From Longimicrobiales bacterium (GTDB taxonomy: Bacteria; Gemmatimonadota; Gemmatimonadetes; Longimicrobiales; Gaopeijiaceae), in NCBI GenBank assembly GCA_965238005.1, contig OZ250165.1, positions 608,001 through 672,000 on the forward strand: a stretch of DNA of 64,000 nucleotides. The letters run 5' to 3'. This document shows, in pieces, positions 1 to 64,000 of this stretch (the first letter of the stretch is position 1; every line of letters begins with the position of its first letter). The notes under the pieces are model-generated. The model was not told where the DNA came from and searched no databases. It worked only from the letters and a program-made list of their open reading frames with translations. A program made the translations under genes and the position numbers.

Positions 1-331
1 TCTTCAGCCGATGAACACGTTCATCACCATCAACATGTTCATATTCGCCAGCGCACAGGCCATCTTCGCCTTCAACTTCCTGTGGAGCCTGTTCAAGGGT
101 AAGAAGGCCGGCAACAACCCCTGGGAGTGCAATACGCTCGAGTGGTCCGTTCCGTCTCCTCCGCCCCACGGAAACTTCCCGGAGATCCCCATCGTGTACC
201 GCGGGCCGTACGAGTACAGCCACCCCGACAGGGAGGAGGACTTCTATCCGCAAGACGTGCCGCCACCCACGAGCGACGTCGGAGGACAGAGCGTTCAAGC
301 GCCCACCCCTGAACCCGTTCCCGGAGACTGA
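1..331 (+). CDS. ctaD: Cytochrome c oxidase subunit I, C-terminal end (cut by window start)
   Basis: NPWECNTLEWSVPSPPPHGNF and YRGPYEY are typical of the COX1 C-terminus; followed by subunit III and IV genes. Confidence 0.9.
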   Translation, partial: LQPMNTFITINMFIFASAQAIFAFNFLWSLFKGKKAGNNPWECNTLEWSVPSPPPHGNFPEIPIVYRGPYEYSHPDREEDFYPQDVPPPTSDVGGQSVQAPTPEPVPGD

Positions 332-334
332 CCT

Positions 335-991
335 GTGAGCCAGGCTGCAACCGCGACGATGGACCGTAGGCCCATGCCCGGGATGATGGTCTACAACAAC
401 AAGCTTGGCATGTGGGTGTTCCTGCTCAGCGAGGTGATGTTCTTCACTTCGCTGATCGGTTCATACGTCATCCTGCGCTTCGCGCATCCGGACCATTGGA
501 CGGATCCGGGCGTGATCCTGAACGTTCCCCTCACGGCCCTGAACACCTTCTTCCTGATCTGCTCGTCGGTGACGATGGTGAAGGCCTTCGCGGCCATCCA
601 GCATGGAGATCAGAAGGGCTTGAAGCTTTGGCTCCTGGCGACAATCCTCATCGGAACGCTCTTCGTGGGCATTCAGGCGGTGGAGTACAACGTGTTGTCG
701 GCAGAAGGATTCGTCCCCATGCTCGACGCGTATCACGCGCTGGGCCGGGGGAATCCACACGAGGGTCCGGCCCTCGGTGGACCCCTCTACGGGGCGACCT
801 TCTACGCCATGACCGGCTTCCATGGAGCACACGTGACCCTGGGAGTGCTGGCCCTCTGGTTCGTATTCGGAAAGGCACTCCGTGGAGGCTATACCAGGGA
901 GAATCACCAGGGCGTTGAAGTCATCGGCCTATACTGGCACTTCGTGGATCTGGTGTGGATTCTTCTCTTCACCGTCGTCTACCTGATATGA
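335..991 (+). CDS. ctaE: Cytochrome c oxidase subunit III
   Basis: GMWVFLLSEVMFF, TGFHGAHV, GLYWHFVDLVW motifs. Confidence 0.95.
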   Translation: MSQAATATMDRRPMPGMMVYNNKLGMWVFLLSEVMFFTSLIGSYVILRFAHPDHWTDPGVILNVPLTALNTFFLICSSVTMVKAFAAIQHGDQKGLKLWLLATILIGTLFVGIQAVEYNVLSAEGFVPMLDAYHALGRGNPHEGPALGGPLYGATFYAMTGFHGAHVTLGVLALWFVFGKALRGGYTRENHQGVEVIGLYWHFVDLVWILLFTVVYLI

Positions 992-1013
992 GCGAGTACC
1001 TGATATGAGCGAG
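980..1013. repeat. Perfect 17-bp tandem duplication spanning the ctaE stop codon
   Basis: TACCTGATATGAGCGAG at 980-996 and 997-1013. Confidence 0.95.
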
Positions 1014-1018
1014 GAGGA

Positions 1019-1285
1019 ATGATGGAAGAGCATCCGCAACCCCGTTATATCCTGATCTGGGTCGTCCTCCTCGTGCTGACGATGGCCGAGGTCGGATACG
1101 CGTTCATGGATCTCCCGAAGGTCTGGCTCGCCACGGGATTGATCATCATGGCGCTGTGGAAGGCACTGCTGGTGGCGATGTACTTCATGCATCTCCGCTA
1201 CGAGCCTCGACGGCTCTGGGTGTTGGCCGCTTCTCCGCTTCCACTGGCGGTGATTCTGGTGCTGGCCGTCATTACAGAATTCTAG
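1019..1285 (+). CDS. ctaF: Cytochrome c oxidase subunit IV family protein
   Basis: 3 TM segments, KALLVAMYFMHLRYE motif, GAGGAGG RBS, operon position. Confidence 0.9.
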   Translation: MMEEHPQPRYILIWVVLLVLTMAEVGYAFMDLPKVWLATGLIIMALWKALLVAMYFMHLRYEPRRLWVLAASPLPLAVILVLAVITEF

Positions 1286-1371
1286 TGTTCCGTTTCCGAA
1301 GTTCGCGAGCCACCAAGAGGGTCGGGGGGTCATGATCGCCGGGCGGCGACTACTCCAGATGGAGCGGTAGG

Positions 1372-1533
1372 TTGGACAACGAGGGTCTGCGACTTGGGCT
1401 GTTTCTCGGTGGCGTCATAATGGCCGCCGTACCGGTCTCCGTGGGCGTAGGGTTCGGCATCTTCCTCTTCAAGCAGTTCAAGAAGGAGCGCCTGCACGGC
1501 GAGGGGGCACACGAGCAAAGGGGGGCGCCATGA
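1372..1533 (+). CDS. Small membrane protein, 53 aa (below ORF-track cutoff)
   Basis: TTG start after GGAG; LDNEGLRLGLFLGGVIMAAVPVSVGVGFGIFLFKQFKKE...; stop overlaps next ATG (ATGA). Confidence 0.6.
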   Translation: MDNEGLRLGLFLGGVIMAAVPVSVGVGFGIFLFKQFKKERLHGEGAHEQRGAP

Positions 1534-2492
1534 GGGAGCGCTTCCGCGGGGTGGTTCCTCGGGGTGTCGTGGCCGGATTCCTCGGCGCCACGGCCATGGC
1601 CTTCTGGTTCCTGATCGTCGACGGTTCCCAGGGGGAGCCGTTTAGAACTCCGGCGTTCCTGGCCGGAGCCATTCTCGGCACCGGGGACATCGAGCGGAGC
1701 CTGGGCCCTGTCTTCCTCTACACGCTCATCCACTACGTCGCATTCATCACGGTCGGCCTCCTCGTGTCGTGGACGCTGTCGAAGATCTATACGGCACCCA
1801 ATGTCTTCCTGGGGCTCGTACTCGGATTCGCCCTCTTCGACATCGTCTTCTACACGAGCGTCTCGGTCACAGGCGTAGACGTCGTGGCAGAGCTCGGCTG
1901 GCCCGCGGTTGTGGCCGGCAATCTCATCGCGGGCGTGACCTTGATGGGCTTCCTCCACCTCACGGGCGCCACGCCACCGGTATCGTGGTGGGCCCTCCTA
2001 GGAGAGCACCGGATGTTCAAAGAGGGACTGGTGTCGGGGCTCATCGGTGCCGGTGTGGTGGCCCTCTGGTTCCTCATCATCGATATGGGGCGTGGGCAAC
2101 CCTTCTTCACTCCAGGAGCTCTGGGGTCCGCGCTCTTCCTGGGCTCCAGCGATCTGGCCGCCGTCAGCGTGTCGAGCGCGACCGTGATGGGATACACCAT
2201 CGTCCACATCGGTGCGTTCATCGCTACCGGTTTCGTCGCCGCAGCCATCGCGTGCTACGCCGAGGACACGCCTCCCCTCATCCTGGCGGGGGTAATGCTC
2301 TTCGTGGCCTTCGAGGCGTTCTTCATGGGCCTCATGGCGCTGGCCGCCGAGTTCCTCCTGGGTCCCCTGGCGTGGTGGGCCATCGCCGTGGGCAACGTGC
2401 TGGCCTCGGTTGCCATGGCGTACTACCTGTGGGTCAAGCACCCGAAGCTGCGGAGGGTCTTGGCCGAGAACCCCTGGGACAAGACGGACTGA
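1530..2492 (+). CDS. Integral membrane protein with two-fold internal duplication
   Basis: GVVAGFLGA..MAFWFLIVD..GEPFRTP repeated as GLVSGLIGA..VALWFLIID..GQPFFTP; hydrophobic throughout. Confidence 0.8.
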   Translation: MRERFRGVVPRGVVAGFLGATAMAFWFLIVDGSQGEPFRTPAFLAGAILGTGDIERSLGPVFLYTLIHYVAFITVGLLVSWTLSKIYTAPNVFLGLVLGFALFDIVFYTSVSVTGVDVVAELGWPAVVAGNLIAGVTLMGFLHLTGATPPVSWWALLGEHRMFKEGLVSGLIGAGVVALWFLIIDMGRGQPFFTPGALGSALFLGSSDLAAVSVSSATVMGYTIVHIGAFIATGFVAAAIACYAEDTPPLILAGVMLFVAFEAFFMGLMALAAEFLLGPLAWWAIAVGNVLASVAMAYYLWVKHPKLRRVLAENPWDKTD

Positions 2493-2610
2493 GCAACGCC
2501 GGGCTGAGATCGTCCGTCAGGATGGACGCCCCGGGCCCAGGTCCGGGGCGTTTGCAGTTACGCCGATTCGCAGCCGATGACCCTGCTCCCGGGAGCCTGC
2601 CAAGGATATC

Positions 2611-5600
2611 ATGACCAAGGCAATGCCGATGCTGACCACCGCCGTGCTGGTGACCCTCCCCTCCCTGTCCACCCCGATCTCGGGCCAGAACACCCCTGGG
2701 TCTGCGGTGGGCACCACCTCCACGCAGGAAGCTTCATGGGACGTCGACCAGTCCCTCGGACCCACGACCGCGCTCTCCTTCGAGACGGACGAAGGGACCT
2801 GGATGAACGTGGACGTCAGCGACGACGGGCAGGCTCTCGTGTTCGACCTGCTGGGCGACCTCTACACCATGCCCTTCACTGGCGGACTGGCTGCACGCAT
2901 CTCGTCAGGGCAGGCGTTCGACATGCAGCCCCGCTTCAGCCCGGACGGATCGAGCATCGCCTTCATCAGCGACCGGGACGGCAACTTCAATCTGTGGCTC
3001 ATGGACCCGGATGGATCGAACACCCGCCAGGTGTCGAAGGAGGGAGACCGGGAGGTGAGCAGCCCGGCGTGGGCCCCGGGCGGCCAGTACGTCTACGTCC
3101 GGAAGCACTTCGTCGAAGAGCGGTCACTCGGGGCCGGTGAAGTGTGGATGTACCACGTGAGCGGCGGGGCGGGCCTGCAGGTCACCGAGAGGGACAGCTG
3201 GCAGAAGGACCAAGGGGAGCCGGCGGCCTCCGGCGACGGGCGCTACCTCTACTACAGCCGCAACGTCTACCCGGGTCAGACATTCCAGTACAACAAGAAC
3301 GTCTACCAGACCATCTACGCCATCCTCCGTCGCGACCTCACCACGGGCGAGGAGCGGACCGTGGTGCGCCGGCCTGGCGGATCCATCACGCCGAGGCCCT
3401 CTCCCGACGGGACCAAGCTGGCGTTCATCAGGAGGGTTCGCCTCAACTCCGTGCTCTTCCTCCACGATCTGGCGACGGGGGAGGAGTGGCCGCTCTTCGA
3501 CGGCCTCGACCGCGACATGCAGGAGGCCTGGGCGATCCACGGCGTCTACACCCAATACGACTGGACGCCTGACGGCAGCTCCATCGTGATCTGGGGTCAG
3601 GGCAAGATATGGCGCGTCGACGTGGCCACCGGCGAGGCCAACATCATCCCGTTCACGGCGCGGGTGGAGCAGACGATCCACGAAGCCCTACGCTTCCAGC
3701 AGGAGGTGGCTCCCGAGAGCTTCGACGTACGGATGCTCCGTGACGTCACGACCTCTCCGGCAGGGCGATTCGTAGCCTATTCGGCTCTGGGCAAGCTCTA
3801 CCTCAAGGAGCTGCCCCTGGAGACGCCCCGCCGCCTGACCCGAGGCGACGCCATGGAGTTCGCGCCAGCTTTCTCGCCAGACGACCAGTGGATCGCCTAC
3901 GCGACCTGGACCGACGCCGACAGAGGACGCATCAGGGTCGTCCGGACTGACGGGAGCGGCGGGAGGGAGGTGGTGACGACCCCGGGGCATCATACCGAGC
4001 CCTCCTTTGCACCCGACGGGAGCTGGATCGTCTATCGCTCCACTGAAGGCGATCAGGTCCGTGGCCCGACCCACGGGCAGAACCCAGGGATCTTCATCGT
4101 CCCGGTGGACGGCTCGGAGGAGCCGCGAAGGGTCCGCCGGAGCGGGACGAGACCCGGGTTCGACCACACGGGGGAGCGGATATTCGTGAACGAGACCGCC
4201 GACGGGAGCCACCAGCTGGTGAGCGTCGACCTGCATGGCACGGACGAGGTCGTCCACTTCCAATCCGAGAACGCCACGCAGATCGTTCCATCCCCCGACG
4301 GAGAGTGGGTGGCATTCACCGAGCGCTATCGCACCTACCTGGCCACCTTCCCCCGCTCCGGCAGAACGGTCACCCTCGGACCCGACGAAGAGGGTTTCCC
4401 GGTGGCCCGGGTGTCCGAGAACACGGGCGAATACCTGCATTGGTCCGGAGACGGGAGATCCCTCCACTGGAGCCTAGGGCCCGAGTACTTCACCCGGGAT
4501 CTCACGGAGACGTTCTCCTTCATCCGAGGTGGCACCAGTGAGGCGGCCGATCCCGAGGCCAGTGGGCTCGACATCGGATTCTCCCGGGCCAGCGACGTGC
4601 CGTCGGGCGTGGTGGCTCTCGTGGACGCACGCATCATCCCACTCGGAGCCGACTCCGATGAGGGCGGCGGCGTCATCGAGCGCGGCACCATCGTGGTGAC
4701 CGGCAACCGGATCACAGCCCTCGGTCCCACGAACAGGGTGGCCGTGCCCACCGAAGCTCACCGGGTGGACGTCACGGGGAAGACCATCATCCCCGGCATC
4801 GTCGACGTGCACGCGCACGTGCGTGGTGCATCGAACGGCATACTCGCGCAGGCCAGCTGGTCCTTCCTGGCCAACCTCGCCTACGGCGTGACCACGTCCC
4901 ACGATCCCTCGAGCAGCACCTCTACCGTCTTCACGAACTCGGAGATGATCCGGGCCGGCATGAAGGTCGGGCCACGCCTCTTCTCCACGGGGACGATCCT
5001 GTACGGCGCGGAGAGCGACGCCAAGGCCGTGGTGACCAGCGACGAGGACGCCCGGCGCCACGTGGCTCGCATGAAGGCCGTCGGCGCCTTCAGCGTGAAG
5101 AGCTACAACCAGCGACGGCGCGACGCTCGCCAACGGATCATCAAGGCCGGTCGAGAGCTCCAGATGATGGTCGTCCCCGAGGGCGGCTCGCTGGTCTACA
5201 ACAACATGACCATGGTCCACGACGGCCACACCGGCGTAGAACATTCCCTCCCCGTACCCGTGGTCTATGACGACCTGGCTCAGCTCTTCGGACAGAGCTC
5301 TACCGGATACACGCCCACCTTGGTGGTGGGCTACGGTGGGCTCGCGGGCGAGAATTACTGGTACGAGCGCACCAACGTCTGGGAGAACGAGCGTCTTCTC
5401 CGCTTCGTGCCCCGGGACGTGGTGGACCCACGCTCACGACGGCGGGTCATGGCGGCCGGCGACGAGGACTTCAACCACGTCGCCATCGCACGGGGAGCCA
5501 AGACCATCCAGGACGCGGGCGGCCTGGTCGCGCTGGGAGCCCACGGGCAACTCCAGGGCCTGGGGGCTCACTGGGAGCTCTGGATGTTCGTGCAAGGTGG

Positions 5601-5910
5601 AATGAGCGAAGTGGAGGCATTGAGGGTCGCCACCATCAACGGCGCACGCTACCTCGGCCTCGACGCCGACCTGGGCTCACTGGAGATCGGTAAGCTGGCG
5701 GATCTCGTCGTGCTCGACCAGAACCCCCTGGACTCCATCCAGCACAGCGAGTCCGTAAACATGGTCATGGTGAACGGCAGGCTCTACGACGAGGACCTGA
5801 ACGAGATCGGGAACCACCCCAGAGAGCGGATGCCGCTCTACTGGGAGCGGAGACCGGCCGGAGCGCCTGCGCCCCCTCCTCCACCGCCGCCGGGCGGGAA
5901 CGGAGGATGA
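2611..5910 (+). CDS. Secreted TolB-like/PD40 beta-propeller fused to an amidohydrolase domain
   Basis: Signal peptide; repeated PxFSPDG blades; GKTIIPGIVDVHAH metal motif; ATINGARYLG and GSLEIGKLADLVVL. Confidence 0.9.
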   Translation: MTKAMPMLTTAVLVTLPSLSTPISGQNTPGSAVGTTSTQEASWDVDQSLGPTTALSFETDEGTWMNVDVSDDGQALVFDLLGDLYTMPFTGGLAARISSGQAFDMQPRFSPDGSSIAFISDRDGNFNLWLMDPDGSNTRQVSKEGDREVSSPAWAPGGQYVYVRKHFVEERSLGAGEVWMYHVSGGAGLQVTERDSWQKDQGEPAASGDGRYLYYSRNVYPGQTFQYNKNVYQTIYAILRRDLTTGEERTVVRRPGGSITPRPSPDGTKLAFIRRVRLNSVLFLHDLATGEEWPLFDGLDRDMQEAWAIHGVYTQYDWTPDGSSIVIWGQGKIWRVDVATGEANIIPFTARVEQTIHEALRFQQEVAPESFDVRMLRDVTTSPAGRFVAYSALGKLYLKELPLETPRRLTRGDAMEFAPAFSPDDQWIAYATWTDADRGRIRVVRTDGSGGREVVTTPGHHTEPSFAPDGSWIVYRSTEGDQVRGPTHGQNPGIFIVPVDGSEEPRRVRRSGTRPGFDHTGERIFVNETADGSHQLVSVDLHGTDEVVHFQSENATQIVPSPDGEWVAFTERYRTYLATFPRSGRTVTLGPDEEGFPVARVSENTGEYLHWSGDGRSLHWSLGPEYFTRDLTETFSFIRGGTSEAADPEASGLDIGFSRASDVPSGVVALVDARIIPLGADSDEGGGVIERGTIVVTGNRITALGPTNRVAVPTEAHRVDVTGKTIIPGIVDVHAHVRGASNGILAQASWSFLANLAYGVTTSHDPSSSTSTVFTNSEMIRAGMKVGPRLFSTGTILYGAESDAKAVVTSDEDARRHVARMKAVGAFSVKSYNQRRRDARQRIIKAGRELQMMVVPEGGSLVYNNMTMVHDGHTGVEHSLPVPVVYDDLAQLFGQSSTGYTPTLVVGYGGLAGENYWYERTNVWENERLLRFVPRDVVDPRSRRRVMAAGDEDFNHVAIARGAKTIQDAGGLVALGAHGQLQGLGAHWELWMFVQGGMSEVEALRVATINGARYLGLDADLGSLEIGKLADLVVLDQNPLDSIQHSESVNMVMVNGRLYDEDLNEIGNHPRERMPLYWERRPAGAPAPPPPPPPGGNGG

Positions 5911-5952
5911 TCTTCCGAGGGTGACCTCGGGCGGTGTAGTCCTCCGTGCCGC

Positions 5953-6153
5953 CTATTCCTCGTAGCCGAGGAAGCGGTTGAGGCGCCAGAGGTAGTACGA
6001 GAGGCCGGCGGCCAGGATCAGGAAGATGCCCCCCATGACGAGGGCACCGGTGCCCCCATCCTTCGAGAACCCTACGAGCTCGTAGCCGCCGTAGCCGGCG
6101 CAGAAGAGGATGGCGGCTGCGATGAGAACCCGATGGAAGGCAACGAGGGACAC
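5953..6153 (-). CDS. Small 2-TM membrane protein
   Basis: Two hydrophobic segments; GGAG upstream of GTG. Confidence 0.6.
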   Translation of the reverse strand: MSLVAFHRVLIAAAILFCAGYGGYELVGFSKDGGTGALVMGGIFLILAAGLSYYLWRLNRFLGYEE

Positions 6154-6268
6154 GTGCTTCTCCGTACGATGAGACGGTGACGCACCAATCTAGCGTCCCG
6201 TTACCAAAGTGTCTCGGCCAGTCGAGGGCACGGTGCATCCGTGGGCTCGGCTCATTACCCGCCTCAGC

Positions 6269-7159
6269 TCACGGCTTCCACTCGGATGCCGGAGCTCCCG
6301 CCAGCTCCTCAGCCTCCGCCTTCCAGCTCCGGTACTCGTCTTTCGTCCAGCGGAAGAAGACGATGGAGATGGCGACCCAGAAGATGAGCATCCCGGGAAT
6401 CCACATGATCAGACCGCCGAGACGCTGGTCCTCCAACGGAGTGAGGGCCGTCACCCGCGGAGCCAGCTCGTACAAGGGATAGAGCATCTTGTCCGAGAGC
6501 GTGATGAACGCCGAGACCGCAGTGGACGGGATACCGAACGCGAAGACGTACATCATGAGCAGTGGCCCCGTGGGGATCCTCTCCAGCTCCGGCACCGGGT
6601 TGACCACGGCCCACCACATCATGGTGGCCACGGAGATGAACATGAGATGCTGTAGGATGTGGACGTCGTGGTTGGCCAGGGCGGCGTTGTAGATGGGAGG
6701 TAGGTGCCACCCGATGAAGACTACGTTGTAGGCGGCGAACGCCACCGCGGGATGGGTCAGCATGCGGCCCGCCTTCAGCACGGCCGGCCGCTCAAGGGCT
6801 TTGCTGATCAGCCAAGGCGGAACCCCCAGGATCAACAGCGGCGGCATGATGAGCATTAGCAGCATGTGCTGCACCATGTGGGCCGCGAACAGGTACTCGT
6901 CGCTGAGCGCGTGGAGGGGACCGTTCAGCGAAAAGAAGATGATCCCCACCCCACCCAGGTATGCCGCCATCCTCCACGGGCTCGCGCCCGTATCAGACCA
7001 TCCGAAATGCCTCCAAGCCGGCCCCACGGCTATGAGGTATATAGCCGCGAGGCAGACGCAGCCCACCAGAACGCTGACGTGGACCTCGAATCCGAAGATG
7101 ACGAAGTCGTCCCATCCTTCGCTCAGGAGGACGAGGCTCGGTAGAGTGGAAAGTGTCAC
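6269..7159 (-). CDS. ctaG: Cytochrome c oxidase assembly factor, caa3-type CtaG family
   Basis: AAHMVQHMLL, WHLPPIY, EDQRLGGLIMWIPG motifs. Confidence 0.9.
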   Translation of the reverse strand: MTLSTLPSLVLLSEGWDDFVIFGFEVHVSVLVGCVCLAAIYLIAVGPAWRHFGWSDTGASPWRMAAYLGGVGIIFFSLNGPLHALSDEYLFAAHMVQHMLLMLIMPPLLILGVPPWLISKALERPAVLKAGRMLTHPAVAFAAYNVVFIGWHLPPIYNAALANHDVHILQHLMFISVATMMWWAVVNPVPELERIPTGPLLMMYVFAFGIPSTAVSAFITLSDKMLYPLYELAPRVTALTPLEDQRLGGLIMWIPGMLIFWVAISIVFFRWTKDEYRSWKAEAEELAGAPASEWKP

Positions 7160-8451
7160 GCACGATCTGCTTGGGTGGGCATCAGCCTGGCATCGCGCCT
7201 GCCTACCTGATGCGGGTCACGAGGATCCTTCTCCAACGAGGTGCGAAGAGCTGCTACCGCCGCAGACGCTGCGGCCGCGAGCACCAGGGGCTCGGAGGCC
7301 GTCACCCGGTCGAGAGCGGCGCTCAGATCGGCCACGAGGTCCTCCGCGGCCTCGATCCCCACGGAAAGTCGCACCAGGCTGTCCCCGACGCCGGCGACGG
7401 CCCTCGCCTCCTCGTCCATGGCGGCATGGGTCATGGTCGCCGGATGACAGACCAGGCTCTCGACGCCACCCAGCGACTCCGCCAGGGTGAACAGCTCCAG
7501 GCCGTCCAGGAAGGCCTTCACCTGCTCCCTTCCGCCCTCCAGCTCGAAGCTGACCATCCCGCCGAAGCCGGATTGCTGGGATGCCGCGATGCCGTGCCCC
7601 GGGTGGTCCTCGAGGCTGGGGTGATAGACGCGGCTCACGGCCGGATGCTCCTTCAAGGCACCCACGATGGCACGGCCGTTGGTCTCATGCAGCCGCATAC
7701 GGGCGTGCAGGGTCCTGATTCCCCTCATGGTGAGAAACGAGTCGAAGGGCGAACCGGTCACGCCCAGGGCGTTGGCCCACCACGCCACCTCCTCGGCCAG
7801 GTCCGCCGTCCGGGCGATCACGGCGCCACCGACGACGTCCGAGTGCCCGTTCAGGTACTTGGTCGTCGAGTGGACGACCAGGTCGGCCCCCAGCTCGATG
7901 GGCCGCTGCAGCACCGGCGAGAGGAAGGTATTGTCGACCACCACCAGGGCGTCCACGGTGCGGGCCCGCCGAACGATGTCCGCGATGTCGACCACTCGAA
8001 GCAAAGGATTGCTCGGCGTCTCCACCCAGATCATGCTCGGCTCGTCCGCGAAGGCCTCGTCCAGCCGGCTCGGGTCGGTCTGATCGATAAGCTCCAGCCG
8101 GAACTGGCCCTTCCGCGCCAAGCTCGTCAGGAGCCGGTGGGTCCCTCCGTAACAGTCGTGGGGCGCCAGGATGAGGTCGTCCGGTCCCAACAGCTGCAGG
8201 ACCGTCGTCACCGCCGCCATGCCCGAGGCGGTCACCACGGCGCCGTGACCGCCCTCGAGATCGGCCAGCGCCTCTCCCAGGATGTCCCGCGTGGGATTCC
8301 CCGAGCGGGTGTAGTCGTACCGGCGCTGTTCTCCCAGTCCCACGAAGGAGAAGGTGGACGAGAGATGGATGGGCGGGATCACGGCTCCGTGTTCCCGGTC
8401 CACGGCCACTCCCGCACAAGCGGCACGGGTCTCGCTGCGGCGCTCAGGCAT
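7156..8451 (-). CDS. metB: Cystathionine gamma-synthase (PLP trans-sulfuration enzyme)
   Basis: YTRSGNPT, ETPSNP, HSTTKYLNGHSD (PLP Lys), AESLGGVESL. Confidence 0.92.
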   Translation of the reverse strand: MPERRSETRAACAGVAVDREHGAVIPPIHLSSTFSFVGLGEQRRYDYTRSGNPTRDILGEALADLEGGHGAVVTASGMAAVTTVLQLLGPDDLILAPHDCYGGTHRLLTSLARKGQFRLELIDQTDPSRLDEAFADEPSMIWVETPSNPLLRVVDIADIVRRARTVDALVVVDNTFLSPVLQRPIELGADLVVHSTTKYLNGHSDVVGGAVIARTADLAEEVAWWANALGVTGSPFDSFLTMRGIRTLHARMRLHETNGRAIVGALKEHPAVSRVYHPSLEDHPGHGIAASQQSGFGGMVSFELEGGREQVKAFLDGLELFTLAESLGGVESLVCHPATMTHAAMDEEARAVAGVGDSLVRLSVGIEAAEDLVADLSAALDRVTASEPLVLAAAASAAVAALRTSLEKDPRDPHQVGRRDARLMPTQADRA

Positions 8452-9424
8452 GATGAGCCTCCACGTCGAGGACGTTACGGACCAGACGGCTCACCACCTG
8501 GTGCTCCTTGAGGAATGCGTCGTGACCGAAGTGGGATGCGATCCTGATGGCCCGGCCCGAGCTCGGCAGTCTTCGCGCCAGCTCGGCCACCAGCCAGGGC
8601 GGTACGAGCGTGTCGGAGTCCACCGAAACGACGGTCGTGGCAACGGTGATGTCCTCAGGCTCCACCCGATGAAGGTCGAGTGACTGGGACAGGATCCCGA
8701 AGGCGTTCGCGTCGAAGCGACGGCTGAATCTCTCGCCCTGGACGTCGAGGTACTCCTCCACGGCGAATCGCGGGAGGCCATCCTCCCAGCTGGGTGAGGA
8801 CACGAAGCGCTGCTCGAACTCCTCCGGAGTCCGATAGGTCGTCATGGCCAGGGCCCTGGCCAGAGCCAGTCCCTCCGTCTCCCGGCCCGCCTCCGCGGAG
8901 AGAGCGACGATACGGCGCTGGAGCACCCGGAGGCCCACGGCCATGGGATGCGAGCGGTGGGCCGCACAGAGCATCAGAAGTCGTTCGACCCGCTCCGGGT
9001 AGAGCACACCCAGGGCCAACCCCACCATTCCTCCGTACGACGCGCCCACGAAGCCGTGGAGCTTCTCGATCTCCAGGTGGTCGAGCACGGCGGCCACGGC
9101 CCGGGCCTGATCCTCCGTGGTCACGACGGGGACGCCGGACTCGATGGGAGAGGGGCCGCCGGAGTCCCCCGCACCGCCGAGCCAATCGATGCCCACGATG
9201 CGGTACCGCTCCGGATCCAGAGCGACGCCCGCACCTACCACGCCCGGCCACCAGCCCTCGGTCCCGTCCGGCTTGCCGCAGACGAAACGATGGGCCGAGA
9301 TGCCACCGAGCACGAAGACGGCAGCAGCCTCTTCCGGGCCGTACGAGGCGTAGGCCACCATGTCTCCCGCAGCGGAGCCGTGGAGGGCCACCGTCCCCAA
9401 CGGCGGCGCCGCCACGGCCCTCAT
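8444..9424 (-). CDS. metX: Homoserine O-acyl (probably succinyl) transferase, MetX family
   Basis: LGGISA, GASYGG nucleophile elbow, GHDAFL; ATG at 9424 overlaps the upstream stop. Confidence 0.9.
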   Translation of the reverse strand: MRAVAAPPLGTVALHGSAAGDMVAYASYGPEEAAAVFVLGGISAHRFVCGKPDGTEGWWPGVVGAGVALDPERYRIVGIDWLGGAGDSGGPSPIESGVPVVTTEDQARAVAAVLDHLEIEKLHGFVGASYGGMVGLALGVLYPERVERLLMLCAAHRSHPMAVGLRVLQRRIVALSAEAGRETEGLALARALAMTTYRTPEEFEQRFVSSPSWEDGLPRFAVEEYLDVQGERFSRRFDANAFGILSQSLDLHRVEPEDITVATTVVSVDSDTLVPPWLVAELARRLPSSGRAIRIASHFGHDAFLKEHQVVSRLVRNVLDVEAHHA

Positions 9425-9621
9425 GACGGCCTCCCCGAGCCCACGGGGAAGTCGGTCACGCCTGCGAGCGTGTGGCCCGTGTGGCCGAGGAGGCCCAAGA
9501 AGGCGCACCCTACGCGACCTGGTCCGAGCAGGTGAACGGTGGGCGAAGGTCCGGTGGTCCGGTAGGCGTCGAGGGTCGCTGTCGACAAGCGACGGCCCGA
9601 GACGCCGATCTGCTGGCTCAT
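9421..9621 (-). pseudogene. Internally deleted homoserine dehydrogenase-like remnant (66 aa)
   Basis: VHLLGPGRVGCAFL Rossmann motif, RBS, first position in the met operon; far too short for a full enzyme. Confidence 0.55.
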
Positions 9622-9723
9622 GCTTCTCACTCCTGTTCCATGACCGTGGGGAACGAGGAGCGCTGGCGGATGATCCGATCGCACCGGAAGCCACGACCAG
9701 GGAAGGTCGGGGACTCGGACGCG

Positions 9724-9843
9724 AGTTCATCTTTCGGTGAACCTTGGTTCCCGCAGGACTTGGCACCGTTTCGAGGGCTGCGTAATCCCCCGAAGGTTGC
9801 CCCGGCGTCGTAGGGCCTGCCCCTCAGCCGGTCTCGATGATGA
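9724..9843 (-). promoter_or_regulatory. SAM-I (S-box) riboswitch
   Basis: Minus strand reads TCATCGAGA..GAGGG..GGCCC..GA..CC..GCAACC..CGGTGCCAAGTCC..AAAGATGA, matching the SAM-I consensus; upstream of met genes. Confidence 0.93.
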
Positions 9844-9962
9844 CCCGGAGGATATACGACGTGCTGGGATGGGTCAATGGGGACGAACCGAGCGGAGGTC
9901 TCGGAGGACTGCTTCGTCGCGTCGCGACCGACCCGGCCGCACCCCACTACTCGGACAGGCTC

Positions 9963-10304
9963 CTACACGCCCACCACGTCGAAGCGGGGCAGGAACTGGT
10001 ACAGGACGATCATCATCACCACCACGAACACCGCCAAGGAGAGTCCCGCGAGGAAGAGTACCGAGAACACCTTGCTGTCGGACTTCAGGTGCATGAAGAA
10101 CATGACGACCATGGCGAACTTGGCCGTGGACAGCACCAGGAGAATGGGGACCAGGACGGGAGCCAAAGCCTCGATGTAGAAGATTGCCACCTCGACCGCC
10201 GTGATGACCGTCAGTATCCCCGCGATCAGCCAGTAGAAGCCGATGGAGCCGTGTCTACCCTCGTGCGGATCGTGTACCGTGGCCGTGGCTTCAGCGCTGC
10301 TCAT
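9963..10304 (-). CDS. ctaF: Cytochrome c oxidase subunit IV (caa3-type)
   Basis: KFAMVVMFFMHLKSD motif; 3 TM segments. Confidence 0.9.
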   Translation of the reverse strand: MSSAEATATVHDPHEGRHGSIGFYWLIAGILTVITAVEVAIFYIEALAPVLVPILLVLSTAKFAMVVMFFMHLKSDSKVFSVLFLAGLSLAVFVVVMMIVLYQFLPRFDVVGV

Positions 10305-10335
10305 GACTCTCTCTGCTCCAAGTAGGCTGCTGATT

Positions 10336-10929
10336 CTACTGAATCAGGTAAACGAGGGTGAAGATCACGATCCAGACGATGTCCACGAAGTGCCAGTACA
10401 ACCCCGCGATCTCGACCTGGAGTGCCTTGGCCGGCGGCAGCTCGTTCATGAGCGACCGGATGAAGAGTGTCGCAATCCAGATCACGCCCACCGTGACATG
10501 CGCCCCGTGGAAGCCCGTGAGCACGAAGAACGACGATCCGAACACGTTCTGCTGTATCGTGAGCCCCTCGTGGACGAAGTGGGTGAACTCGTAGACCTGG
10601 AATCCCAGAAAAATGGAGCCCAAGACGATCACGCCCGCCAGCGAGATGAGGGTGTTCCTCTTGTTGCCCTTCCGCACCTGGTCCAGGGCCAGCACCATGG
10701 CCGTGGAGCTCATGAGGAGCACGAAGGTGCTGATGCTCGTGAGCGGGATGTTGAGGATCTCTCCCGGGAAGGGCCCGCTGACGCTGGCGCCCTTGTATAC
10801 CATGTACGTGGTGATCAGCGTCCCGAAAAACAGACACTCCGAGCCCATGAACGCCCAGAAGCCGACCTTCCAACTGTCCAGGCCCGTGGACGTGTAGTAG
10901 TGGTCCTGCACGGCAACCGCCTCGGCCAT
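10336..10929 (-). CDS. ctaE: Cytochrome c oxidase subunit III
   Basis: GSECLFFG, TGFHGAHV, GLYWHFVDIVW. Confidence 0.95.
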   Translation of the reverse strand: MAEAVAVQDHYYTSTGLDSWKVGFWAFMGSECLFFGTLITTYMVYKGASVSGPFPGEILNIPLTSISTFVLLMSSTAMVLALDQVRKGNKRNTLISLAGVIVLGSIFLGFQVYEFTHFVHEGLTIQQNVFGSSFFVLTGFHGAHVTVGVIWIATLFIRSLMNELPPAKALQVEIAGLYWHFVDIVWIVIFTLVYLIQ

Positions 10930-10937
10930 CTATCGAA

Positions 10938-12739
10938 TCATCCCTTCTGGGCGAACGGGTCTTCGAACGCCCAGTTGAATACGCAGAACATCGTGTACGC
11001 CAATCCGGCCAGGGGCGCCCACCAGAACCCCGTCAGGAGAACTCCCCAGGTCACGGCCACACCCAGAGCCGTCAGGATCGGCCAGTACGACCCGTTGGGC
11101 ATGACCGGCTCGACGTCGGGGATCTGCGTGACCACCGCCTCGAGCTCTCTCTTTTCGTCTTCGTGCCAGAGCGGCTCCCGGCTCTGGATGGTGGGGAGCA
11201 CGGGGAAGTTGTAGTGGTGCGGGGGCGACGGGATCGACCACTCCAGCGTCGACGCACCCCAGGGATTCGGTCCGGCGTCGGCGCCCTTCACGGCGCTCCA
11301 TACGATGTTCCACACCATGACCAGGGCGCTGAACGCGAATACGAAGGCCCCGATGGTCGAGAGCTCGTTGAACCCCTCGATGTTGAGCTCGGCGGCCTAG
11401 GTCCAGGTACGCCGTGGCATCCCGTACATCCCGCTCAGGTGCATGGGGAAGAAGGTGAGGTTGAACCCGATGAAGTAGGTCCAGAAGCTCAGCCGTCCCA
11501 GCGCCACGCTCATCATCCGCCCCGTCACCTTGGGGAACCAGTAGTGGATCCCCGCGAACATCCCCGCCAGGACCCCGCCGGCTATCACGTAGTGGAAGTG
11601 TGCCACCACGAAGTAGGTGTCGTGCTGCTGAAGATCGACGGGAGCCGAGGCGTGCATGATGCCGCTCAGCCCGCCCACCGTGAAGATGGCGATGAGGCCG
11701 ATGCAGTAGAGCATAGGCGTCGTGAACCGGATCTGGCCGCCCCACATGGTCGCGATCCAGTTGAAGATCTTCACCGCCGTAGGAATGGCGATGATCATGG
11801 TGGAGGCGACGAAGAAGGCGTCGGCGATGGGGCCGAGGCCCGTCGTGAACATGTGGTGGCTCCACACGCCCCAGCCGATGAATCCGATGAGGATTCCGGC
11901 GTAGACCACCACCGGGTAGCCGAACAGGGGCTTTCTGGAGAAGGTCGGAATGACGTCGGAGACGATCCCGAAGGACGGGAGGATCAGGAGGTAGACCTCC
12001 GGGTGTCCGAAGAGCCAGAAGAGGTGCTGCCAGAGGACCGGGTCGCCGCCCGCCGTGGGAACGTAGAAGTTGGCCCCGAAGAACCGGTCGAAGAGCAGGA
12101 GGATCAGGGCCACCGCGATGACGGGAAGAGCGGTCACGATGATGAAGCTGGTGACCAGGGTCATCCACGTCATCAAGGGCATGCGCATGAGGTTCATGCC
12201 GGGCGCCCTGAGGTTGACGATCGTGGTGATGAAGTTCACCCCGCCCATGATCGAGCTCACACCCAGAATCGAGAGGCCCAACATCCAGAAATCCACGTTG
12301 TGGCCAGGCGAGAATTGGCTCGACGTCAGGTTCGCGTACCCGACCCAGCTCGTGTTGGGAGCCATCCCGAAGAGCCAGCTCGAGTTCAGGAAAATCCCTC
12401 CGAAGAGGAACACCCAGAACGAGAGGGCGTTCATGCGTGGAAAAGCGACGTCCCGAGCCCCGATCTGGAGCGGGACCACGTAGTTGAAGAACGCCACAGC
12501 GAGCGGCATGGCCACCAGGAAGATCATGGTGGTACCCCATGCATCGTGAACAGTTGGTTGTACGTCTCCGGCGTGACGAAGTCGTTCTCCGGCCGCCAGA
12601 GCTGAATCCGGATCATGATCGCCTCGATCCCTCCGATGATCAGGAAGACTAGGGAGGCGACGAAGTACATCACGCCGATCCGCTTGTGATCGACGGTGGT
12701 GATCCAGCTCCAGATGCCGGTGCTATGAGCTTCCGACAT
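10938..12739 (-). pseudogene. ctaD: Cytochrome c oxidase subunit I, disrupted
   Basis: DHKRIG, GHPEVY, HHM, HFHY motifs spread over three ORFs; frameshift near 12535 in MHG-TTMIF; in-frame TAG at 11397-11399 after RRTWT. Confidence 0.88.
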
Positions 12740-12762
12740 CTCTATTCGGTCTCACCCGTCAT

Positions 12763-13965
12763 CTACCGGAGGCTGCTCAAGTAGGCTGCGATGGCCCGGA
12801 CCTGATCCTCCGACAGGTTCGTGGCGGGGAAGCCTCCCCCGCCCACCTGCGCTCCGGGCATCCGTGCGCCGGGCTTCACTTCATGGGGTGCGCTGATCCA
12901 CCGGAAGAGATTCTCCGGGGTGTTCACGAGGAGCCCGGCGCCGATGGTGCTCCGGCTGCCGAGGCGCGTCAGGTTGGGCCCGATGATGCCCTGGGCCGGC
13001 GTCCCCTGGATCGAGTGACACGCGATGCAGGTGGACTGGAAGAAGAAGACGGTCCGGCCCTCGGTCACCAAAGGATCCTCTTGGACCACGGGCTGACCCG
13101 TGGCGGAGTCTACGGCCGGCGCGTTAGCCGTGGGACCGGGGGTCTGCCAGGTGTCGACCCAGGCGTCGAAGTCGGCCAGGGACTCGGCCACCACACGGGT
13201 TCGCATGAGCGAGTGGGCCTCGCCGCAGAACTCGGCGCACTGCCTCAGGAAGGTGCCTTCTTCATTGATGGTGAAGTACAGCCAGTTGTACCGGGCTTCC
13301 CGGCCCTCGGGCACCCTGCGCAGGGGGTTCACGTCCCGCTTGCCGCCCAGCTGCGGCACCCAGAACGAGTGGATGACGTCAACCGAGGACATCTTGAGGG
13401 TGATGGGCTGGCCCACCGGGAGGTGCATCTCGTTCGCGGTCGTCACCCCCAGCTCGGGATACCGGAACTCCCACCAGTACTGATGCCCCACGACCTCCAC
13501 CACGAGAGCGCCCTCGTCGGCGGCATGAGGAGTCTGCGTGCGGAATACGGCTTGGATGGTGGGTATGGCGATGGCCACGACGATAAGGGCGGGCGCGATG
13601 GTCCAGGCGATCTCCATGCCCAGATGGCCGTGAATCTGCCTCGGATGCGGCCGGTCCGGGTTCTCCCGGAACTTGACCACCACGTACGCGAGAACCGACC
13701 AGACCACCGCCAGGATGATCATGGTCCACCAGAACACGCTCACGTATAGCGAGTGGATCGTATCCGCGAAGTCGGTCTTCGGATCGAGGGTAGACTGGGG
13801 GTACTCGCCCTGGCACGCGGCGGCGAGAAGCACCGCCATCAGGACCAGGGCATAGCCGGCCCTGGGGGGGCTCAGCGCGGTCCTCAGTGCGGACCGAGCC
13901 GATGTTGGGAACCTCATCTCGATGTCTTGGCTAGCTGGTACTCGTCCAAGGCGGTAGAGCGTCAA
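12763..13965 (-). CDS. ctaC: Cytochrome c oxidase subunit II with fused cytochrome c (caa3)
   Basis: Lipobox LLAAAC; GHQYWW; CuA ligands VIHSF...CAEFCGEAHSLM; CIACH heme motif; true start probably downstream (near 13917). Confidence 0.93.
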   Translation of the reverse strand: MTLYRLGRVPASQDIEMRFPTSARSALRTALSPPRAGYALVLMAVLLAAACQGEYPQSTLDPKTDFADTIHSLYVSVFWWTMIILAVVWSVLAYVVVKFRENPDRPHPRQIHGHLGMEIAWTIAPALIVVAIAIPTIQAVFRTQTPHAADEGALVVEVVGHQYWWEFRYPELGVTTANEMHLPVGQPITLKMSSVDVIHSFWVPQLGGKRDVNPLRRVPEGREARYNWLYFTINEEGTFLRQCAEFCGEAHSLMRTRVVAESLADFDAWVDTWQTPGPTANAPAVDSATGQPVVQEDPLVTEGRTVFFFQSTCIACHSIQGTPAQGIIGPNLTRLGSRSTIGAGLLVNTPENLFRWISAPHEVKPGARMPGAQVGGGGFPATNLSEDQVRAIAAYLSSLR

Positions 13966-14219
13966 GGAAGGTGATCGACCTCGATGGCCTCGTCGATGAG
14001 CATGATAGGAATGTCTTCGCGGACCGGGTAAAGCACCTTCCCGTCCTCGCGGACCAAGCCCTCGTCTACCGGATCTTCGACCGCATCGCCGCCACGGTTG
14101 GCCACCTGACCGGACCGGATGGCTGCGTTGAGCCGCTCCAGCAGGTCGGCATCCGCGGGCCTCACCGGCTGCCGCGTCTCCGGGCAGACCAGGATCTCCA
14201 GCAGCTCAGGATCAACCAT
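13962..14219 (-). CDS. Trm112/YcaR family protein
   Basis: MVDPELLEILVCP...YPVREDIPIMLIDEA. Confidence 0.9.
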   Translation of the reverse strand: MVDPELLEILVCPETRQPVRPADADLLERLNAAIRSGQVANRGGDAVEDPVDEGLVREDGKVLYPVREDIPIMLIDEAIEVDHLP

Positions 14220-14336
14220 GGGAACGCCTTTGTTAAGCACCGGTATTGAATGCGGACCGCTCAGCGATTGGTATGCAGTCCGGAAAACTATCAGCATCGG
14301 CCTTGATGGGGGAGTCGGTTCACAACGTGGAGTGAC

Positions 14337-14861
14337 ATGAGAGCGTTCACGATCATGCTTGGCGCAGCGGCGTGGACGCTCCCTCCGGCGTCGGGCTCGA
14401 GTTCTGGGGCGGGCGGGTTCTCACCGGCGGACGTGCTCTCGACGGCGCAGCGGGTCGCGACCGCAGCGATCGACCCACGGCCGGACGTCGCCCTCATCGT
14501 CTTCGACGCCGACACCGTTCTGGCCGAGGTGATGGATACCCCTACCGAGCGCAGTGACGGCCTCAAGTTCCGCGACGAGCTGCCGGACGGGAGGGGCATG
14601 CTCTTCGTGTACGAGAGCGAGGAGTATCGCTCCTTCTGGATGAAGGACACATACATCGCTCTCGACATCGCCTTCCTTGATGTGAGCTTCCGGATCGTGG
14701 ATATCCAGCAGATGGAGCCGCAGACGGAGGACCTCCACAACAGCACCGCACCCGCCATGTTCGCCCTCGAGGTCCGGAAGGGGTGGTTCGCGGAGAGGGG
14801 CATCCAGGTGGGAGAGCAAGCGAAGGTGGTCTTCGACCCGCCCGGCGTGAGGATCAATTAG
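14337..14861 (+). CDS. DUF192 family protein
   Basis: GLKFR..L...GMLFVY, FWMKDTYIALDIAF, ALEV..G motifs. Confidence 0.88.
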   Translation: MRAFTIMLGAAAWTLPPASGSSSGAGGFSPADVLSTAQRVATAAIDPRPDVALIVFDADTVLAEVMDTPTERSDGLKFRDELPDGRGMLFVYESEEYRSFWMKDTYIALDIAFLDVSFRIVDIQQMEPQTEDLHNSTAPAMFALEVRKGWFAERGIQVGEQAKVVFDPPGVRIN

Positions 14862-15159
14862 GCGACCGCCAGGGCTTATCGGCCCCGACCCCGAGTCGGG
14901 GACGGCGGGTCCGTGATCCGTCGGGCAGCTCTCAGTCTGGCTGCGACTGATCGAACTCAAGGGCACTGCGCGAAGCGTGGTCGGGAATGGGTTCCGGAAC
15001 GGCGGGGTCGAACCCATCGGTCTGATCGAACCCGAAGATGCCCTGGGGCGGCGCCCGAGCCGGAGACAGTGGAGAGGATCGCGTGCCAGCATTGCACCCC
15101 GGTTCTTCGTGGAACTCGCCCGATTCTGCCGGGACCCGCAGGACCACCTCGAGAAGCTG

Positions 15160-15318
15160 GTCCAGTCCCCCGTCGCCTGCTCCGGACTCACATAGGCGGC
15201 TGTTCCGAGGCTGAGTCCTGCTTCGGTGAGCCTGGACCTACCTGCGGTCGTGACTGCCAGCGCGATCCCGAAGTCCGCGACGAGTGCGCGACCGTCCTGC
15301 AATAGGATGTGTTGAGGC
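15160..15318 (-). pseudogene. Ser/Thr protein kinase internal fragment
   Basis: HILLQDGRALVADFGIA...GTAAYVSPEQ (subdomains VIb-VIII) only. Confidence 0.8.
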
Positions 15319-15405
15319 GTGCGACGGCGTCAGACAGGGCGGACAAGATGCGTCAAAGGCGTATGCGGCGGCAAGCTTCCTAGGACGCCCGCCCCCGGCG
15401 CCCGT

Positions 15406-16305
15406 TCAATGCCGGTCGATTCGCACTCGGTATTCGTCACCCATATCTTCGATCACTTCCACAGTGACACCCGAGCTCCTGAACACGGATATACGGTCGT
15501 CCCCAAGGCCGTACGAGCCTTCGTAGAGCGGGCCGCAGGCTCCGCCAAAAACCAACGTCGGATCTCTGTCAGGGCGGGCCGATTGGACTATGATGGGGCC
15601 GCGGCCGCTCTCGATGTCCGCGTCTACCGAGTAAACGAGCACCCCCTCTTCGCAAATGCGAGAGTCGAACCCACGAGCCCGTCGCAGCTCCACCACCAGT
15701 GCGCTTGTCAAGCTCGTGGGGAGAACGAGGGACTGCGTTCCACTGGCGGCATCGAAAGGGAAGACGGTGCGCTCGACGCTCGCCGCTGGGAGGCAATCGA
15801 TCCGGTCGGTATCCAGCCATGTGAGCTTCCGTTTATGCCAACTGACGAAGTGGGTACCGAGACCCTGCCACGCCATCGGGTCCCACATACCCGCTGCCGC
15901 GTGTGAGGCCAGCCAGTTGGGCTGCTGGTACAGGTAGAGATCAGGCAGCCCGAGCATGTGTCCGGTCTCGTGGACGGTGGTGAACGCACCGTAGTCCGGA
16001 GGACTCGTGTTACGGATATCCGCTCCGAAGGTAACGCCGGAACGGATCTCGACGCCGTCCAGCACGACCCCGTCGCCTCGGAAATTACGGAAGGTGGGCG
16101 AGACCTCCTGGTTGGCGCCACGACTGGCGACGATGAAGACAGCGTCGTACGGACTGAAATCGACGGTCGGGTCTGCGAGATCGGTGACCTGCGATATGTA
16201 GAGGCGGTGACCGGTAAAGGTGCTCCAGTCGTAGGACCCGGAGGGCTGCGGCGCACGGAACCATTGGTCGACGCGGTCCACCGACAACGAAAACCTCCCG
16301 GTGGA
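15406..16305 (-). pseudogene. M6-family (immune inhibitor A-like) metalloprotease, 5'-truncated
   Basis: HETGHMLGLPDLY zinc motif, WDPM; joined to an unrelated rhodanese fragment upstream. Confidence 0.75.
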
Positions 16306-16631
16306 AGGGACCACACGAGCCGGGCAGACGGCAGACCCCAGTGGTCGTCGTACGCGACCACGACATCCCGATTGGAAATACCGAGTCGGGACATGGCGCG
16401 CTCGAATTCTGCCGGCGGTAACACCATGTTGTCACACCCGTCCCGACCGCCGCCGAGGTGCTCGAGGTCGAGTTGGGCGGCGGCGGGAATGTGCCCGGCG
16501 TCATACGCTTCGCGATCCCGGAGATCTACTGCACGCACCAGCGGATCGTGGATGCGCTCCCCCATCCAACCCGGGTCGACGAGAAGGTCCGGTACGGCTG
16601 TCCGACGTCCATCGTCTGGATTCACTACCAT
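16305..16631 (-). pseudogene. Rhodanese/sulfurtransferase N-terminal fragment
   Basis: LLVDPGWM, YDAGHIPAA, VVAYDD..G..SARLVW; second domain missing. Confidence 0.8.
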
Positions 16632-16749
16632 AGATTGTCGCCTGGGCCGAGTCGGTCCGGATACGGGCGGCCTAACGGTAAGACTTTGCGTTACTCCTCG
16701 GGAGTCGAGGCCCATATCCTAAATACCTTCCGACGCTTCCAGGCTAGCG

Positions 16750-17531
16750 TGGCTCGCAAGCTTTCCCGCGCCAGATTCGGTGAAGACTGGAGCGACCGGC
16801 TCAAGCTACTGGGTCCGTTGGTGTGGCATCATCGTCCGCGTCGCCCCGTGACCGTCGCGGTCCGCGTCTCGGGGGGACCCCTGCTGTTGGAGTTACGGAA
16901 CCGATCGGACTTCGGCGCCTTCGACGAGGTCTTCGTCCTGCGCGAGTACGCCGTAGAGCTGGCGGAGCCACCCCTGGTGATCCTCGACCTGGGTGCCTAC
17001 GTCGGCATGGCCTCACTCTATTTCGCCCTGCGTTATCCTCAGGCGCAGATCTATGCTGTGGAGGCCTCTCCCAGCAACTACAAGCAGCTGGTGAAGAACA
17101 CGTCTAGCCAGCCCCGCATCCATCCCGTCCACCTGGCGGTCTCCGACGAGGACGGCGTCTGTGACTTCTTTCCGGCCCCCAACAGTCCGGCCAGTAGCTC
17201 ATTGACACGCCGCTCTGCTGGACAACGACCTCAGCGAGTACCCTGCCGTTCGTACCGCTCTCTGTGTCGCGAGCTGGGCCTGGAGGCGGTGGATTTGTTG
17301 AAACTCGACGTAGAGGGTGCCGAAGAGCGCCTCTTCTCCGACATGGATGGCCTACGCCACACGAGGCACATCGTCGGAGAGATGCACTACGACTTGACGT
17401 CCCTCTCTCGAGAGGATTGCATGGAACACCTAACGGCCTGGGACTGTCGCTTCCGGCCCTTGAGCCCACAGCGAGACCTCCTGTTCGCCGTCCGAACGCC
17501 TGCCCCGCACTTGGACACCCCCGGTGACTGA
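16750..17531 (+). CDS. FkbM-family SAM-dependent methyltransferase (start uncertain)
   Basis: ILDLGAYVG, AVEASP.N, DLLKLDVEGAE. Confidence 0.85.
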
Positions 17532-17609
17532 GCGGCCAGGACCCCGACGTGACGGCAGGATGCTACACCACGCGGGTACCGACATACCTCGAGGAGACTC
17601 GGATCATCA

Positions 17610-17837
17610 TTGATGAGGCCCACAATGCAATCACGTCGTGAGAGGCTCGCCACCCTGCCGCCCCTGTTGCCAGCAGCCATCAGAGAGGCAATAGCCAGCG
17701 AGGACACCGACCAGCTGCATGAGCTCGTTGATGGTGTCGCAGAACACGACGCTGAGGCGGCGGAATACCTGCGCGACCTCGTCGAAGAGTTCGCGTACGA
17801 TTCCCTTGCGGACTTGTTTGCTGTCCGGGGGCGCTGA
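17610..17837 (+). pseudogene. Probable C-terminal helical fragment of a hybrid sensor kinase
   Basis: LATLP...L..LV..FAYD pattern recalled from hybrid kinase C-termini; no upstream domains. Confidence 0.4.
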
Positions 17838-18077
17838 CTAGTCAGGGCTAGGGACGGCCCGCGTTACCCTTCGGACCAGGATCTCTCCCTCTCTATCACT
17901 CCTGGCGAACGGACCAACTGGACATGTTGAGCGTGGGACTCACCCGGAGCTCCACCACGTCTCCCGGCACGGCAGAAATGTGTTCACTCAGATACGCGGC
18001 ACGTGATCCGATTGCGCTCACCAACACGCGGAACCCTCCTGCCCCCACCGACAAGCGGGGCGGGACCTCCAGAGTTG

Positions 18078-18217
18078 TACGTGTTGAACGGGCTGTCGCC
18101 GATCTCGAGCTCCACCGCGTCCTTCCCCGTCGCCTGAAGCTCCTTCGCGATGGCCAGAACGGTGAACGCGGTCTCGGCGGTAAGGGACTTCGCGAACGAG
18201 CTGAGCTCAACGGTCAC
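18078..18217 (-). pseudogene. Class I/II PLP aminotransferase N-terminal fragment
   Basis: ETAFTVLAIAKELQATGKDAVELEIGDSPF; ends abruptly. Confidence 0.7.
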
Positions 18218-18807
18218 GGCTGTGTTTCCTCAGTGGTGCACATGAATGCGAGGCCATAGGTGCCGTCGGCGTGAGCCCAGCCGGTGCCGGTATGGGTGAT
18301 CGGCTGGCCCATCATGTCCATGCCCATACCCATTCCGTCCGAGCCCAGCACCATGGCCTCCGTAACCGACTCGCCACCCAGGGGGATACCGTGTCGCCGG
18401 AGGTCGAAGGGCATTCCGAAGGGATCCGTCATGCCACCACCGACGTGAACGGTGTACTCGGTCCCGGGCAAGAGCGCCATCATCGGCGCGAATCCAAGCC
18501 CCATCTGATCCGACGTGAGCGACCAGATGCCGACGACGACGGGCCCGGGACAGTCGCCTTCGTGCAACGCGATGAAGGTCCGCATCGTCGTTGGAACTCC
18601 GTGGTCGAACCGGACCTCGATGTCCGTGGTGACGCTGACGTCGACCGCTCCTGCAGCGGGCTCGACTGAGAGCAGCAATGTCGGTTCGTTCGTCGCGGTT
18701 GGATCGTCCACGGTGGGGGAGCCGGAGCACGCACCGGCCATGGCAGCACCGATCACGATGATGAGTCGGTGGGGAAGGGCCCTCGCGCGCGTGGATCTCG
18801 CGCCCAT
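18214..18807 (-). CDS. Ig-like (Big_5-type) domain lipoprotein with Met/His-rich tail
   Basis: Lipobox-like AGAC; SVEPAAGAVDV...I.V.F; LLPGTEYTVHV; GMGMGMDMMG...HTGTGWAH. Confidence 0.6.
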   Translation of the reverse strand: MGARSTRARALPHRLIIVIGAAMAGACSGSPTVDDPTATNEPTLLLSVEPAAGAVDVSVTTDIEVRFDHGVPTTMRTFIALHEGDCPGPVVVGIWSLTSDQMGLGFAPMMALLPGTEYTVHVGGGMTDPFGMPFDLRRHGIPLGGESVTEAMVLGSDGMGMGMDMMGQPITHTGTGWAHADGTYGLAFMCTTEETQP

Positions 18808-19019
18808 GATGTCTCCCTCCGAGATACAGGACATCAACCATACGTTGTCGTCTACGGCGACCAAGATGCGGTCCCACACCGATCCCCGCTATCGGCGACC
18901 GACCCGGCTGCCCCGGGGAGATCGCTGGATGGCTTTGAACTCGCGTCTCCGGACCCGTATCACGAATGCCCGGCCATGGTCAAGGGAAAATGTATCCGTC
19001 GCAACGTCACGATGCGACA

Positions 19020-19259
19020 TCACAACGCGACGAAGAGGCCCATAGCGTACATGATCATGAGGCCCGCCATGAGACCACCGGCGATCAACGGCGTCCAGAC
19101 GGTGTCGGGGCTTTGCCTCGCGACCATCCTGTGTAAGGCGACTACGACCTGCACGATCGCTCCGATGCCGATGCTCAAGAATAGTACGCCGCCGTCAGCG
19201 CTGCGCCCGAAGGCGATGACGGGGTCGCCGAGCCGGAATCCGCCGAGGTGGAGCCGCAC
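19020..19259 (-). pseudogene. ZIP-family metal transporter C-terminal fragment
   Basis: FLSIGIGAIVQV...GLMAGLMIMYAMGLFV. Confidence 0.5.
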
Positions 19260-19638
19260 ATCCAGGAAAACCAGCTCATCGAGGAGTTCGACAAGCTGGA
19301 GCAGGAGAGCTAGGACAGGCAGCTAGGAGAGGCACTCCCTCTCGGTATTCAGCTTCGACCGTCTAGAGCCCTAGGGACTCCCACGGCCGGAATCCTTCGG
19401 CCTATCTCGTGAACGCGTTGAACGTGTCGATGTGAAGGTGTCGCGGAGAGTATAGCGGTATTGTGGCCCACGGCTTCGCGCGAGCACAGCAAAATGGTAT
19501 GGCTACGGCTCGGTCATTTCTTCAACACCATCGTCACCGCGGCTACCGTCATCACGATGTAGCATTCCGTTCCCGTTGACACCTACGGTGGGACGCCTCA
19601 GACTGTCCCGCAGGTTCGATCGGAAAGGAGATCTAATC

Positions 19639-21042
19639 ATGAGTAACAGAAGGAAATTCCTCAAAAGCTCGGGCGCATTCGCGCTCGGAGCGACTATGAG
19701 CTCTGCCTGTGATTCAGGCGCCCAGGAAGGTGTGGGAGGGCGGGCAGTGTCTGGGAGCTCGGCGAGCATGCTGGCCAAGAGACCGGACCACCCCGAACCG
19801 GCCACCTACGACCGGCTACCCCTCGAGTGGTACCATGCGACCGTCAAGCGCCTCCAGGAAAAGCTAAAAGAACGGGGCCTGGACGGCATCCTCATCCAGG
19901 ACCGCTGGAACATCATTTACTTCACCGGACTCTTCCATTCCACTACCGAGCGGCCATTCGCCTGCTTTATCCCTGCCAATGAGCTGGCCGTCTATTGGTG
20001 GCACCCCGGGCTCGACCTGGAAATAGTCGGGAGCTGGTGGTCTACCGAATCAGACTACTTCTTTGACTATCCACATGCTGACGGAGGCTACCCGGACCAG
20101 GGAAAGGTGGTCAAAGGACAGCCGGTGGATCTGCTGGAGTGGACGCTCAAAGGAGTCGCAAAGCATGGCTTTGGCGACAAGAAGATTGGGTTCAGTCGAC
20201 CGCCCACGGTCGGGGACCTGAAGCGAATGAACGAGGTCCTTCCCAAGGCTAGCTTCCAGAACGTGGACGACATCTGTATCAAGATGCGACGAGTCAAGAC
20301 GCCAGAGGAGATCGCCTTGATTCAACGGACTTATGAGTACTGGAGCAAGATCCACGCTTTCGGGCGGGATTACATCCTCGAGCGCGGCACCGATGCAACG
20401 GACTTCGAAGTCCAGATGGCGACCACGGAGTACGGCACCAATCTGATCATGAAGGACATCAAGCGCGATGGCCACCCTCACACCGCGGTCGGGATCAGCG
20501 TAGGCGTCGGCTGCCGAACCGGCATGGGGACCGCCTACCCTCACCCCAATCAATTCCACCTTAACCAGATCAAGAAGGGGGACTCCATTCAGATAGCTCT
20601 GTGGGGCGGTATCGGTGGCTACGGCGGCGAGCTGTACTCTCCCTTCCAGATAGAACCTTGGCCTGAGGGTGGCGAAAAGATGTGGGAGGTCATGGCGGAA
20701 GGTTCCAGGATGCAGATCGAGATGTCCAAGGCCGGAACACCCTGTCAGGATATCGCCTTGGCTATCCACCAAATGCAAGTGAAGAACGGTATGGAGAAGT
20801 ACCTTTACCAGCGGGTAGCCCACGGAGAAGGCATGGAAGGGCACCAGGAACCCTTCATCGCACTGGGCGAGACGACGGTCCTCGAAGAGGGCATGACTTT
20901 TTCCATGGAGCCGGGGCTCTTCTACCCGGAGGGAGGTTACGGCTACAACCCCTCCGACGGCGTGCTGGTGGCCAAGGATGCCGGCATCAACCAGGGAAGC
21001 GTTCCCAACTTGACGAAGGAGTGGGCTCTTTTGAAACTGTAA
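19639..21042 (+). CDS. Tat-exported M24/creatinase-fold hydrolase
   Basis: AAGGAG RBS; NRRKFLK twin-arginine signal; NIIYFTG; RVKTPEEI; HGEGMEGH; SMEPG. Confidence 0.85.
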   Translation: MSNRRKFLKSSGAFALGATMSSACDSGAQEGVGGRAVSGSSASMLAKRPDHPEPATYDRLPLEWYHATVKRLQEKLKERGLDGILIQDRWNIIYFTGLFHSTTERPFACFIPANELAVYWWHPGLDLEIVGSWWSTESDYFFDYPHADGGYPDQGKVVKGQPVDLLEWTLKGVAKHGFGDKKIGFSRPPTVGDLKRMNEVLPKASFQNVDDICIKMRRVKTPEEIALIQRTYEYWSKIHAFGRDYILERGTDATDFEVQMATTEYGTNLIMKDIKRDGHPHTAVGISVGVGCRTGMGTAYPHPNQFHLNQIKKGDSIQIALWGGIGGYGGELYSPFQIEPWPEGGEKMWEVMAEGSRMQIEMSKAGTPCQDIALAIHQMQVKNGMEKYLYQRVAHGEGMEGHQEPFIALGETTVLEEGMTFSMEPGLFYPEGGYGYNPSDGVLVAKDAGINQGSVPNLTKEWALLKL

Positions 21043-21061
21043 CAACTTAAGGATAGGAAGA

Positions 21062-21362
21062 CTTCTACTTCGAAAAGGTGGCGGACAGGGGTAGTTGGGA
21101 CTTCCCGCTCGTCAACGTCGCCGCCCCTCTCAGGCTAGAGGGAGACCGGATCGCCGACGCGCGTATCGTCGTGGGCGCCGTACAATGCATCCCGCGGCGC
21201 CTTGCGGACGTGGAGGACCTCGTGAGAGACCGCGTCATGAGCGAAGAGACCGCCGCCATGGCGGGCGCGGTGGCGATCGAGGGAGCGGAGCCCTTGCGGT
21301 ACAACGACTTCAAGGTGCCGCTCAGGGAGAACATCGTGAAGAGGACGGTGCGCGACGCCTGA
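21062..21362 (+). pseudogene. Xanthine dehydrogenase-family FAD subunit, C-terminal fragment
   Basis: YFEKVADRGSWDFPLV...ARIVVGAV...GAEPL..N.FKV. Confidence 0.8.
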
Positions 21363-21486
21363 AGGCAGTGCGCGAGGCTGAGGGCAGTGCGTGAGGCCTA
21401 GTGGAAAAGGTTCCCGCCGCGGCAGGCCCGCAGGGGACCCGCGGCCCGCAACGTGTGGCCCCACTCGGCCGTGGCTTGGCCTGCAA

Positions 21487-21855
21487 CTAAGCCGAGGACT
21501 CCAACCAGGTCGTGTCCTCCCCCGCGTTGATCGCGAGGTGCTCACCGGCCAGCCCCGGGGCCGCGCCATGCCAGTGCTCTTCGTCGGGGTCGATCACGAC
21601 CACGTCGCCCGAGTGGAGCCGGAGCTCGTTGCCCTCGCGGTCGACGGCGACGCACGTACCGCTGAGTCCGTAGAGCACCTGGACGTCGTCGTGTTTATGC
21701 CAGTTGGTACGGGCACCCTCACCAAAAGTGACGCGGTAGACGCGTACGGGCAGCCTGTCGGCACGGCCGAGTAGGGGCTGCATCAGCGCGGGGAGCTCGA
21801 AGTGCTGTTCGTCGGCACCGCCATGGGGCCGACTCGCGTGATCGATGACTTTCAT
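21487..21855 (-). CDS. Cupin domain protein
   Basis: VTFGEGARTNWHKH...GDVVVI.PDEEHWHGA. Confidence 0.88.
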   Translation of the reverse strand: MKVIDHASRPHGGADEQHFELPALMQPLLGRADRLPVRVYRVTFGEGARTNWHKHDDVQVLYGLSGTCVAVDREGNELRLHSGDVVVIDPDEEHWHGAAPGLAGEHLAINAGEDTTWLESSA

Positions 21856-22038
21856 TTTCGGCCGTCGTGAAAAGGCTAGAAGGCTGTTGAAGAAGTAGAT
21901 CGCCACGATGTCGCGCTGGCATGTTGACGGCAAGGCCACGATCCCCGGCACTCAGCTTGACGCGTGCCAGTCCAATGCATACCTGTCCATGGCGTCGTCG
22001 CCGAAATTTGCCGATGTAGCCGACCACGGGCCAAGCCA

Positions 22039-23010
22039 ATGGACTTCACCAGTCTCGCACGGAAAGCCATCGAGGAGGACCGCCTCACTGCCGAGGAGTG
22101 TCGGGCCGTCTTGTACGCCCCAGACGAGGACGTCCTGGAGTTGCTCTCGGCAGCCTACCGCGTGAGGAAGACCTTCTGTGGCAACAAGGTGCACATTCAC
22201 GTCCTGATGAACGCCAAGAGCGGCCTGTGCCCCGAGGACTGTGGTTACTGCTCCCAATCCAAGCTTTCCACGGCTGATATCTCCAAGTATGCGATGGTGA
22301 GCCGAGATCGACTCCTCGAAGCAGCGAGGGCTGCGAAGGAGGCGAAAGCCAAACGTTTTTGCATCGTGACGAGCGGCAGAGGCGCCACTTGGAGAGAAGT
22401 CGAAAACCTCAGTGAGGCCGTCCGTAGCATTCGGGACGAGGTTGGCATCAAGGTTTGCTGTAGCGTCGGGCTATTAGACGAACCCAAGGCGAAGGCCCTC
22501 AAGGACGCCGGCGTCGATCAACTCAACCACAATCTCAATACCAGCGAAGAGTTCTATTCGGAAATCTGCACCTCGCACACGTACCAAGACCGGTTGGATA
22601 CCCTACGAGCAGCCCGGTCCGCGGGACTGAATCTCTGCAGCGGTGCCATCTTCGGGATGGGCGAGTCCGACGACGACGTGATCGACACGCTCATGGCTCT
22701 ACGGGACCTCGCCCCGCAATCGATCCCGATCAATTTCCTCATCCCCATCGAGGGCACGCCCCTACAGGACGTGCATCGCCTGACCCCATATCAGTGCCTG
22801 AGGATTCTATGCTTGGCAAGATTCCTGAACCCGAGACAAGAGATCAGGATCTCAGGCGGCAGGGAATTCCACCTGAGGTCTCTCCAGGCCATGGCGCTCT
22901 ATCCGGCCAACTCCCTTTTCGTGGACGGGTATCTGACCACACCGGGACAGTCACCCAAAGATGCCTGGCGGCTGATCGAGGACATGGGGTTCGAAATCCA
23001 GCTAGATTGA
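22039..23010 (+). CDS. bioB: Biotin synthase
   Basis: CPEDCGYCSQS radical-SAM motif; NHNLNTS; CSGAIFGMGE; YLTT. Confidence 0.97.
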   Translation: MDFTSLARKAIEEDRLTAEECRAVLYAPDEDVLELLSAAYRVRKTFCGNKVHIHVLMNAKSGLCPEDCGYCSQSKLSTADISKYAMVSRDRLLEAARAAKEAKAKRFCIVTSGRGATWREVENLSEAVRSIRDEVGIKVCCSVGLLDEPKAKALKDAGVDQLNHNLNTSEEFYSEICTSHTYQDRLDTLRAARSAGLNLCSGAIFGMGESDDDVIDTLMALRDLAPQSIPINFLIPIEGTPLQDVHRLTPYQCLRILCLARFLNPRQEIRISGGREFHLRSLQAMALYPANSLFVDGYLTTPGQSPKDAWRLIEDMGFEIQLD

Positions 23011-23038
23011 CCGTCCTTATTGACCGTCATTGACCGTC
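23006..23038. repeat. Three copies of ATTGACCGTC at the bioB stop
   Basis: Copies at 23006, 23019 and 23029. Confidence 0.85.
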
Positions 23039-23069
23039 CTCTGGAGAGAGGCCTCGAGCCTGCTGTAGC

Positions 23070-24416
23070 ATGGCACATCCCTATCGGATATGGCATCCCT
23101 TTACGCAGATGGCCCGCTTCGACGCCGAGCCGAAGCTCGTGGTGGAGCGGGCTGAAGGGAACCGCCTGATCGACCGCGACGGTCGGGAATACATAGACGC
23201 GGTGGCATCGCTCTGGTCGGTCATCCACGGCCATGGGCATCCGCAAATCGTCGAAGCCATCCAGGCGCAGGCCGCGAAGCTGCAACACAGCACGTTGCTG
23301 GGCATCAGCCATCCGTCGGCCATCGAATTCGCGGAGTCCCTCGTACGCCATCTGCCTCAAGGCCTCTCGCGGGTGTACTACAGCTCGGACGGGGCTAGCG
23401 CCGTCGAAGTGGCGCTGAAGATGGCGATCCAATACTGGGTCAATCGCGGTCATCCCGAGCGCAAGCGGATCGTCGCGTTGGACATGGCCTATCACGGAGA
23501 TACGCTCGGAGCCAGTAGCCTTGGGGGGGCCGGACCCTTTCGGGATCCGTACGAGCCGCTGCTCTTCGAGCCGTTGCGGATTCCAAACGGCTATCGGTAC
23601 CGCTGCCGGTGGTGCGCGGACGGCCTCGAGTGCGACTCCTCGTGCGTCAACGCACTGCGCGACCTCCTCGAGGCCCGGGGGAGTGAGATCGCGGCGGTGA
23701 TCGTCGAGCCCCGCGTGCAAGGGGCGGCCGGGATGATCGTCGCGCCCGAAGGAAATCTTTCGAGCATCCGACGGCTATGCGACGACCATGATGTCTTGCT
23801 CATCGCCGATGAGGTGGCAACCGGCTTCGGAAGGACCGGCGAAATGTTCGCCTGTGACCTGGAAGGGGTGGTGCCCGACATCATGACGCTGGGGAAGGGC
23901 ATCACCGGCGGGTACCTTCCACTCTCGGCCACCGTTGCCACCGAGCGGGTCTACGACGCTTTTTACGACGTGTCTGATCGTAACAAGACGCTCTTTCACG
24001 GGCATACCTTCGCCGGGAACCCCATCTGTTGCGCCGCCGCCATGGCGAGCTTGAGGATCTTCGAGGCCGAGCCGGTCTTGGAGCGCGTACGCCGGCGAGC
24101 CGCTTTTCTTGGATCGCTTCTGAGCGAGCTCTTCGGCGATCATCCTTGGGTCGGAGAGATCCGGCAGCAGGGCCTCATGGTCGGCCTCGAGCTGGTTCGG
24201 GACCGAATGACACGAGAGTCCTTTCCTCCGGCCGACGCCATCGGTTGGCGAGTCTGCATGGGCGCCCGCGATCAGGGCGTCTTCATTCGTCCTTTGGGCG
24301 ATGTCGTGGTCATGATGCCTCCTCTCTCCATAGAAGAGGACGAGCTCGTTCAGATCGCCGAGGCGGTGCGGGATGGCCTTCGCGAAGTCGGGAGCGGCCA
24401 TGACGCCGTGGACTAA
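23070..24416 (+). CDS. bioA: DAPA aminotransferase
   Basis: IWHPFTQM, YHGDT, DEVATGFGRTG, GKGITGGY. Confidence 0.96.
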   Translation: MAHPYRIWHPFTQMARFDAEPKLVVERAEGNRLIDRDGREYIDAVASLWSVIHGHGHPQIVEAIQAQAAKLQHSTLLGISHPSAIEFAESLVRHLPQGLSRVYYSSDGASAVEVALKMAIQYWVNRGHPERKRIVALDMAYHGDTLGASSLGGAGPFRDPYEPLLFEPLRIPNGYRYRCRWCADGLECDSSCVNALRDLLEARGSEIAAVIVEPRVQGAAGMIVAPEGNLSSIRRLCDDHDVLLIADEVATGFGRTGEMFACDLEGVVPDIMTLGKGITGGYLPLSATVATERVYDAFYDVSDRNKTLFHGHTFAGNPICCAAAMASLRIFEAEPVLERVRRRAAFLGSLLSELFGDHPWVGEIRQQGLMVGLELVRDRMTRESFPPADAIGWRVCMGARDQGVFIRPLGDVVVMMPPLSIEEDELVQIAEAVRDGLREVGSGHDAVD

Positions 24417-24494
24417 TGGTCTAGAGGCCATGACGCCGTGGACCAGCGATCTGGAGTGCGAGAGGCCATGACGCCCTGGGCCAGCGATCTGGAG
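24396..24494. repeat. Triplicated bioF start region
   Basis: GGCCATGACGCC(G/C)TGG at 24396, 24426 and 24464; last two copies extend through CCAGCGATCTGGAG. Confidence 0.9.
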
Positions 24495-25631
24495 AGTGAC
24501 CTGCGGCAGGCAGACGAGCTCTCGCTCCGGCGCAGTATCGTCACGCTGGAGACTGGACAGGAACCTCACGTTCTCATGAAGGGGCGCCGATACACCCTGT
24601 TCACGTCCAACAACTACCTCGGATTGAGCACTCACCCCGAGGTCATCGAGGCGTCCATCGAGGCGACTCGCGCCTATGGGACCAGCGTCTCGGCCTCGCG
24701 GCTGCTATGCGGGTCCACCCCGCTCCACGAGGAGCTCGAGGCCAGGTTGGCCGCGTTGAAGTCACGTGAAGCGTGTTTGCTGTTCAGCTCCGGATACTTG
24801 GCGAACCTGGGATTGATGACCGCCTTCCTGGATTCAGACGACGTGATCTTCAGCGACCGTCTGAATCACGCCTCCATCGTCGATGGCAGTCGGCTCTCGG
24901 CAGCGAAGGTGGTGCTCTACGACCACTGCGATCCCAACCACTTGGAGGTCCTTCTGTCCGAGACGCCCGCGAAGCGCCGGCTGATCGTGTCGGAATCGGT
25001 GTTCAGCATGGACGGAGACCTGGCCCCTGTCCCGGAATTGCTCGCGCTGGCCGAGCGTTTCGGAGCGCTCTTGGTCCTGGATGAGGCACATGCTACCGGA
25101 CTGTTGGGTGAAGACGGCGCGGGCGTCCTCAGCCTATTCGGCATTTCCGACGGCCCCATCGTGATCGTGGGCACGCTCTCGAAGGCCCTGGGGTCCATGG
25201 GCGGCTTCGTGGCGGCGGACCAGACGTTGATCTCGGTGCTGGTGAGCCGAGCCCGCTCCTTCATTTTCAACACCGCTCTCCCCGCCGCTGCGGCGGGCGC
25301 CGCCCTCGCGTCCATCAAGCTGCTGGAGACCGAGCCGTGGCGCCGGGAGCAGTCACTCTCTCTGGCGCGTTCTCTTCGCGATGGAATCCTCCAACGGGAG
25401 TTTCCCCCCTCGAACTCCGTCACCCAGATCGTCCCTCTCATGATCGGCAACGTCGAAGCGGCGCTGGCCCTCGAGTCACGGTTTCGCGAGGCCGGTGTGT
25501 TAGCTCGAGCCATAAGACCACCGACGGTACCGGAAGGAACCTCGCGTATCAGGTTCAACGTGATGGCGACCCATACGCAAGAGGACATCAACCACGTATT
25601 GGGCCTCCTCGAGCCAGGCCTCCCTTCCTGA
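24468..25631 (+). CDS. bioF: 8-amino-7-oxononanoate synthase
   Basis: SNNYLGL, NHASIVDG, DEAHATG, GTLSKALG, IRPPTVP. Confidence 0.95.
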   Translation: MTPWASDLESDLRQADELSLRRSIVTLETGQEPHVLMKGRRYTLFTSNNYLGLSTHPEVIEASIEATRAYGTSVSASRLLCGSTPLHEELEARLAALKSREACLLFSSGYLANLGLMTAFLDSDDVIFSDRLNHASIVDGSRLSAAKVVLYDHCDPNHLEVLLSETPAKRRLIVSESVFSMDGDLAPVPELLALAERFGALLVLDEAHATGLLGEDGAGVLSLFGISDGPIVIVGTLSKALGSMGGFVAADQTLISVLVSRARSFIFNTALPAAAAGAALASIKLLETEPWRREQSLSLARSLRDGILQREFPPSNSVTQIVPLMIGNVEAALALESRFREAGVLARAIRPPTVPEGTSRIRFNVMATHTQEDINHVLGLLEPGLPS

Positions 25632-25637
25632 TCGCGT

Positions 25638-26354
25638 ATGGGTCGCATCGTACTGGTGACCGGCACGGATACGGGGGTCGGCAAGACCATCGTCGCCGCC
25701 TGGTTGGCGTCGCTCACTTCGCGGTCCCAACGAGTGGCGTTGGTCAAAGCCGCTCAGACGGGGGCAGACCCTGCCGTTGACGGCGACGAGGCGTTCTACA
25801 GAGCGGCCCTCGTCGGTCATCCCGTTACGATGACGACATTGGCCACGTTTCCCGAGCCCCTGGCCCCAGCGATCGCGGCGAGGAGGTCAGGCGAAAGCGT
25901 TCGTGCGCAGGACATTGCGCGGTCCTGCATTCAGATTGCCCAGGCTCACGATCTAACCATCGTCGAAGGCTCAGGAGGCCTAATGGTGCCTGTCGATGAA
26001 GAATCGAGCTTCGCGGACCTTGCCGGAGCTCTGAGCGCCAACCTGGTTCTGGTGATCCGGCCCGGGCTCGGGACGCTGAATCACACGACGCTCACGCTGG
26101 AGGCCGCGTCCAGACGAAACCTTCTCGTCGAGATGCTGGTGTGTAACGGGTTGGTCGCCAAGCCTGGGCTCGTTGAAATCGAGAACCTTCGATTCCTTCG
26201 AAGCCGTTATCCGGAGATACCTTTGATTGCGCTCCGCCGCCTGCGCCAGGAGAGCCTGCACCGTCTGGCTCTACTCCGGCCGCAGATCCTCGGCGACCCG
26301 CCGACTTTGATGCAGGGCTCGCCCCTGCAGCCATTGGAGCTTCCACAGCCATAG
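25638..26354 (+). CDS. bioD: Dethiobiotin synthase
   Basis: GTDTGVGKT P-loop; EGSGG; LGTLNHT. Confidence 0.96.
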   Translation: MGRIVLVTGTDTGVGKTIVAAWLASLTSRSQRVALVKAAQTGADPAVDGDEAFYRAALVGHPVTMTTLATFPEPLAPAIAARRSGESVRAQDIARSCIQIAQAHDLTIVEGSGGLMVPVDEESSFADLAGALSANLVLVIRPGLGTLNHTTLTLEAASRRNLLVEMLVCNGLVAKPGLVEIENLRFLRSRYPEIPLIALRRLRQESLHRLALLRPQILGDPPTLMQGSPLQPLELPQP

Positions 26355-26449
26355 TACCCACTAAGTGGTTGCGGTTCCACACGTTGAGTCCGAACTCGAG
26401 CTGCGGATTGCACCTCTTGGTGATGCCGTCAAAGCTCACGGTCCAGATC

Positions 26450-26780
26450 CTTGTTTCTCCGTACCCAATGGCGCGCAGATGCGTCTGGATTTCCTGGTCG
26501 AAAAGGCCTGCTACCGTGCCATACGCCGTGTTGCGGACGTGTAGTTCGTTCGCCCAGTCCTTTTTCGCGATATGCGGTCTCAGGTCGATGTAGTGCACGT
26601 TGGTATTGGCGGCGGCCACGTTCTGGATCACCGTGTTCAGCCGGCTCATGATCTCGATCATGATCGCCCGGATGCGGCGCTTTCGCGCGACGGAAACGAG
26701 AGCCTTCTTTTCCTTCCCCTCCGGCATGTGCCAGAGGTCCTTCTTGATCTGCTGCACCTGCTCGTGAGAGTGCTCCACAC
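26450..26780 (-). pseudogene. Possible SGNH/GDSL hydrolase C-terminal fragment
   Basis: VHYIDLR...WANELH block-V-like motif. Confidence 0.4.
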
Positions 26781-26822
26781 CACTCCTCCTGGGATATGAG
26801 CCTAGCGGCCGTTCACCGCCGC

Positions 26823-27480
26823 TCAGAGCTCCGCGGTAAGGTGCCCCAAGCCGATCGAGCGGAGGAAACCCGGGAAGCGCGGGTCGCCGGGCCAGCCCAC
26901 CAGCCTGGGGGCGACGAAGGCGAGCAGGATGTTGCCGTCCCGGTCGTCCCGGGCGCTCTCGAGCAACGAGCAAGCAGCATCGAGGTCGCCGAGCGCGGCG
27001 TGTACGACTGCAAGCCAGAACCGGGAGACGTGGCCCTCTTGGGACCGCGCTTCGAGATCGAGCAGCACGTCACGCGCCACGCCGACTCCGCCTTGCGCAG
27101 CATGGAAGAGCCCTCGGATGGCGGTCCAGCCCACGACCGGCGATAGCTCGACCGCCTTCTCGATCGCCACGACGGCCTCATCGAGCCTGCCAGATCTGCC
27201 GAGCACATCCGCGTGCGCCACGTGGAGGATGGCCGCCTCGGGCCCCTCGGGTGCGGTGACGAGCAGCGGCGCGAGAAACGCTTCGGCCTCGGCGTAGTCG
27301 CCAAAGATGAGTCGGACCGTCGCCTCTCTTATGCGGAGACCCAAGTCCATGGGGCCCAATTGGAGGGCGCGCGCGTTCGCCGCCCACGCCGCCTCGTAGT
27401 CGTTCTCCACGTACGTGTTGTAGAACTCCCGCCACAAGTGGACGCGCGCCACGTTCGGGCCCAACTCCTCCGCTCGGTCG
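26823..27480 (-). pseudogene. TPR-rich C-terminus typical of kinase/TolB-TPR proteins, 5'-truncated
   Basis: TPR helices; ends in DPRF...LRSIGL. Confidence 0.7.
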
Positions 27481-27551
27481 AGGGACGCCTTCGCACGATC
27501 ACGAGCGAGCCGACACTGGAATGATCAAGAACGAACAAATTCGAATAGACA

Positions 27552-28607
27552 TTAGACACTCTCCCTCAGTGGCCCACATCCTGCATACTTCCTGTCCGCC
27601 ACCCCAAGCGTCCGACTCTTCGCCCCCCAACCCGCTGAATTGTGGAAATTCGCCACCATGCCGCCCGGCGGAACCAGCTCGTCGCATGCCCGCCGCGCGT
27701 CGTCGCTCAACCGCATGTCGCCCACGGGCAGGAGATCGTCGAGGTGGCTAAGTGTACGGGGACCGATGATAGGCGCCGTAATGCCAGGCTGGTCCTTCAC
27801 CCAGAGAACAGCGAGCTGGATCGGCGGGATTCCTGTCTCCTTCGCGAGAGCCACGAACTGGTTGCCCACATCGATCCCGGGTTCGTTGATCCGTTCCGCA
27901 TAGATCCCACCTCTGAAAGCTGCCCTTGACCCCTCCGGAAAAGCCATGGCATTCGCGTAGCGGCCGGTGAGCACACCTTGGGCGGTGGGAGACCATGTCA
28001 TGAGGCCCAGACCGTGCTCGACGCAGAGCGGTACCAGCTCGTTCTCAATGCGCCTGTCCAGCAGGTTGTAGGGAGGCTGTTCGCAACAGTACCGCGCGTA
28101 CCCCCGGCGATCGCTGATGGCCAGAGCCTCCATCACCCGCCAGGCGGGGTGTGTGGAGCACGCCACGTAGCGGACCTTGCCGGAACGAACCAGATCGTCG
28201 AGCGCAGCCAGCGTCTCCTCCTGATGGGTATCAGGATCGAATCGGTGGATGAAGTAGAAGTCGATGTAGTCCGTCTGCAGCCGATCCAGAGAGTCCTCGC
28301 AGGCCCGCACAATGTGCAGCCTCGAATTGCCACGGTCGTTGGGCCCGGGTCCAGTCGGTGGAAACACCTTCGTGGTAAGCAGCACTTGTTTGCGCAACCC
28401 GCTGCCTTTCAGAGCCCGACCGATGATCCGTTCGGCCTCCCCCTCTGCGTAGCTGTCACCGGTGTCGATCAGGTTTATGCCAGCGTCGACCGCACGCCCC
28501 AGGATCTGCTTCGCTTCGTCTTCCGGGGTCGGGTAGGCGAAGTTTGCCGTACCCAGGGCAACCGCGGATACCCTCACGCCAGTTCGGCCGAGTACTCTGT
28601 ATTCCAT
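27552..28607 (-). CDS. Aldo/keto reductase
   Basis: [34 protein letters not shown]. Confidence 0.95.
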
Positions 28608-28653
28608 TGTCGAGTCCTCTAGAAGTCTGTTGAGGAAGTACAGCGGCCTCTCG

Positions 28654-29640
28654 TCATCTCACCGGCTCCGATTCACCCAGGCCCAGGATCGCTTCGATCC
28701 TTTCCATCCCACCCACTCGATCGGCCCATTCTTCATACACACTGCGGGCCGCGGCTCGAAAGGGCGCCCTGTCAGGACTGCTGATCCTCACGCCCGCCTC
28801 CCGCAGCCGCTCGAGGGCCGAATCAGCCTCGGCGCGATACCAGGCCCTCTGCTGCAGGATCATTGCACGGGCCGCCCGGTCTATCACCGCACGGTCTTGC
28901 GCGGAAAGGCTGTCATAGAACGACCGACTCATCACCACGTATTCGATCAGCCTGATCCAACCGACTCGTGCCCAAAAAGGGGCCGGCTCGTAGAACCGTT
29001 TGGCAAGGTAGTTGGGGTCTGCCGCCTCCGCGCCGTCGATGACCCCCTGTTCCAACGCCGTGTACAGCTCGCCGTACGCCATCGGCAGCGGGTTCGCACC
29101 GAACGCCTTGAAGGTGGCCAGGTGCAACCGGTTCTCCATCGTGCGAATCTTGAGCCCGCTCAAATCCTTCAGGCGCTCGACCGGGCGCTCGGTGGTCATG
29201 ATGTGACGCTCGCCCGCGTCGAAGTAACCCAGCAGGTGAAACCCGCGGCGCTCGAACGCAGGCGCAAGGGTCTGCCCTATCGACGAGTCCATCACGGCAT
29301 CGAAGTGCTCCGGCCCGTCGAACAGGAACGGCAGCTCGAAGAGGTTGGTCTCGGGGACGAAGCTGGCCATCACGCTCGCGATGTTGGCCAGCTCGACACT
29401 GCCCATCTGCAATCCTTCGACCACATCCCGCTGATTGCCCAACTGGTTGTTGGGGTAGACCTGGACGCGAATGCGGCCTTCCGTGCCTTCGGAGACCATC
29501 TCCGCAAACAGCTCGACCGCACGCACCTGCGGCTCCGACGGGTTCTGGGAGAGTGCAGCTTTCAGGATGGTGACACGCTCTCCTGAGCCGCATCCTGCGA
29601 TCAGCAGGGAGGCAGCCGCGACTACAATCCGGCCGTTCAC
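28654..29640 (-). CDS. dctP: TRAP transporter substrate-binding lipoprotein
   Basis: Lipobox [32 protein letters not shown] overlap with dctM. Confidence 0.92.
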
Positions 29641-30917
29641 TGGGCGGCCAGGCGCGGGAGCCACAGCACGGTGTCGGGCCAGTAGGTCACGACGACGAGC
29701 ACCAGAAGCATGGCGATCAATATCGGCACCACCTGCGCACTCACGGCTCGCACGCTCTGCTCTGCAATGCCACAGGCGACGAACAATGTGGCTCCGTACG
29801 GCGGTGTGATGTATCCGATGGCCAGATTCACCGTGGCCAGAATCCCGAAGTGAAGGGGATCGATCCCGAAATCGAGGGCCAACGGAAACAAGATCGGCAC
29901 GAACACGATCACCGCTGAGAAGCTCTCGAGGAACATCCCTAACAGGAGCAAGACCAGGTTTAGGAACATCAAGAACAAGATGCGGTCGCTGATGTGGGCC
30001 TGTAACAGAGCCCCCAAAGCCTGCGGCACCTGGTGCGCCGCCACTAGCCAGGCAAACAGCATCGCCGCCGCCGCGATGAACAGCACCACGCACGATCTCT
30101 CGGCCGCCTCGAGGACGATGGACGGGAGATCTCGCCAGCCGATCTCGCGATAGAGGAAGAGCCCAACCGCGAGACCATATACGACCGCCGCGGCTGCCGC
30201 CTCGGTCGCGGTGAATACCCCCGCCAAAATCCCGAACACGATCAGCACCGGCAGTCCCAACGCCGGGAGCGCCTTCACTCCGGTGGCCAGGGTTTTCCGC
30301 GCATCGAACGGCACAGGCGCATCGAAGTCCGGTCCCTCCTTGAGTGCTTGCCGATAGGCAACCACCATGAGGCCGAGGCCGATCAGCACCCCCGGCACGA
30401 CACCCGCCAGGAACAATTGGGCCACAGAGGTTCCGGTCACGTATCCGATCACGATCATCAGGATACTCGGCGGTATGACCGGGCCGATCGCTCCCGCGGC
30501 CGCCTGCAGTGCGGCGGCGAAACGCATGTCGTAACCTCTGCTCCGCATCGCCGGCAGCATGATCGAGCCCACGGCCGCCGTGTCCGCGGTCGACGATCCC
30601 GAAATGCCCGCGAACACCATGCTGGCCATCACCGTCACCATCCCCAGGCTCCCCCGCACGAAGCACAAACAGGCGGAAGCAAACTCCACGATGCGCCGCG
30701 ACATGCCTCCCTTGTCCATCAATCCCCCGGCCAGCATGAACAACGGCACCGCCATGATCGGCCACGAATCGAGTGCGGTGAACATGCGCTGCGGTACCAG
30801 GGTGATCGGAAGACTCGGCTCGGCCAGGAGGGCGCCCAGGGCGCCCACACCGAGGGCGAACGCCACTGGCATGCCGATGATGATCAGCACGAGCATGATC
30901 AGCACCAGCGGGATCAC
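29637..30917 (-). CDS. dctM: TRAP transporter large permease
   Basis: AVPLFMLAG, GISGSSTAD, VIPPSI, ITPPYG. Confidence 0.95.
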   Translation of the reverse strand: MIPLVLIMLVLIIIGMPVAFALGVGALGALLAEPSLPITLVPQRMFTALDSWPIMAVPLFMLAGGLMDKGGMSRRIVEFASACLCFVRGSLGMVTVMASMVFAGISGSSTADTAAVGSIMLPAMRSRGYDMRFAAALQAAAGAIGPVIPPSILMIVIGYVTGTSVAQLFLAGVVPGVLIGLGLMVVAYRQALKEGPDFDAPVPFDARKTLATGVKALPALGLPVLIVFGILAGVFTATEAAAAAVVYGLAVGLFLYREIGWRDLPSIVLEAAERSCVVLFIAAAAMLFAWLVAAHQVPQALGALLQAHISDRILFLMFLNLVLLLLGMFLESFSAVIVFVPILFPLALDFGIDPLHFGILATVNLAIGYITPPYGATLFVACGIAEQSVRAVSAQVVPILIAMLLVLVVVTYWPDTVLWLPRLAAQ

Positions 30918-31402
30918 GATCCCTCCAACTCTCGAGCGCGTTGCCGCGTCGCCAGGATCGACTCCAGCAGCATCAGCCCGCCGGAGACGGGAAACACCAG
31001 GTACACCAACCCCATGTTCAGCTGCATGGCGGGAGACGTCTGCACCCACCCGATCAGCATGAGCCGCACGCCCCAGACCACCACCACCGCCGAGTAGATC
31101 GCGATCAGACCACCTGTGATCACTGCAACCGCTCTTCGCACTCCCGGGGCCAGTGTCGGCCCCAGATAGTCGACGGCCAGGTGGCTGCCTTTACGCAAAC
31201 AGATGGAGGAGGTGAGAAGGATTATCCACACCTGGCAGAAGCGGGCGAGTTCTTCGGTCCAGGTGGGGGGTTGGTCGAACACGTACCGTGCGACGACCTG
31301 TGCGAACACGGCGATCGTCAGCACGGCAAAGAGGGTTACGATCGTTATCTCGACCGATCGACGGATCGGCCGCAAGAACCGGTCAGTTGCTCCAGTCGAC
31401 AA
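30914..31402 (-). CDS. dctQ: TRAP transporter small permease (start approximate)
   Basis: QVVARY...WTEELAR...HLAVD; 4 TM segments. Confidence 0.92.
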   Translation of the reverse strand: MSTGATDRFLRPIRRSVEITIVTLFAVLTIAVFAQVVARYVFDQPPTWTEELARFCQVWIILLTSSICLRKGSHLAVDYLGPTLAPGVRRAVAVITGGLIAIYSAVVVVWGVRLMLIGWVQTSPAMQLNMGLVYLVFPVSGGLMLLESILATRQRARELEGS

Positions 31403-31720
31403 TGATCTGGGCGCAGATTTTGATCGCACGGATGTAGTCCTCGACATCCACCCACTCGTCATGCCCGCCGGCCTGCGTGAGATCTCCAGCCAAGGGACCG
31501 ATACCGACCGAAGGGATATTGCTGAAGAGCTTGGGGTTCCTGATATCGCTCTCCGAGTGCAGTGGGTTCACCTCCGGCTCGACACCCGTAACCTCGACGA
31601 CCGCCTGATACACCGTCCGGTACAGAGGATGGTCACTCGGTACCTCGACGCCTTGGGTGCCGGCCAACCACTCGACCACCGGCAGCTGCTCCGCCAGCCA
31701 CTCGTCACCTTGTAAACCCC
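31383..31720 (-). pseudogene. M20/ArgE-DapE family peptidase C-terminal fragment
   Basis: SDIR...IPSVGIGP...HDEWV..EDY; N-terminal metal motifs missing. Confidence 0.7.
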
Positions 31721-32167
31721 GCTGAAGGATGGGCGGCAGATAAGCTATCCGATCGTCCTGGGGCCTGCAAAGCGGGCGTCTCACCGGGACGCGCGCCAAC
31801 CACGCCCCTTTTCCCAGCCGAATCTCCGGGTTGGCAGCCTGCGGCCCCGAGGCCCAGGGTCGCCAGCACCACGAGGGCGGCGCGGGCAGTGGGGGGTTGG
31901 CTGGCGTCACTCGCGATCATGGTCCGGTCGCTGGCTGGGCGGGTCGATGAACCGCGGCCGACCGATCCAACCGAGCCGGCTTCGCATTGAATTTCGACAA
32001 CATACGGGGTGACCGAGAGAATCGCGCTATCGTCCACTCACGCCGGTTCGGAGCACCGGCGAGCCCTGCAGCTCGCACATGTGGCCGTGCGTTGACAGGG
32101 ATTGCTCCTGCCACCCGAATCGTGGCAACATATCCGAACAAAACCCCAATATTCGGAGCACTAGCCA

Positions 32168-32495
32168 TGGCCGTCTCAGAAGGATATCCAGAGAACCTAT
32201 TTAGTTGCTGGCATCCTGTGGCTTACGCCCGTCACGTTAAGGCAGCCGAGCCTTACGGCACGACGTTACTGGATGAAGCTTTGGTGATTTGGCGTTCATG
32301 AGATGGTCAGGCGCACACTATGCGAGACTTATGCATCCACCGAGGAACTGCGCTTTCCCTGGGTTCGGTTGCTGATGATTGCATTGTTTGTCCCTATCAT
32401 GCCTGGCGTTACGACCGTACCGGGGTCTGCGTACTCATACCGCAATCGAAACACAAGACCATCCCGACCAAAGCCAAAACACCAGTGTATAAGTT
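32168..32495 (+). pseudogene. Rieske oxygenase (VanA-like) N-terminal fragment
   Basis: WHPVA; DLCIHRG...CPYHAW; in-frame TGA at 32299; catalytic domain absent. Confidence 0.85.
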
Positions 32496-32516
32496 TGGTA
32501 CTGAAGGCATATCAAG

Positions 32517-33392
32517 ATGGCCGATAAGCGTTGCTTCGTTCAGTTCCCGCATCCGGGAGGGGAACACAGTAGTGGCGGCTGGAACAAGACCCACCGGAGC
32601 CACAAGCGAAAGTTCATGCAAATCCGTGACGATTGGATCGAAAGGGATGGGACCAAACGGTCCGGCGACTTGTGGGCATGGGGCGAATGGGAGCCGGAAT
32701 CGGATCTCATCCGCAAACTCAATGCGCAGCACGGCGAGTCGCACCATCCGCGCTACCTCTGGAAACCGTACTGGGTCCCGAGGACCTGCTACAAGGACCT
32801 GCACAACACCGATCCGTTCATCTTCGGCGATCGCTTCCTTTACTCGAACTGCGGCCAGCTGAGCCGGAGTAAGCGCGGTCTGAAGCACCTTGACCGAGGT
32901 TCCCTGATCGCGTTCGGGAGCGGTAAGATGGTCGACGGCAAACGGAAGTGGGCACTCGACACCGTGCTCGTAATCAAGGACAGCTTCCCCTACGACCCGC
33001 TCGACCCACGTAAGGCGCTTGAAGGCAAGGTGCCGGATGCTTTCCTGAGTGTGACCGGCGGACCGCTGACCGCCGCCCCGAAGATTCGCAAGAACCCAGA
33101 AGAGCGGGGGCTCCGGCTCTACCGGGGAGCAACGCCACACGATCCGGTCGGCAGGATGTTCAGTTTCTTCCCCGCAAAACCGGCGGGTGGTAACTCGGGT
33201 TTCCCCCGTCCGTTCCTCTCCCTTAAGGGAGAGTACTTCAATCCCCGCAACTGGCAGGCTCCGAAGGGGCACCAGCGCAATCGTACCCTCGACGAGTTGC
33301 GCTGTCTGTGGAACTCGCTCGTCGCACAAGTCCGCGATGCCGGTCTCGTCCTCGGCACACGCGCGGAAGTGCCACCACGACGGGACGACTGA
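32517..33392 (+). CDS. Hypothetical protein, possibly Nmad2/Nmad3-like
   Basis: Intact 291-aa ORF; NTDPFIFG..FLYSNC.Q...L..GSLIAFGS resembles nucleotide-modification-associated domains. Confidence 0.5.
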   Translation: MADKRCFVQFPHPGGEHSSGGWNKTHRSHKRKFMQIRDDWIERDGTKRSGDLWAWGEWEPESDLIRKLNAQHGESHHPRYLWKPYWVPRTCYKDLHNTDPFIFGDRFLYSNCGQLSRSKRGLKHLDRGSLIAFGSGKMVDGKRKWALDTVLVIKDSFPYDPLDPRKALEGKVPDAFLSVTGGPLTAAPKIRKNPEERGLRLYRGATPHDPVGRMFSFFPAKPAGGNSGFPRPFLSLKGEYFNPRNWQAPKGHQRNRTLDELRCLWNSLVAQVRDAGLVLGTRAEVPPRRDD

Positions 33393-33539
33393 TGGAGCTT
33401 AGATCAGCGAATCGGCCACCAGACTGTCCGACAAACCGAGGCCACCTGAATACCGAAGGAGTGAAGGGGCCTGATATCTACCGCGTGTCATCCGCTTCAT
33501 TTGTCACCGCTGCGAACTTGACCGTGTATCCCACCACCT

Positions 33540-33700
33540 TCGCTATTCGGCTCGCTGCCTGTTCGGCGATGGCCTTCTTTCGCGCCTCCGCGACGGTCAA
33601 TTCGGTCGTCTTGCCAAGAGGGATATTGATCGGCCCAAGCTTGCGGACGACACGGACGAAATAGGTCCTCGTATCGGCGGCGGCGATCTTTAGGCTGATT
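33540..33700 (-). pseudogene. Integrase arm-type DNA-binding domain fragment
   Basis: TRTYFVR...IPLGK..ELTVAEARKKA. Confidence 0.6.
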
Positions 33701-33901
33701 GCGCGAAGGGTATGGTCCAAGACGATCAGCGGGCGTTGCCGGTGCTTCTGTGCCCTGAACCGGCGGTGGGCGGCCCTGTCGTTGACGTTGGCGTAGATGC
33801 GGATGAAACGGTCTCCCTGTCCGTTCCCTCGGATGCCCCGTTCCGGGTGAACGGGGCGGTGGTTCAGGGAAGGAGACGGGGTCCTCGCGTGGGATCGCCG
33901 G

Positions 33902-33949
33902 TCAGGTCTCGCTCAGGGCACCATGGTGCGGCGGGTTGTGCATGGCCAT
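33902..33949 (-). pseudogene. HigA-like antitoxin N-terminal stub
   Basis: GGAGG RBS then MAMHNPPHHG, compare HigA MxMHNPPHPG; 15 codons only. Confidence 0.4.
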
Positions 33950-34050
33950 GATCAGGTCCTCCCGGCAGCCTCGTCAAGGTATGGGCATGGCGATTCTGAC
34001 GGCCCAGGCAGGGCTCCAAGCGTCGGGGCCGAGTTGGGTTACCGTACTAG

Positions 34051-34130
34051 AGCCAGCCTACCCTTTGGGGCCACGCTTCGCGGGTCCCCGGCAGGGGCTG
34101 GCGAGGGACTCCGCCCCCTTCGATCCCCCG
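34051..34130 (-). other. ColE1/MOBP5-like oriT, copy A
   Basis: 57 bp identical (inverted) to 52295-52351; ends in GGCTGGCT, compare ColE1 nic CTGG/CTTA. Confidence 0.65.
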
Positions 34131-34460
34131 GACGCCCGCGCTCCGGCGGAGTTCGCGGGCGGGGAGCTCGCCCCCCATCCCTCTTGCCGGTGCGTCCTGA
34201 GTCGCGCGCCACACGAAGGACATATGGCGGCAGGCAGCTGCTGGGGTCGGTTGAGGGGACGCGGACTAGGAGAGGCCGCTAGAGGTCTCGTCGGCCAAAT
34301 CAATGGGGAACTCGCCGAGGACACACGAGCAAAGTCTGCGCTCCGAACAGCCCTGCAGGCTCACCGTGGAAAACCAGGCAATGTTGATCCCAAAGCGCTG
34401 GCCGCATAGTGGTCGGACCGCACCGACGCGGCGCATGTCAATATCCGTCGGGACGATCCC

Positions 34461-35321
34461 TCAATCGCTGAGCAGCAGGTACTTCAAGCCGAGCATCATA
34501 GACCAGGGATTGATGCGACTGATTTCGGTGTCGTTCATTATGGGAAACGGATGCACCTCGTAAGGACTCGTGTCCACAAGGTCGTCGACCCAGCTGTAGG
34601 ACGCCTTCAGGCCGAGCAGGAGCTTGTCGCCCAAACGATAGTCGGCACCGGCAAAGAGCTGCTTCGCAAGCCCGCTGTCGGACAGATCGACGTCCTGCAG
34701 ACTGTTGTACTCCGCCGCGGGACGACCGCCGCATGGCTGACTAATGCACGAGTATTCGCTGCTGAAATACAGCCCCGACAGCTCGACGAAGGACAGGCCC
34801 AGCCCGGCGCCCAGGTAAAGCATGACCCGGCTTTCTGCGAACGCGAAGTCGTGATAGGCGTTCAGGGACAGCGTGCGCGCGGCCAAGGCATCGACCCTGG
34901 TGGTGTTGGTCGACGTATAGTTGCTGTCTTCGTTAGGCAGGATCGGAGATCCATCGAGAAAGGTAATGTCGGTGAATTCTTGCTCGATGTTGTTCGATCG
35001 CTGGGAGACCGACACCTCCACGCGCACGTCGCCGAAATCTCGACCGACGGCGACTTCAAAAGCAGTACCGAGATCCGAGGGAAGGTTGTAAAACCAGCGA
35101 TAGCCCTCCGGCGTGCCGCTGCAACGGAAATTCGGGTAACAGATATTGTCCCGGTTATGGCCCGCCTGCTTCATCACGGGATTCCAGTTCGTCCCGCCGC
35201 TCGCGCTCACGTACCACCCGTAAGACCCCGGCTGTTGACCCGCACCTTGTTCCGCTCGGCCGAGCAGGGTGCAGATCGCAAGCGTGGCTCCGAAGGCGTG
35301 TAACTGCCAGGACAAAGGCAT
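34461..35321 (-). CDS. Outer-membrane beta-barrel protein (OmpA/opacity-like)
   Basis: GGAGG RBS; signal peptide; LNAYHDF, YLGAGLG, AGADY; terminal LGLKY. Confidence 0.8.
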   Translation of the reverse strand: MPLSWQLHAFGATLAICTLLGRAEQGAGQQPGSYGWYVSASGGTNWNPVMKQAGHNRDNICYPNFRCSGTPEGYRWFYNLPSDLGTAFEVAVGRDFGDVRVEVSVSQRSNNIEQEFTDITFLDGSPILPNEDSNYTSTNTTRVDALAARTLSLNAYHDFAFAESRVMLYLGAGLGLSFVELSGLYFSSEYSCISQPCGGRPAAEYNSLQDVDLSDSGLAKQLFAGADYRLGDKLLLGLKASYSWVDDLVDTSPYEVHPFPIMNDTEISRINPWSMMLGLKYLLLSD

Positions 35322-35825
35322 TTGAGTCACCTCCAGTTGAGTCCGATGGCCTTCATTTGAAGATACCGCCTCCCAAGGACCCCGATCAACGGATCCCACA
35401 CTATCGAGCCGGTAACGGGAGATTCCAATCGCCCCACGCGGGGGGTAGCCCAGGAAATGGCCCGCCTCCGCGTGGCAGATTCATGGGGACGAGCACATGG
35501 CTCATCCCCACCACGGCGGCTGCGCTGGCAAGGCCGAGCTGGTCTTGGCTCCTCCCGTAGCAACGGGGAGCCAAAGCTTCCGCCGTGAAGCGGTGGAGTA
35601 GAAGGCGGCCTCATTCTGCCTCGTCATGGCTTCGCTTGAAGTCCATCGGAGACTGATAGTCGATTGGAGCTGGCGCGAGTGGCAAGTCCAAGAGGGTCGT
35701 GGCGCAATCGGCGGAGGCGCGCAGCACCTTCTGGGCTTGATCCAGTTTCGTGGACGGTTTAACTCGGCTGCCAGCCGAGCCGAGCGTCGAGTGTCGGCAC
35801 TGCTGTCTTAATCGCCATCGTCGGC

Positions 35826-35905
35826 TCAGGTTCGACGAACGTGCGCATTGACGATCCCCGGGCCGCCGAACTCGCCAGCTAAGTAGGCTGCCCAGTCCGC
35901 CGGCA
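35826..35905 (-). pseudogene. Tyrosine integrase extreme C-terminal stub
   Basis: ADWAAYLAG, homologous to MDNWAAYL (54302) and ADWAAHLAG (48767). Confidence 0.55.
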
Positions 35906-35913
35906 TATGTCAT

Positions 35914-36005
35914 GTAAATATATAATATAAAATACGTTACAACTATTCTTACATCACTCCCGTCACCCCTCTGATCACCCTTTGCGCATTGGGTAACGGA
36001 ATCCC
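35914..36005. repeat. att-arm-like AT-rich element, family 1 copy A
   Basis: Ungapped similarity to 50123-50214: GTAAAT..CGTTAC then CCGTCACCCCT(C/G)TGATCACCCTTT. Confidence 0.8.
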
Positions 36006-36211
36006 ATGGGCCATCCCCGTTCGCCGAAACCGTGCGGTCGTCCCGTGGGGCCTCGCCTCATGCCGTATCGTCCTGCCGCCTCTCCGGTGGAGGCAGAACC
36101 GACCCGGCCCGATTCGTCTTAGGACCAAGCGGGGGTAAGGGTGCGTTCACGCGGCGGCCTTTCGGTCGAGTCCGGAAGGGGTGGATCCATCCTCGAAAGT
36201 GGTCTTGTCAT

Positions 36212-37535
<1,324 letters not shown>

Positions 37536-38386
37536 CCTCCTGGTCATCAGCGGATGTCCGCTCCAGATCGCCCACACGCCCGAGGCGCACGAAGCCCAGC
37601 AGCTGAACGTGGGGTCGGTCATGCCACCGATCCGTACTGCCCATGCCCTCCCGACCCGGTGTCACGCCACCCAGCCAACGGGTAAGCACCGGTGCTTGTC
37701 CGAGCACCGCCCGCGTCCCCTTCCTCAACGCGCGCGTTCCTCTCGTGCTTATCGCGCGGGGGTTGGCGGGGGCGGCGATCTCCGTGGGAGTTGGAAGGAC
37801 GCTCCAGGTTCCGGCGGGAGACCAAGGAACCTGTCCCGGCCCCGGGACAAACCTCATGCGGGGTGTTCCTTGGATACGGTGTCCATGCTGATGGAGCAGG
37901 GCTATGTTTGGAGAGCGTTCATGCCCCTGAAGAGACACACCGATGACATGAGTCCCCCACAACTGACGGATGCCGGTGAGGATAGTGGTTCTCTGGACTC
38001 GGACGTGGCGAATCCGCGTCCCCCAGATCACGAGCCAGGGACCGGAGTCGAATCTCGAAAGCGTAACGCGTCGTGGCGTGCGCCGACGACCCTGATTGGG
38101 TCCTTGGGATCCTTATAACGTTTCTTGTCTTTCTGTTCGGCAACAACGTGACTAGCCGGTTTGGTCAGGCAGAGGCACCTTCCGATGGTCGAGACAACGA
38201 CCCTAGTGTACCGCCGCTAAAGTGGCATTAGCACGAGTGACCTTTGCCAGGATATCTTGGCCATACACGAAAGATAACGCCCGCTTCACGTCATGCCCAT
38301 CACACTTAGCCGCCGATACACTAGCTCGGTCTCGGGCGGATTTGACCTTCGAAAATCGTCACATCACCGACAAAGGGAGGCATCGC

Positions 38387-41329
38387 ATGAATCCTGCCGG
38401 AAACTGGACTCGTTTCGGGTGCATAGCGACTATTTTGTTGCTATTTGCGACATTTCCCGTCACGGGCCACGCCCAGGGGTCCCTCGAAGGCACGGTTCGG
38501 GATGGTGCCACCAACCAGGGGGTGCGCAGCGCACAGGTGTTCATCTCGGCCCTCTCCATCGGCCGACTGAGCGACGCCGACGGCTCCTTCCAGATTGGAG
38601 GCATTCCCGCCGGCACCCATGTGGTCGAGATCAGGCTGATCGGCTACGCCACGGAGCGCCAGGAGGTCAGCATCGCGGACAGCCAGGTGACGCAGCTCGA
38701 CGTGACCATCAGCGAGGAAGCCATCGCGCTCGCCGGCATCGTCGCCATCGGGACGCGGGCCCGGCCACGCACCGTGACCGAATCAGCCGTCCCCGTCGAC
38801 GTCATCACGAACGCGGAAATCATCAACCAGGGCGACACCGACTTCGCCAACCTGCTCCGCAACGTGGTGCCGTCGTTCAACGTGAACATCCAGCCCATCA
38901 GTGACGCGGCCACCTTCGCGCGCCCGGCCAACCTGCGCGGGCTCGCCCCCGACCACACGCTGATTCTGGTGAACGGGAAGCGCCGCCACCGCACGGCGGT
39001 CATCACCTGGTACGGCAACGGCCTGGCCGACGGGTCGCAGGGCCCTGACATCGCACTGATTCCGGGCATGGCGCTGGAGCAGGCCGAGGTGCTGCGCGAC
39101 GGTGCGTCGGCGCAGTACGGCTCCGACGCCATCGCGGGGGTGATGAACTTCGTGCTCAACAACAACCGCTCCGGCGGAGCCCTCGAGATCAAGACAGGCG
39201 GACATCTGTTCGCGACGACCAGCGAACCCTTCCAGGATGATCCGATCCCGGGCGACGGGGAGATGTACAGCATTGCGGGCAACATCGGTCTGCCTCTCGG
39301 GGAGACCGGGTTCCTCAACCTGACCGGCGAATACGGCAACACCAATCCCACCGACCGCAGCGTGCAACGGAACGACGCGCTCGCGCTGGTCGGGGCCGGC
39401 AACCAGCACGTGCGCTCTCCCACGCAGATCTGGGGTTCCCCGCAGGTATCCGACGAAATCAAGCTGTGGGCGAACACGGGCTACCTGTTCAGCGACGCGC
39501 TTTTGTTCTACGGACACGGCAACTACGTAAGCAAGCAGGTCGAGGGCGGCTTCTACTTCCGGAATCCGAACACCCGTAGCGGCGTGTTCGGGACCAGCAG
39601 GGACAGTACACTAGTTGACGGGACACCGGTTACCGGCCCGGAAGGTGATATATTGCAGGTTCCGCTATTGTTGGTCGGCGACATGATCGACGCGCGCGAC
39701 GGAGTGCTGGACGGTTCGGCCGGCTGCCCGGAGGTACGGGTGAACGGCGGCGTCGTGACCGAGCGCGCGGCGTTGAACCAGGTTCTAAACGACCCCAACT
39801 GCTTCACCTTCCAGAAGATCTTCCCGGGAGGCTTCACGCCGCAGTTCGGCGCATACGTGCTCGACGCCTCCGCAGTGGCCGGCCTCAGGGGCACCCGGGG
39901 CCAGCTGGACTGGGACGCCAGCGCCAGCTGGGGCAAGTCCAACATGGACTTCTACATGTACAACACGGTGAACGCCTCGCTTGGGCCGAACCAGCCATGC
40001 AGCGACCAGGGCACCTCGATCGCCGTCCCGGACCAGCCGTGCACGCCGTACTTCCATCCGGGAATCTACGATCAGCAGGAGGTCAACTTTAACGCCGACG
40101 TCTCCTACGCCGTGAACGAAAGGGTGAATGTCGCCGGCGGCGCTGAATGGAGGAACGAGCGCTTCGAGATCGTCCCGGGCGACGAGGCTTCGTGGACCGA
40201 GGGTCCGCTCGCGACCCAGGGCTTCACCCCCGGCTCCAACGGCTTCACCGGCTTCGGTCCCCTCACCGAGGGCACCTGGAACCGCAGCAACTTCGCCGGC
40301 TACGGTGACGTCGAGTTGCGGGATCCGGCAGGCGCGTGGACGTTCGGCGTCGCCGGGCGCGTCGAGAGATTCTCGGACTTCGGCACCACGGTGAACGGAA
40401 AGGTCGCGGCCCGGACGACCGTCTCGGAGGGCTTCGCTCTGCGGGGCAGCGCCAGCACCGGCTTCCGCGCCCCCACGCCCGGCCAGCAGAACGCCTTCAA
40501 CATCTCGACGATCTACGATCCCGAGATCATGGACCTCACCAACAACGGCACGATTCCGTCGACATCCCTCTTGGCCCGAGAGTTTGGCGGCGAAGCGCTC
40601 ACGCCGGAGAAGTCGGTGAACATGGCGTTGGGTGCCGTGCTCGAGCGCGGCCGGTTCAGCCTCTCCACCGACTTCTTCCAGATCAACGTAAACGACCGTC
40701 TTACGACGAGCGCCGACCGAAAGCTCACCCCGGTGGAGATCGACCAGCTCGTGGCCGACGGCATCATCCGGCCGGGCGGGGTGCTGGCGCGGTTCCGCTT
40801 CTTCATCAACGACTTCGCGACCCGCACCCGGGGAATCGATCTCGTGGCCGCCTACCAGATGGAAGGAGCGAACGGTTCCACCACCAACATCACCGCCGCC
40901 TGGAACTGGACCTCGACCCAGGTGACGGACTTCAACTCCGGCACCCTCACGGGCACGCGCATCCGCATCCTGGAGGAGGGGCTCCCGAACGTGCGCGGCA
41001 ACGTCGCCGTCAACCACACATTCCCCAACGGCGTGCGGGCGCTCGTACGCGGCAGCTACTGGGGTGGCTACTACGACGGCGAGACTCCCTACTACACGGG
41101 CAGCTCGGACAATACCATCGACTATCCGGCGCGCGTCCTCTTCGACATGGAGGCAGCCCGCTCCTTCAACGATCGCTGGACGCTGACGCTTGGGGCCCAG
41201 AACGTCCTGAACACCAAGCCGCAGGAGTACCCGGGCGCGGCCGACGGCGTCGGCAACCGGTACGGCCAGTTCACGCCCTTCGGCTTCAACGGGGCCTTCC
41301 TGTACGGCAAGCTGGGGTACAGGTGGTAG
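38387..41329 (+). CDS. TonB-dependent receptor with N-terminal carboxypeptidase-regulatory-like domain
   Basis: GGGAGG RBS; signal peptide; LRGL.PDHTLILVNGKR; EVLRDGASAQYGSDAIAGV; terminal YRW. Confidence 0.95.
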   Translation: MNPAGNWTRFGCIATILLLFATFPVTGHAQGSLEGTVRDGATNQGVRSAQVFISALSIGRLSDADGSFQIGGIPAGTHVVEIRLIGYATERQEVSIADSQVTQLDVTISEEAIALAGIVAIGTRARPRTVTESAVPVDVITNAEIINQGDTDFANLLRNVVPSFNVNIQPISDAATFARPANLRGLAPDHTLILVNGKRRHRTAVITWYGNGLADGSQGPDIALIPGMALEQAEVLRDGASAQYGSDAIAGVMNFVLNNNRSGGALEIKTGGHLFATTSEPFQDDPIPGDGEMYSIAGNIGLPLGETGFLNLTGEYGNTNPTDRSVQRNDALALVGAGNQHVRSPTQIWGSPQVSDEIKLWANTGYLFSDALLFYGHGNYVSKQVEGGFYFRNPNTRSGVFGTSRDSTLVDGTPVTGPEGDILQVPLLLVGDMIDARDGVLDGSAGCPEVRVNGGVVTERAALNQVLNDPNCFTFQKIFPGGFTPQFGAYVLDASAVAGLRGTRGQLDWDASASWGKSNMDFYMYNTVNASLGPNQPCSDQGTSIAVPDQPCTPYFHPGIYDQQEVNFNADVSYAVNERVNVAGGAEWRNERFEIVPGDEASWTEGPLATQGFTPGSNGFTGFGPLTEGTWNRSNFAGYGDVELRDPAGAWTFGVAGRVERFSDFGTTVNGKVAARTTVSEGFALRGSASTGFRAPTPGQQNAFNISTIYDPEIMDLTNNGTIPSTSLLAREFGGEALTPEKSVNMALGAVLERGRFSLSTDFFQINVNDRLTTSADRKLTPVEIDQLVADGIIRPGGVLARFRFFINDFATRTRGIDLVAAYQMEGANGSTTNITAAWNWTSTQVTDFNSGTLTGTRIRILEEGLPNVRGNVAVNHTFPNGVRALVRGSYWGGYYDGETPYYTGSSDNTIDYPARVLFDMEAARSFNDRWTLTLGAQNVLNTKPQEYPGAADGVGNRYGQFTPFGFNGAFLYGKLGYRW

Positions 41330-41464
41330 CCTAAACCGATCCGCCAGCGGACGGATCAGCCGGCTCCGGAGGGTTGCTGGACGACCCTTCGGGGCCGGTC
41401 TTCTGATGGCCACGAGCCGATTGCGAGGCTTCTCCCGTCGCTGACCGAAGTTGGGTCTGTCCCA

Positions 41465-41498
41465 CACTTCCAAGCATACTTCACTTCCAAGCATACTT
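41465..41498. repeat. Perfect 17-bp tandem duplication
   Basis: CACTTCCAAGCATACTT x2. Confidence 0.95.
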
Positions 41499-41534
41499 CG
41501 CCCACACCCGACTCAAGAGACCCTGACTCGATCG

Positions 41535-42626
41535 ATGTCCTCGGCTAGACGTGTTCCCTGGCTCCTGACCGGCGCCCTGCTCGCCGTCGCCAGCTGTGTG
41601 TCGTCCTCGGCACTGGAGTTGTATGAGACCAGCGATGCCCCCTGCTACGACCGCGCCCTCGAGCCCCAGACCGCGGTCGTCGACGCGCATCTCCACTTTC
41701 GTCCCTTCGGAGGTCCCGAGATCCCGTTCGAGGAACTGGTCTCCTATCTCGAGGAGACGGGCGTGCTCTTCGCGAACGTCTACGGCATCGGCCAGACGCT
41801 CCCGGACTCATCGTCCTGCACCTACTACCTGGACTGTCCCGGCACGCCGCTGACTCCATCGCTCGACAATGACCTCGCCAACGCTGCCGAGTACGTGACG
41901 AACCCACCTTCCCACGTTCATCTGACGATGTCGATGACCTTCCCGGATCTGGCGCGCCCCGCCACCATTCTCCCCGCGATGCAGCGCCTGGAGGAGGAAT
42001 ATCCGGGTGTCTTCTCCTGGATGGGCGAGGTCAACCTGGTCAAGCAGGCCGTGTTCGACAACGGCCGCGGGCCGATTCCCGAGGAGGTCCTGGACGGGTG
42101 GGCACCGTTCATGGAGGTTCTTCGGGAACGGAACATGCCCCTGTCCATCTACGGCGATCTGGGCAACGATGAAGACCCGACCCTGTACCTTCCGCTGATG
42201 GAGGGGGTGCTTGGTCTGTATCCCGACAACAACATCGTCTGGATGCACATGGGATTGTTGCGGGAACTCACCGAAATGTACCCGGCCCGGCACGTCACGA
42301 TCATGAAGTCGATGCTGGACCGCCATCCGAATCTGATGCTGGACATATCCTGGCGCGTGATTGACGACACCTATTTCTCGGATCCCGACGCACGAGCTGT
42401 CTACATTCCTTTTCTGAATGAGTACTCGGAACGGATTCTGCCCGGAACCGACTTCCTGGCATCCCGGGACAAGGACTTCGAGGTCTATCGTACCGAGCTG
42501 AACGTCACCAGCCGCATCCTGCGCTACCTCGACGACACCGCCTTCCGCAACATCGCGCTCGGCCACAACTACGTCCGTCTGCTGGGCCTGGACTACCTGG
42601 CGCCCAGAGTGTGCGAGAGTCCGTGA
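41535..42626 (+). CDS. Amidohydrolase-2-family lipoprotein
   Basis: Lipobox VASC; VVDAHLH; GEVN; WMHMG; LDISW; PGTDF. Confidence 0.85.
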   Translation: MSSARRVPWLLTGALLAVASCVSSSALELYETSDAPCYDRALEPQTAVVDAHLHFRPFGGPEIPFEELVSYLEETGVLFANVYGIGQTLPDSSSCTYYLDCPGTPLTPSLDNDLANAAEYVTNPPSHVHLTMSMTFPDLARPATILPAMQRLEEEYPGVFSWMGEVNLVKQAVFDNGRGPIPEEVLDGWAPFMEVLRERNMPLSIYGDLGNDEDPTLYLPLMEGVLGLYPDNNIVWMHMGLLRELTEMYPARHVTIMKSMLDRHPNLMLDISWRVIDDTYFSDPDARAVYIPFLNEYSERILPGTDFLASRDKDFEVYRTELNVTSRILRYLDDTAFRNIALGHNYVRLLGLDYLAPRVCESP

Positions 42627-42869
42627 CGGATTGCCGCAAGAGCTGTTGCCCCGACCGCCCTGGGCCACCGAACCCGGGATCCGAGGGCTCCAGGGATCTC
42701 TTGAATTGCAACCATGAGGGAGGGATCTACATGAGGACGGCAGCTGTGGCAGTTCTCGCTTTGCTGATGTTGCTGCCGGCGCTCCCGGCCCAGGCGCAGG
42801 TCGGATACCATGCTGGAGTGGAAATGGACTTGTGGGATCGTGATGCGGGCTACGAGGAAGCGTATTTTC

Positions 42870-43188
42870 TAAAGCCCGTCCCTATCACGGATACCATCCG
42901 CGCATCGACCAGAAGGCGGCGGCTTTGGTCCACGGCATCGTTTCCAATCACGGCTTCGTGGACGGCAACAAGCGCACGGCTGTTTACTTGGTGGAATTGC
43001 TGGCGGTCAGAAGCGGGTATCGATTGGCGGAGGAGGATCTCGTCCTGGCAGACGTCGTGACCGCTGTGGCCCGGGGAGATTTGGATTACGAAGAACTTGC
43101 GACGTGGTTCAAAGGACGATTGGAGCCGGTCGCCGGCACCGAACCGCATGCCTCCGCTCGGCAAACCGAGTCGACAGATGACCAATAG
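42870..43188 (+). pseudogene. doc: Death-on-curing (Fic/Doc) toxin, 5'-truncated
   Basis: KAAALVHGIVSNHGFVDGNKRTA motif; upstream is an unrelated signal-peptide stub (42731). Confidence 0.8.
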
Positions 43189-44131
43189 AGGAGCCGCTAG
43201 TCGAACGCCCGAGGATCCCTTGCGCGAGATCAGGCAATCGGTTGTCGCAATCGGCACGCTGCCGGATTCGCCATCCCGCCCGAGCGGTCAGCTCTACCAT
43301 GATGGGCGGCTCGTAGACTTCGATGTCAGAGGGACGGGCTTCATCTATACGCACACGCCGATCGAGTTCGCGGAGGGCAAGTCCGATCCGGATCCAAAGA
43401 CGGGAGCAGTCTACTACTGGGCGACGATGTGGATCGTGACCTGCAAACATTGCGTACACGACACCCCAGTAGTCGCGGTCCGGATGGACACGAACGCTGG
43501 CACGCGAGTCTATACGATCCGCGCATCCAAGTGGACAATTCACCCGGAGGCGGACGTGGCCGTCACTCCCTTCGGGCTGGACAGCGATGTCGAACCCGTT
43601 CCCAACGAGGCTGCGGCAGATGCGTTTGGAGCGTTGGTGATTTCCAGCGTTGACCGGGAAGTCACCGCGACCAGGGGACAAATCAAGAGCATGGGCTTCT
43701 GGGAGTCCACGCCTGTGTCGATGAGCGGGTTTCCCGCCGGCATGATTGAAGGCGGCAACAAGAATTACCCGGTCGTTCGCGCCGGGACGATCGCTCAGCT
43801 GCAAGGCTACCTGGATAGCGACCCAGAACACCGGCAGTTTCTCGTTGACGGATCGGTCTTCGCGGGCAACAGCGGAGGACCCATAGTGGTTCGGAAGGGC
43901 ACGATGAATAGCGAAAATCGCGCGTTGTCGCATACCGTCTTGATCGGCATGGTGTCCAAGGCTGTTCAAGTGGAAACCGTGCGTCACGATGAATCTTTCA
44001 GCGGTGTCATGGAGAACGCTGATCTCGTGAATGCCGTGACCGTAGACTCGATCAACGACACGATTCGCAGCTACTACGCTTCGAAGAGAATCTTGGACAA
44101 GAGCATCTTGACTCGACCCCGGCCTGGTTGA
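43178..44131 (+). CDS. Trypsin-like serine protease, no evident signal peptide
   Basis: GTGF; VTCKHC; DVAV; GNSGGP triad motifs. Confidence 0.88.
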   Translation: MTNRGAASRTPEDPLREIRQSVVAIGTLPDSPSRPSGQLYHDGRLVDFDVRGTGFIYTHTPIEFAEGKSDPDPKTGAVYYWATMWIVTCKHCVHDTPVVAVRMDTNAGTRVYTIRASKWTIHPEADVAVTPFGLDSDVEPVPNEAAADAFGALVISSVDREVTATRGQIKSMGFWESTPVSMSGFPAGMIEGGNKNYPVVRAGTIAQLQGYLDSDPEHRQFLVDGSVFAGNSGGPIVVRKGTMNSENRALSHTVLIGMVSKAVQVETVRHDESFSGVMENADLVNAVTVDSINDTIRSYYASKRILDKSILTRPRPG

Positions 44132-44602
44132 GGGCTAGGGCCCAGAGGCCAGACCGACAGCCCCATCCGCCGCTGTCGGCGGCGCCACGGCGGGGCGCCA
44201 CGCCGACATCCAACCTCATGAGCCAGCCGCTCACTGCTCCGTTACCAAGGCTCCCTATGACATCAAGTCCGAACTGTACGAAACTGTAGTTCACGGGTGG
44301 TTCACCGACGGGCGTCCGGTTACGGGCCCCGGGCAGATCGACCCGAAGCGAAGGGAACGGGTCGTGTTCGCGGGTCCGAACTTTCACGCCCGGCGGACGA
44401 ATTGGTCCCTGCGGGCCCTACTTGCTACACTCCGGATCCGGGCGGTTGTCGTACAGCGACGCCCGTCTCGCCTAAGCGCGGAAATGGCCGAGCTCGCACC
44501 CCGGAGCGGGCGCTCGGTTGAATCACCTATCGACCGATCGTCCGTGAGGTCCCTTGATATCGGAGCGGTGCGGCGAGGCTTGGAAGCTCGTGGGAGAAAG
44601 AG

Positions 44603-44650
44603 TGCCAGGGGTGGAGTTGAACCAGCGACCTCACGCTTATCAGGCGTGCG
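44603..44650 (-). tRNA. 3' half of tRNA-Ile(GAT), degenerate; likely att remnant
   Basis: Minus strand CGCACGCCTGATAAGCGTGAGGTCGCTGGTTCAACTCCAC: anticodon arm and T arm; no D arm, no CCA. Confidence 0.75.
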
Positions 44651-44782
44651 CCGGAGGATATGAATTACGGCAAGAAGTCTTCTAAGTTTAACTGGGACTG
44701 CATGATCTGCCGCTCTTGCCGTTAGACCATATCTGATTCCACCGTACCGAAATAGCGGGAAAACGGCATCAAACAGCGGGAA
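44649..44782. repeat. att-arm-like element, family 2 copy A
   Basis: Similar to 61085-61217 at constant offset; internal IR ACGGCAAGA/TCTTGCCGT. Confidence 0.8.
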
Positions 44783-44833
44783 TCCGAGCCTGGTGGCATG
44801 AGCGCACGTGTCGACGTCGATGCAGGTGAATTT

Positions 44834-44869
44834 CCTTCAATGAGGCCGGGGCAGATCAGCCCCGGAAAT
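44834..44869 (-). CRISPR. Solitary type I-G (I-U)-like CRISPR repeat; no array or cas genes
   Basis: Minus strand ATTTCCGGGGCTGATCTGCCCCGGCCTCATTGAAGG, 36 nt; CCGGGGC/GCCCCGG stem; CATTGAAG 3' handle. Confidence 0.7.
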
Positions 44870-45232
44870 CTACTGGAATGCCGCACATCGACGCGGAGCG
44901 GAGAAGCCGCACGGAAGGTGAGTTCGGCCATTGGTATTCTCTCCTTATCATGTAGGTCACTGGGAGCATCTGCGGGTCGGGGCAAGCCGTGGGACACCAT
45001 CCCAGTTGTTCTCCTCCTTTCTTCGGAGTCGGGACGGCAAACCAAACGGGCCCACGAAGGTATTGGGAGCATCGCCCAAGGCTCGGTCGGGCGCGTGGCG
45101 ATCCGGCGGCGACGCGTCCGTTCAGACTGATTCGTACAGCCTTCGCCGTGATCGTGGAGGTCGGCATCGCCCTCGCAACTACTGGAGCGCCCGAGACCGC
45201 CGCCTTATAGTCGATCCCTCGGACTCGCGCCA

Positions 45233-45649
45233 TCACGGGGTCTGCCAGCGCCGCAGCGACGATACGCCCCCCGCTCTCGAGGCGCGACTCGCGTATCGTT
45301 CGTCCGCCGTCACAAACACACCGCCGAGGCCGAGCGCCACGGCATGGTACGCCACGTCGTAGAATGCGACTCCGTACGTCACAGACAGAGACACAGCCCG
45401 GGTTCTCCACCTCGAGTCCAGCCGTGCCTCCGTCAGGCCGAAATCGGCCAACGATGCGAGCAGCTCGTCAGCGTCATCGGGAAACCGCCTCGCCAGCGTG
45501 TTGCCCATCTCGTAGATCCAGAGCTGGGGAACGACCAGCTCGATGGCTCCCGCCACGGCTTCGTCACGCAACAATAGCGCCGCGTCCTGCTCGTCATTGC
45601 CTGGAAGAACCCACTTGAGAAGGACCGATGCGTCGGGAGTCACGATCAC
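45233..45649 (-). CDS. vapC: PIN-domain VapC toxin
   Basis: DASVLLKW, YEMGN, FYDVAY, VTAD. Confidence 0.9.
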   Translation of the reverse strand: MIVTPDASVLLKWVLPGNDEQDAALLLRDEAVAGAIELVVPQLWIYEMGNTLARRFPDDADELLASLADFGLTEARLDSRWRTRAVSLSVTYGVAFYDVAYHAVALGLGGVFVTADERYASRASRAGGVSSLRRWQTP

Positions 45650-45795
45650 GACAGCCGTTGCTCCCGCTCCTCGCGTATCCATCGGACAATTTGGTCGGTC
45701 TCGACCGTAGGCAGCCGCGCGCGCAGGGCGTCCATTCGGGCGGAGGCGTCCCGACGTGCGGCAACGCCTGCCCACTCCCGGATCGCAGCGTTTAT
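45646..45795 (-). pseudogene. VapB-like antitoxin, C-terminal part
   Basis: INAAIREW...IVRWIREER; GTGA overlap with vapC; 5' end missing. Confidence 0.6.
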
Positions 45796-45868
45796 GGCAC
45801 GTCACGAGAGAGGGGCGTGCTCAGCAGTCGGAGCGGTGGGGATGAAGGACTAGATTCTGAAGGTGGCC

Positions 45869-48050
45869 CTACAGCTCGTGAGGTGCGGAGATCACGTTCG
45901 GCAGGGAGTAGGTTAAGTCGTCTGGCAACGGGGACCCCGCATAAGCCGGGTTGAGCGCACCTTGAGCCCAATCGCAGAGAAGCAGCCCGCCACAATCCTC
46001 CAAACCCGTCAACGTCCGGAGTCTGAAGAACCAGACACCAGCGACATGCCTCATTCGCGGATCTCGGAACACGCCGTTCCCGAGGCGCCTTTCTTCTGCG
46101 ATCGACCCCCACCCTCTTGGATCCGGACGTGCGACCACAATAGGATCGCCAAAGAGAGCGGCCCATGCATCATCTTCTACGCCCAGGAAGGCGTCGCAAT
46201 TTAGCGCCCCCGGTTTCTCTGGACAGTAGATTGGCAAAGAGAGCGGGTCCAGAGAGAAAGGGACGTGATGGCCCAGAAGCCGAGGGAAAAGAAGGCGACC
46301 GAAGGTCGTGAGAAGGTACCCGAGCGGTGGAGCGCACAGCATAAGACGGAGGTGGTGCTGCGCCTGCTGCGGGGGGAGGATCTGGTGGAGGTCAGCCGCG
46401 AGGTGCAGGTCTCACCACCGGAGTTGGAGGAATGGCGGCGGGTGTTTCTGGAGACCGGTCAGCAGGGGCTGAGGCGCCGGGGCCGGGACCCTGGAGAACG
46501 AGAGCTGACCCGGACCCAGGCGAAGCTGGGAGAGTTGACGATGCGACTGGAGCTTGCGAGAGAGCTCCTGGAAAAAAGGGGGTACGGGGACGAGCTACGG
46601 ACGCTCTTGAAGCGTGGACGCGAGTGAGTCCGGGGACCGGGCGGCCCTACCCTCTGACGATGATCTGCGAGGCCTGGCGGGTGGGGCGCTCGACGGTCTA
46701 TGCGGCCCGGGATCGAGAAGAGAGCGAGGGGCCGGCAGAGCCGAAGAAACGAGGACCGAAGACGAAGCTGAGCGACGAGGAGTTGGTAGAGGAGATCCGA
46801 CAGGTGCTGAAGCAGAGCGACTTCCTGGGCGAGGGTCATCGAAAGGTGAGGGCGCGCCTGAGGCCGAAGGGGATCCATGTGGGCAAGAACCGCGTGCTCA
46901 GGCTGATGCGGGAGAATGGGCTGCTGGCCCCTGTACGACGCGGGAAGCATCCGCATGGGGACCGGAGCCACAGTGGCCGGATCACGACGGACGTGCCGAA
47001 CGAGCTGTGGGGCACGGACGCGACGCGGTTCTACACGAAGGAGGATGGGTGGTGCTGGTTTTTCGTGGCGGTGGATCACTGCGTCACGGACGTGGTGGGC
47101 TGGCACGTGGCGAAGAAGGGCGATCGGTGGGCAGCGCTCGAGCCGATCCGCCAGGGCGTACGGACCCACATGGACGACTACGCGCCCAAGATCGCTCTGG
47201 GGCTCGGCCTACGGCACGACTGGGGACCGCAGTACACGGCGCATCAGTTCCAGGGGGAGCTGGCCTGGCTCGGGATCCGCTCGACGGCCTCGTACGTGGG
47301 AGAGCCGGAGTGCAACGGCGTCGCAGAGCGCTTCATGCGGACGCTGAAGGAGGAGTGCTTGTACCTCCACGACTTCAAGAGTCTCGAGGAGGCCAGACAG
47401 GAGATCGACGCGCTTATCGAACGCTACAACCGCGGGTGGCTCCTAGAGCGGCATGGGTATCGGACCCCGGCCCAGGTCCGTCAGGCGCTCACCCTGAAGG
47501 CGGCTTGATTAGGCCGCCGACTTGTCCAGCAAACCGGAACCGACACTATGATGAGCCCCGGCTCTGCCTCAGGGAGCTGCGCGGCAGCCTCTTCAATCGC
47601 TCCTCGCCAAAGGGTCGATCCTGGCAACGGTTCCGACGTGACTCCAGGGCCCTCCCCCAAGTACCTGGGATCCGCCCCAGGCCGGGATCCACTGTAGCCG
47701 ACAAGACCCGGCGTGATCTCGTTCCCATCGCGGGCGAATGGGAATCTATCTCGTTGATGCTTCACTTCGACGTAAATCCACAGGCCGTTGAATAGGACTC
47801 GGGCGTCACATCGGCGCTGCCAACGGCCGATCGCATGCGGTTCAACAGCGGTCGCCTTGCTGCTCACTCGCGCTATCGCAAACAGCTCTGGTATCGATCC
47901 CGGCTCACCCTGTAAGACACGGCTGACATACGCGGCGCGCACCGCTTGGGCGGACAGGAGCCGACCTAGCCTCCCGCAATCTGAAATGACTCGCGAAGCT
48001 TCTGCGTCTCCCAAGCGGACTCGTAGCTCAACCTCAGTTTCGCTGGTCAT
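45869..48050 (-). pseudogene. PD-(D/E)XK-like protein apparently split by the IS3 element
   Basis: N part CDARV....WIYVEVK...IEEAAAQLP (47549-48050); C part on the same strand beyond the IS (45869-46201). Confidence 0.5.
46202..47548 (+). mobile_element. IS3-family element, orfA (46268-46627) and orfB (to 47508)
   Basis: HTH orfA; DDE orfB (WGTD, LRHDWG.QY, NGVAERF.RTLK); slippery AAAAAAG at 46572; imperfect terminal IRs; no clear target duplication. Confidence 0.9.
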
Positions 48051-48139
48051 TGCTCCTCGATCGCTTTCCCCGTCCAAGGCTGTACGCCGAAAGCAGCTCG
48101 CCATCCTGAGATTCGGGTTTCGGGGTTACGCCGTCCGGA

Positions 48140-48575
48140 CTAGCTAGGTTTCAGCTGAGCCTCAGCATGCTCCAACCAGGGTACATCGGCGTCAGCGGTG
48201 AAATGGCGCATCATGTCTATCGCGACACGAACCATCTGGCGGGGGTCGCCGTCGAGGAGCTGATGGAGAAGCGACTCACGATCTAAGTGTCCTTTGACAT
48301 AGAAGTCAGCGCTCTTCAAGTGGACTGTCGAGTCACGAACTCGTTTAAGGCGCTTGAACGACGCCCAAAGCTTCCGGTCCTTCGGAAGGTCAATCCTTGT
48401 GAGGGTTGGAAGAGCCTGGGAGTACTTCTCCTCAGTGCTCAGTTGGCGCTGAATCTCCTCGGATGTCCACTTCACCGCCTGTCCGCGAAACTCAAGCTCT
48501 ACCGTTTTAGGGTCTCGAAGTGATTCATCGATCGAGATGTTGGCGAACGCCTCCAACGCCTGAAATGAAAGCGCT
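48140..48575 (-). pseudogene. HEPN-domain protein, 5'-truncated
   Basis: ALEAFAN...RDSTVH (Rx4H) motif. Confidence 0.6.
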
Positions 48576-48758
48576 CCAGAACAGCTGCTCAAGGAGCTCC
48601 TTCTGGGTCCAGAGTCGAACCTTGAAGAAGCTGCCCGCCAACTCCTTCTGCACGTTGGTCTTGAAGCCTCCCCAAGCGACGAATAGGCCCTCCTGCGCAC
48701 TGAACTTAGAGACGGCTCCGAGCAGCTTGTCGACGGTTGGCCGGTCAATCGGTGCTTT
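48575..48758 (-). pseudogene. mrr: Mrr-family endonuclease C-terminal part (displaced, opposite strand)
   Basis: PIDRPTVDKLLGA...GLFVAWGGF...VRLW, the segment expected after EVKS. Confidence 0.8.
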
Positions 48759-49340
48759 CATGACGGCGGACTGGGCCGCCCACCTCGCCGGCTAGACTCT
48801 GGAACCGGAGGCCGCGCCGAGCCGCCGAAGGACCTCCGCCGATCCTCGAGCGCTGGCCGATTCCGCAGCCGAGAACCATTAGCGGCTCGGACCATGATCC
48901 CGCTCTCGCCCACGCTGGCGCATCAGGTCCAGCGCCCGCGTCCATTGGGATCGAAGCAGGACGGCGGCCTGTCCTTCGCCCCGTCGGCGGGGAGTCGAGC
49001 GGGTGTCGGAGACGCCAAGGCCCCGGTCCGGGGCAAAGGGCTCCTGTCCATGGGCTGGGTTAGGCCTTCGCCAACGGAAGCGTGTGGTACTCCGAGGAAC
49101 CACCGAGAGCCCGTGGCGCCTCTTAGCTCAGCTCGCGGTTGGTCAAGGCGGCGATCCTGGAACACAGCCGGTGTAGGCCCGACGCAGAGAGTTCAGCGGC
49201 TCGCGGGCGAGTTGCTCGTCCGGGTGACCCAGGTCAGCTTAGGGGGTGGTGTGGGTGGAAGTGTGGAGTCACAGCCTCTGCGGCGGCGATGGCCATGATG
49301 TGGAGGCGACAAGTCTAATGCAAGATCGAGGCACTCTCTC

Positions 49341-50114
49341 ATGGCGGTATGGCTGGTGCGTGGCGGAGCCCACGGCGAGTACGAACAGAAGTTCATCCAA
49401 GAGGACCGCATCTACGTCACCTGGGACATGCTGGATGTCAATCTCGCCCGCTTGAAGGCACGGGAGGATCTCCTTGCGGCAATGACCGACCGCTATGCGA
49501 CAGCCAAGCCTAAGACCATTCTCAATTGGGCCAGCCAGCTCTGGCCGTTCGCGCATCGAATGCAGGTGGGCGATCTAGTGGTCCTTCCACTCAAAGGACA
49601 GCCGGCTGTCTACGTTGGCGAGATCATAGGCGACTATCACTTCGAGCCGAACGGCCCGGATCCGTACTTCCACTGGCGACCGGTCAAGTGGATCGGCGAA
49701 GCCATCCCACGGGCCAGCTTCGGAAAAGACCTGCTTCACTCGTTTGGCTCGTTCATGACGATCTGCCGCATCAAGCGCAACAACGCGGAGGACCGGCTGG
49801 AGGCGATGCGACAGTCAGCCTGGAAGTCCGATCCGGGCATCAAGGGTCAGACGGGAACCATCGAGGACCCGGATGACGAGACCGATGCCGTTGGCGTCGA
49901 CCTCGAACAGCTCGGCCGGGATCAGATTGCCCGGCTCATCTCTGCTAAGTTTTCAGGCCACAGCCTGGCGAGACTTGTTGAGGCAATCCTCCAGGCTCAA
50001 GGCTACACAACGTACCGTAGCTCCGAGGGTGCGGACGGAGGTGCGGACATCCTGGCAGGCTCTGGGCCGCTCGGGTTCGGCATCCCTCGTCTGTGTGTGG
50101 AAGTCAAGTCTGAG
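49341..50114 (+). pseudogene. mrr: Mrr-family restriction endonuclease N-terminal part
   Basis: WLVRGG; MQVGDLVVLP; GADGGADILA...VEVKS; truncated at 50114. Confidence 0.88.
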
Positions 50115-50122
50115 TATAAGCT

Positions 50123-50214
50123 GTAAATCTATGATATACTGTGCGTTACGTATTCCATAAAACGTCCTCCGTCACCCCTGTGATCACCCTTTACGCTTCG
50201 GGTTGCGGAATCCC
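50123..50214. repeat. att-arm-like AT-rich element, family 1 copy B
   Basis: Matches 35914-36005 at offset 14209. Confidence 0.8.
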
Positions 50215-50414
50215 CCCAAAACCCCCGAACACTTGGAGCTTGAACTGGCGCCCGAAAACTACCGGCTCAAGCTGAGTTCGCTGCCCAAGGTCTGCCCCGA
50301 CAAGAACTTCAAGTTCCGGGTGACCGGACACCGGCATCCGCTCGAACCTGCCACGTAGCCCCGGTGGCCGTCGGATCGCCGGGACGATCCCCGGAAACCG
50401 GCCCGCCTACCGGC

Positions 50415-51707
50415 TCAGGGGCTGTATACGTAGACCACCGGCAGCTTGGAAACGTCGGTGACGCTCCTGTCCGTGTGGTGGTAGATGTTCATCCGTCCCG
50501 TGCCGCAGTCGCCGAACCGGTCGCAGGATAGCGTCCCGACCAGGCCGCTCATAGCGGTTGCCCCCACCTGCTCGCGCAGTGCCGCCCGGTCTATGTGCAG
50601 CCTGTCACCGTCCTCCACGGCAACGGCCTCGATGGCCGAGAGGAGGATGCTGGTCGCATCGTAGGCGTGCGCCCAATAGGGTGACTCGGGGAACCCGCCG
50701 TGCCTGGCCTCGAACGCGGCGAGAACCTGCTCCCCGCTCCGTCCTGTCACCTCGTTGACGTTTGAGCGAAAGTCCGATTCCGTCCCCGCGAAGTAGATCC
50801 CCTCCGACTGCGGCGTTTTCAGGAACGCGGACACCAGCAGCGCGTCCGCTGAAATCAGGGTCGTCCCTTCAAGCCTGTCGAAGGCCCGGGCCTGCGCGGC
50901 AAAGGCGGATCCCTCCGTGATGAACAGCGGGAAGAAGATGGCGTCCGGGCCGGCGACCGCGAACTGCTCCAGAACCTCCGTCATGTCGGTGTCACCCTTC
51001 TCGATTTCTGCCTGGGCCGGCACTTTGCCCCCGAGGGCCGAAAACGCGTCGGCGAACGCCGCCACGAGGGCGGACGTGTAGGGGTCGCCGTCGTGAACGG
51101 TGGCCACGCTCCGCAGCTCCAGCTGGTTGTAGACGAAGTCCGAGAGGGCGCGTGCCTGGTGGAGGTCGTTGGACGACACGCGAAAGTAACCGGCGTGATA
51201 GTCGGGGTTCGCGTTGCCGGCCAGGTCGGAGGTGAGCCGCGGCGAGGTGTTGCCCGGCGAAATCATGACCAAGCCCGCGTCGCTGATGACGGGCGACGCC
51301 GCCACGGCCGCGGCCGAGCAGATTGTTCCGATGACGCCGGCCACCTGCGGGTCCCCGATGATTCCAAGCGCACCTTCGCGGCCGCCTTCCGGCGAACAAC
51401 TGGTGTCAACCGGATCGCCCAGGTCGACCTGGCGCCCGTGAACGGGACCCATGTCCTCGACGGCGAACTCGGCCCCGTGCTGGGACACGGCCCCCAGCGA
51501 CGGCGTGACCGTGACCGAAAGCAGCATGCGGATCCGCACGGCCTTGCCTGCCTCCAAAGTGACCGCACCCAGCGGCCCGGGCTCGAATTCCGGCGGTGTG
51601 GTTGTACTTGGTGTGGTTGGACTTGGTGTGGTTGGACTTTCTTTGCATCCCGGCGTCGCAAGAACGGCGATCAGCGCCGCGACGGAAAAAACGATGCGCT
51701 TTCGCAT
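50415..51707 (-). CDS. Branched-chain amino acid ABC transporter substrate-binding lipoprotein (LivJ/K-like), orphan
   Basis: Lipobox TPGC; VIGTICS, ISPGNTSP.LT, YFRV, AYDA; PTTPS linker repeats. Confidence 0.9.
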   Translation of the reverse strand: MRKRIVFSVAALIAVLATPGCKESPTTPSPTTPSTTTPPEFEPGPLGAVTLEAGKAVRIRMLLSVTVTPSLGAVSQHGAEFAVEDMGPVHGRQVDLGDPVDTSCSPEGGREGALGIIGDPQVAGVIGTICSAAAVAASPVISDAGLVMISPGNTSPRLTSDLAGNANPDYHAGYFRVSSNDLHQARALSDFVYNQLELRSVATVHDGDPYTSALVAAFADAFSALGGKVPAQAEIEKGDTDMTEVLEQFAVAGPDAIFFPLFITEGSAFAAQARAFDRLEGTTLISADALLVSAFLKTPQSEGIYFAGTESDFRSNVNEVTGRSGEQVLAAFEARHGGFPESPYWAHAYDATSILLSAIEAVAVEDGDRLHIDRAALREQVGATAMSGLVGTLSCDRFGDCGTGRMNIYHHTDRSVTDVSKLPVVYVYSP

Positions 51708-52269
51708 GAGACCGACTCCTTCTTTTCTGTCATGTGTCGTGGGGTGACGGTCTATCCACCGGTGTGGACAGCCGCGCATCACTAACGTTAAACCGCCGGT
51801 TCGGATCCCACCACCTCCGCCCAGCGAACTTCCCTCATGCCAGGCGTCGAGGGCCGGGCTGCCGGTCGGTCGGGGCCTCCCCGGCTTCGGCCCATACGCT
51901 TGGCCGGCTCCTCGCCGTCTGGCGTGACATCGAGGTGACCCGCAGCCGCGCCTTCAATTGGCTGACGGTGACGGGCACGCCGCACGAGCGGTGCGGGCGC
52001 CGGCAGTCCAACGTCGGCGATATCGCCCGCGGCCTCTTACAGGTTGGCGGACTTCGTCCCAATCCCGGTGAACAGCAAGATCGCGGCCATCTCAATCATG
52101 CGGCTATCGATGGCCACGGCCTTGGCCCGCCCGCTGGCGAGCTCGGCCGACGTGGCGCGAGCGGCGACCATGGCGGTGCGGTGGGTCAGCCATCGGCGCA
52201 CCGGCGGCGGGTTTCGGGGGGGCGCACCGGCCGCGCGACCGCTGCCCCGGCAGCGGCGCGGGAAGCTGG

Positions 52270-52354
52270 GGGTTCGAAGGGGAAGCGGAGCCACCCCTCG
52301 CCAGCCCCTGCCGGGGACCCGCGAAGCGTGGCCCCAAAGGGTAGGCTGGCTTAA
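52270..52354 (+). other. ColE1/MOBP5-like oriT, copy B
   Basis: Ends GGTAGGCTGGCTTAA, containing the ColE1 nic octamer CTGGCTTA; 57 bp identical to copy A. Confidence 0.7.
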
Positions 52355-53022
52355 GCACCTTAGTCCGCACCGAAGGTGTGGAACTCGAACCCGCCCGTCA
52401 GCACCCCGCGACCCGGACGTGACCACGCGCGCCGTACTTCGGGATTGCCTCATCGCGCGGCGCCAGCACGTACCCGCACGCCCGCGCCGTGGCGACGAGA
52501 TTCCAATCTTCGGATCGCCACGCCGTCATCCGCCGGGTCTTTCTCAGCCCCGCGCGACGCCCAAGGGAGAACCCGTCACGGGTTCCGCGAACGTACCGTA
52601 TGGTCCCGTGTAATCGCGCTAGAAATATACGGGATCACATACGATAGAAACGAGTCAAACCAAAAACTACGACATTATTAAGTAACTATATATCACTTAG
52701 TTACGACGATGTCCGCACATCGTCGATAGCTGCCGCTCCCCACCGTGCACGCCAACAACGCCCGCTCCGCGCTCTCACGCCTGGCGAGCTGCGCCATGCA
52801 GGCCGAGGGCGCGCTCCCCTGGGACGTCACCTGCCGGGGCGTCGTGGACGGCATCTCGCTCGTGCTCCACATCACCCGGCAACGGGGCAGGCGGTTCGTC
52901 GAGGAGGCCATCCAAGTCCAGGGCTACGACGCGGCCACCGGCCGCTGGGTCACCGAACCGATATCGAGCGGGGTCGAGGAACCCCCCCAAAGCAGCACCC
53001 ACCAACCCAAGGAGGTGAACCC

Positions 53023-53220
53023 ATGACGAACGGTGAGACGACCATCCGCGTCGAGACGTTCGAAGACTTCGACCGGGAACTCGCGCGCGACGGCGGCGAG
53101 ACCCTCGAGGTCCCGGCCTACCTGGCCGAGGAGTACGGCCTCTTCCCCGAGGAGGTCGGGAGCGAGGAAGACATCCTGGACGCCGGCGCCGACCCGCACG
53201 GGGAGGAGGTGGACCGATGA
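53023..53220 (+). CDS. Small acidic hypothetical protein
   Basis: AAGGAGG RBS; D/E-rich; ATGA overlap with ardC. Confidence 0.6.
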   Translation: MTNGETTIRVETFEDFDRELARDGGETLEVPAYLAEEYGLFPEEVGSEEDILDAGADPHGEEVDR

Positions 53221-53978
53221 AGCACGACGAATACCACCGCAAGTTCGCCGACCGGGTCATCGAGCAGATCAAGCAGGGCACCGCGCCCTGGCAGAAGCCC
53301 TGGGCGCCGGGCGAGCGGGTGCTCCCCGCGAACGTGGACACCGACCGCTCCTATCGTGGCGGCAACAGCCTGCACCTCGCCGCCGTCCAGCAGGAGCGCG
53401 GCTACGGTGACGTGCGCTGGGGCACCTACCGCCAGATCCAGGCCCGCGGCGGACAGGTCCGGAAGGGCGAGACCGGCACCCGCATCCTCTCCTTCCAGGA
53501 TCACAAGAGAACCGCCGTCACCGACGAGCACGGCCAGCCCAGGAGGGACGGCGAGGGCAAGCGCGTCTACCGCTACGAGCGGCTCAAGGCGCCCTTCGTC
53601 CGCCAGTACACCGTGTTCAACGCCGAGCAGGCCGACGGGCTGCCCGCACGGTCCACCCCGACGCCCGAGCCGCTCTGGAAGACCCACCAGGAGGCTGAAC
53701 GGGTGCTCGAGGACGGAGGGGTTCCGATACGCCACGTCGCGGGCGACCGCGCCTTCTACCACCTGAACCGCGACGAGGTCGTGCTCCCCGAACGGGGACA
53801 GTTCCCCTCCGCCAACCACTACTACCAGACGGCGCTCCACGAGCTGGGCCACAGCACCGGCCACCCCGAGCGGATGAACCGCGAGACGCTCGTCGAAGGG
53901 ATCAAGACGGGCTTCGGGTCGCCCGACTACGCGAAGGAGGAACTGAGGGCCGAGATCAGCGCCATGATGGACACATAG
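53217..53978 (+). pseudogene. ardC: ArdC antirestriction protein, 3'-truncated
   Basis: APWQKPW, YRGGN, WGTYRQ, YTVFN, HELGH, YAKEELRAEI; cut by an AT-rich segment. Confidence 0.9.
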
Positions 53979-54027
53979 AATCCAGCAGCGTTCGTAGTCA
54001 TCCAGAGTATTCCATAAACTACCGTAT

Positions 54028-54040
54028 TATCAACACTTTA
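54028..54040 (+). promoter_or_regulatory. IHF-consensus site within an AT-rich att-like segment (53975-54115)
   Basis: TATCAACACTTTA matches WATCAANNNNTTR. Confidence 0.45.
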
Positions 54041-54115
54041 TAAGCATTCATCACCGATCTTACCGGCTCATAATATCTCTTTACATCCACCTTAATCCCC
54101 TATATTATGTGGGGT

Positions 54116-54355
54116 CGATTGCTCGCAACGCTCGAGATCGCGGCCGTGCCTCACGGGTTCCGGTCGAGCTTCCGGGACTGGGCGGCCGAGGAGACTGACC
54201 ATCCCCGCGAGGTCGTCGAGGCGGCGCTGGCGCATGTGGTGAAGAACAAGGTCGAGGCGGCCTACAGGCGTTCGGACCTGTTCGAGCGCCGACGTCGGCT
54301 CATGGACAACTGGGCGGCCTACCTACTCGTAGATGGAGAGGCCCAACGCCAGTGA
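54116..54355 (+). pseudogene. P4-type tyrosine integrase C-terminal fragment
   Basis: PHGFRSSFRDW...ALAH...AAYRRSDLFERRR.LM..WA. Confidence 0.92.
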
Positions 54356-54470
54356 AGGTTCCTCACGTGGAACGTCAACCAGGCGGGCGAATCCCAGCCC
54401 GAGCTGTGGGAGATGGTTCAGCGCGAAGATGCGGACGTCGTCTTGCTTCAGGAAGTCACGGGGATTCCAG
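54352..54470 (+). pseudogene. Endonuclease/exonuclease/phosphatase N-terminal fragment
   Basis: MKV, frameshift, LTWNVN...DADVVLLQEV. Confidence 0.7.
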
Positions 54471-55106
54471 GTCGGACCCGATCTGCCAGAAGTGCATGTC
54501 CACCAGTTTCATGAGCGGATACCGGGGGCTACCACAATCAATGATCTTGGACTGTAGCTCGGCCAGTTCCAGCCGATTGTCAATGCAGAACCGTAGGATG
54601 CGATCGACGAAGCGTCTATTCACACAAGAATACGGATACCGCTGTGCCCTGAAACCTTTGATGAAGAAGCGGTCGCACGCCGGGAGGCAACCTATCGTTC
54701 CCAGCAGGACCTTCGTGGTCAGCGTGTCCGTCGGCTTCCCGAATGGCTCGTACGCGGTCCTCACCGACTCCACCAGTGCCATGATGAGTTTGACGTCGTC
54801 ATCGTGGGTGCCAATATCACGTTGCCAGAGGTTCGAGAACTTAGGCGACGCCAAGGCACGGATGACGGGCAGGTGGGCAGTGTACGTACGCTGTAAGAGA
54901 AAGCTGGAACCCCGATACATACCCCAGCTCGCGAGGTAGAAGCCCAGTTGGAGGGCAGCGATATTTGCTACCTGTAGGAGGTCCCCGCAGTGCTCTCGGA
55001 AGAACCCGTAGCAGTGTTCCCAGGATCGGCCGCGACCATCCGTATCGCGAACACACTGATCGTCGTAGTACCTGCCAATGGTCTGTCCCAGTGTTACTTG
55101 ACTCAT
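54456..55106 (-). CDS. Hypothetical protein, possible HhH-GPD-like DNA glycosylase fold
   Basis: YLASWGMYRGSS; TKVLLG...PACDRF; C-terminal KLVDMHFW. Confidence 0.55.
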   Translation of the reverse strand: MSQVTLGQTIGRYYDDQCVRDTDGRGRSWEHCYGFFREHCGDLLQVANIAALQLGFYLASWGMYRGSSFLLQRTYTAHLPVIRALASPKFSNLWQRDIGTHDDDVKLIMALVESVRTAYEPFGKPTDTLTTKVLLGTIGCLPACDRFFIKGFRAQRYPYSCVNRRFVDRILRFCIDNRLELAELQSKIIDCGSPRYPLMKLVDMHFWQIGSDLESP

Positions 55107-55250
55107 TGTACACTCTCAACTTGTGTCCACAGCCCTCTCTTCACCTTAGAAGATCTGGGCCACCTCCTAGTGTCCGATGATGTCGGAGGACTCGAATCGG
55201 GTCTCCGGGCCGGGTCCACGCGACCCTCTCCCGATTATAGCCGACTTCGA

Positions 55251-56051
55251 TCAGCCATCCGTGAACCAGCCCGGATCTTCGACCGGCGGCCACTCGATGC
55301 TGAATTCCTCACAAACCCTCTGCCAAGTAGCCGCCCCGAGGATACTCGCCGCAATGATATCCCGCTCTTTGGCTGTCCGATGAGGGAGACTAGGCACTAG
55401 TAATTCAGGCCTAAGCTGTTCATCTGAGGCTGAGGACCATCGCTCCGATACCAGCATCGGATCAGGCCTCTCTCCCTCCACTAGAAGCAGCCCTATCACC
55501 CTTCGACCGCCAGCCACTTCCCACGCAGCGTCCATGTGGCGGACCAACTGACTTCGCTTCTCCATGAAAGTCGTCTTGCTGGTGGTAGATCGTTCGGTGC
55601 GCTTTCCCTCCACAACCAGAACGATACTGTCGGTCTCGATATAGGCGTCCGGACAGGACTCGCCTTCGAGAACGAACCATTTCTTTCCCTTCTCTCCGGC
55701 GCGCAACCGTGTGAGTGCTTCCTGCACTACATCGGGATCACGGTGAGCCAGCGCCAGTCGCTTCCGGCGGGTCCCCTCACTCGTATCAGACTTAGCTACC
55801 GCCTCGGGCGTGATATTCTGGATCAGCCACTCCAACAGTCCCAGGGGTGGTGAGAGGGGCAACTCGTTCTCTCCCCACGTTCGGGGATGGCCCGGTACGA
55901 GTTCGCCAACGGAGCTGGGTAAGTCGACCTTATTCGCCCTTGAGCCAAGACGGATCAGACGGTCGAGCCAGACAGCTCCCGTCGGATCACAGTCGAAGAG
56001 TCTGTCGAACACTGGAGCCACTCGAGTCTTCGAAGAGTCAAGTCTTCCCAT
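55251..56051 (-). CDS. Putative PD-(D/E)XK nuclease
   Basis: EGESCPDAYIET...VVEGKRTE...SQLVR. Confidence 0.65.
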   Translation of the reverse strand: MGRLDSSKTRVAPVFDRLFDCDPTGAVWLDRLIRLGSRANKVDLPSSVGELVPGHPRTWGENELPLSPPLGLLEWLIQNITPEAVAKSDTSEGTRRKRLALAHRDPDVVQEALTRLRAGEKGKKWFVLEGESCPDAYIETDSIVLVVEGKRTERSTTSKTTFMEKRSQLVRHMDAAWEVAGGRRVIGLLLVEGERPDPMLVSERWSSASDEQLRPELLVPSLPHRTAKERDIIAASILGAATWQRVCEEFSIEWPPVEDPGWFTDG

Positions 56052-56242
56052 CTTTCTCTCTCAGCAACCTTGCCTGACCGTCCGCTTGTCCGCCCGATCC
56101 GGCTCACACTCAATGTGCGACGCAACTTCCGGGTGCTTAGGATGGATCGAACAGGTGGCGAATCACTACGCGACGGGCGGTCAACAGGGCTTGAATCTGA
56201 CATCCGAGTGCGGGCATGGTGCCCGGACCCGGGGGCTACGTA

Positions 56243-57030
56243 CTAGATCGCCAGCTTGAGCACTCGGTTGGGCATTGGACCACCTGGAGCTTCGAGCGCG
56301 TCCGCGAGCCGATAAAGGTCGCGCGGGTGCATGCCGAGCCTTCCGGCATACCAGACCTTGCACTCGAGGCCGTCGATGACGGTCTCCCCGTCTTCGGGAT
56401 AATTTTTGTCGGCGCCGTAGAACAGAAGCGTCTGTCCGCCGTACATCCACCACGTCGCGTACCCGGGCGGATGCGTCGCCTTGAATCTGCTGAATTCCTC
56501 TCGGTCCGCGCGGTGTTCATCCCACGCAACATGCGGAGCAACCCGAATTACGACAAGACCGACCGACGCGGGGACCAGTCCCCAGTCTCCGTGCTGGTCG
56601 TTCCCGGGATCGCGTGAACCATGACTGACGTCCGCCCCCAACCGCTTCAGCCGCTCAGCCCCGGAGAAGAAGGCGTAAACGTCGAGCATCGTCTGAACGA
56701 CGACCGGGAGAAAGATGGGATACGGCGTGTCCTTCACCAGGTTTCCGCCCTTCAGCGACGGCTCCCTGAGCATCGTCGTCGGCTCAGCGAAGTACCTCGT
56801 GTCCATGTAGACGGAGCTGCCGAAACTCTGTCCATACACACCCAGTACGCTCTCAACCGTAGGGTGGTCAGCCCCTAAAGCGTTGATGGGTGCATTCAGA
56901 ACGCCGTCATAGAATCGCCGGTCTACCTCATCGCGGTGCTCATCCTCCAACTCACCGTAGAGGTCTTGCAGGCCATGTCCGACGATCGGTTTTTCCGAGC
57001 GAATCAAGTCTGCCTTCAACGCGAGCTCGG
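56243..57030 (-). pseudogene. HEPN-like protein, 5'-truncated
   Basis: AELALKA...GHGL..LY..L...TRY; abuts the integrase fragment. Confidence 0.5.
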
Positions 57031-57035
57031 CGGCC

Positions 57036-58002
57036 CGAATGGCTCGCCAAGCACTCGCCCAACTGGTCCACGGGTTGGGTTCGGCGGCTTGAACGCGAGC
57101 TTGGGCGGGAGGTCTTCCCCTACATCGGCGCGAGTCCGGTCGCCCAACTCACGGCGCCGGACCTGCTGGCCGTGGTCCGCCGCGTCGAGGCACGCGGCCA
57201 CCTGAGGAAGGCGCACACCGTCTTCCAGGTCTGCGGGAGGGTCCTGCGCTACGCGGTGGCGACGGGACGTGCAGAGCGGGACGTGTCGTCGGACCTGCGC
57301 GGGGCGCTGCCACCCGTCAAGACGAAGCACTTCGCGGCGATCACCGACCCGAAGGAGGTCGGTCCGTTGCTCCGGCAGTTAGACGGCTACTCCGGGACGC
57401 TGCCCGTTCGATGCGCGCTCCGTCTCGCACCGCTGGTGTTCGTACGCCTCGGCGAGTTGGTCACGGCGGAGTGGGTCGGCATCGACCTTGAGGGGGCCGA
57501 GTGGCGCTACACGGTAACGAAGACCGGCAGGCCGCATGTGGTGCCCTTGGCGCGTCAGGCGGTCGCGATCCTGCGCGAGGTTCATCCCATGACGGGGCAC
57601 CACCGCTACGTCTTTCCGAACGCGCGTTTTCCATACCGGGAGCTGCCGATGAGCCGTGGCACGCTCTGGAGCGCGTTCCGGGCTTTGGACATCCCGAAGG
57701 AGCGGATGACGATGCACGGGTTCCGCGCGATGGCGCGCACGATTCTGGACGAAGTGCTGGAGTTCCGGCCCGACTTCATCGAGCACCAGTTGGCCCACGC
57801 GGTGCGGGATCCCAACGGCCGGGCCTACAACCGGACGGCGTTCCTACCCGAACGGCGCGTGATGATGCAGGCTTGGGCCGACTATCTGGACCGGCTCCGG
57901 GCCGGGAAGATCGAGCCCGGACCTCACAAGGCACCGCTGGCCCGCAACCCAACGTCACGTGGGACGCGTAACACCGACATAGGGCTCGTCGTTTCGCGTT
58001 AG
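57036..58002 (+). pseudogene. P4/IntA-type tyrosine integrase lacking its N-terminal arm domain
   Basis: Catalytic residues present: FVRLGE, KTG..H, HGFR, LAH, AYN; no valid start or arm domain. Confidence 0.9.
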
Positions 58003-58118
58003 AGAAAGGGAAATGATTACGATGGGTGTACGAGCCACTCGGGTTCGTCGAGAGGGTCATGCCATTCCATCCTGCTGGGGGTCTTGCGGGGAAGTCTTAC
58101 ACAATGTAAGATAGAATC

Positions 58119-58412
58119 ATGGACGAGATTCCGAAGTTGTCGAAGAAGGAGGCGGTCATCCTCCACCTCCTTGTGAACCAGGGCAGCATGTATGGCTTGG
58201 AGATGATCCGTGCGAGCGACGAATTGAAGCGCGGCACTGTCTATGTGACTCTGGGCCGGATGGCGGAAAAGGGCTACGTCGAGTCCAACCTGGAGGACGC
58301 ACCCGAGGGCGGAGTCGCTCGGAGAGTCTATCAGGCCACCGGACACGGCAAGCGCGTCCTTAGCTTTTGGGAGCGAATGCGGTCGCTCGCCCCCTCCTGG
58401 AGCACGGCATGA
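58119..58412 (+). CDS. PadR-family transcriptional regulator
   Basis: YGLEM...GTVYVTL.RM..KGYV...RRVYQATGHG. Confidence 0.9.
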   Translation: MDEIPKLSKKEAVILHLLVNQGSMYGLEMIRASDELKRGTVYVTLGRMAEKGYVESNLEDAPEGGVARRVYQATGHGKRVLSFWERMRSLAPSWSTA

Positions 58413-59419
58413 ACGGCTTCCACGACACCTCCGGGCTCCTTCGTCAGATAGAGGCTCTGAGCACCGCGACGGAGAGCATTCGTCGAACGCAGAAAGCGCT
58501 GGACTGCTCTCCCGTGCTGGAAGGAGTCCGAAGAGCGCAGGAGGCGCTGGACAACTCCCAGCTGTCCGAGAGCATTCTTCGGACGCAGAAGGCGCTCGAC
58601 TGCTCTCCCATGCTGGAAGGAATCCGAAGAGCGCAGGAGGCCTTGGACAACTCCCAGCTGTTCGAGAGCATTCGCCGGACGCAGAAGGCGCTCGACTGCT
58701 CTCCCATGCTGGAAGGAATCCGAAGAGCGCAGGAGGCCTTGGACAACTCCCAGCTGTTCGAGAGCATTCGCCGGACGCAGAAGGCGCTCGACTGTTCTCC
58801 CATGCTGGAAGGAATCCGAAGAGCGCAGGAGGCCTTGGACAACTCCCAGCTGTTCGAGAGCATTCGCCGGACGCAGAAGGCGCTCGACTGTTCTCCCATG
58901 CTGGAAGGAATCCGAAGAACGCAGGCGGCCCTGGACAACTCAAGCCTGGCCCTCCATAGAGTCGTCCGCCAGATGGCGAAGGCAAACGCTCTGGACTTCC
59001 GCGTTGGACATACTGGGAACCGCCTGGCTACTCACGTAACTGAGGTTGCAGTGACGAGAGAAAAAGCGCAGGGGCGCGATCTGCGTGGTCGGCGACTAGG
59101 AGAATTCGGGCAAACCGCTACGAACTGGCTCGTGCGGTTGGCGAGTCGCCGAAGAGTCCGACGGCCGGTTGGTTCCTCACTGCGCGGCGTCGCCGAGTTC
59201 GTTGTCTCCAAGAAGTCCTACGAGCAAATCTACGACCCGCTAATCAGTGACTTGCGGTTGGAGTATTTCGAGGCCTTGGCTGCGAATCGCAGGTGGAAGG
59301 CACGGTGGGTGCGCGCCCGGGGATACGGAAGCTTCTTGACAGCGGGGTTAGCCCACGCCGCTGCGTCGGGCGGTCATCATGTTGTTCGGGTGTGCCGAAT
59401 CTTCTGGGCGGCCGGATAG
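58409..59419 (+). CDS. Tandem-repeat protein with a permease-prefix-like C-terminal helical domain
   Basis: ATGA overlap with padR; five 32-aa repeats; C-terminal LISDLRLEY.E. Confidence 0.7.
   Translation: MNGFHDTSGLLRQIEALSTATESIRRTQKALDCSPVLEGVRRAQEALDNSQLSESILRTQKALDCSPMLEGIRRAQEALDNSQLFESIRRTQKALDCSPMLEGIRRAQEALDNSQLFESIRRTQKALDCSPMLEGIRRAQEALDNSQLFESIRRTQKALDCSPMLEGIRRTQAALDNSSLALHRVVRQMAKANALDFRVGHTGNRLATHVTEVAVTREKAQGRDLRGRRLGEFGQTATNWLVRLASRRRVRRPVGSSLRGVAEFVVSKKSYEQIYDPLISDLRLEYFEALAANRRWKARWVRARGYGSFLTAGLAHAAASGGHHVVRVCRIFWAAG
58472..58942 (+). repeat. 96-bp tandem repeat x5 (two 48-bp subunits)
   Basis: Units start at 58472, 58568, 58664, 58760, 58856; ESIRRTQKALDCSPML-EGIRRAQEALDNSQLF. 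Confidence 0.97.
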
Positions 59420-59550
59420 AGGTAGGAGTAGGGTAATCGCCTGAAACCCCGGCCCTCGTCGAGTTCAGGGTGTGCACGGCTGGTGCCGCCCTTATCGGCT
59501 CGGCCCATAGTCGCGCTCTCGACCATGCCGACGCGTCAGATCCGAGGGCC

Positions 59551-59727
59551 TCACGACCTCTCGGCGAGCGTCCTGTAGTAATCGGCCAAGCGCGTCATCT
59601 GCCCTTCGAGCCGCTCGACTTGTCTCTGCAAGGCTTCGACCTGCTCGGATTGCCGCCGCTGTTCCCTCTCGTACTGCGCGGACAACCTCTTCAAGCCCGC
59701 CGTCAAATGCCGTTCCAACTCGGTCAT
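59551..59727 (-). CDS. MbeD-like coiled-coil protein nested in the relaxase gene (58 aa)
   Basis: MTELERHLTAGLKRLSAQY, compare MbeD MTELE..L..AL..LQQ.Y; GAGGA RBS. Confidence 0.75.
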   Translation of the reverse strand: MTELERHLTAGLKRLSAQYEREQRRQSEQVEALQRQVERLEGQMTRLADYYRTLAERS

Positions 59728-59736
59728 ACAGATTCC

Positions 59737-60231
59737 TCACTCTCTCGACAGCTTCACGGCAGGCCGACCGCGCACGGTCCAAGGCGGACCGTCCAGCGAG
59801 CCCGTCGGCAGCACCACGAACCGCTCACCCTCGATCTCCCGGAGCGTAATCCCCCAAGTTCCCTCCTCGATCCGGGCCAGCGACTGGCGCGCCTGCTCGA
59901 TGCGGAATTCGAGCGCGCCGGCGGTCTCGATGCTGGACTGGACGCGCGCCGACAACCAGTGCGTCGTCGCCCAACTCCCGCCGAAGATGCCGAGCCAGAG
60001 GCTCAGGCCGACCACCAGCGGCCGGAGCCAAGCCCTGAGCAGCAGCGCGCGCATCCGCCCGGTCGCCTCTTCCGTATCGCGCTCGATGGTACGCAGCGCG
60101 TTCCTCGCGACGCGCCGCGAGTTCTCGCCGAGCCGCTTGAGCTCGCTCGCGGTCAGGTCCTCGATCTCCCGGCGTTCGGACGCCAGCCGTCTCCGCAATC
60201 GCTCGGTCAAGTCGTTCGCGGTTGAAGTCAT
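59737..60231 (-). CDS. MbeB-like protein nested in the relaxase gene
   Basis: Coiled coil, one TM segment, TWGI...FVVLP; nested position as in ColE1. Confidence 0.75.
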   Translation of the reverse strand: MTSTANDLTERLRRRLASERREIEDLTASELKRLGENSRRVARNALRTIERDTEEATGRMRALLLRAWLRPLVVGLSLWLGIFGGSWATTHWLSARVQSSIETAGALEFRIEQARQSLARIEEGTWGITLREIEGERFVVLPTGSLDGPPWTVRGRPAVKLSRE

Positions 60232-60958
60232 TTGCGTACATCTCCCCTTTCAGCCGCCAGCGGTCCCCGGTCTCGGGATCCAGCGCGGTCAGATAGTCCT
60301 TGCCTTGACGCGGTATTTCCAGCCCGGCCTCCCGCAGGGCGCTGACGACATCCGCACGGTTCCGCACCGTGCCGTTCTCGACACGCTGGAGCAGGTAGTC
60401 CCGGATCAGGTCGCGGGGGGCGGCCTCGACGGCGAGGCCGGCGCGCAGCCGCGTCGCCTCGATGTAGGCGCGGTGTCCGGGTTGCTGCGCCCGCGCCCGC
60501 GCCGGGTCGTCCGGCCGGCTCCAGCCGTGTTCGGCATTGAAGGCGTCGTGGAGCGGGCCGAAGGTCTTCTCCCAGCCGGGCGGGGCGATGTTGAGGCTCC
60601 GACCGGTCTCCAGGTCGCATCGTGCGGCGAGGACATGCACGTGAGCGCCGCCGCCGCGCTCGCGGTGCAGCACGGCCGCCCACGCGTAGCGGTCGGGCTC
60701 CAACCCCGCCCAGGCCGTCCGCTCGAACTATCCAGAACCGCGCCGATCTGCGCGTCGGTGGGAGCGTCGTCGGGTGCCCAGGCGATCACGCCGGAGGTGT
60801 ACTTGTGATCGAACGCCAGCGCGTCGGCCATCGCAGCCACTTGGTGGGGATCTCCCCGGAGCACCTCGACGCCCTCGCGCGGCTGCCCGGCCGCGTCCCG
60901 CGCACCGAGCAGGTAGCCGGCCGCCGCCCCTGCCGAGCCGGTTCCGCGGGCGAGGAAC

Positions 60959-61083
60959 TTAACGAGCATCGGACTCCGGGTTGCCAGCGGGCTTCAACGC
61001 CGCGAGCGCCCGTTCCGTGGCGACCAAGTAGGCGATCACCTCGACCGCCTCGGCAGCAGTCTTGTGGGTGTTGGCCCAGCGGA
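60959..61083 (-). pseudogene. MobC/MbeC C-terminal fragment
   Basis: RWANTHK...VEVIAYLVATERAL; overlaps the relaxase start; cut at the att-arm-like repeat. Confidence 0.7.
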
Positions 61084-61084
61084 T

Positions 61085-61217
61085 CGCCAGAGGCCTGAAT
61101 CACGGCAGGAGATCACGTAAGTTCATACAGGACTGCACGATCTGCCACTCTTGCCGTTGGCGCGCATCTGATCCGACCGTCCCGAAATACCGGGAAAACC
61201 GTGTAGTATGGCGGGAA
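61085..61217. repeat. att-arm-like element, family 2 copy B
   Basis: Matches 44649-44782 at offset about 16435. Confidence 0.8.
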
Positions 61218-61483
61218 GCAGAGGCATAGCCGGGGGGGGGGCGTGTGGTGCACGCAGGGCCGTCTGATGGTGACGGCGTTCCCGTGTCCGGAAAACCGCA
61301 ACCCTACAGCCCCCACTCGTACGATCGGGCCGGAGACGACTGGTACGGTTGTCGAGCTAGAGACTGGGCGATTCGACCTCCACAGGCATCAAGCGAGACC
61401 GCAAGTCTTCTGACGTGAGGGCCGGCAGCTGTTGCGCACCAGAGCAACCGTGCAAGTTCCTCGATGCACCTGACCCCGGTGTA

Positions 61484-61741
61484 ACGCCTGACTTGAAGCC
61501 GATCATGTTCCAACAGTATCCACAGAAGGACGTGAACGAATCCGTCCTGCTCCACGAGGGAAGGTTCCGCGTTCGGGCGGGCGATCGTTGCATTGAGCCG
61601 AGCGGCTCGGCGCACCTGGGATGGCTGCCGTCACCGGGCATCGAGTTCGACATCGAGACAGACGTGCCACATGCCGGATTCGGTCTCGATTCCACCGTGG
61701 AACTGCCGGGCTGCAGGACGAAGAAGGTTCCATCGGGATGA
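61484..61741 (+). pseudogene. Possible ApeA-like N-terminal fragment
   Basis: NESVLLHEG...WLPSPGIEF pattern recalled from ApeA/HEPN N-terminal domains. Confidence 0.3.
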
Positions 61742-62066
61742 ATGAGCAGGGAAATGGCTTCAAACAGCGGGAAGCGGGAAGCGCGAACCGCGACCGTCGC
61801 GACCGTACACAGCCCACGATCCGTACACGCCTTCGAGACGTTGCCCGAGTTCCTGGGCGAGTTGTAGCAAAGACAGCTTCCGACGCGCTATCTTCTCTCC
61901 TTAGACGGTGGTCATTCTCGTTCTGCTCTCCCGTTGGTTGTTGAGTCGTTTTGAGCACTTCTCCACTAACCCCGGCGAGGTCGGTCTGGCGACCGCCCTT
62001 TCTTCTGGCCTACTGTCAGGTGATTAACGTACTACAACAGCCGGGAAGCCCTTTGGAGGCGCGTCC

Positions 62067-64000
62067 ATGAAGAGGGCGGCCAACGTTCCGGAGATTCTCT
62101 TTCCAACGCTGCTCGCGCTGCTGGCGGCGGCGTGTTCGGGTGACGCGGCAGACCTGACAGCCCCCGAGCCCGACGGGCCGAACCGAGCCCCGGTCGCTGT
62201 GGGCTCAATCCCCGCCGTGACGGTGGCGGTTGGAGAGACGGTGGTGGTGGACGCGGCCGCCTACTTCTCCGATCCGGACGGCGACGGGCTGTCGTACGCG
62301 GCGGTTTCGTCGGACCCGGCCCTTGCAACGGTGGCGGTCGCGGGCAGCGCCGTGACGGTCGCCGGGGTGGCGAAGGGGACCGCGACGGTCACGGTCACGG
62401 CCAGCGACGGTGGCGGCGGGACGGCGCAACAGGCCTTTGCCGTCGCGGTCCCGAACCGAGCTCCGGAGGTTGTGGGTTCCACCCCCGCCGTGACGGTGGC
62501 GGTTGGAGAGACGGTGGTGGTGGACGCGGCCGCCTACTTCTCCGATCCGGACAGCGACGGGCTGTCGTACGCGGCGGTTTCGTCGGACCCGGCCCTTGCA
62601 ACGGTGGCGGTTGCGGGAAGCACGGTGACGGTCACTGGGGTGGCGAAGGGGGCCGCGACGGTCACGGTCACGGCCAGCGACGGCGGCGGCGGCGCGGCGC
62701 AACAGGCCTTCGAGGTCACGATCCCGAACCGCGCTCCGGTCGCTGTGGGCTCCCTTCCCGCCGTGACGGTGGCGCTCGGAGAGACGGCGGTGGTCGACGC
62801 GGCGGCCTACTTCTCCGATCCGGACGGCGACGGGCTGTCGTACGCGGTGGTTTCGTCGGATCGCTCACGCGTGACGGTGGCGCCGGTTGCGGGAAGCACG
62901 GTGACGGTCGCCGGGGTGGGGCAGGGGACTGCGACGGTCACGGTCACGGCCAGCGACGGCGACGGCGGGGCGGCGCACCAAGCCTTCGCTGTCACGGTCC
63001 CGAACCGGCCCCCGGAGGTGACGGCGGAAGGGGGGGATGTGGTTCTCGAGGTCGGAGGCGCGGCGTGGGACGTGAACCTGATTTACTGGTTTTCGGACCC
63101 GGACGGGGACCGGCTGGCGTATGCCGCGACCACGAGCGACGTGGCGATCGCTACGGCCTCAGTGTCGGGCAACACTCTGACAATCGCGGCGGGTGTGGCG
63201 CCGGGCACAGCAACGGTGACGGTCACGGCGGCCGATCCCGGCGGGCTGACGGCGCGGGCAACGGTCGCCGTGACCGTATCGGGCGACCGTGCCGCTTTGG
63301 AGGCGTTCTATCACGCGACTGGGGGTCCGGGGGGTCCGGGATGGACAGGGGGAAACGCGGGCGTAGGGTGGCTCTCAGACCGCCCGTTGGGTGAATGGAA
63401 TGCGGTAACGACTGGTCCAGACGGCCGGGTGACCGGTCTCGACAAGAACAACAGCCGCCTCTCCGGCCGGATCCCCCCGGAGTTGGGGTATCTCTCCAGC
63501 CTCGAGTATTTGAACCTCTTCGCCAACAACCTGACTGGCCCGATCCCGCCCGAGATCGGTAACCTCACGGCGCTGCGGACGCTGCTGCTCGGCAGCAACC
63601 GCCTGAGCGGCCCGATCCCGCCCGAGATCGGCAACCTCACACGGCTGGAGGAGCTGCGCCTCGGCAGCAACCGCCTGACTGGCCCGATCCCGCCCGAGAT
63701 CGGTAACCTCACGGCGGTCGAGGTGCTGCATCTCAACCGTAACGCCCTGAGCGGTCCGATTCCCCCCGAGATCGGCAAACTCGGGGCCCTGGAATGGCTG
63801 TTGCTCAACCTCAACGCCCTGAGCGGCCCGATCCCGCCGGAGCTCGGCGGCCTCACGGCGCTGCGGACACTGTACCTCACCACCAACCGCCTGAGCGGCC
63901 CGATCCCGCCCGAGCTCAGCAACCTGCGCTGGCTCCGCGATCTGGACCTAGAAGACAACCGTCTCACCGGCCCGATTCCACCAGAGTTGGGCAGTCTCGT
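62067..64000 (+). CDS. Lipoprotein with four Ig/cadherin-like repeats and plant-type LRRs (runs off window end)
   Basis: GGAGG RBS; LLAAAC lipobox; PNRAP...YFSDPDGD units at 62178, 62451, 62724, 63000; 24-aa LxxLxLxxNxLxGPIPPEIG repeats from about 63450. Confidence 0.93.
   Translation, partial: MKRAANVPEILFPTLLALLAAACSGDAADLTAPEPDGPNRAPVAVGSIPAVTVAVGETVVVDAAAYFSDPDGDGLSYAAVSSDPALATVAVAGSAVTVAGVAKGTATVTVTASDGGGGTAQQAFAVAVPNRAPEVVGSTPAVTVAVGETVVVDAAAYFSDPDSDGLSYAAVSSDPALATVAVAGSTVTVTGVAKGAATVTVTASDGGGGAAQQAFEVTIPNRAPVAVGSLPAVTVALGETAVVDAAAYFSDPDGDGLSYAVVSSDRSRVTVAPVAGSTVTVAGVGQGTATVTVTASDGDGGAAHQAFAVTVPNRPPEVTAEGGDVVLEVGGAAWDVNLIYWFSDPDGDRLAYAATTSDVAIATASVSGNTLTIAAGVAPGTATVTVTAADPGGLTARATVAVTVSGDRAALEAFYHATGGPGGPGWTGGNAGVGWLSDRPLGEWNAVTTGPDGRVTGLDKNNSRLSGRIPPELGYLSSLEYLNLFANNLTGPIPPEIGNLTALRTLLLGSNRLSGPIPPEIGNLTRLEELRLGSNRLTGPIPPEIGNLTAVEVLHLNRNALSGPIPPEIGKLGALEWLLLNLNALSGPIPPELGGLTALRTLYLTTNRLSGPIPPELSNLRWLRDLDLEDNRLTGPIPPELGSL

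Follow-up and report, generated by a model that had tools for sequence, protein, structure and literature searches.

Solitary repeat units (SRUs), including the RNA anti-CRISPRs (Racrs) RacrIF1 and RacrIC1, were described as full-length CRISPR repeats that are >90% identical to an array repeat, are solitary within 100 bp, have no nearby cas genes and reside on mobile DNA (PMC10651486). About 90% of the SRU hosts carry CRISPR-Cas, with a matching subtype in 83% (PMC10651486). I-G solitary repeats are already catalogued: the supplementary table of the same report holds 50 occurrences of "I-G", two per row in the 16 rows examined, which gives approximately 25 I-G candidates. The tested Racrs named in the available part of that report belong to I-C, I-E, I-F and V-A, and not to I-G. 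No published I-G Racr was met in our literature search, although one may nonetheless be in print. A second group, the regulatory mini-arrays and crRNA-like RNAs (crlRNAs), lies within or next to cas loci and has a PAM-adjacent target, as far as described in PMC10120712 and 10.1101/2024.12.27.630466. Few I-G loci contain mini-arrays (0.04 of 235; Shmakov et al., Table 1, PMC10120712). The type I-G repeats of arrays are processed by Csb2, whose substrate has 36 nt, a 7-bp stem and an 8-nt handle (PMC9638904).

Here we analysed a 64,000-nt stretch of DNA from a Longimicrobiales bacterium (contig OZ250165.1, positions 608,001 to 672,000), referred to as the window, in which a single repeat of type I-G lies close to an attachment (att) arm and a vapBC module (Table 1). 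This repeat shows the sequence and location features by which SRUs were described. Judged on sequence, it also agrees with the SRUFinder definition of an intergenic unit that is solitary within 100 bp and has identity and coverage of at least 90% to a known repeat. Unlike the SRUs and Racrs described in PMC10651486, however, it has no predicted consensus promoter and no acr-like gene recognised beside it, no cognate Cas was found in its host, it is not on a phage or plasmid, and it is not conserved among sibling elements. With the mini-arrays and crlRNAs it shares a stand-alone repeat near a toxin-antitoxin pair, whereas it neither adjoins a cas locus nor has a PAM-adjacent target. On this analysis, it would be Racr-like only in potential, and we would file it neither as a Racr nor as a crlRNA. 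We hold it most likely to be a relic of a deleted I-G array, probably the trailer-end repeat, that is likely an inert passenger at the end of a decaying element. In other words, the repeat is real and ordinary, and probably inert. If it is a relic, its importance is small: decay of cas loci, too, yields solitary repeats that would pass as Racr candidates by sequence, and such hits need checks of host and context.

Table 1 Features around the solitary repeat (positions in the window)
Feature	Position	Strand	Remarks
tRNA-Ile 3′ half, foreign or decayed allele	~44600..44651	-	putative attR/attP-like geometry
att-arm block of a multi-copy integrative element family	44661..44788		16 copies in the host genome; putative arm function
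Element-end sequence, not a unique spacer	44789..44825	-	also beside the same att arm in G222
8 nt between repeat and element-end homology	44826..44833	-	homology with G222 and a contig of run X11 ends at 44825
Type I-G CRISPR repeat, single	44834..44869	-	7-bp stem, 6-nt loop, 8-nt handle
Orphan segment, probable gene stump joined to the repeat	44870..45065	-	two Shine-Dalgarno-like ATG starts, 45000 and 44931
REP-like short repeated element	45084..45125		elsewhere in genome, genus and sequencing runs
vapC, PIN domain, open frame	45233..45649	-	Pfam PF01850, E 1e-8
vapB remnant	45646..45801	-	lacks about the first 27 of 77 codons, the ribosome-binding site and the upstream region

Sequence, type and solitary state of the repeat

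The preliminary description, made from the letters alone, had reported a 36-nt unit with a perfect 7-bp stem, solitary and type I-G/I-U-like; the stem, the solitary state and type I-G held. The coordinates and sequence of the unit were verified exactly on the minus strand, and its layout is 4 nt, 7-bp stem, 6-nt loop, 4 nt and 8-nt handle, which is that of a type I-G repeat (36 nt, 7-bp stem, 4-nt linker, 8-nt handle). The folding energy of the repeat is -16.6 kcal/mol, and the base-pair probability of the stem is at least 0.99 in a 151-nt context. The final base of the handle is G, where C is usual. In length, stem and handle the unit equals the repeat processed by Csb2 (PMC9638904) and CRISPR-DR16, with the cut predicted 4 nt past the stem; it differs from the Csb2-processed repeat in lying outside an array, in its last base, and in having a host in which no Csb2 was found.

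The nearest match was the final repeat of the I-G array in genome G267, with 34/36 identity (94%), that is 2 changes, as against 3 changes (33/36) from the consensus of the same array. The G267 repeat has the same 6-nt loop, and there is a compensatory stem swap between the two. Identity to the repeat of genome G007 was 29/36. Both the G267 and G007 loci were typed as I-G by their cas genes; the match to real I-G repeats that the preliminary description had asked for is therefore at hand, with near-identity to repeats of arrays beside cas3g, cas8g, csb1, csb2 and cas4-1. The type I-G assignment of the window repeat is secure. No exact match to the repeat was found in GTDB contigs and JGI metagenomes.

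A degenerate I-G pattern matched 34 of 301 genomes. Since the reversed control pattern matched none of the 301 while the I-G pattern did, the window repeat is beyond chance. In the family, the pattern was present in 33 of 300 genomes, in 23 of them with at least 3 copies (i.e., I-G systems in about 1/13 of the family genomes) and in 10 with one copy.

The changed final base was examined among the array repeats. Such a change was present in 2 of the 11 last-detected repeats and in 2 of the 360 internal repeats, the trailer count being small and the "last repeat" being the last one found with the pattern, not necessarily the trailer itself. The trailer repeat of G267 has the same final-base change as the window repeat. 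The changed last base could be trailer-like or, alternatively, a deletion joint, and either reading leads to the end of an array.

Neither a second nor a partial repeat was found above background in the 100 nt on either side, and among 2000 random windows, 21% and 95% reached the best local scores of the two flanks. A candidate degenerate repeat on the upstream side, at -47, was rejected, as it was not above background. Compared with an active array, which has at least two repeats with spacers, the window holds one repeat only.

We compared contigs from 7 distinct sequencing runs, out of 13 listed, with the window; no RNA run was among the 13, which has no bearing on expression. Single contigs spanned the repeat and both flanks in run X1 (44757-45384, 628 nt, 0 differences), run X2 (43500-45571, 28 differences, 2 gaps) and run X3 (44790-45240, 451 nt, 0 differences), and a contig of run X4 covered 44820-45223 with 1 difference. 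Because the spanning contigs come from two studies, one of them possibly the genome's own source, assembly collapse is excluded. An artefact, be it an array collapsed in the assembly or a chance hairpin, thus has a negligible probability in our view. The one point in its favour is the score of the sole Rfam match in 24 kb, CRISPR-DR16 (RF01330), which at 34.4 bits (E 8.3e-5) falls just below the gathering score of 35. Against it stand the contigs of X1, X2 and X3, which refute it, as well as the identity to a real I-G repeat and the empty control pattern.

Since repeat-spacer-repeat contigs with similar repeats occurred in 5 of the 7 runs (X2, X3, X4, X5 and X6), I-G arrays are present in the same communities.

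Host genome and candidate functions

The preliminary description had seen no cas gene in the window, and the same was found genome-wide. The host genome (G000), one contig of 4.84 Mb with 95.85% completeness, gave no matches to the Cas1, Cas7, Cas3-HD, Csb2, Cas2 and RAMP profiles, which were positive in control genomes or in G007/G267, and no tblastn match below E 0.49 to 11 I-G and III-B proteins of G007. The negative result for Csb1 comes from tblastn with the G007 proteins, and that for Csb2 from the profile with its positive controls; the search covered these families, and Cas9 and Cas12 have no bearing on an I-G repeat. A host I-G locus (csb1/csb2/cas8g), which had been suggested as a check, was not found.

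A Racr or crRNA-like regulator, which the preliminary description had preferred, gained no positive support, in that no cognate Cas, consensus promoter, conserved context, target or acr-like gene was found. In the case of a Racr, the transcript of the orphan segment and the repeat would, in an I-G host, be cut and held by Csb2, and Cas7g would coat the RNA upstream and so be titrated from crRNAs. We regard this as unlikely, and so too the corresponding picture for the element, where the attachment end of an integrative element would carry an I-G RNA decoy. After transfer, RNA read through the repeat and capped by Csb2 would sequester Cas7g and so protect the element from the I-G systems of the family. 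The hairpin and cut-site geometry do match the Csb2 substrate (PMC9638904), and the inhibitor of RacrIF1 is the product upstream of the cut (PMC10651486), with which a leaderless upstream RNA would fit here. The repeat also lies inside a mobile-element end, and targets exist in the community, given the I-G repeats in 33/300 family genomes and the similar-repeat arrays in 5/7 runs. On the other hand, a cognate CRISPR-Cas subtype, which is typical but not absolute for the hosts of Racrs, was not found in the host, against the approximately 90% and 83% of SRU hosts given in PMC10651486. If I-G inhibition were true, it would extend Racrs to a subtype whose processing enzyme stays on the 3′ hairpin and in which no subunit except Cas7 holds the handle, and also to integrative elements, the window then holding a functional I-G Racr whose carrier is not a phage.

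A crRNA-like regulator of the CreR/CreA type is very improbable. Csb2 would give a handle with a guide, and Cascade would repress a nearby promoter, for example that of vapBC. The toxin-antitoxin pair lies ~365 nt upstream of the repeat, and solitary-repeat crlRNAs are described that repress defence promoters; the known ones, however, are in or beside cas loci (10.1101/2024.12.27.630466; PMC10120712), which the window copy is not. The window also has no second repeat, no Cascade genes were found, and all but the first 8 nt of the would-be guide belong to the element end. With an I-G PAM that we take to be TTN, no TTN-adjacent seed match of at least 9 was found in the host genome for the downstream guide, while the best TTN-adjacent seed for the upstream guide was 10, against 8-13 in shuffles. 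Under the same assumed PAM, neither flank has a seed match beyond shuffles, and a guide with a PAM-adjacent promoter seed match was not found in the host genome.

No protospacer was found for the flanks in IMG/VR, INPHARED and PLSDB. The flank 20-mers gave 0 matches in IMG/VR, the upstream 28-mer gave 0 in metagenomes, no match was found in INPHARED, and PLSDB gave 4 weak records, one of which is a 40-place repeat match. A stem between the two flanks was rejected, with p 0.11-0.42 for the whole fold at three flank lengths; for the flank-flank duplex only, p was 0.008-0.08, and equally good pairing occurs between neighbouring real spacers in 35% of 184 cases.

When the host genome was scanned with the repeat, a single further copy turned up within 8 mismatches (G000:4812480); three places matched at 11-12 mismatches, and these have no handle. 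The other copy is a second lone I-G repeat (G000:C1:4812480-4812515, plus strand; L033:8481-8516), and a degenerate repeat with a handle-like 12-mer end (9/12) is located exactly 37 nt upstream of it, which is a two-repeat mini-array layout. The site is common to G001 (L051) and G094 (L059), with ~97% identity over 1.1-1.5 kb, and both have a stem-breaking change. No cas was found in G001 and G094, and no target above chance was found for the site. By shape it is a better crRNA-like candidate than the window copy, yet it looks decayed. The host genome also contains an 8-repeat orphan array of another type (G000:C1:2831015-2831560, plus strand; L034) with a degenerate 3′ end and an IS-like element against its 5′ end; no cas-like ORF was recognised within 15 kb of this array, and no cas was found genome-wide.

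Upstream region and element end

The repeat had been placed downstream of vapBC on the same strand, which stands for an open vapC, but vapB is 5′-truncated and the module has lost its native upstream region. Homology of vapB to most relatives stops at 45801. For the orphan segment, between this module and the repeat, neither 300 family genomes nor 250 order genomes gave a homologue, and matches were limited to 20-44 nt (best E 2e-4, in the 250 order genomes). The frame from its two ATG starts continues through the repeat. Matches to the 44-aa upstream frame were all at E of at least 1, and the ORF overlapping the repeat had no family match. The segment is likely a gene stump joined to the repeat.

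Two motifs mark the leaders of I-G arrays: 10/10 have a TTGACA-like box at -111 to -124, and 9/10 have another motif at -54 to -56. Both were absent at the window repeat, where the scores were 5/8 and 6/10 at wrong positions, and the copy thus has no leader of the kind found upstream of the first repeat of an active array. The following observations also speak against a Racr. No sigma-70-like consensus promoter was detected in 44300-46300, which is a weak test with only 0.3 expected, and the upstream region of vapB, as noted, is deleted. No stand-alone small acr-like gene was found upstream of the repeat, as the frame there passes through the repeat, and the collections searched gave no relatives of its peptide.

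At the other side, the att arm that the preliminary description had recognised beside a tRNA half does end 45 nt from the repeat, but the tRNA-Ile half differs from the host allele (88% identity over 43 nt), and the host genome has a single tRNA-Ile(GAT), located 2.2 Mb away. From the attR/attP-like geometry, the repeat would lie on the element side. Neither an adjoining integrase nor a partner att was found at this element end, and the element looks stranded, which again argues against a Racr. Copies of the att arm are present at 44661-44788 and 61096-61223 of the window and at 14 more places in the host genome; their left flanks are varied, with tRNA-Ile halves in only some copies.

In genome G222, a 172-nt match with 89% identity covers 44654-44825. 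As this homology starts 8 nt past the repeat, the would-be downstream spacer is mostly element-end DNA. At the G222 element end an IS remnant comes next, with no repeat, and because the break there is the IS remnant, G222 cannot show whether the ancestor had the repeat.

The full repeat was present at 1 of the 16 att arms in the host genome. Matches to the window vapC were found in 27 of 300 family genomes, at 33 places, and the full repeat was present at none of the 29 vapC loci of relatives that were examined. The proposed check whether related elements keep a single repeat in this context came out negative, and none of the sibling elements examined has retained the context, a further point against a Racr. 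vapC directly abuts arm-like sequence at 2 loci by BLAST and at ~8 by eye. Homologous loci with full arrays at this place, which the preliminary description had named as counter-evidence, were not found in relatives either.

The proximity of the att arm, 45 nt away, and the integration into arrays suggested for SRUs (PMC10651486) would agree with a repeat through which the element, or cargo on it, enters I-G arrays by recombination, or which marks a past event of this kind. We judge such a recombination handle to be very improbable. A search for the handle-plus-arm pattern in GTDB contigs gave 38 matches, of which 0 had an in-register repeat stem, and matches to the arm, apart from the window copy, came from six arm loci and from none of the array loci compared. 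Moreover, 36 bp is a short substrate for homologous recombination.

In the closest vapBC relative, G082 (90%), an exact 12-nt match to the I-G handle occurs where homology to the window ends (L096:2060-2115), inside the loop of an 11-bp hairpin. About 0.01 such 12-mers would be expected in the 29 loci by our estimate. This 12-mer, which complicates a simple account of the repeat, may be due to chance or may reflect an old link of vapBC with an I-G array; the latter would agree with a relic. The hairpin was rejected as a conserved element, as it had no relatives in 300 genomes and the strong matches were to the coding sequence beyond.

Decay of type I-G loci in the family and probable origin of the repeat

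Decay was compared in the 10 family genomes with one strict I-G match. Two of these 10 (G033 and G229) had arrays at a looser cut-off. In G160, a truncated cas4/1 is fused to one intact I-G repeat, and a csb2 remnant lies upstream (L092:9314-11957). In G311 and G072, degenerate mini-arrays abut stumps of cas3 and csb2. A second, degenerate repeat was present in G154, the single matches of G001 and G094 are the second site of the host genome, and G132 and G207 have lone repeats with no cas in the 3-kb loci. With G007 as a control, csb1 was not found in G001, G094, G154, G207, G132 and G160. The G160 locus, in a complete genome, is a clear decay intermediate, and a contig with the same downstream flank was found in run X6.

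The remnants in G160, G311 and G072 resemble the window copy in having lone or few I-G repeats with no leader, joined to gene stumps. They differ from it in that the window copy has no adjacent cas stump, so its parent locus is not directly readable; since a second repeat, a recognisable spacer and a relative's full array here are also missing, that locus can only be deduced.

An array remnant, which the preliminary description had mentioned as the alternative, fits the evidence best. It is favoured because no cas was found in a near-complete genome and both leader motifs are missing, because the last base is trailer-like, because decay intermediates occur in the family, and because the context is unconserved at the arms and at the vapC loci, with an upstream flank that has no homologue. 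The neighbours are also broken (vapB is truncated, the tRNA half is decayed and no partner tRNA is nearby), and the host genome has two more CRISPR traces without cas, both of which favour the same origin. The tail of an I-G array would have been part of, or taken up by, an ancestor of the element end, and the rest of the locus, with its other repeats, its leader and its cas genes, would have been lost by deletion. A deletion or illegitimate join would then have fused the repeat to an unrelated gene stump, and, with no Csb2, a transcript through the repeat would stay unprocessed. As the stem is perfect, decay has not touched the repeat, which suggests a recent loss of the array and would also fit selection.

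The intact I-G loci showed some further features. In G007, 188 repeats lie beside cas3g, cas8g1, csb1, csb2 and cas4g/cas1g; this array runs opposite to the I-G operon, with its trailer next to cas2 (L031:15100-15500, L032) and its leader towards a Cmr-like (RAMP) operon. In the G267 locus, ~2.5 kb of cargo separates csb2 from cas4/1 (L091:14200-16700), as in the locus described in PMC9638904, and includes a PIN-like ORF as judged by eye. Finally, the viral contig IMGVR_UViG_3300005607_000002 (L165:1185-1300) carries an I-G-like repeat, a short spacer and a partial second repeat, followed by a hairpin with a T run, and on this arrangement it would be a stronger mini-array or Racr candidate than the window copy.
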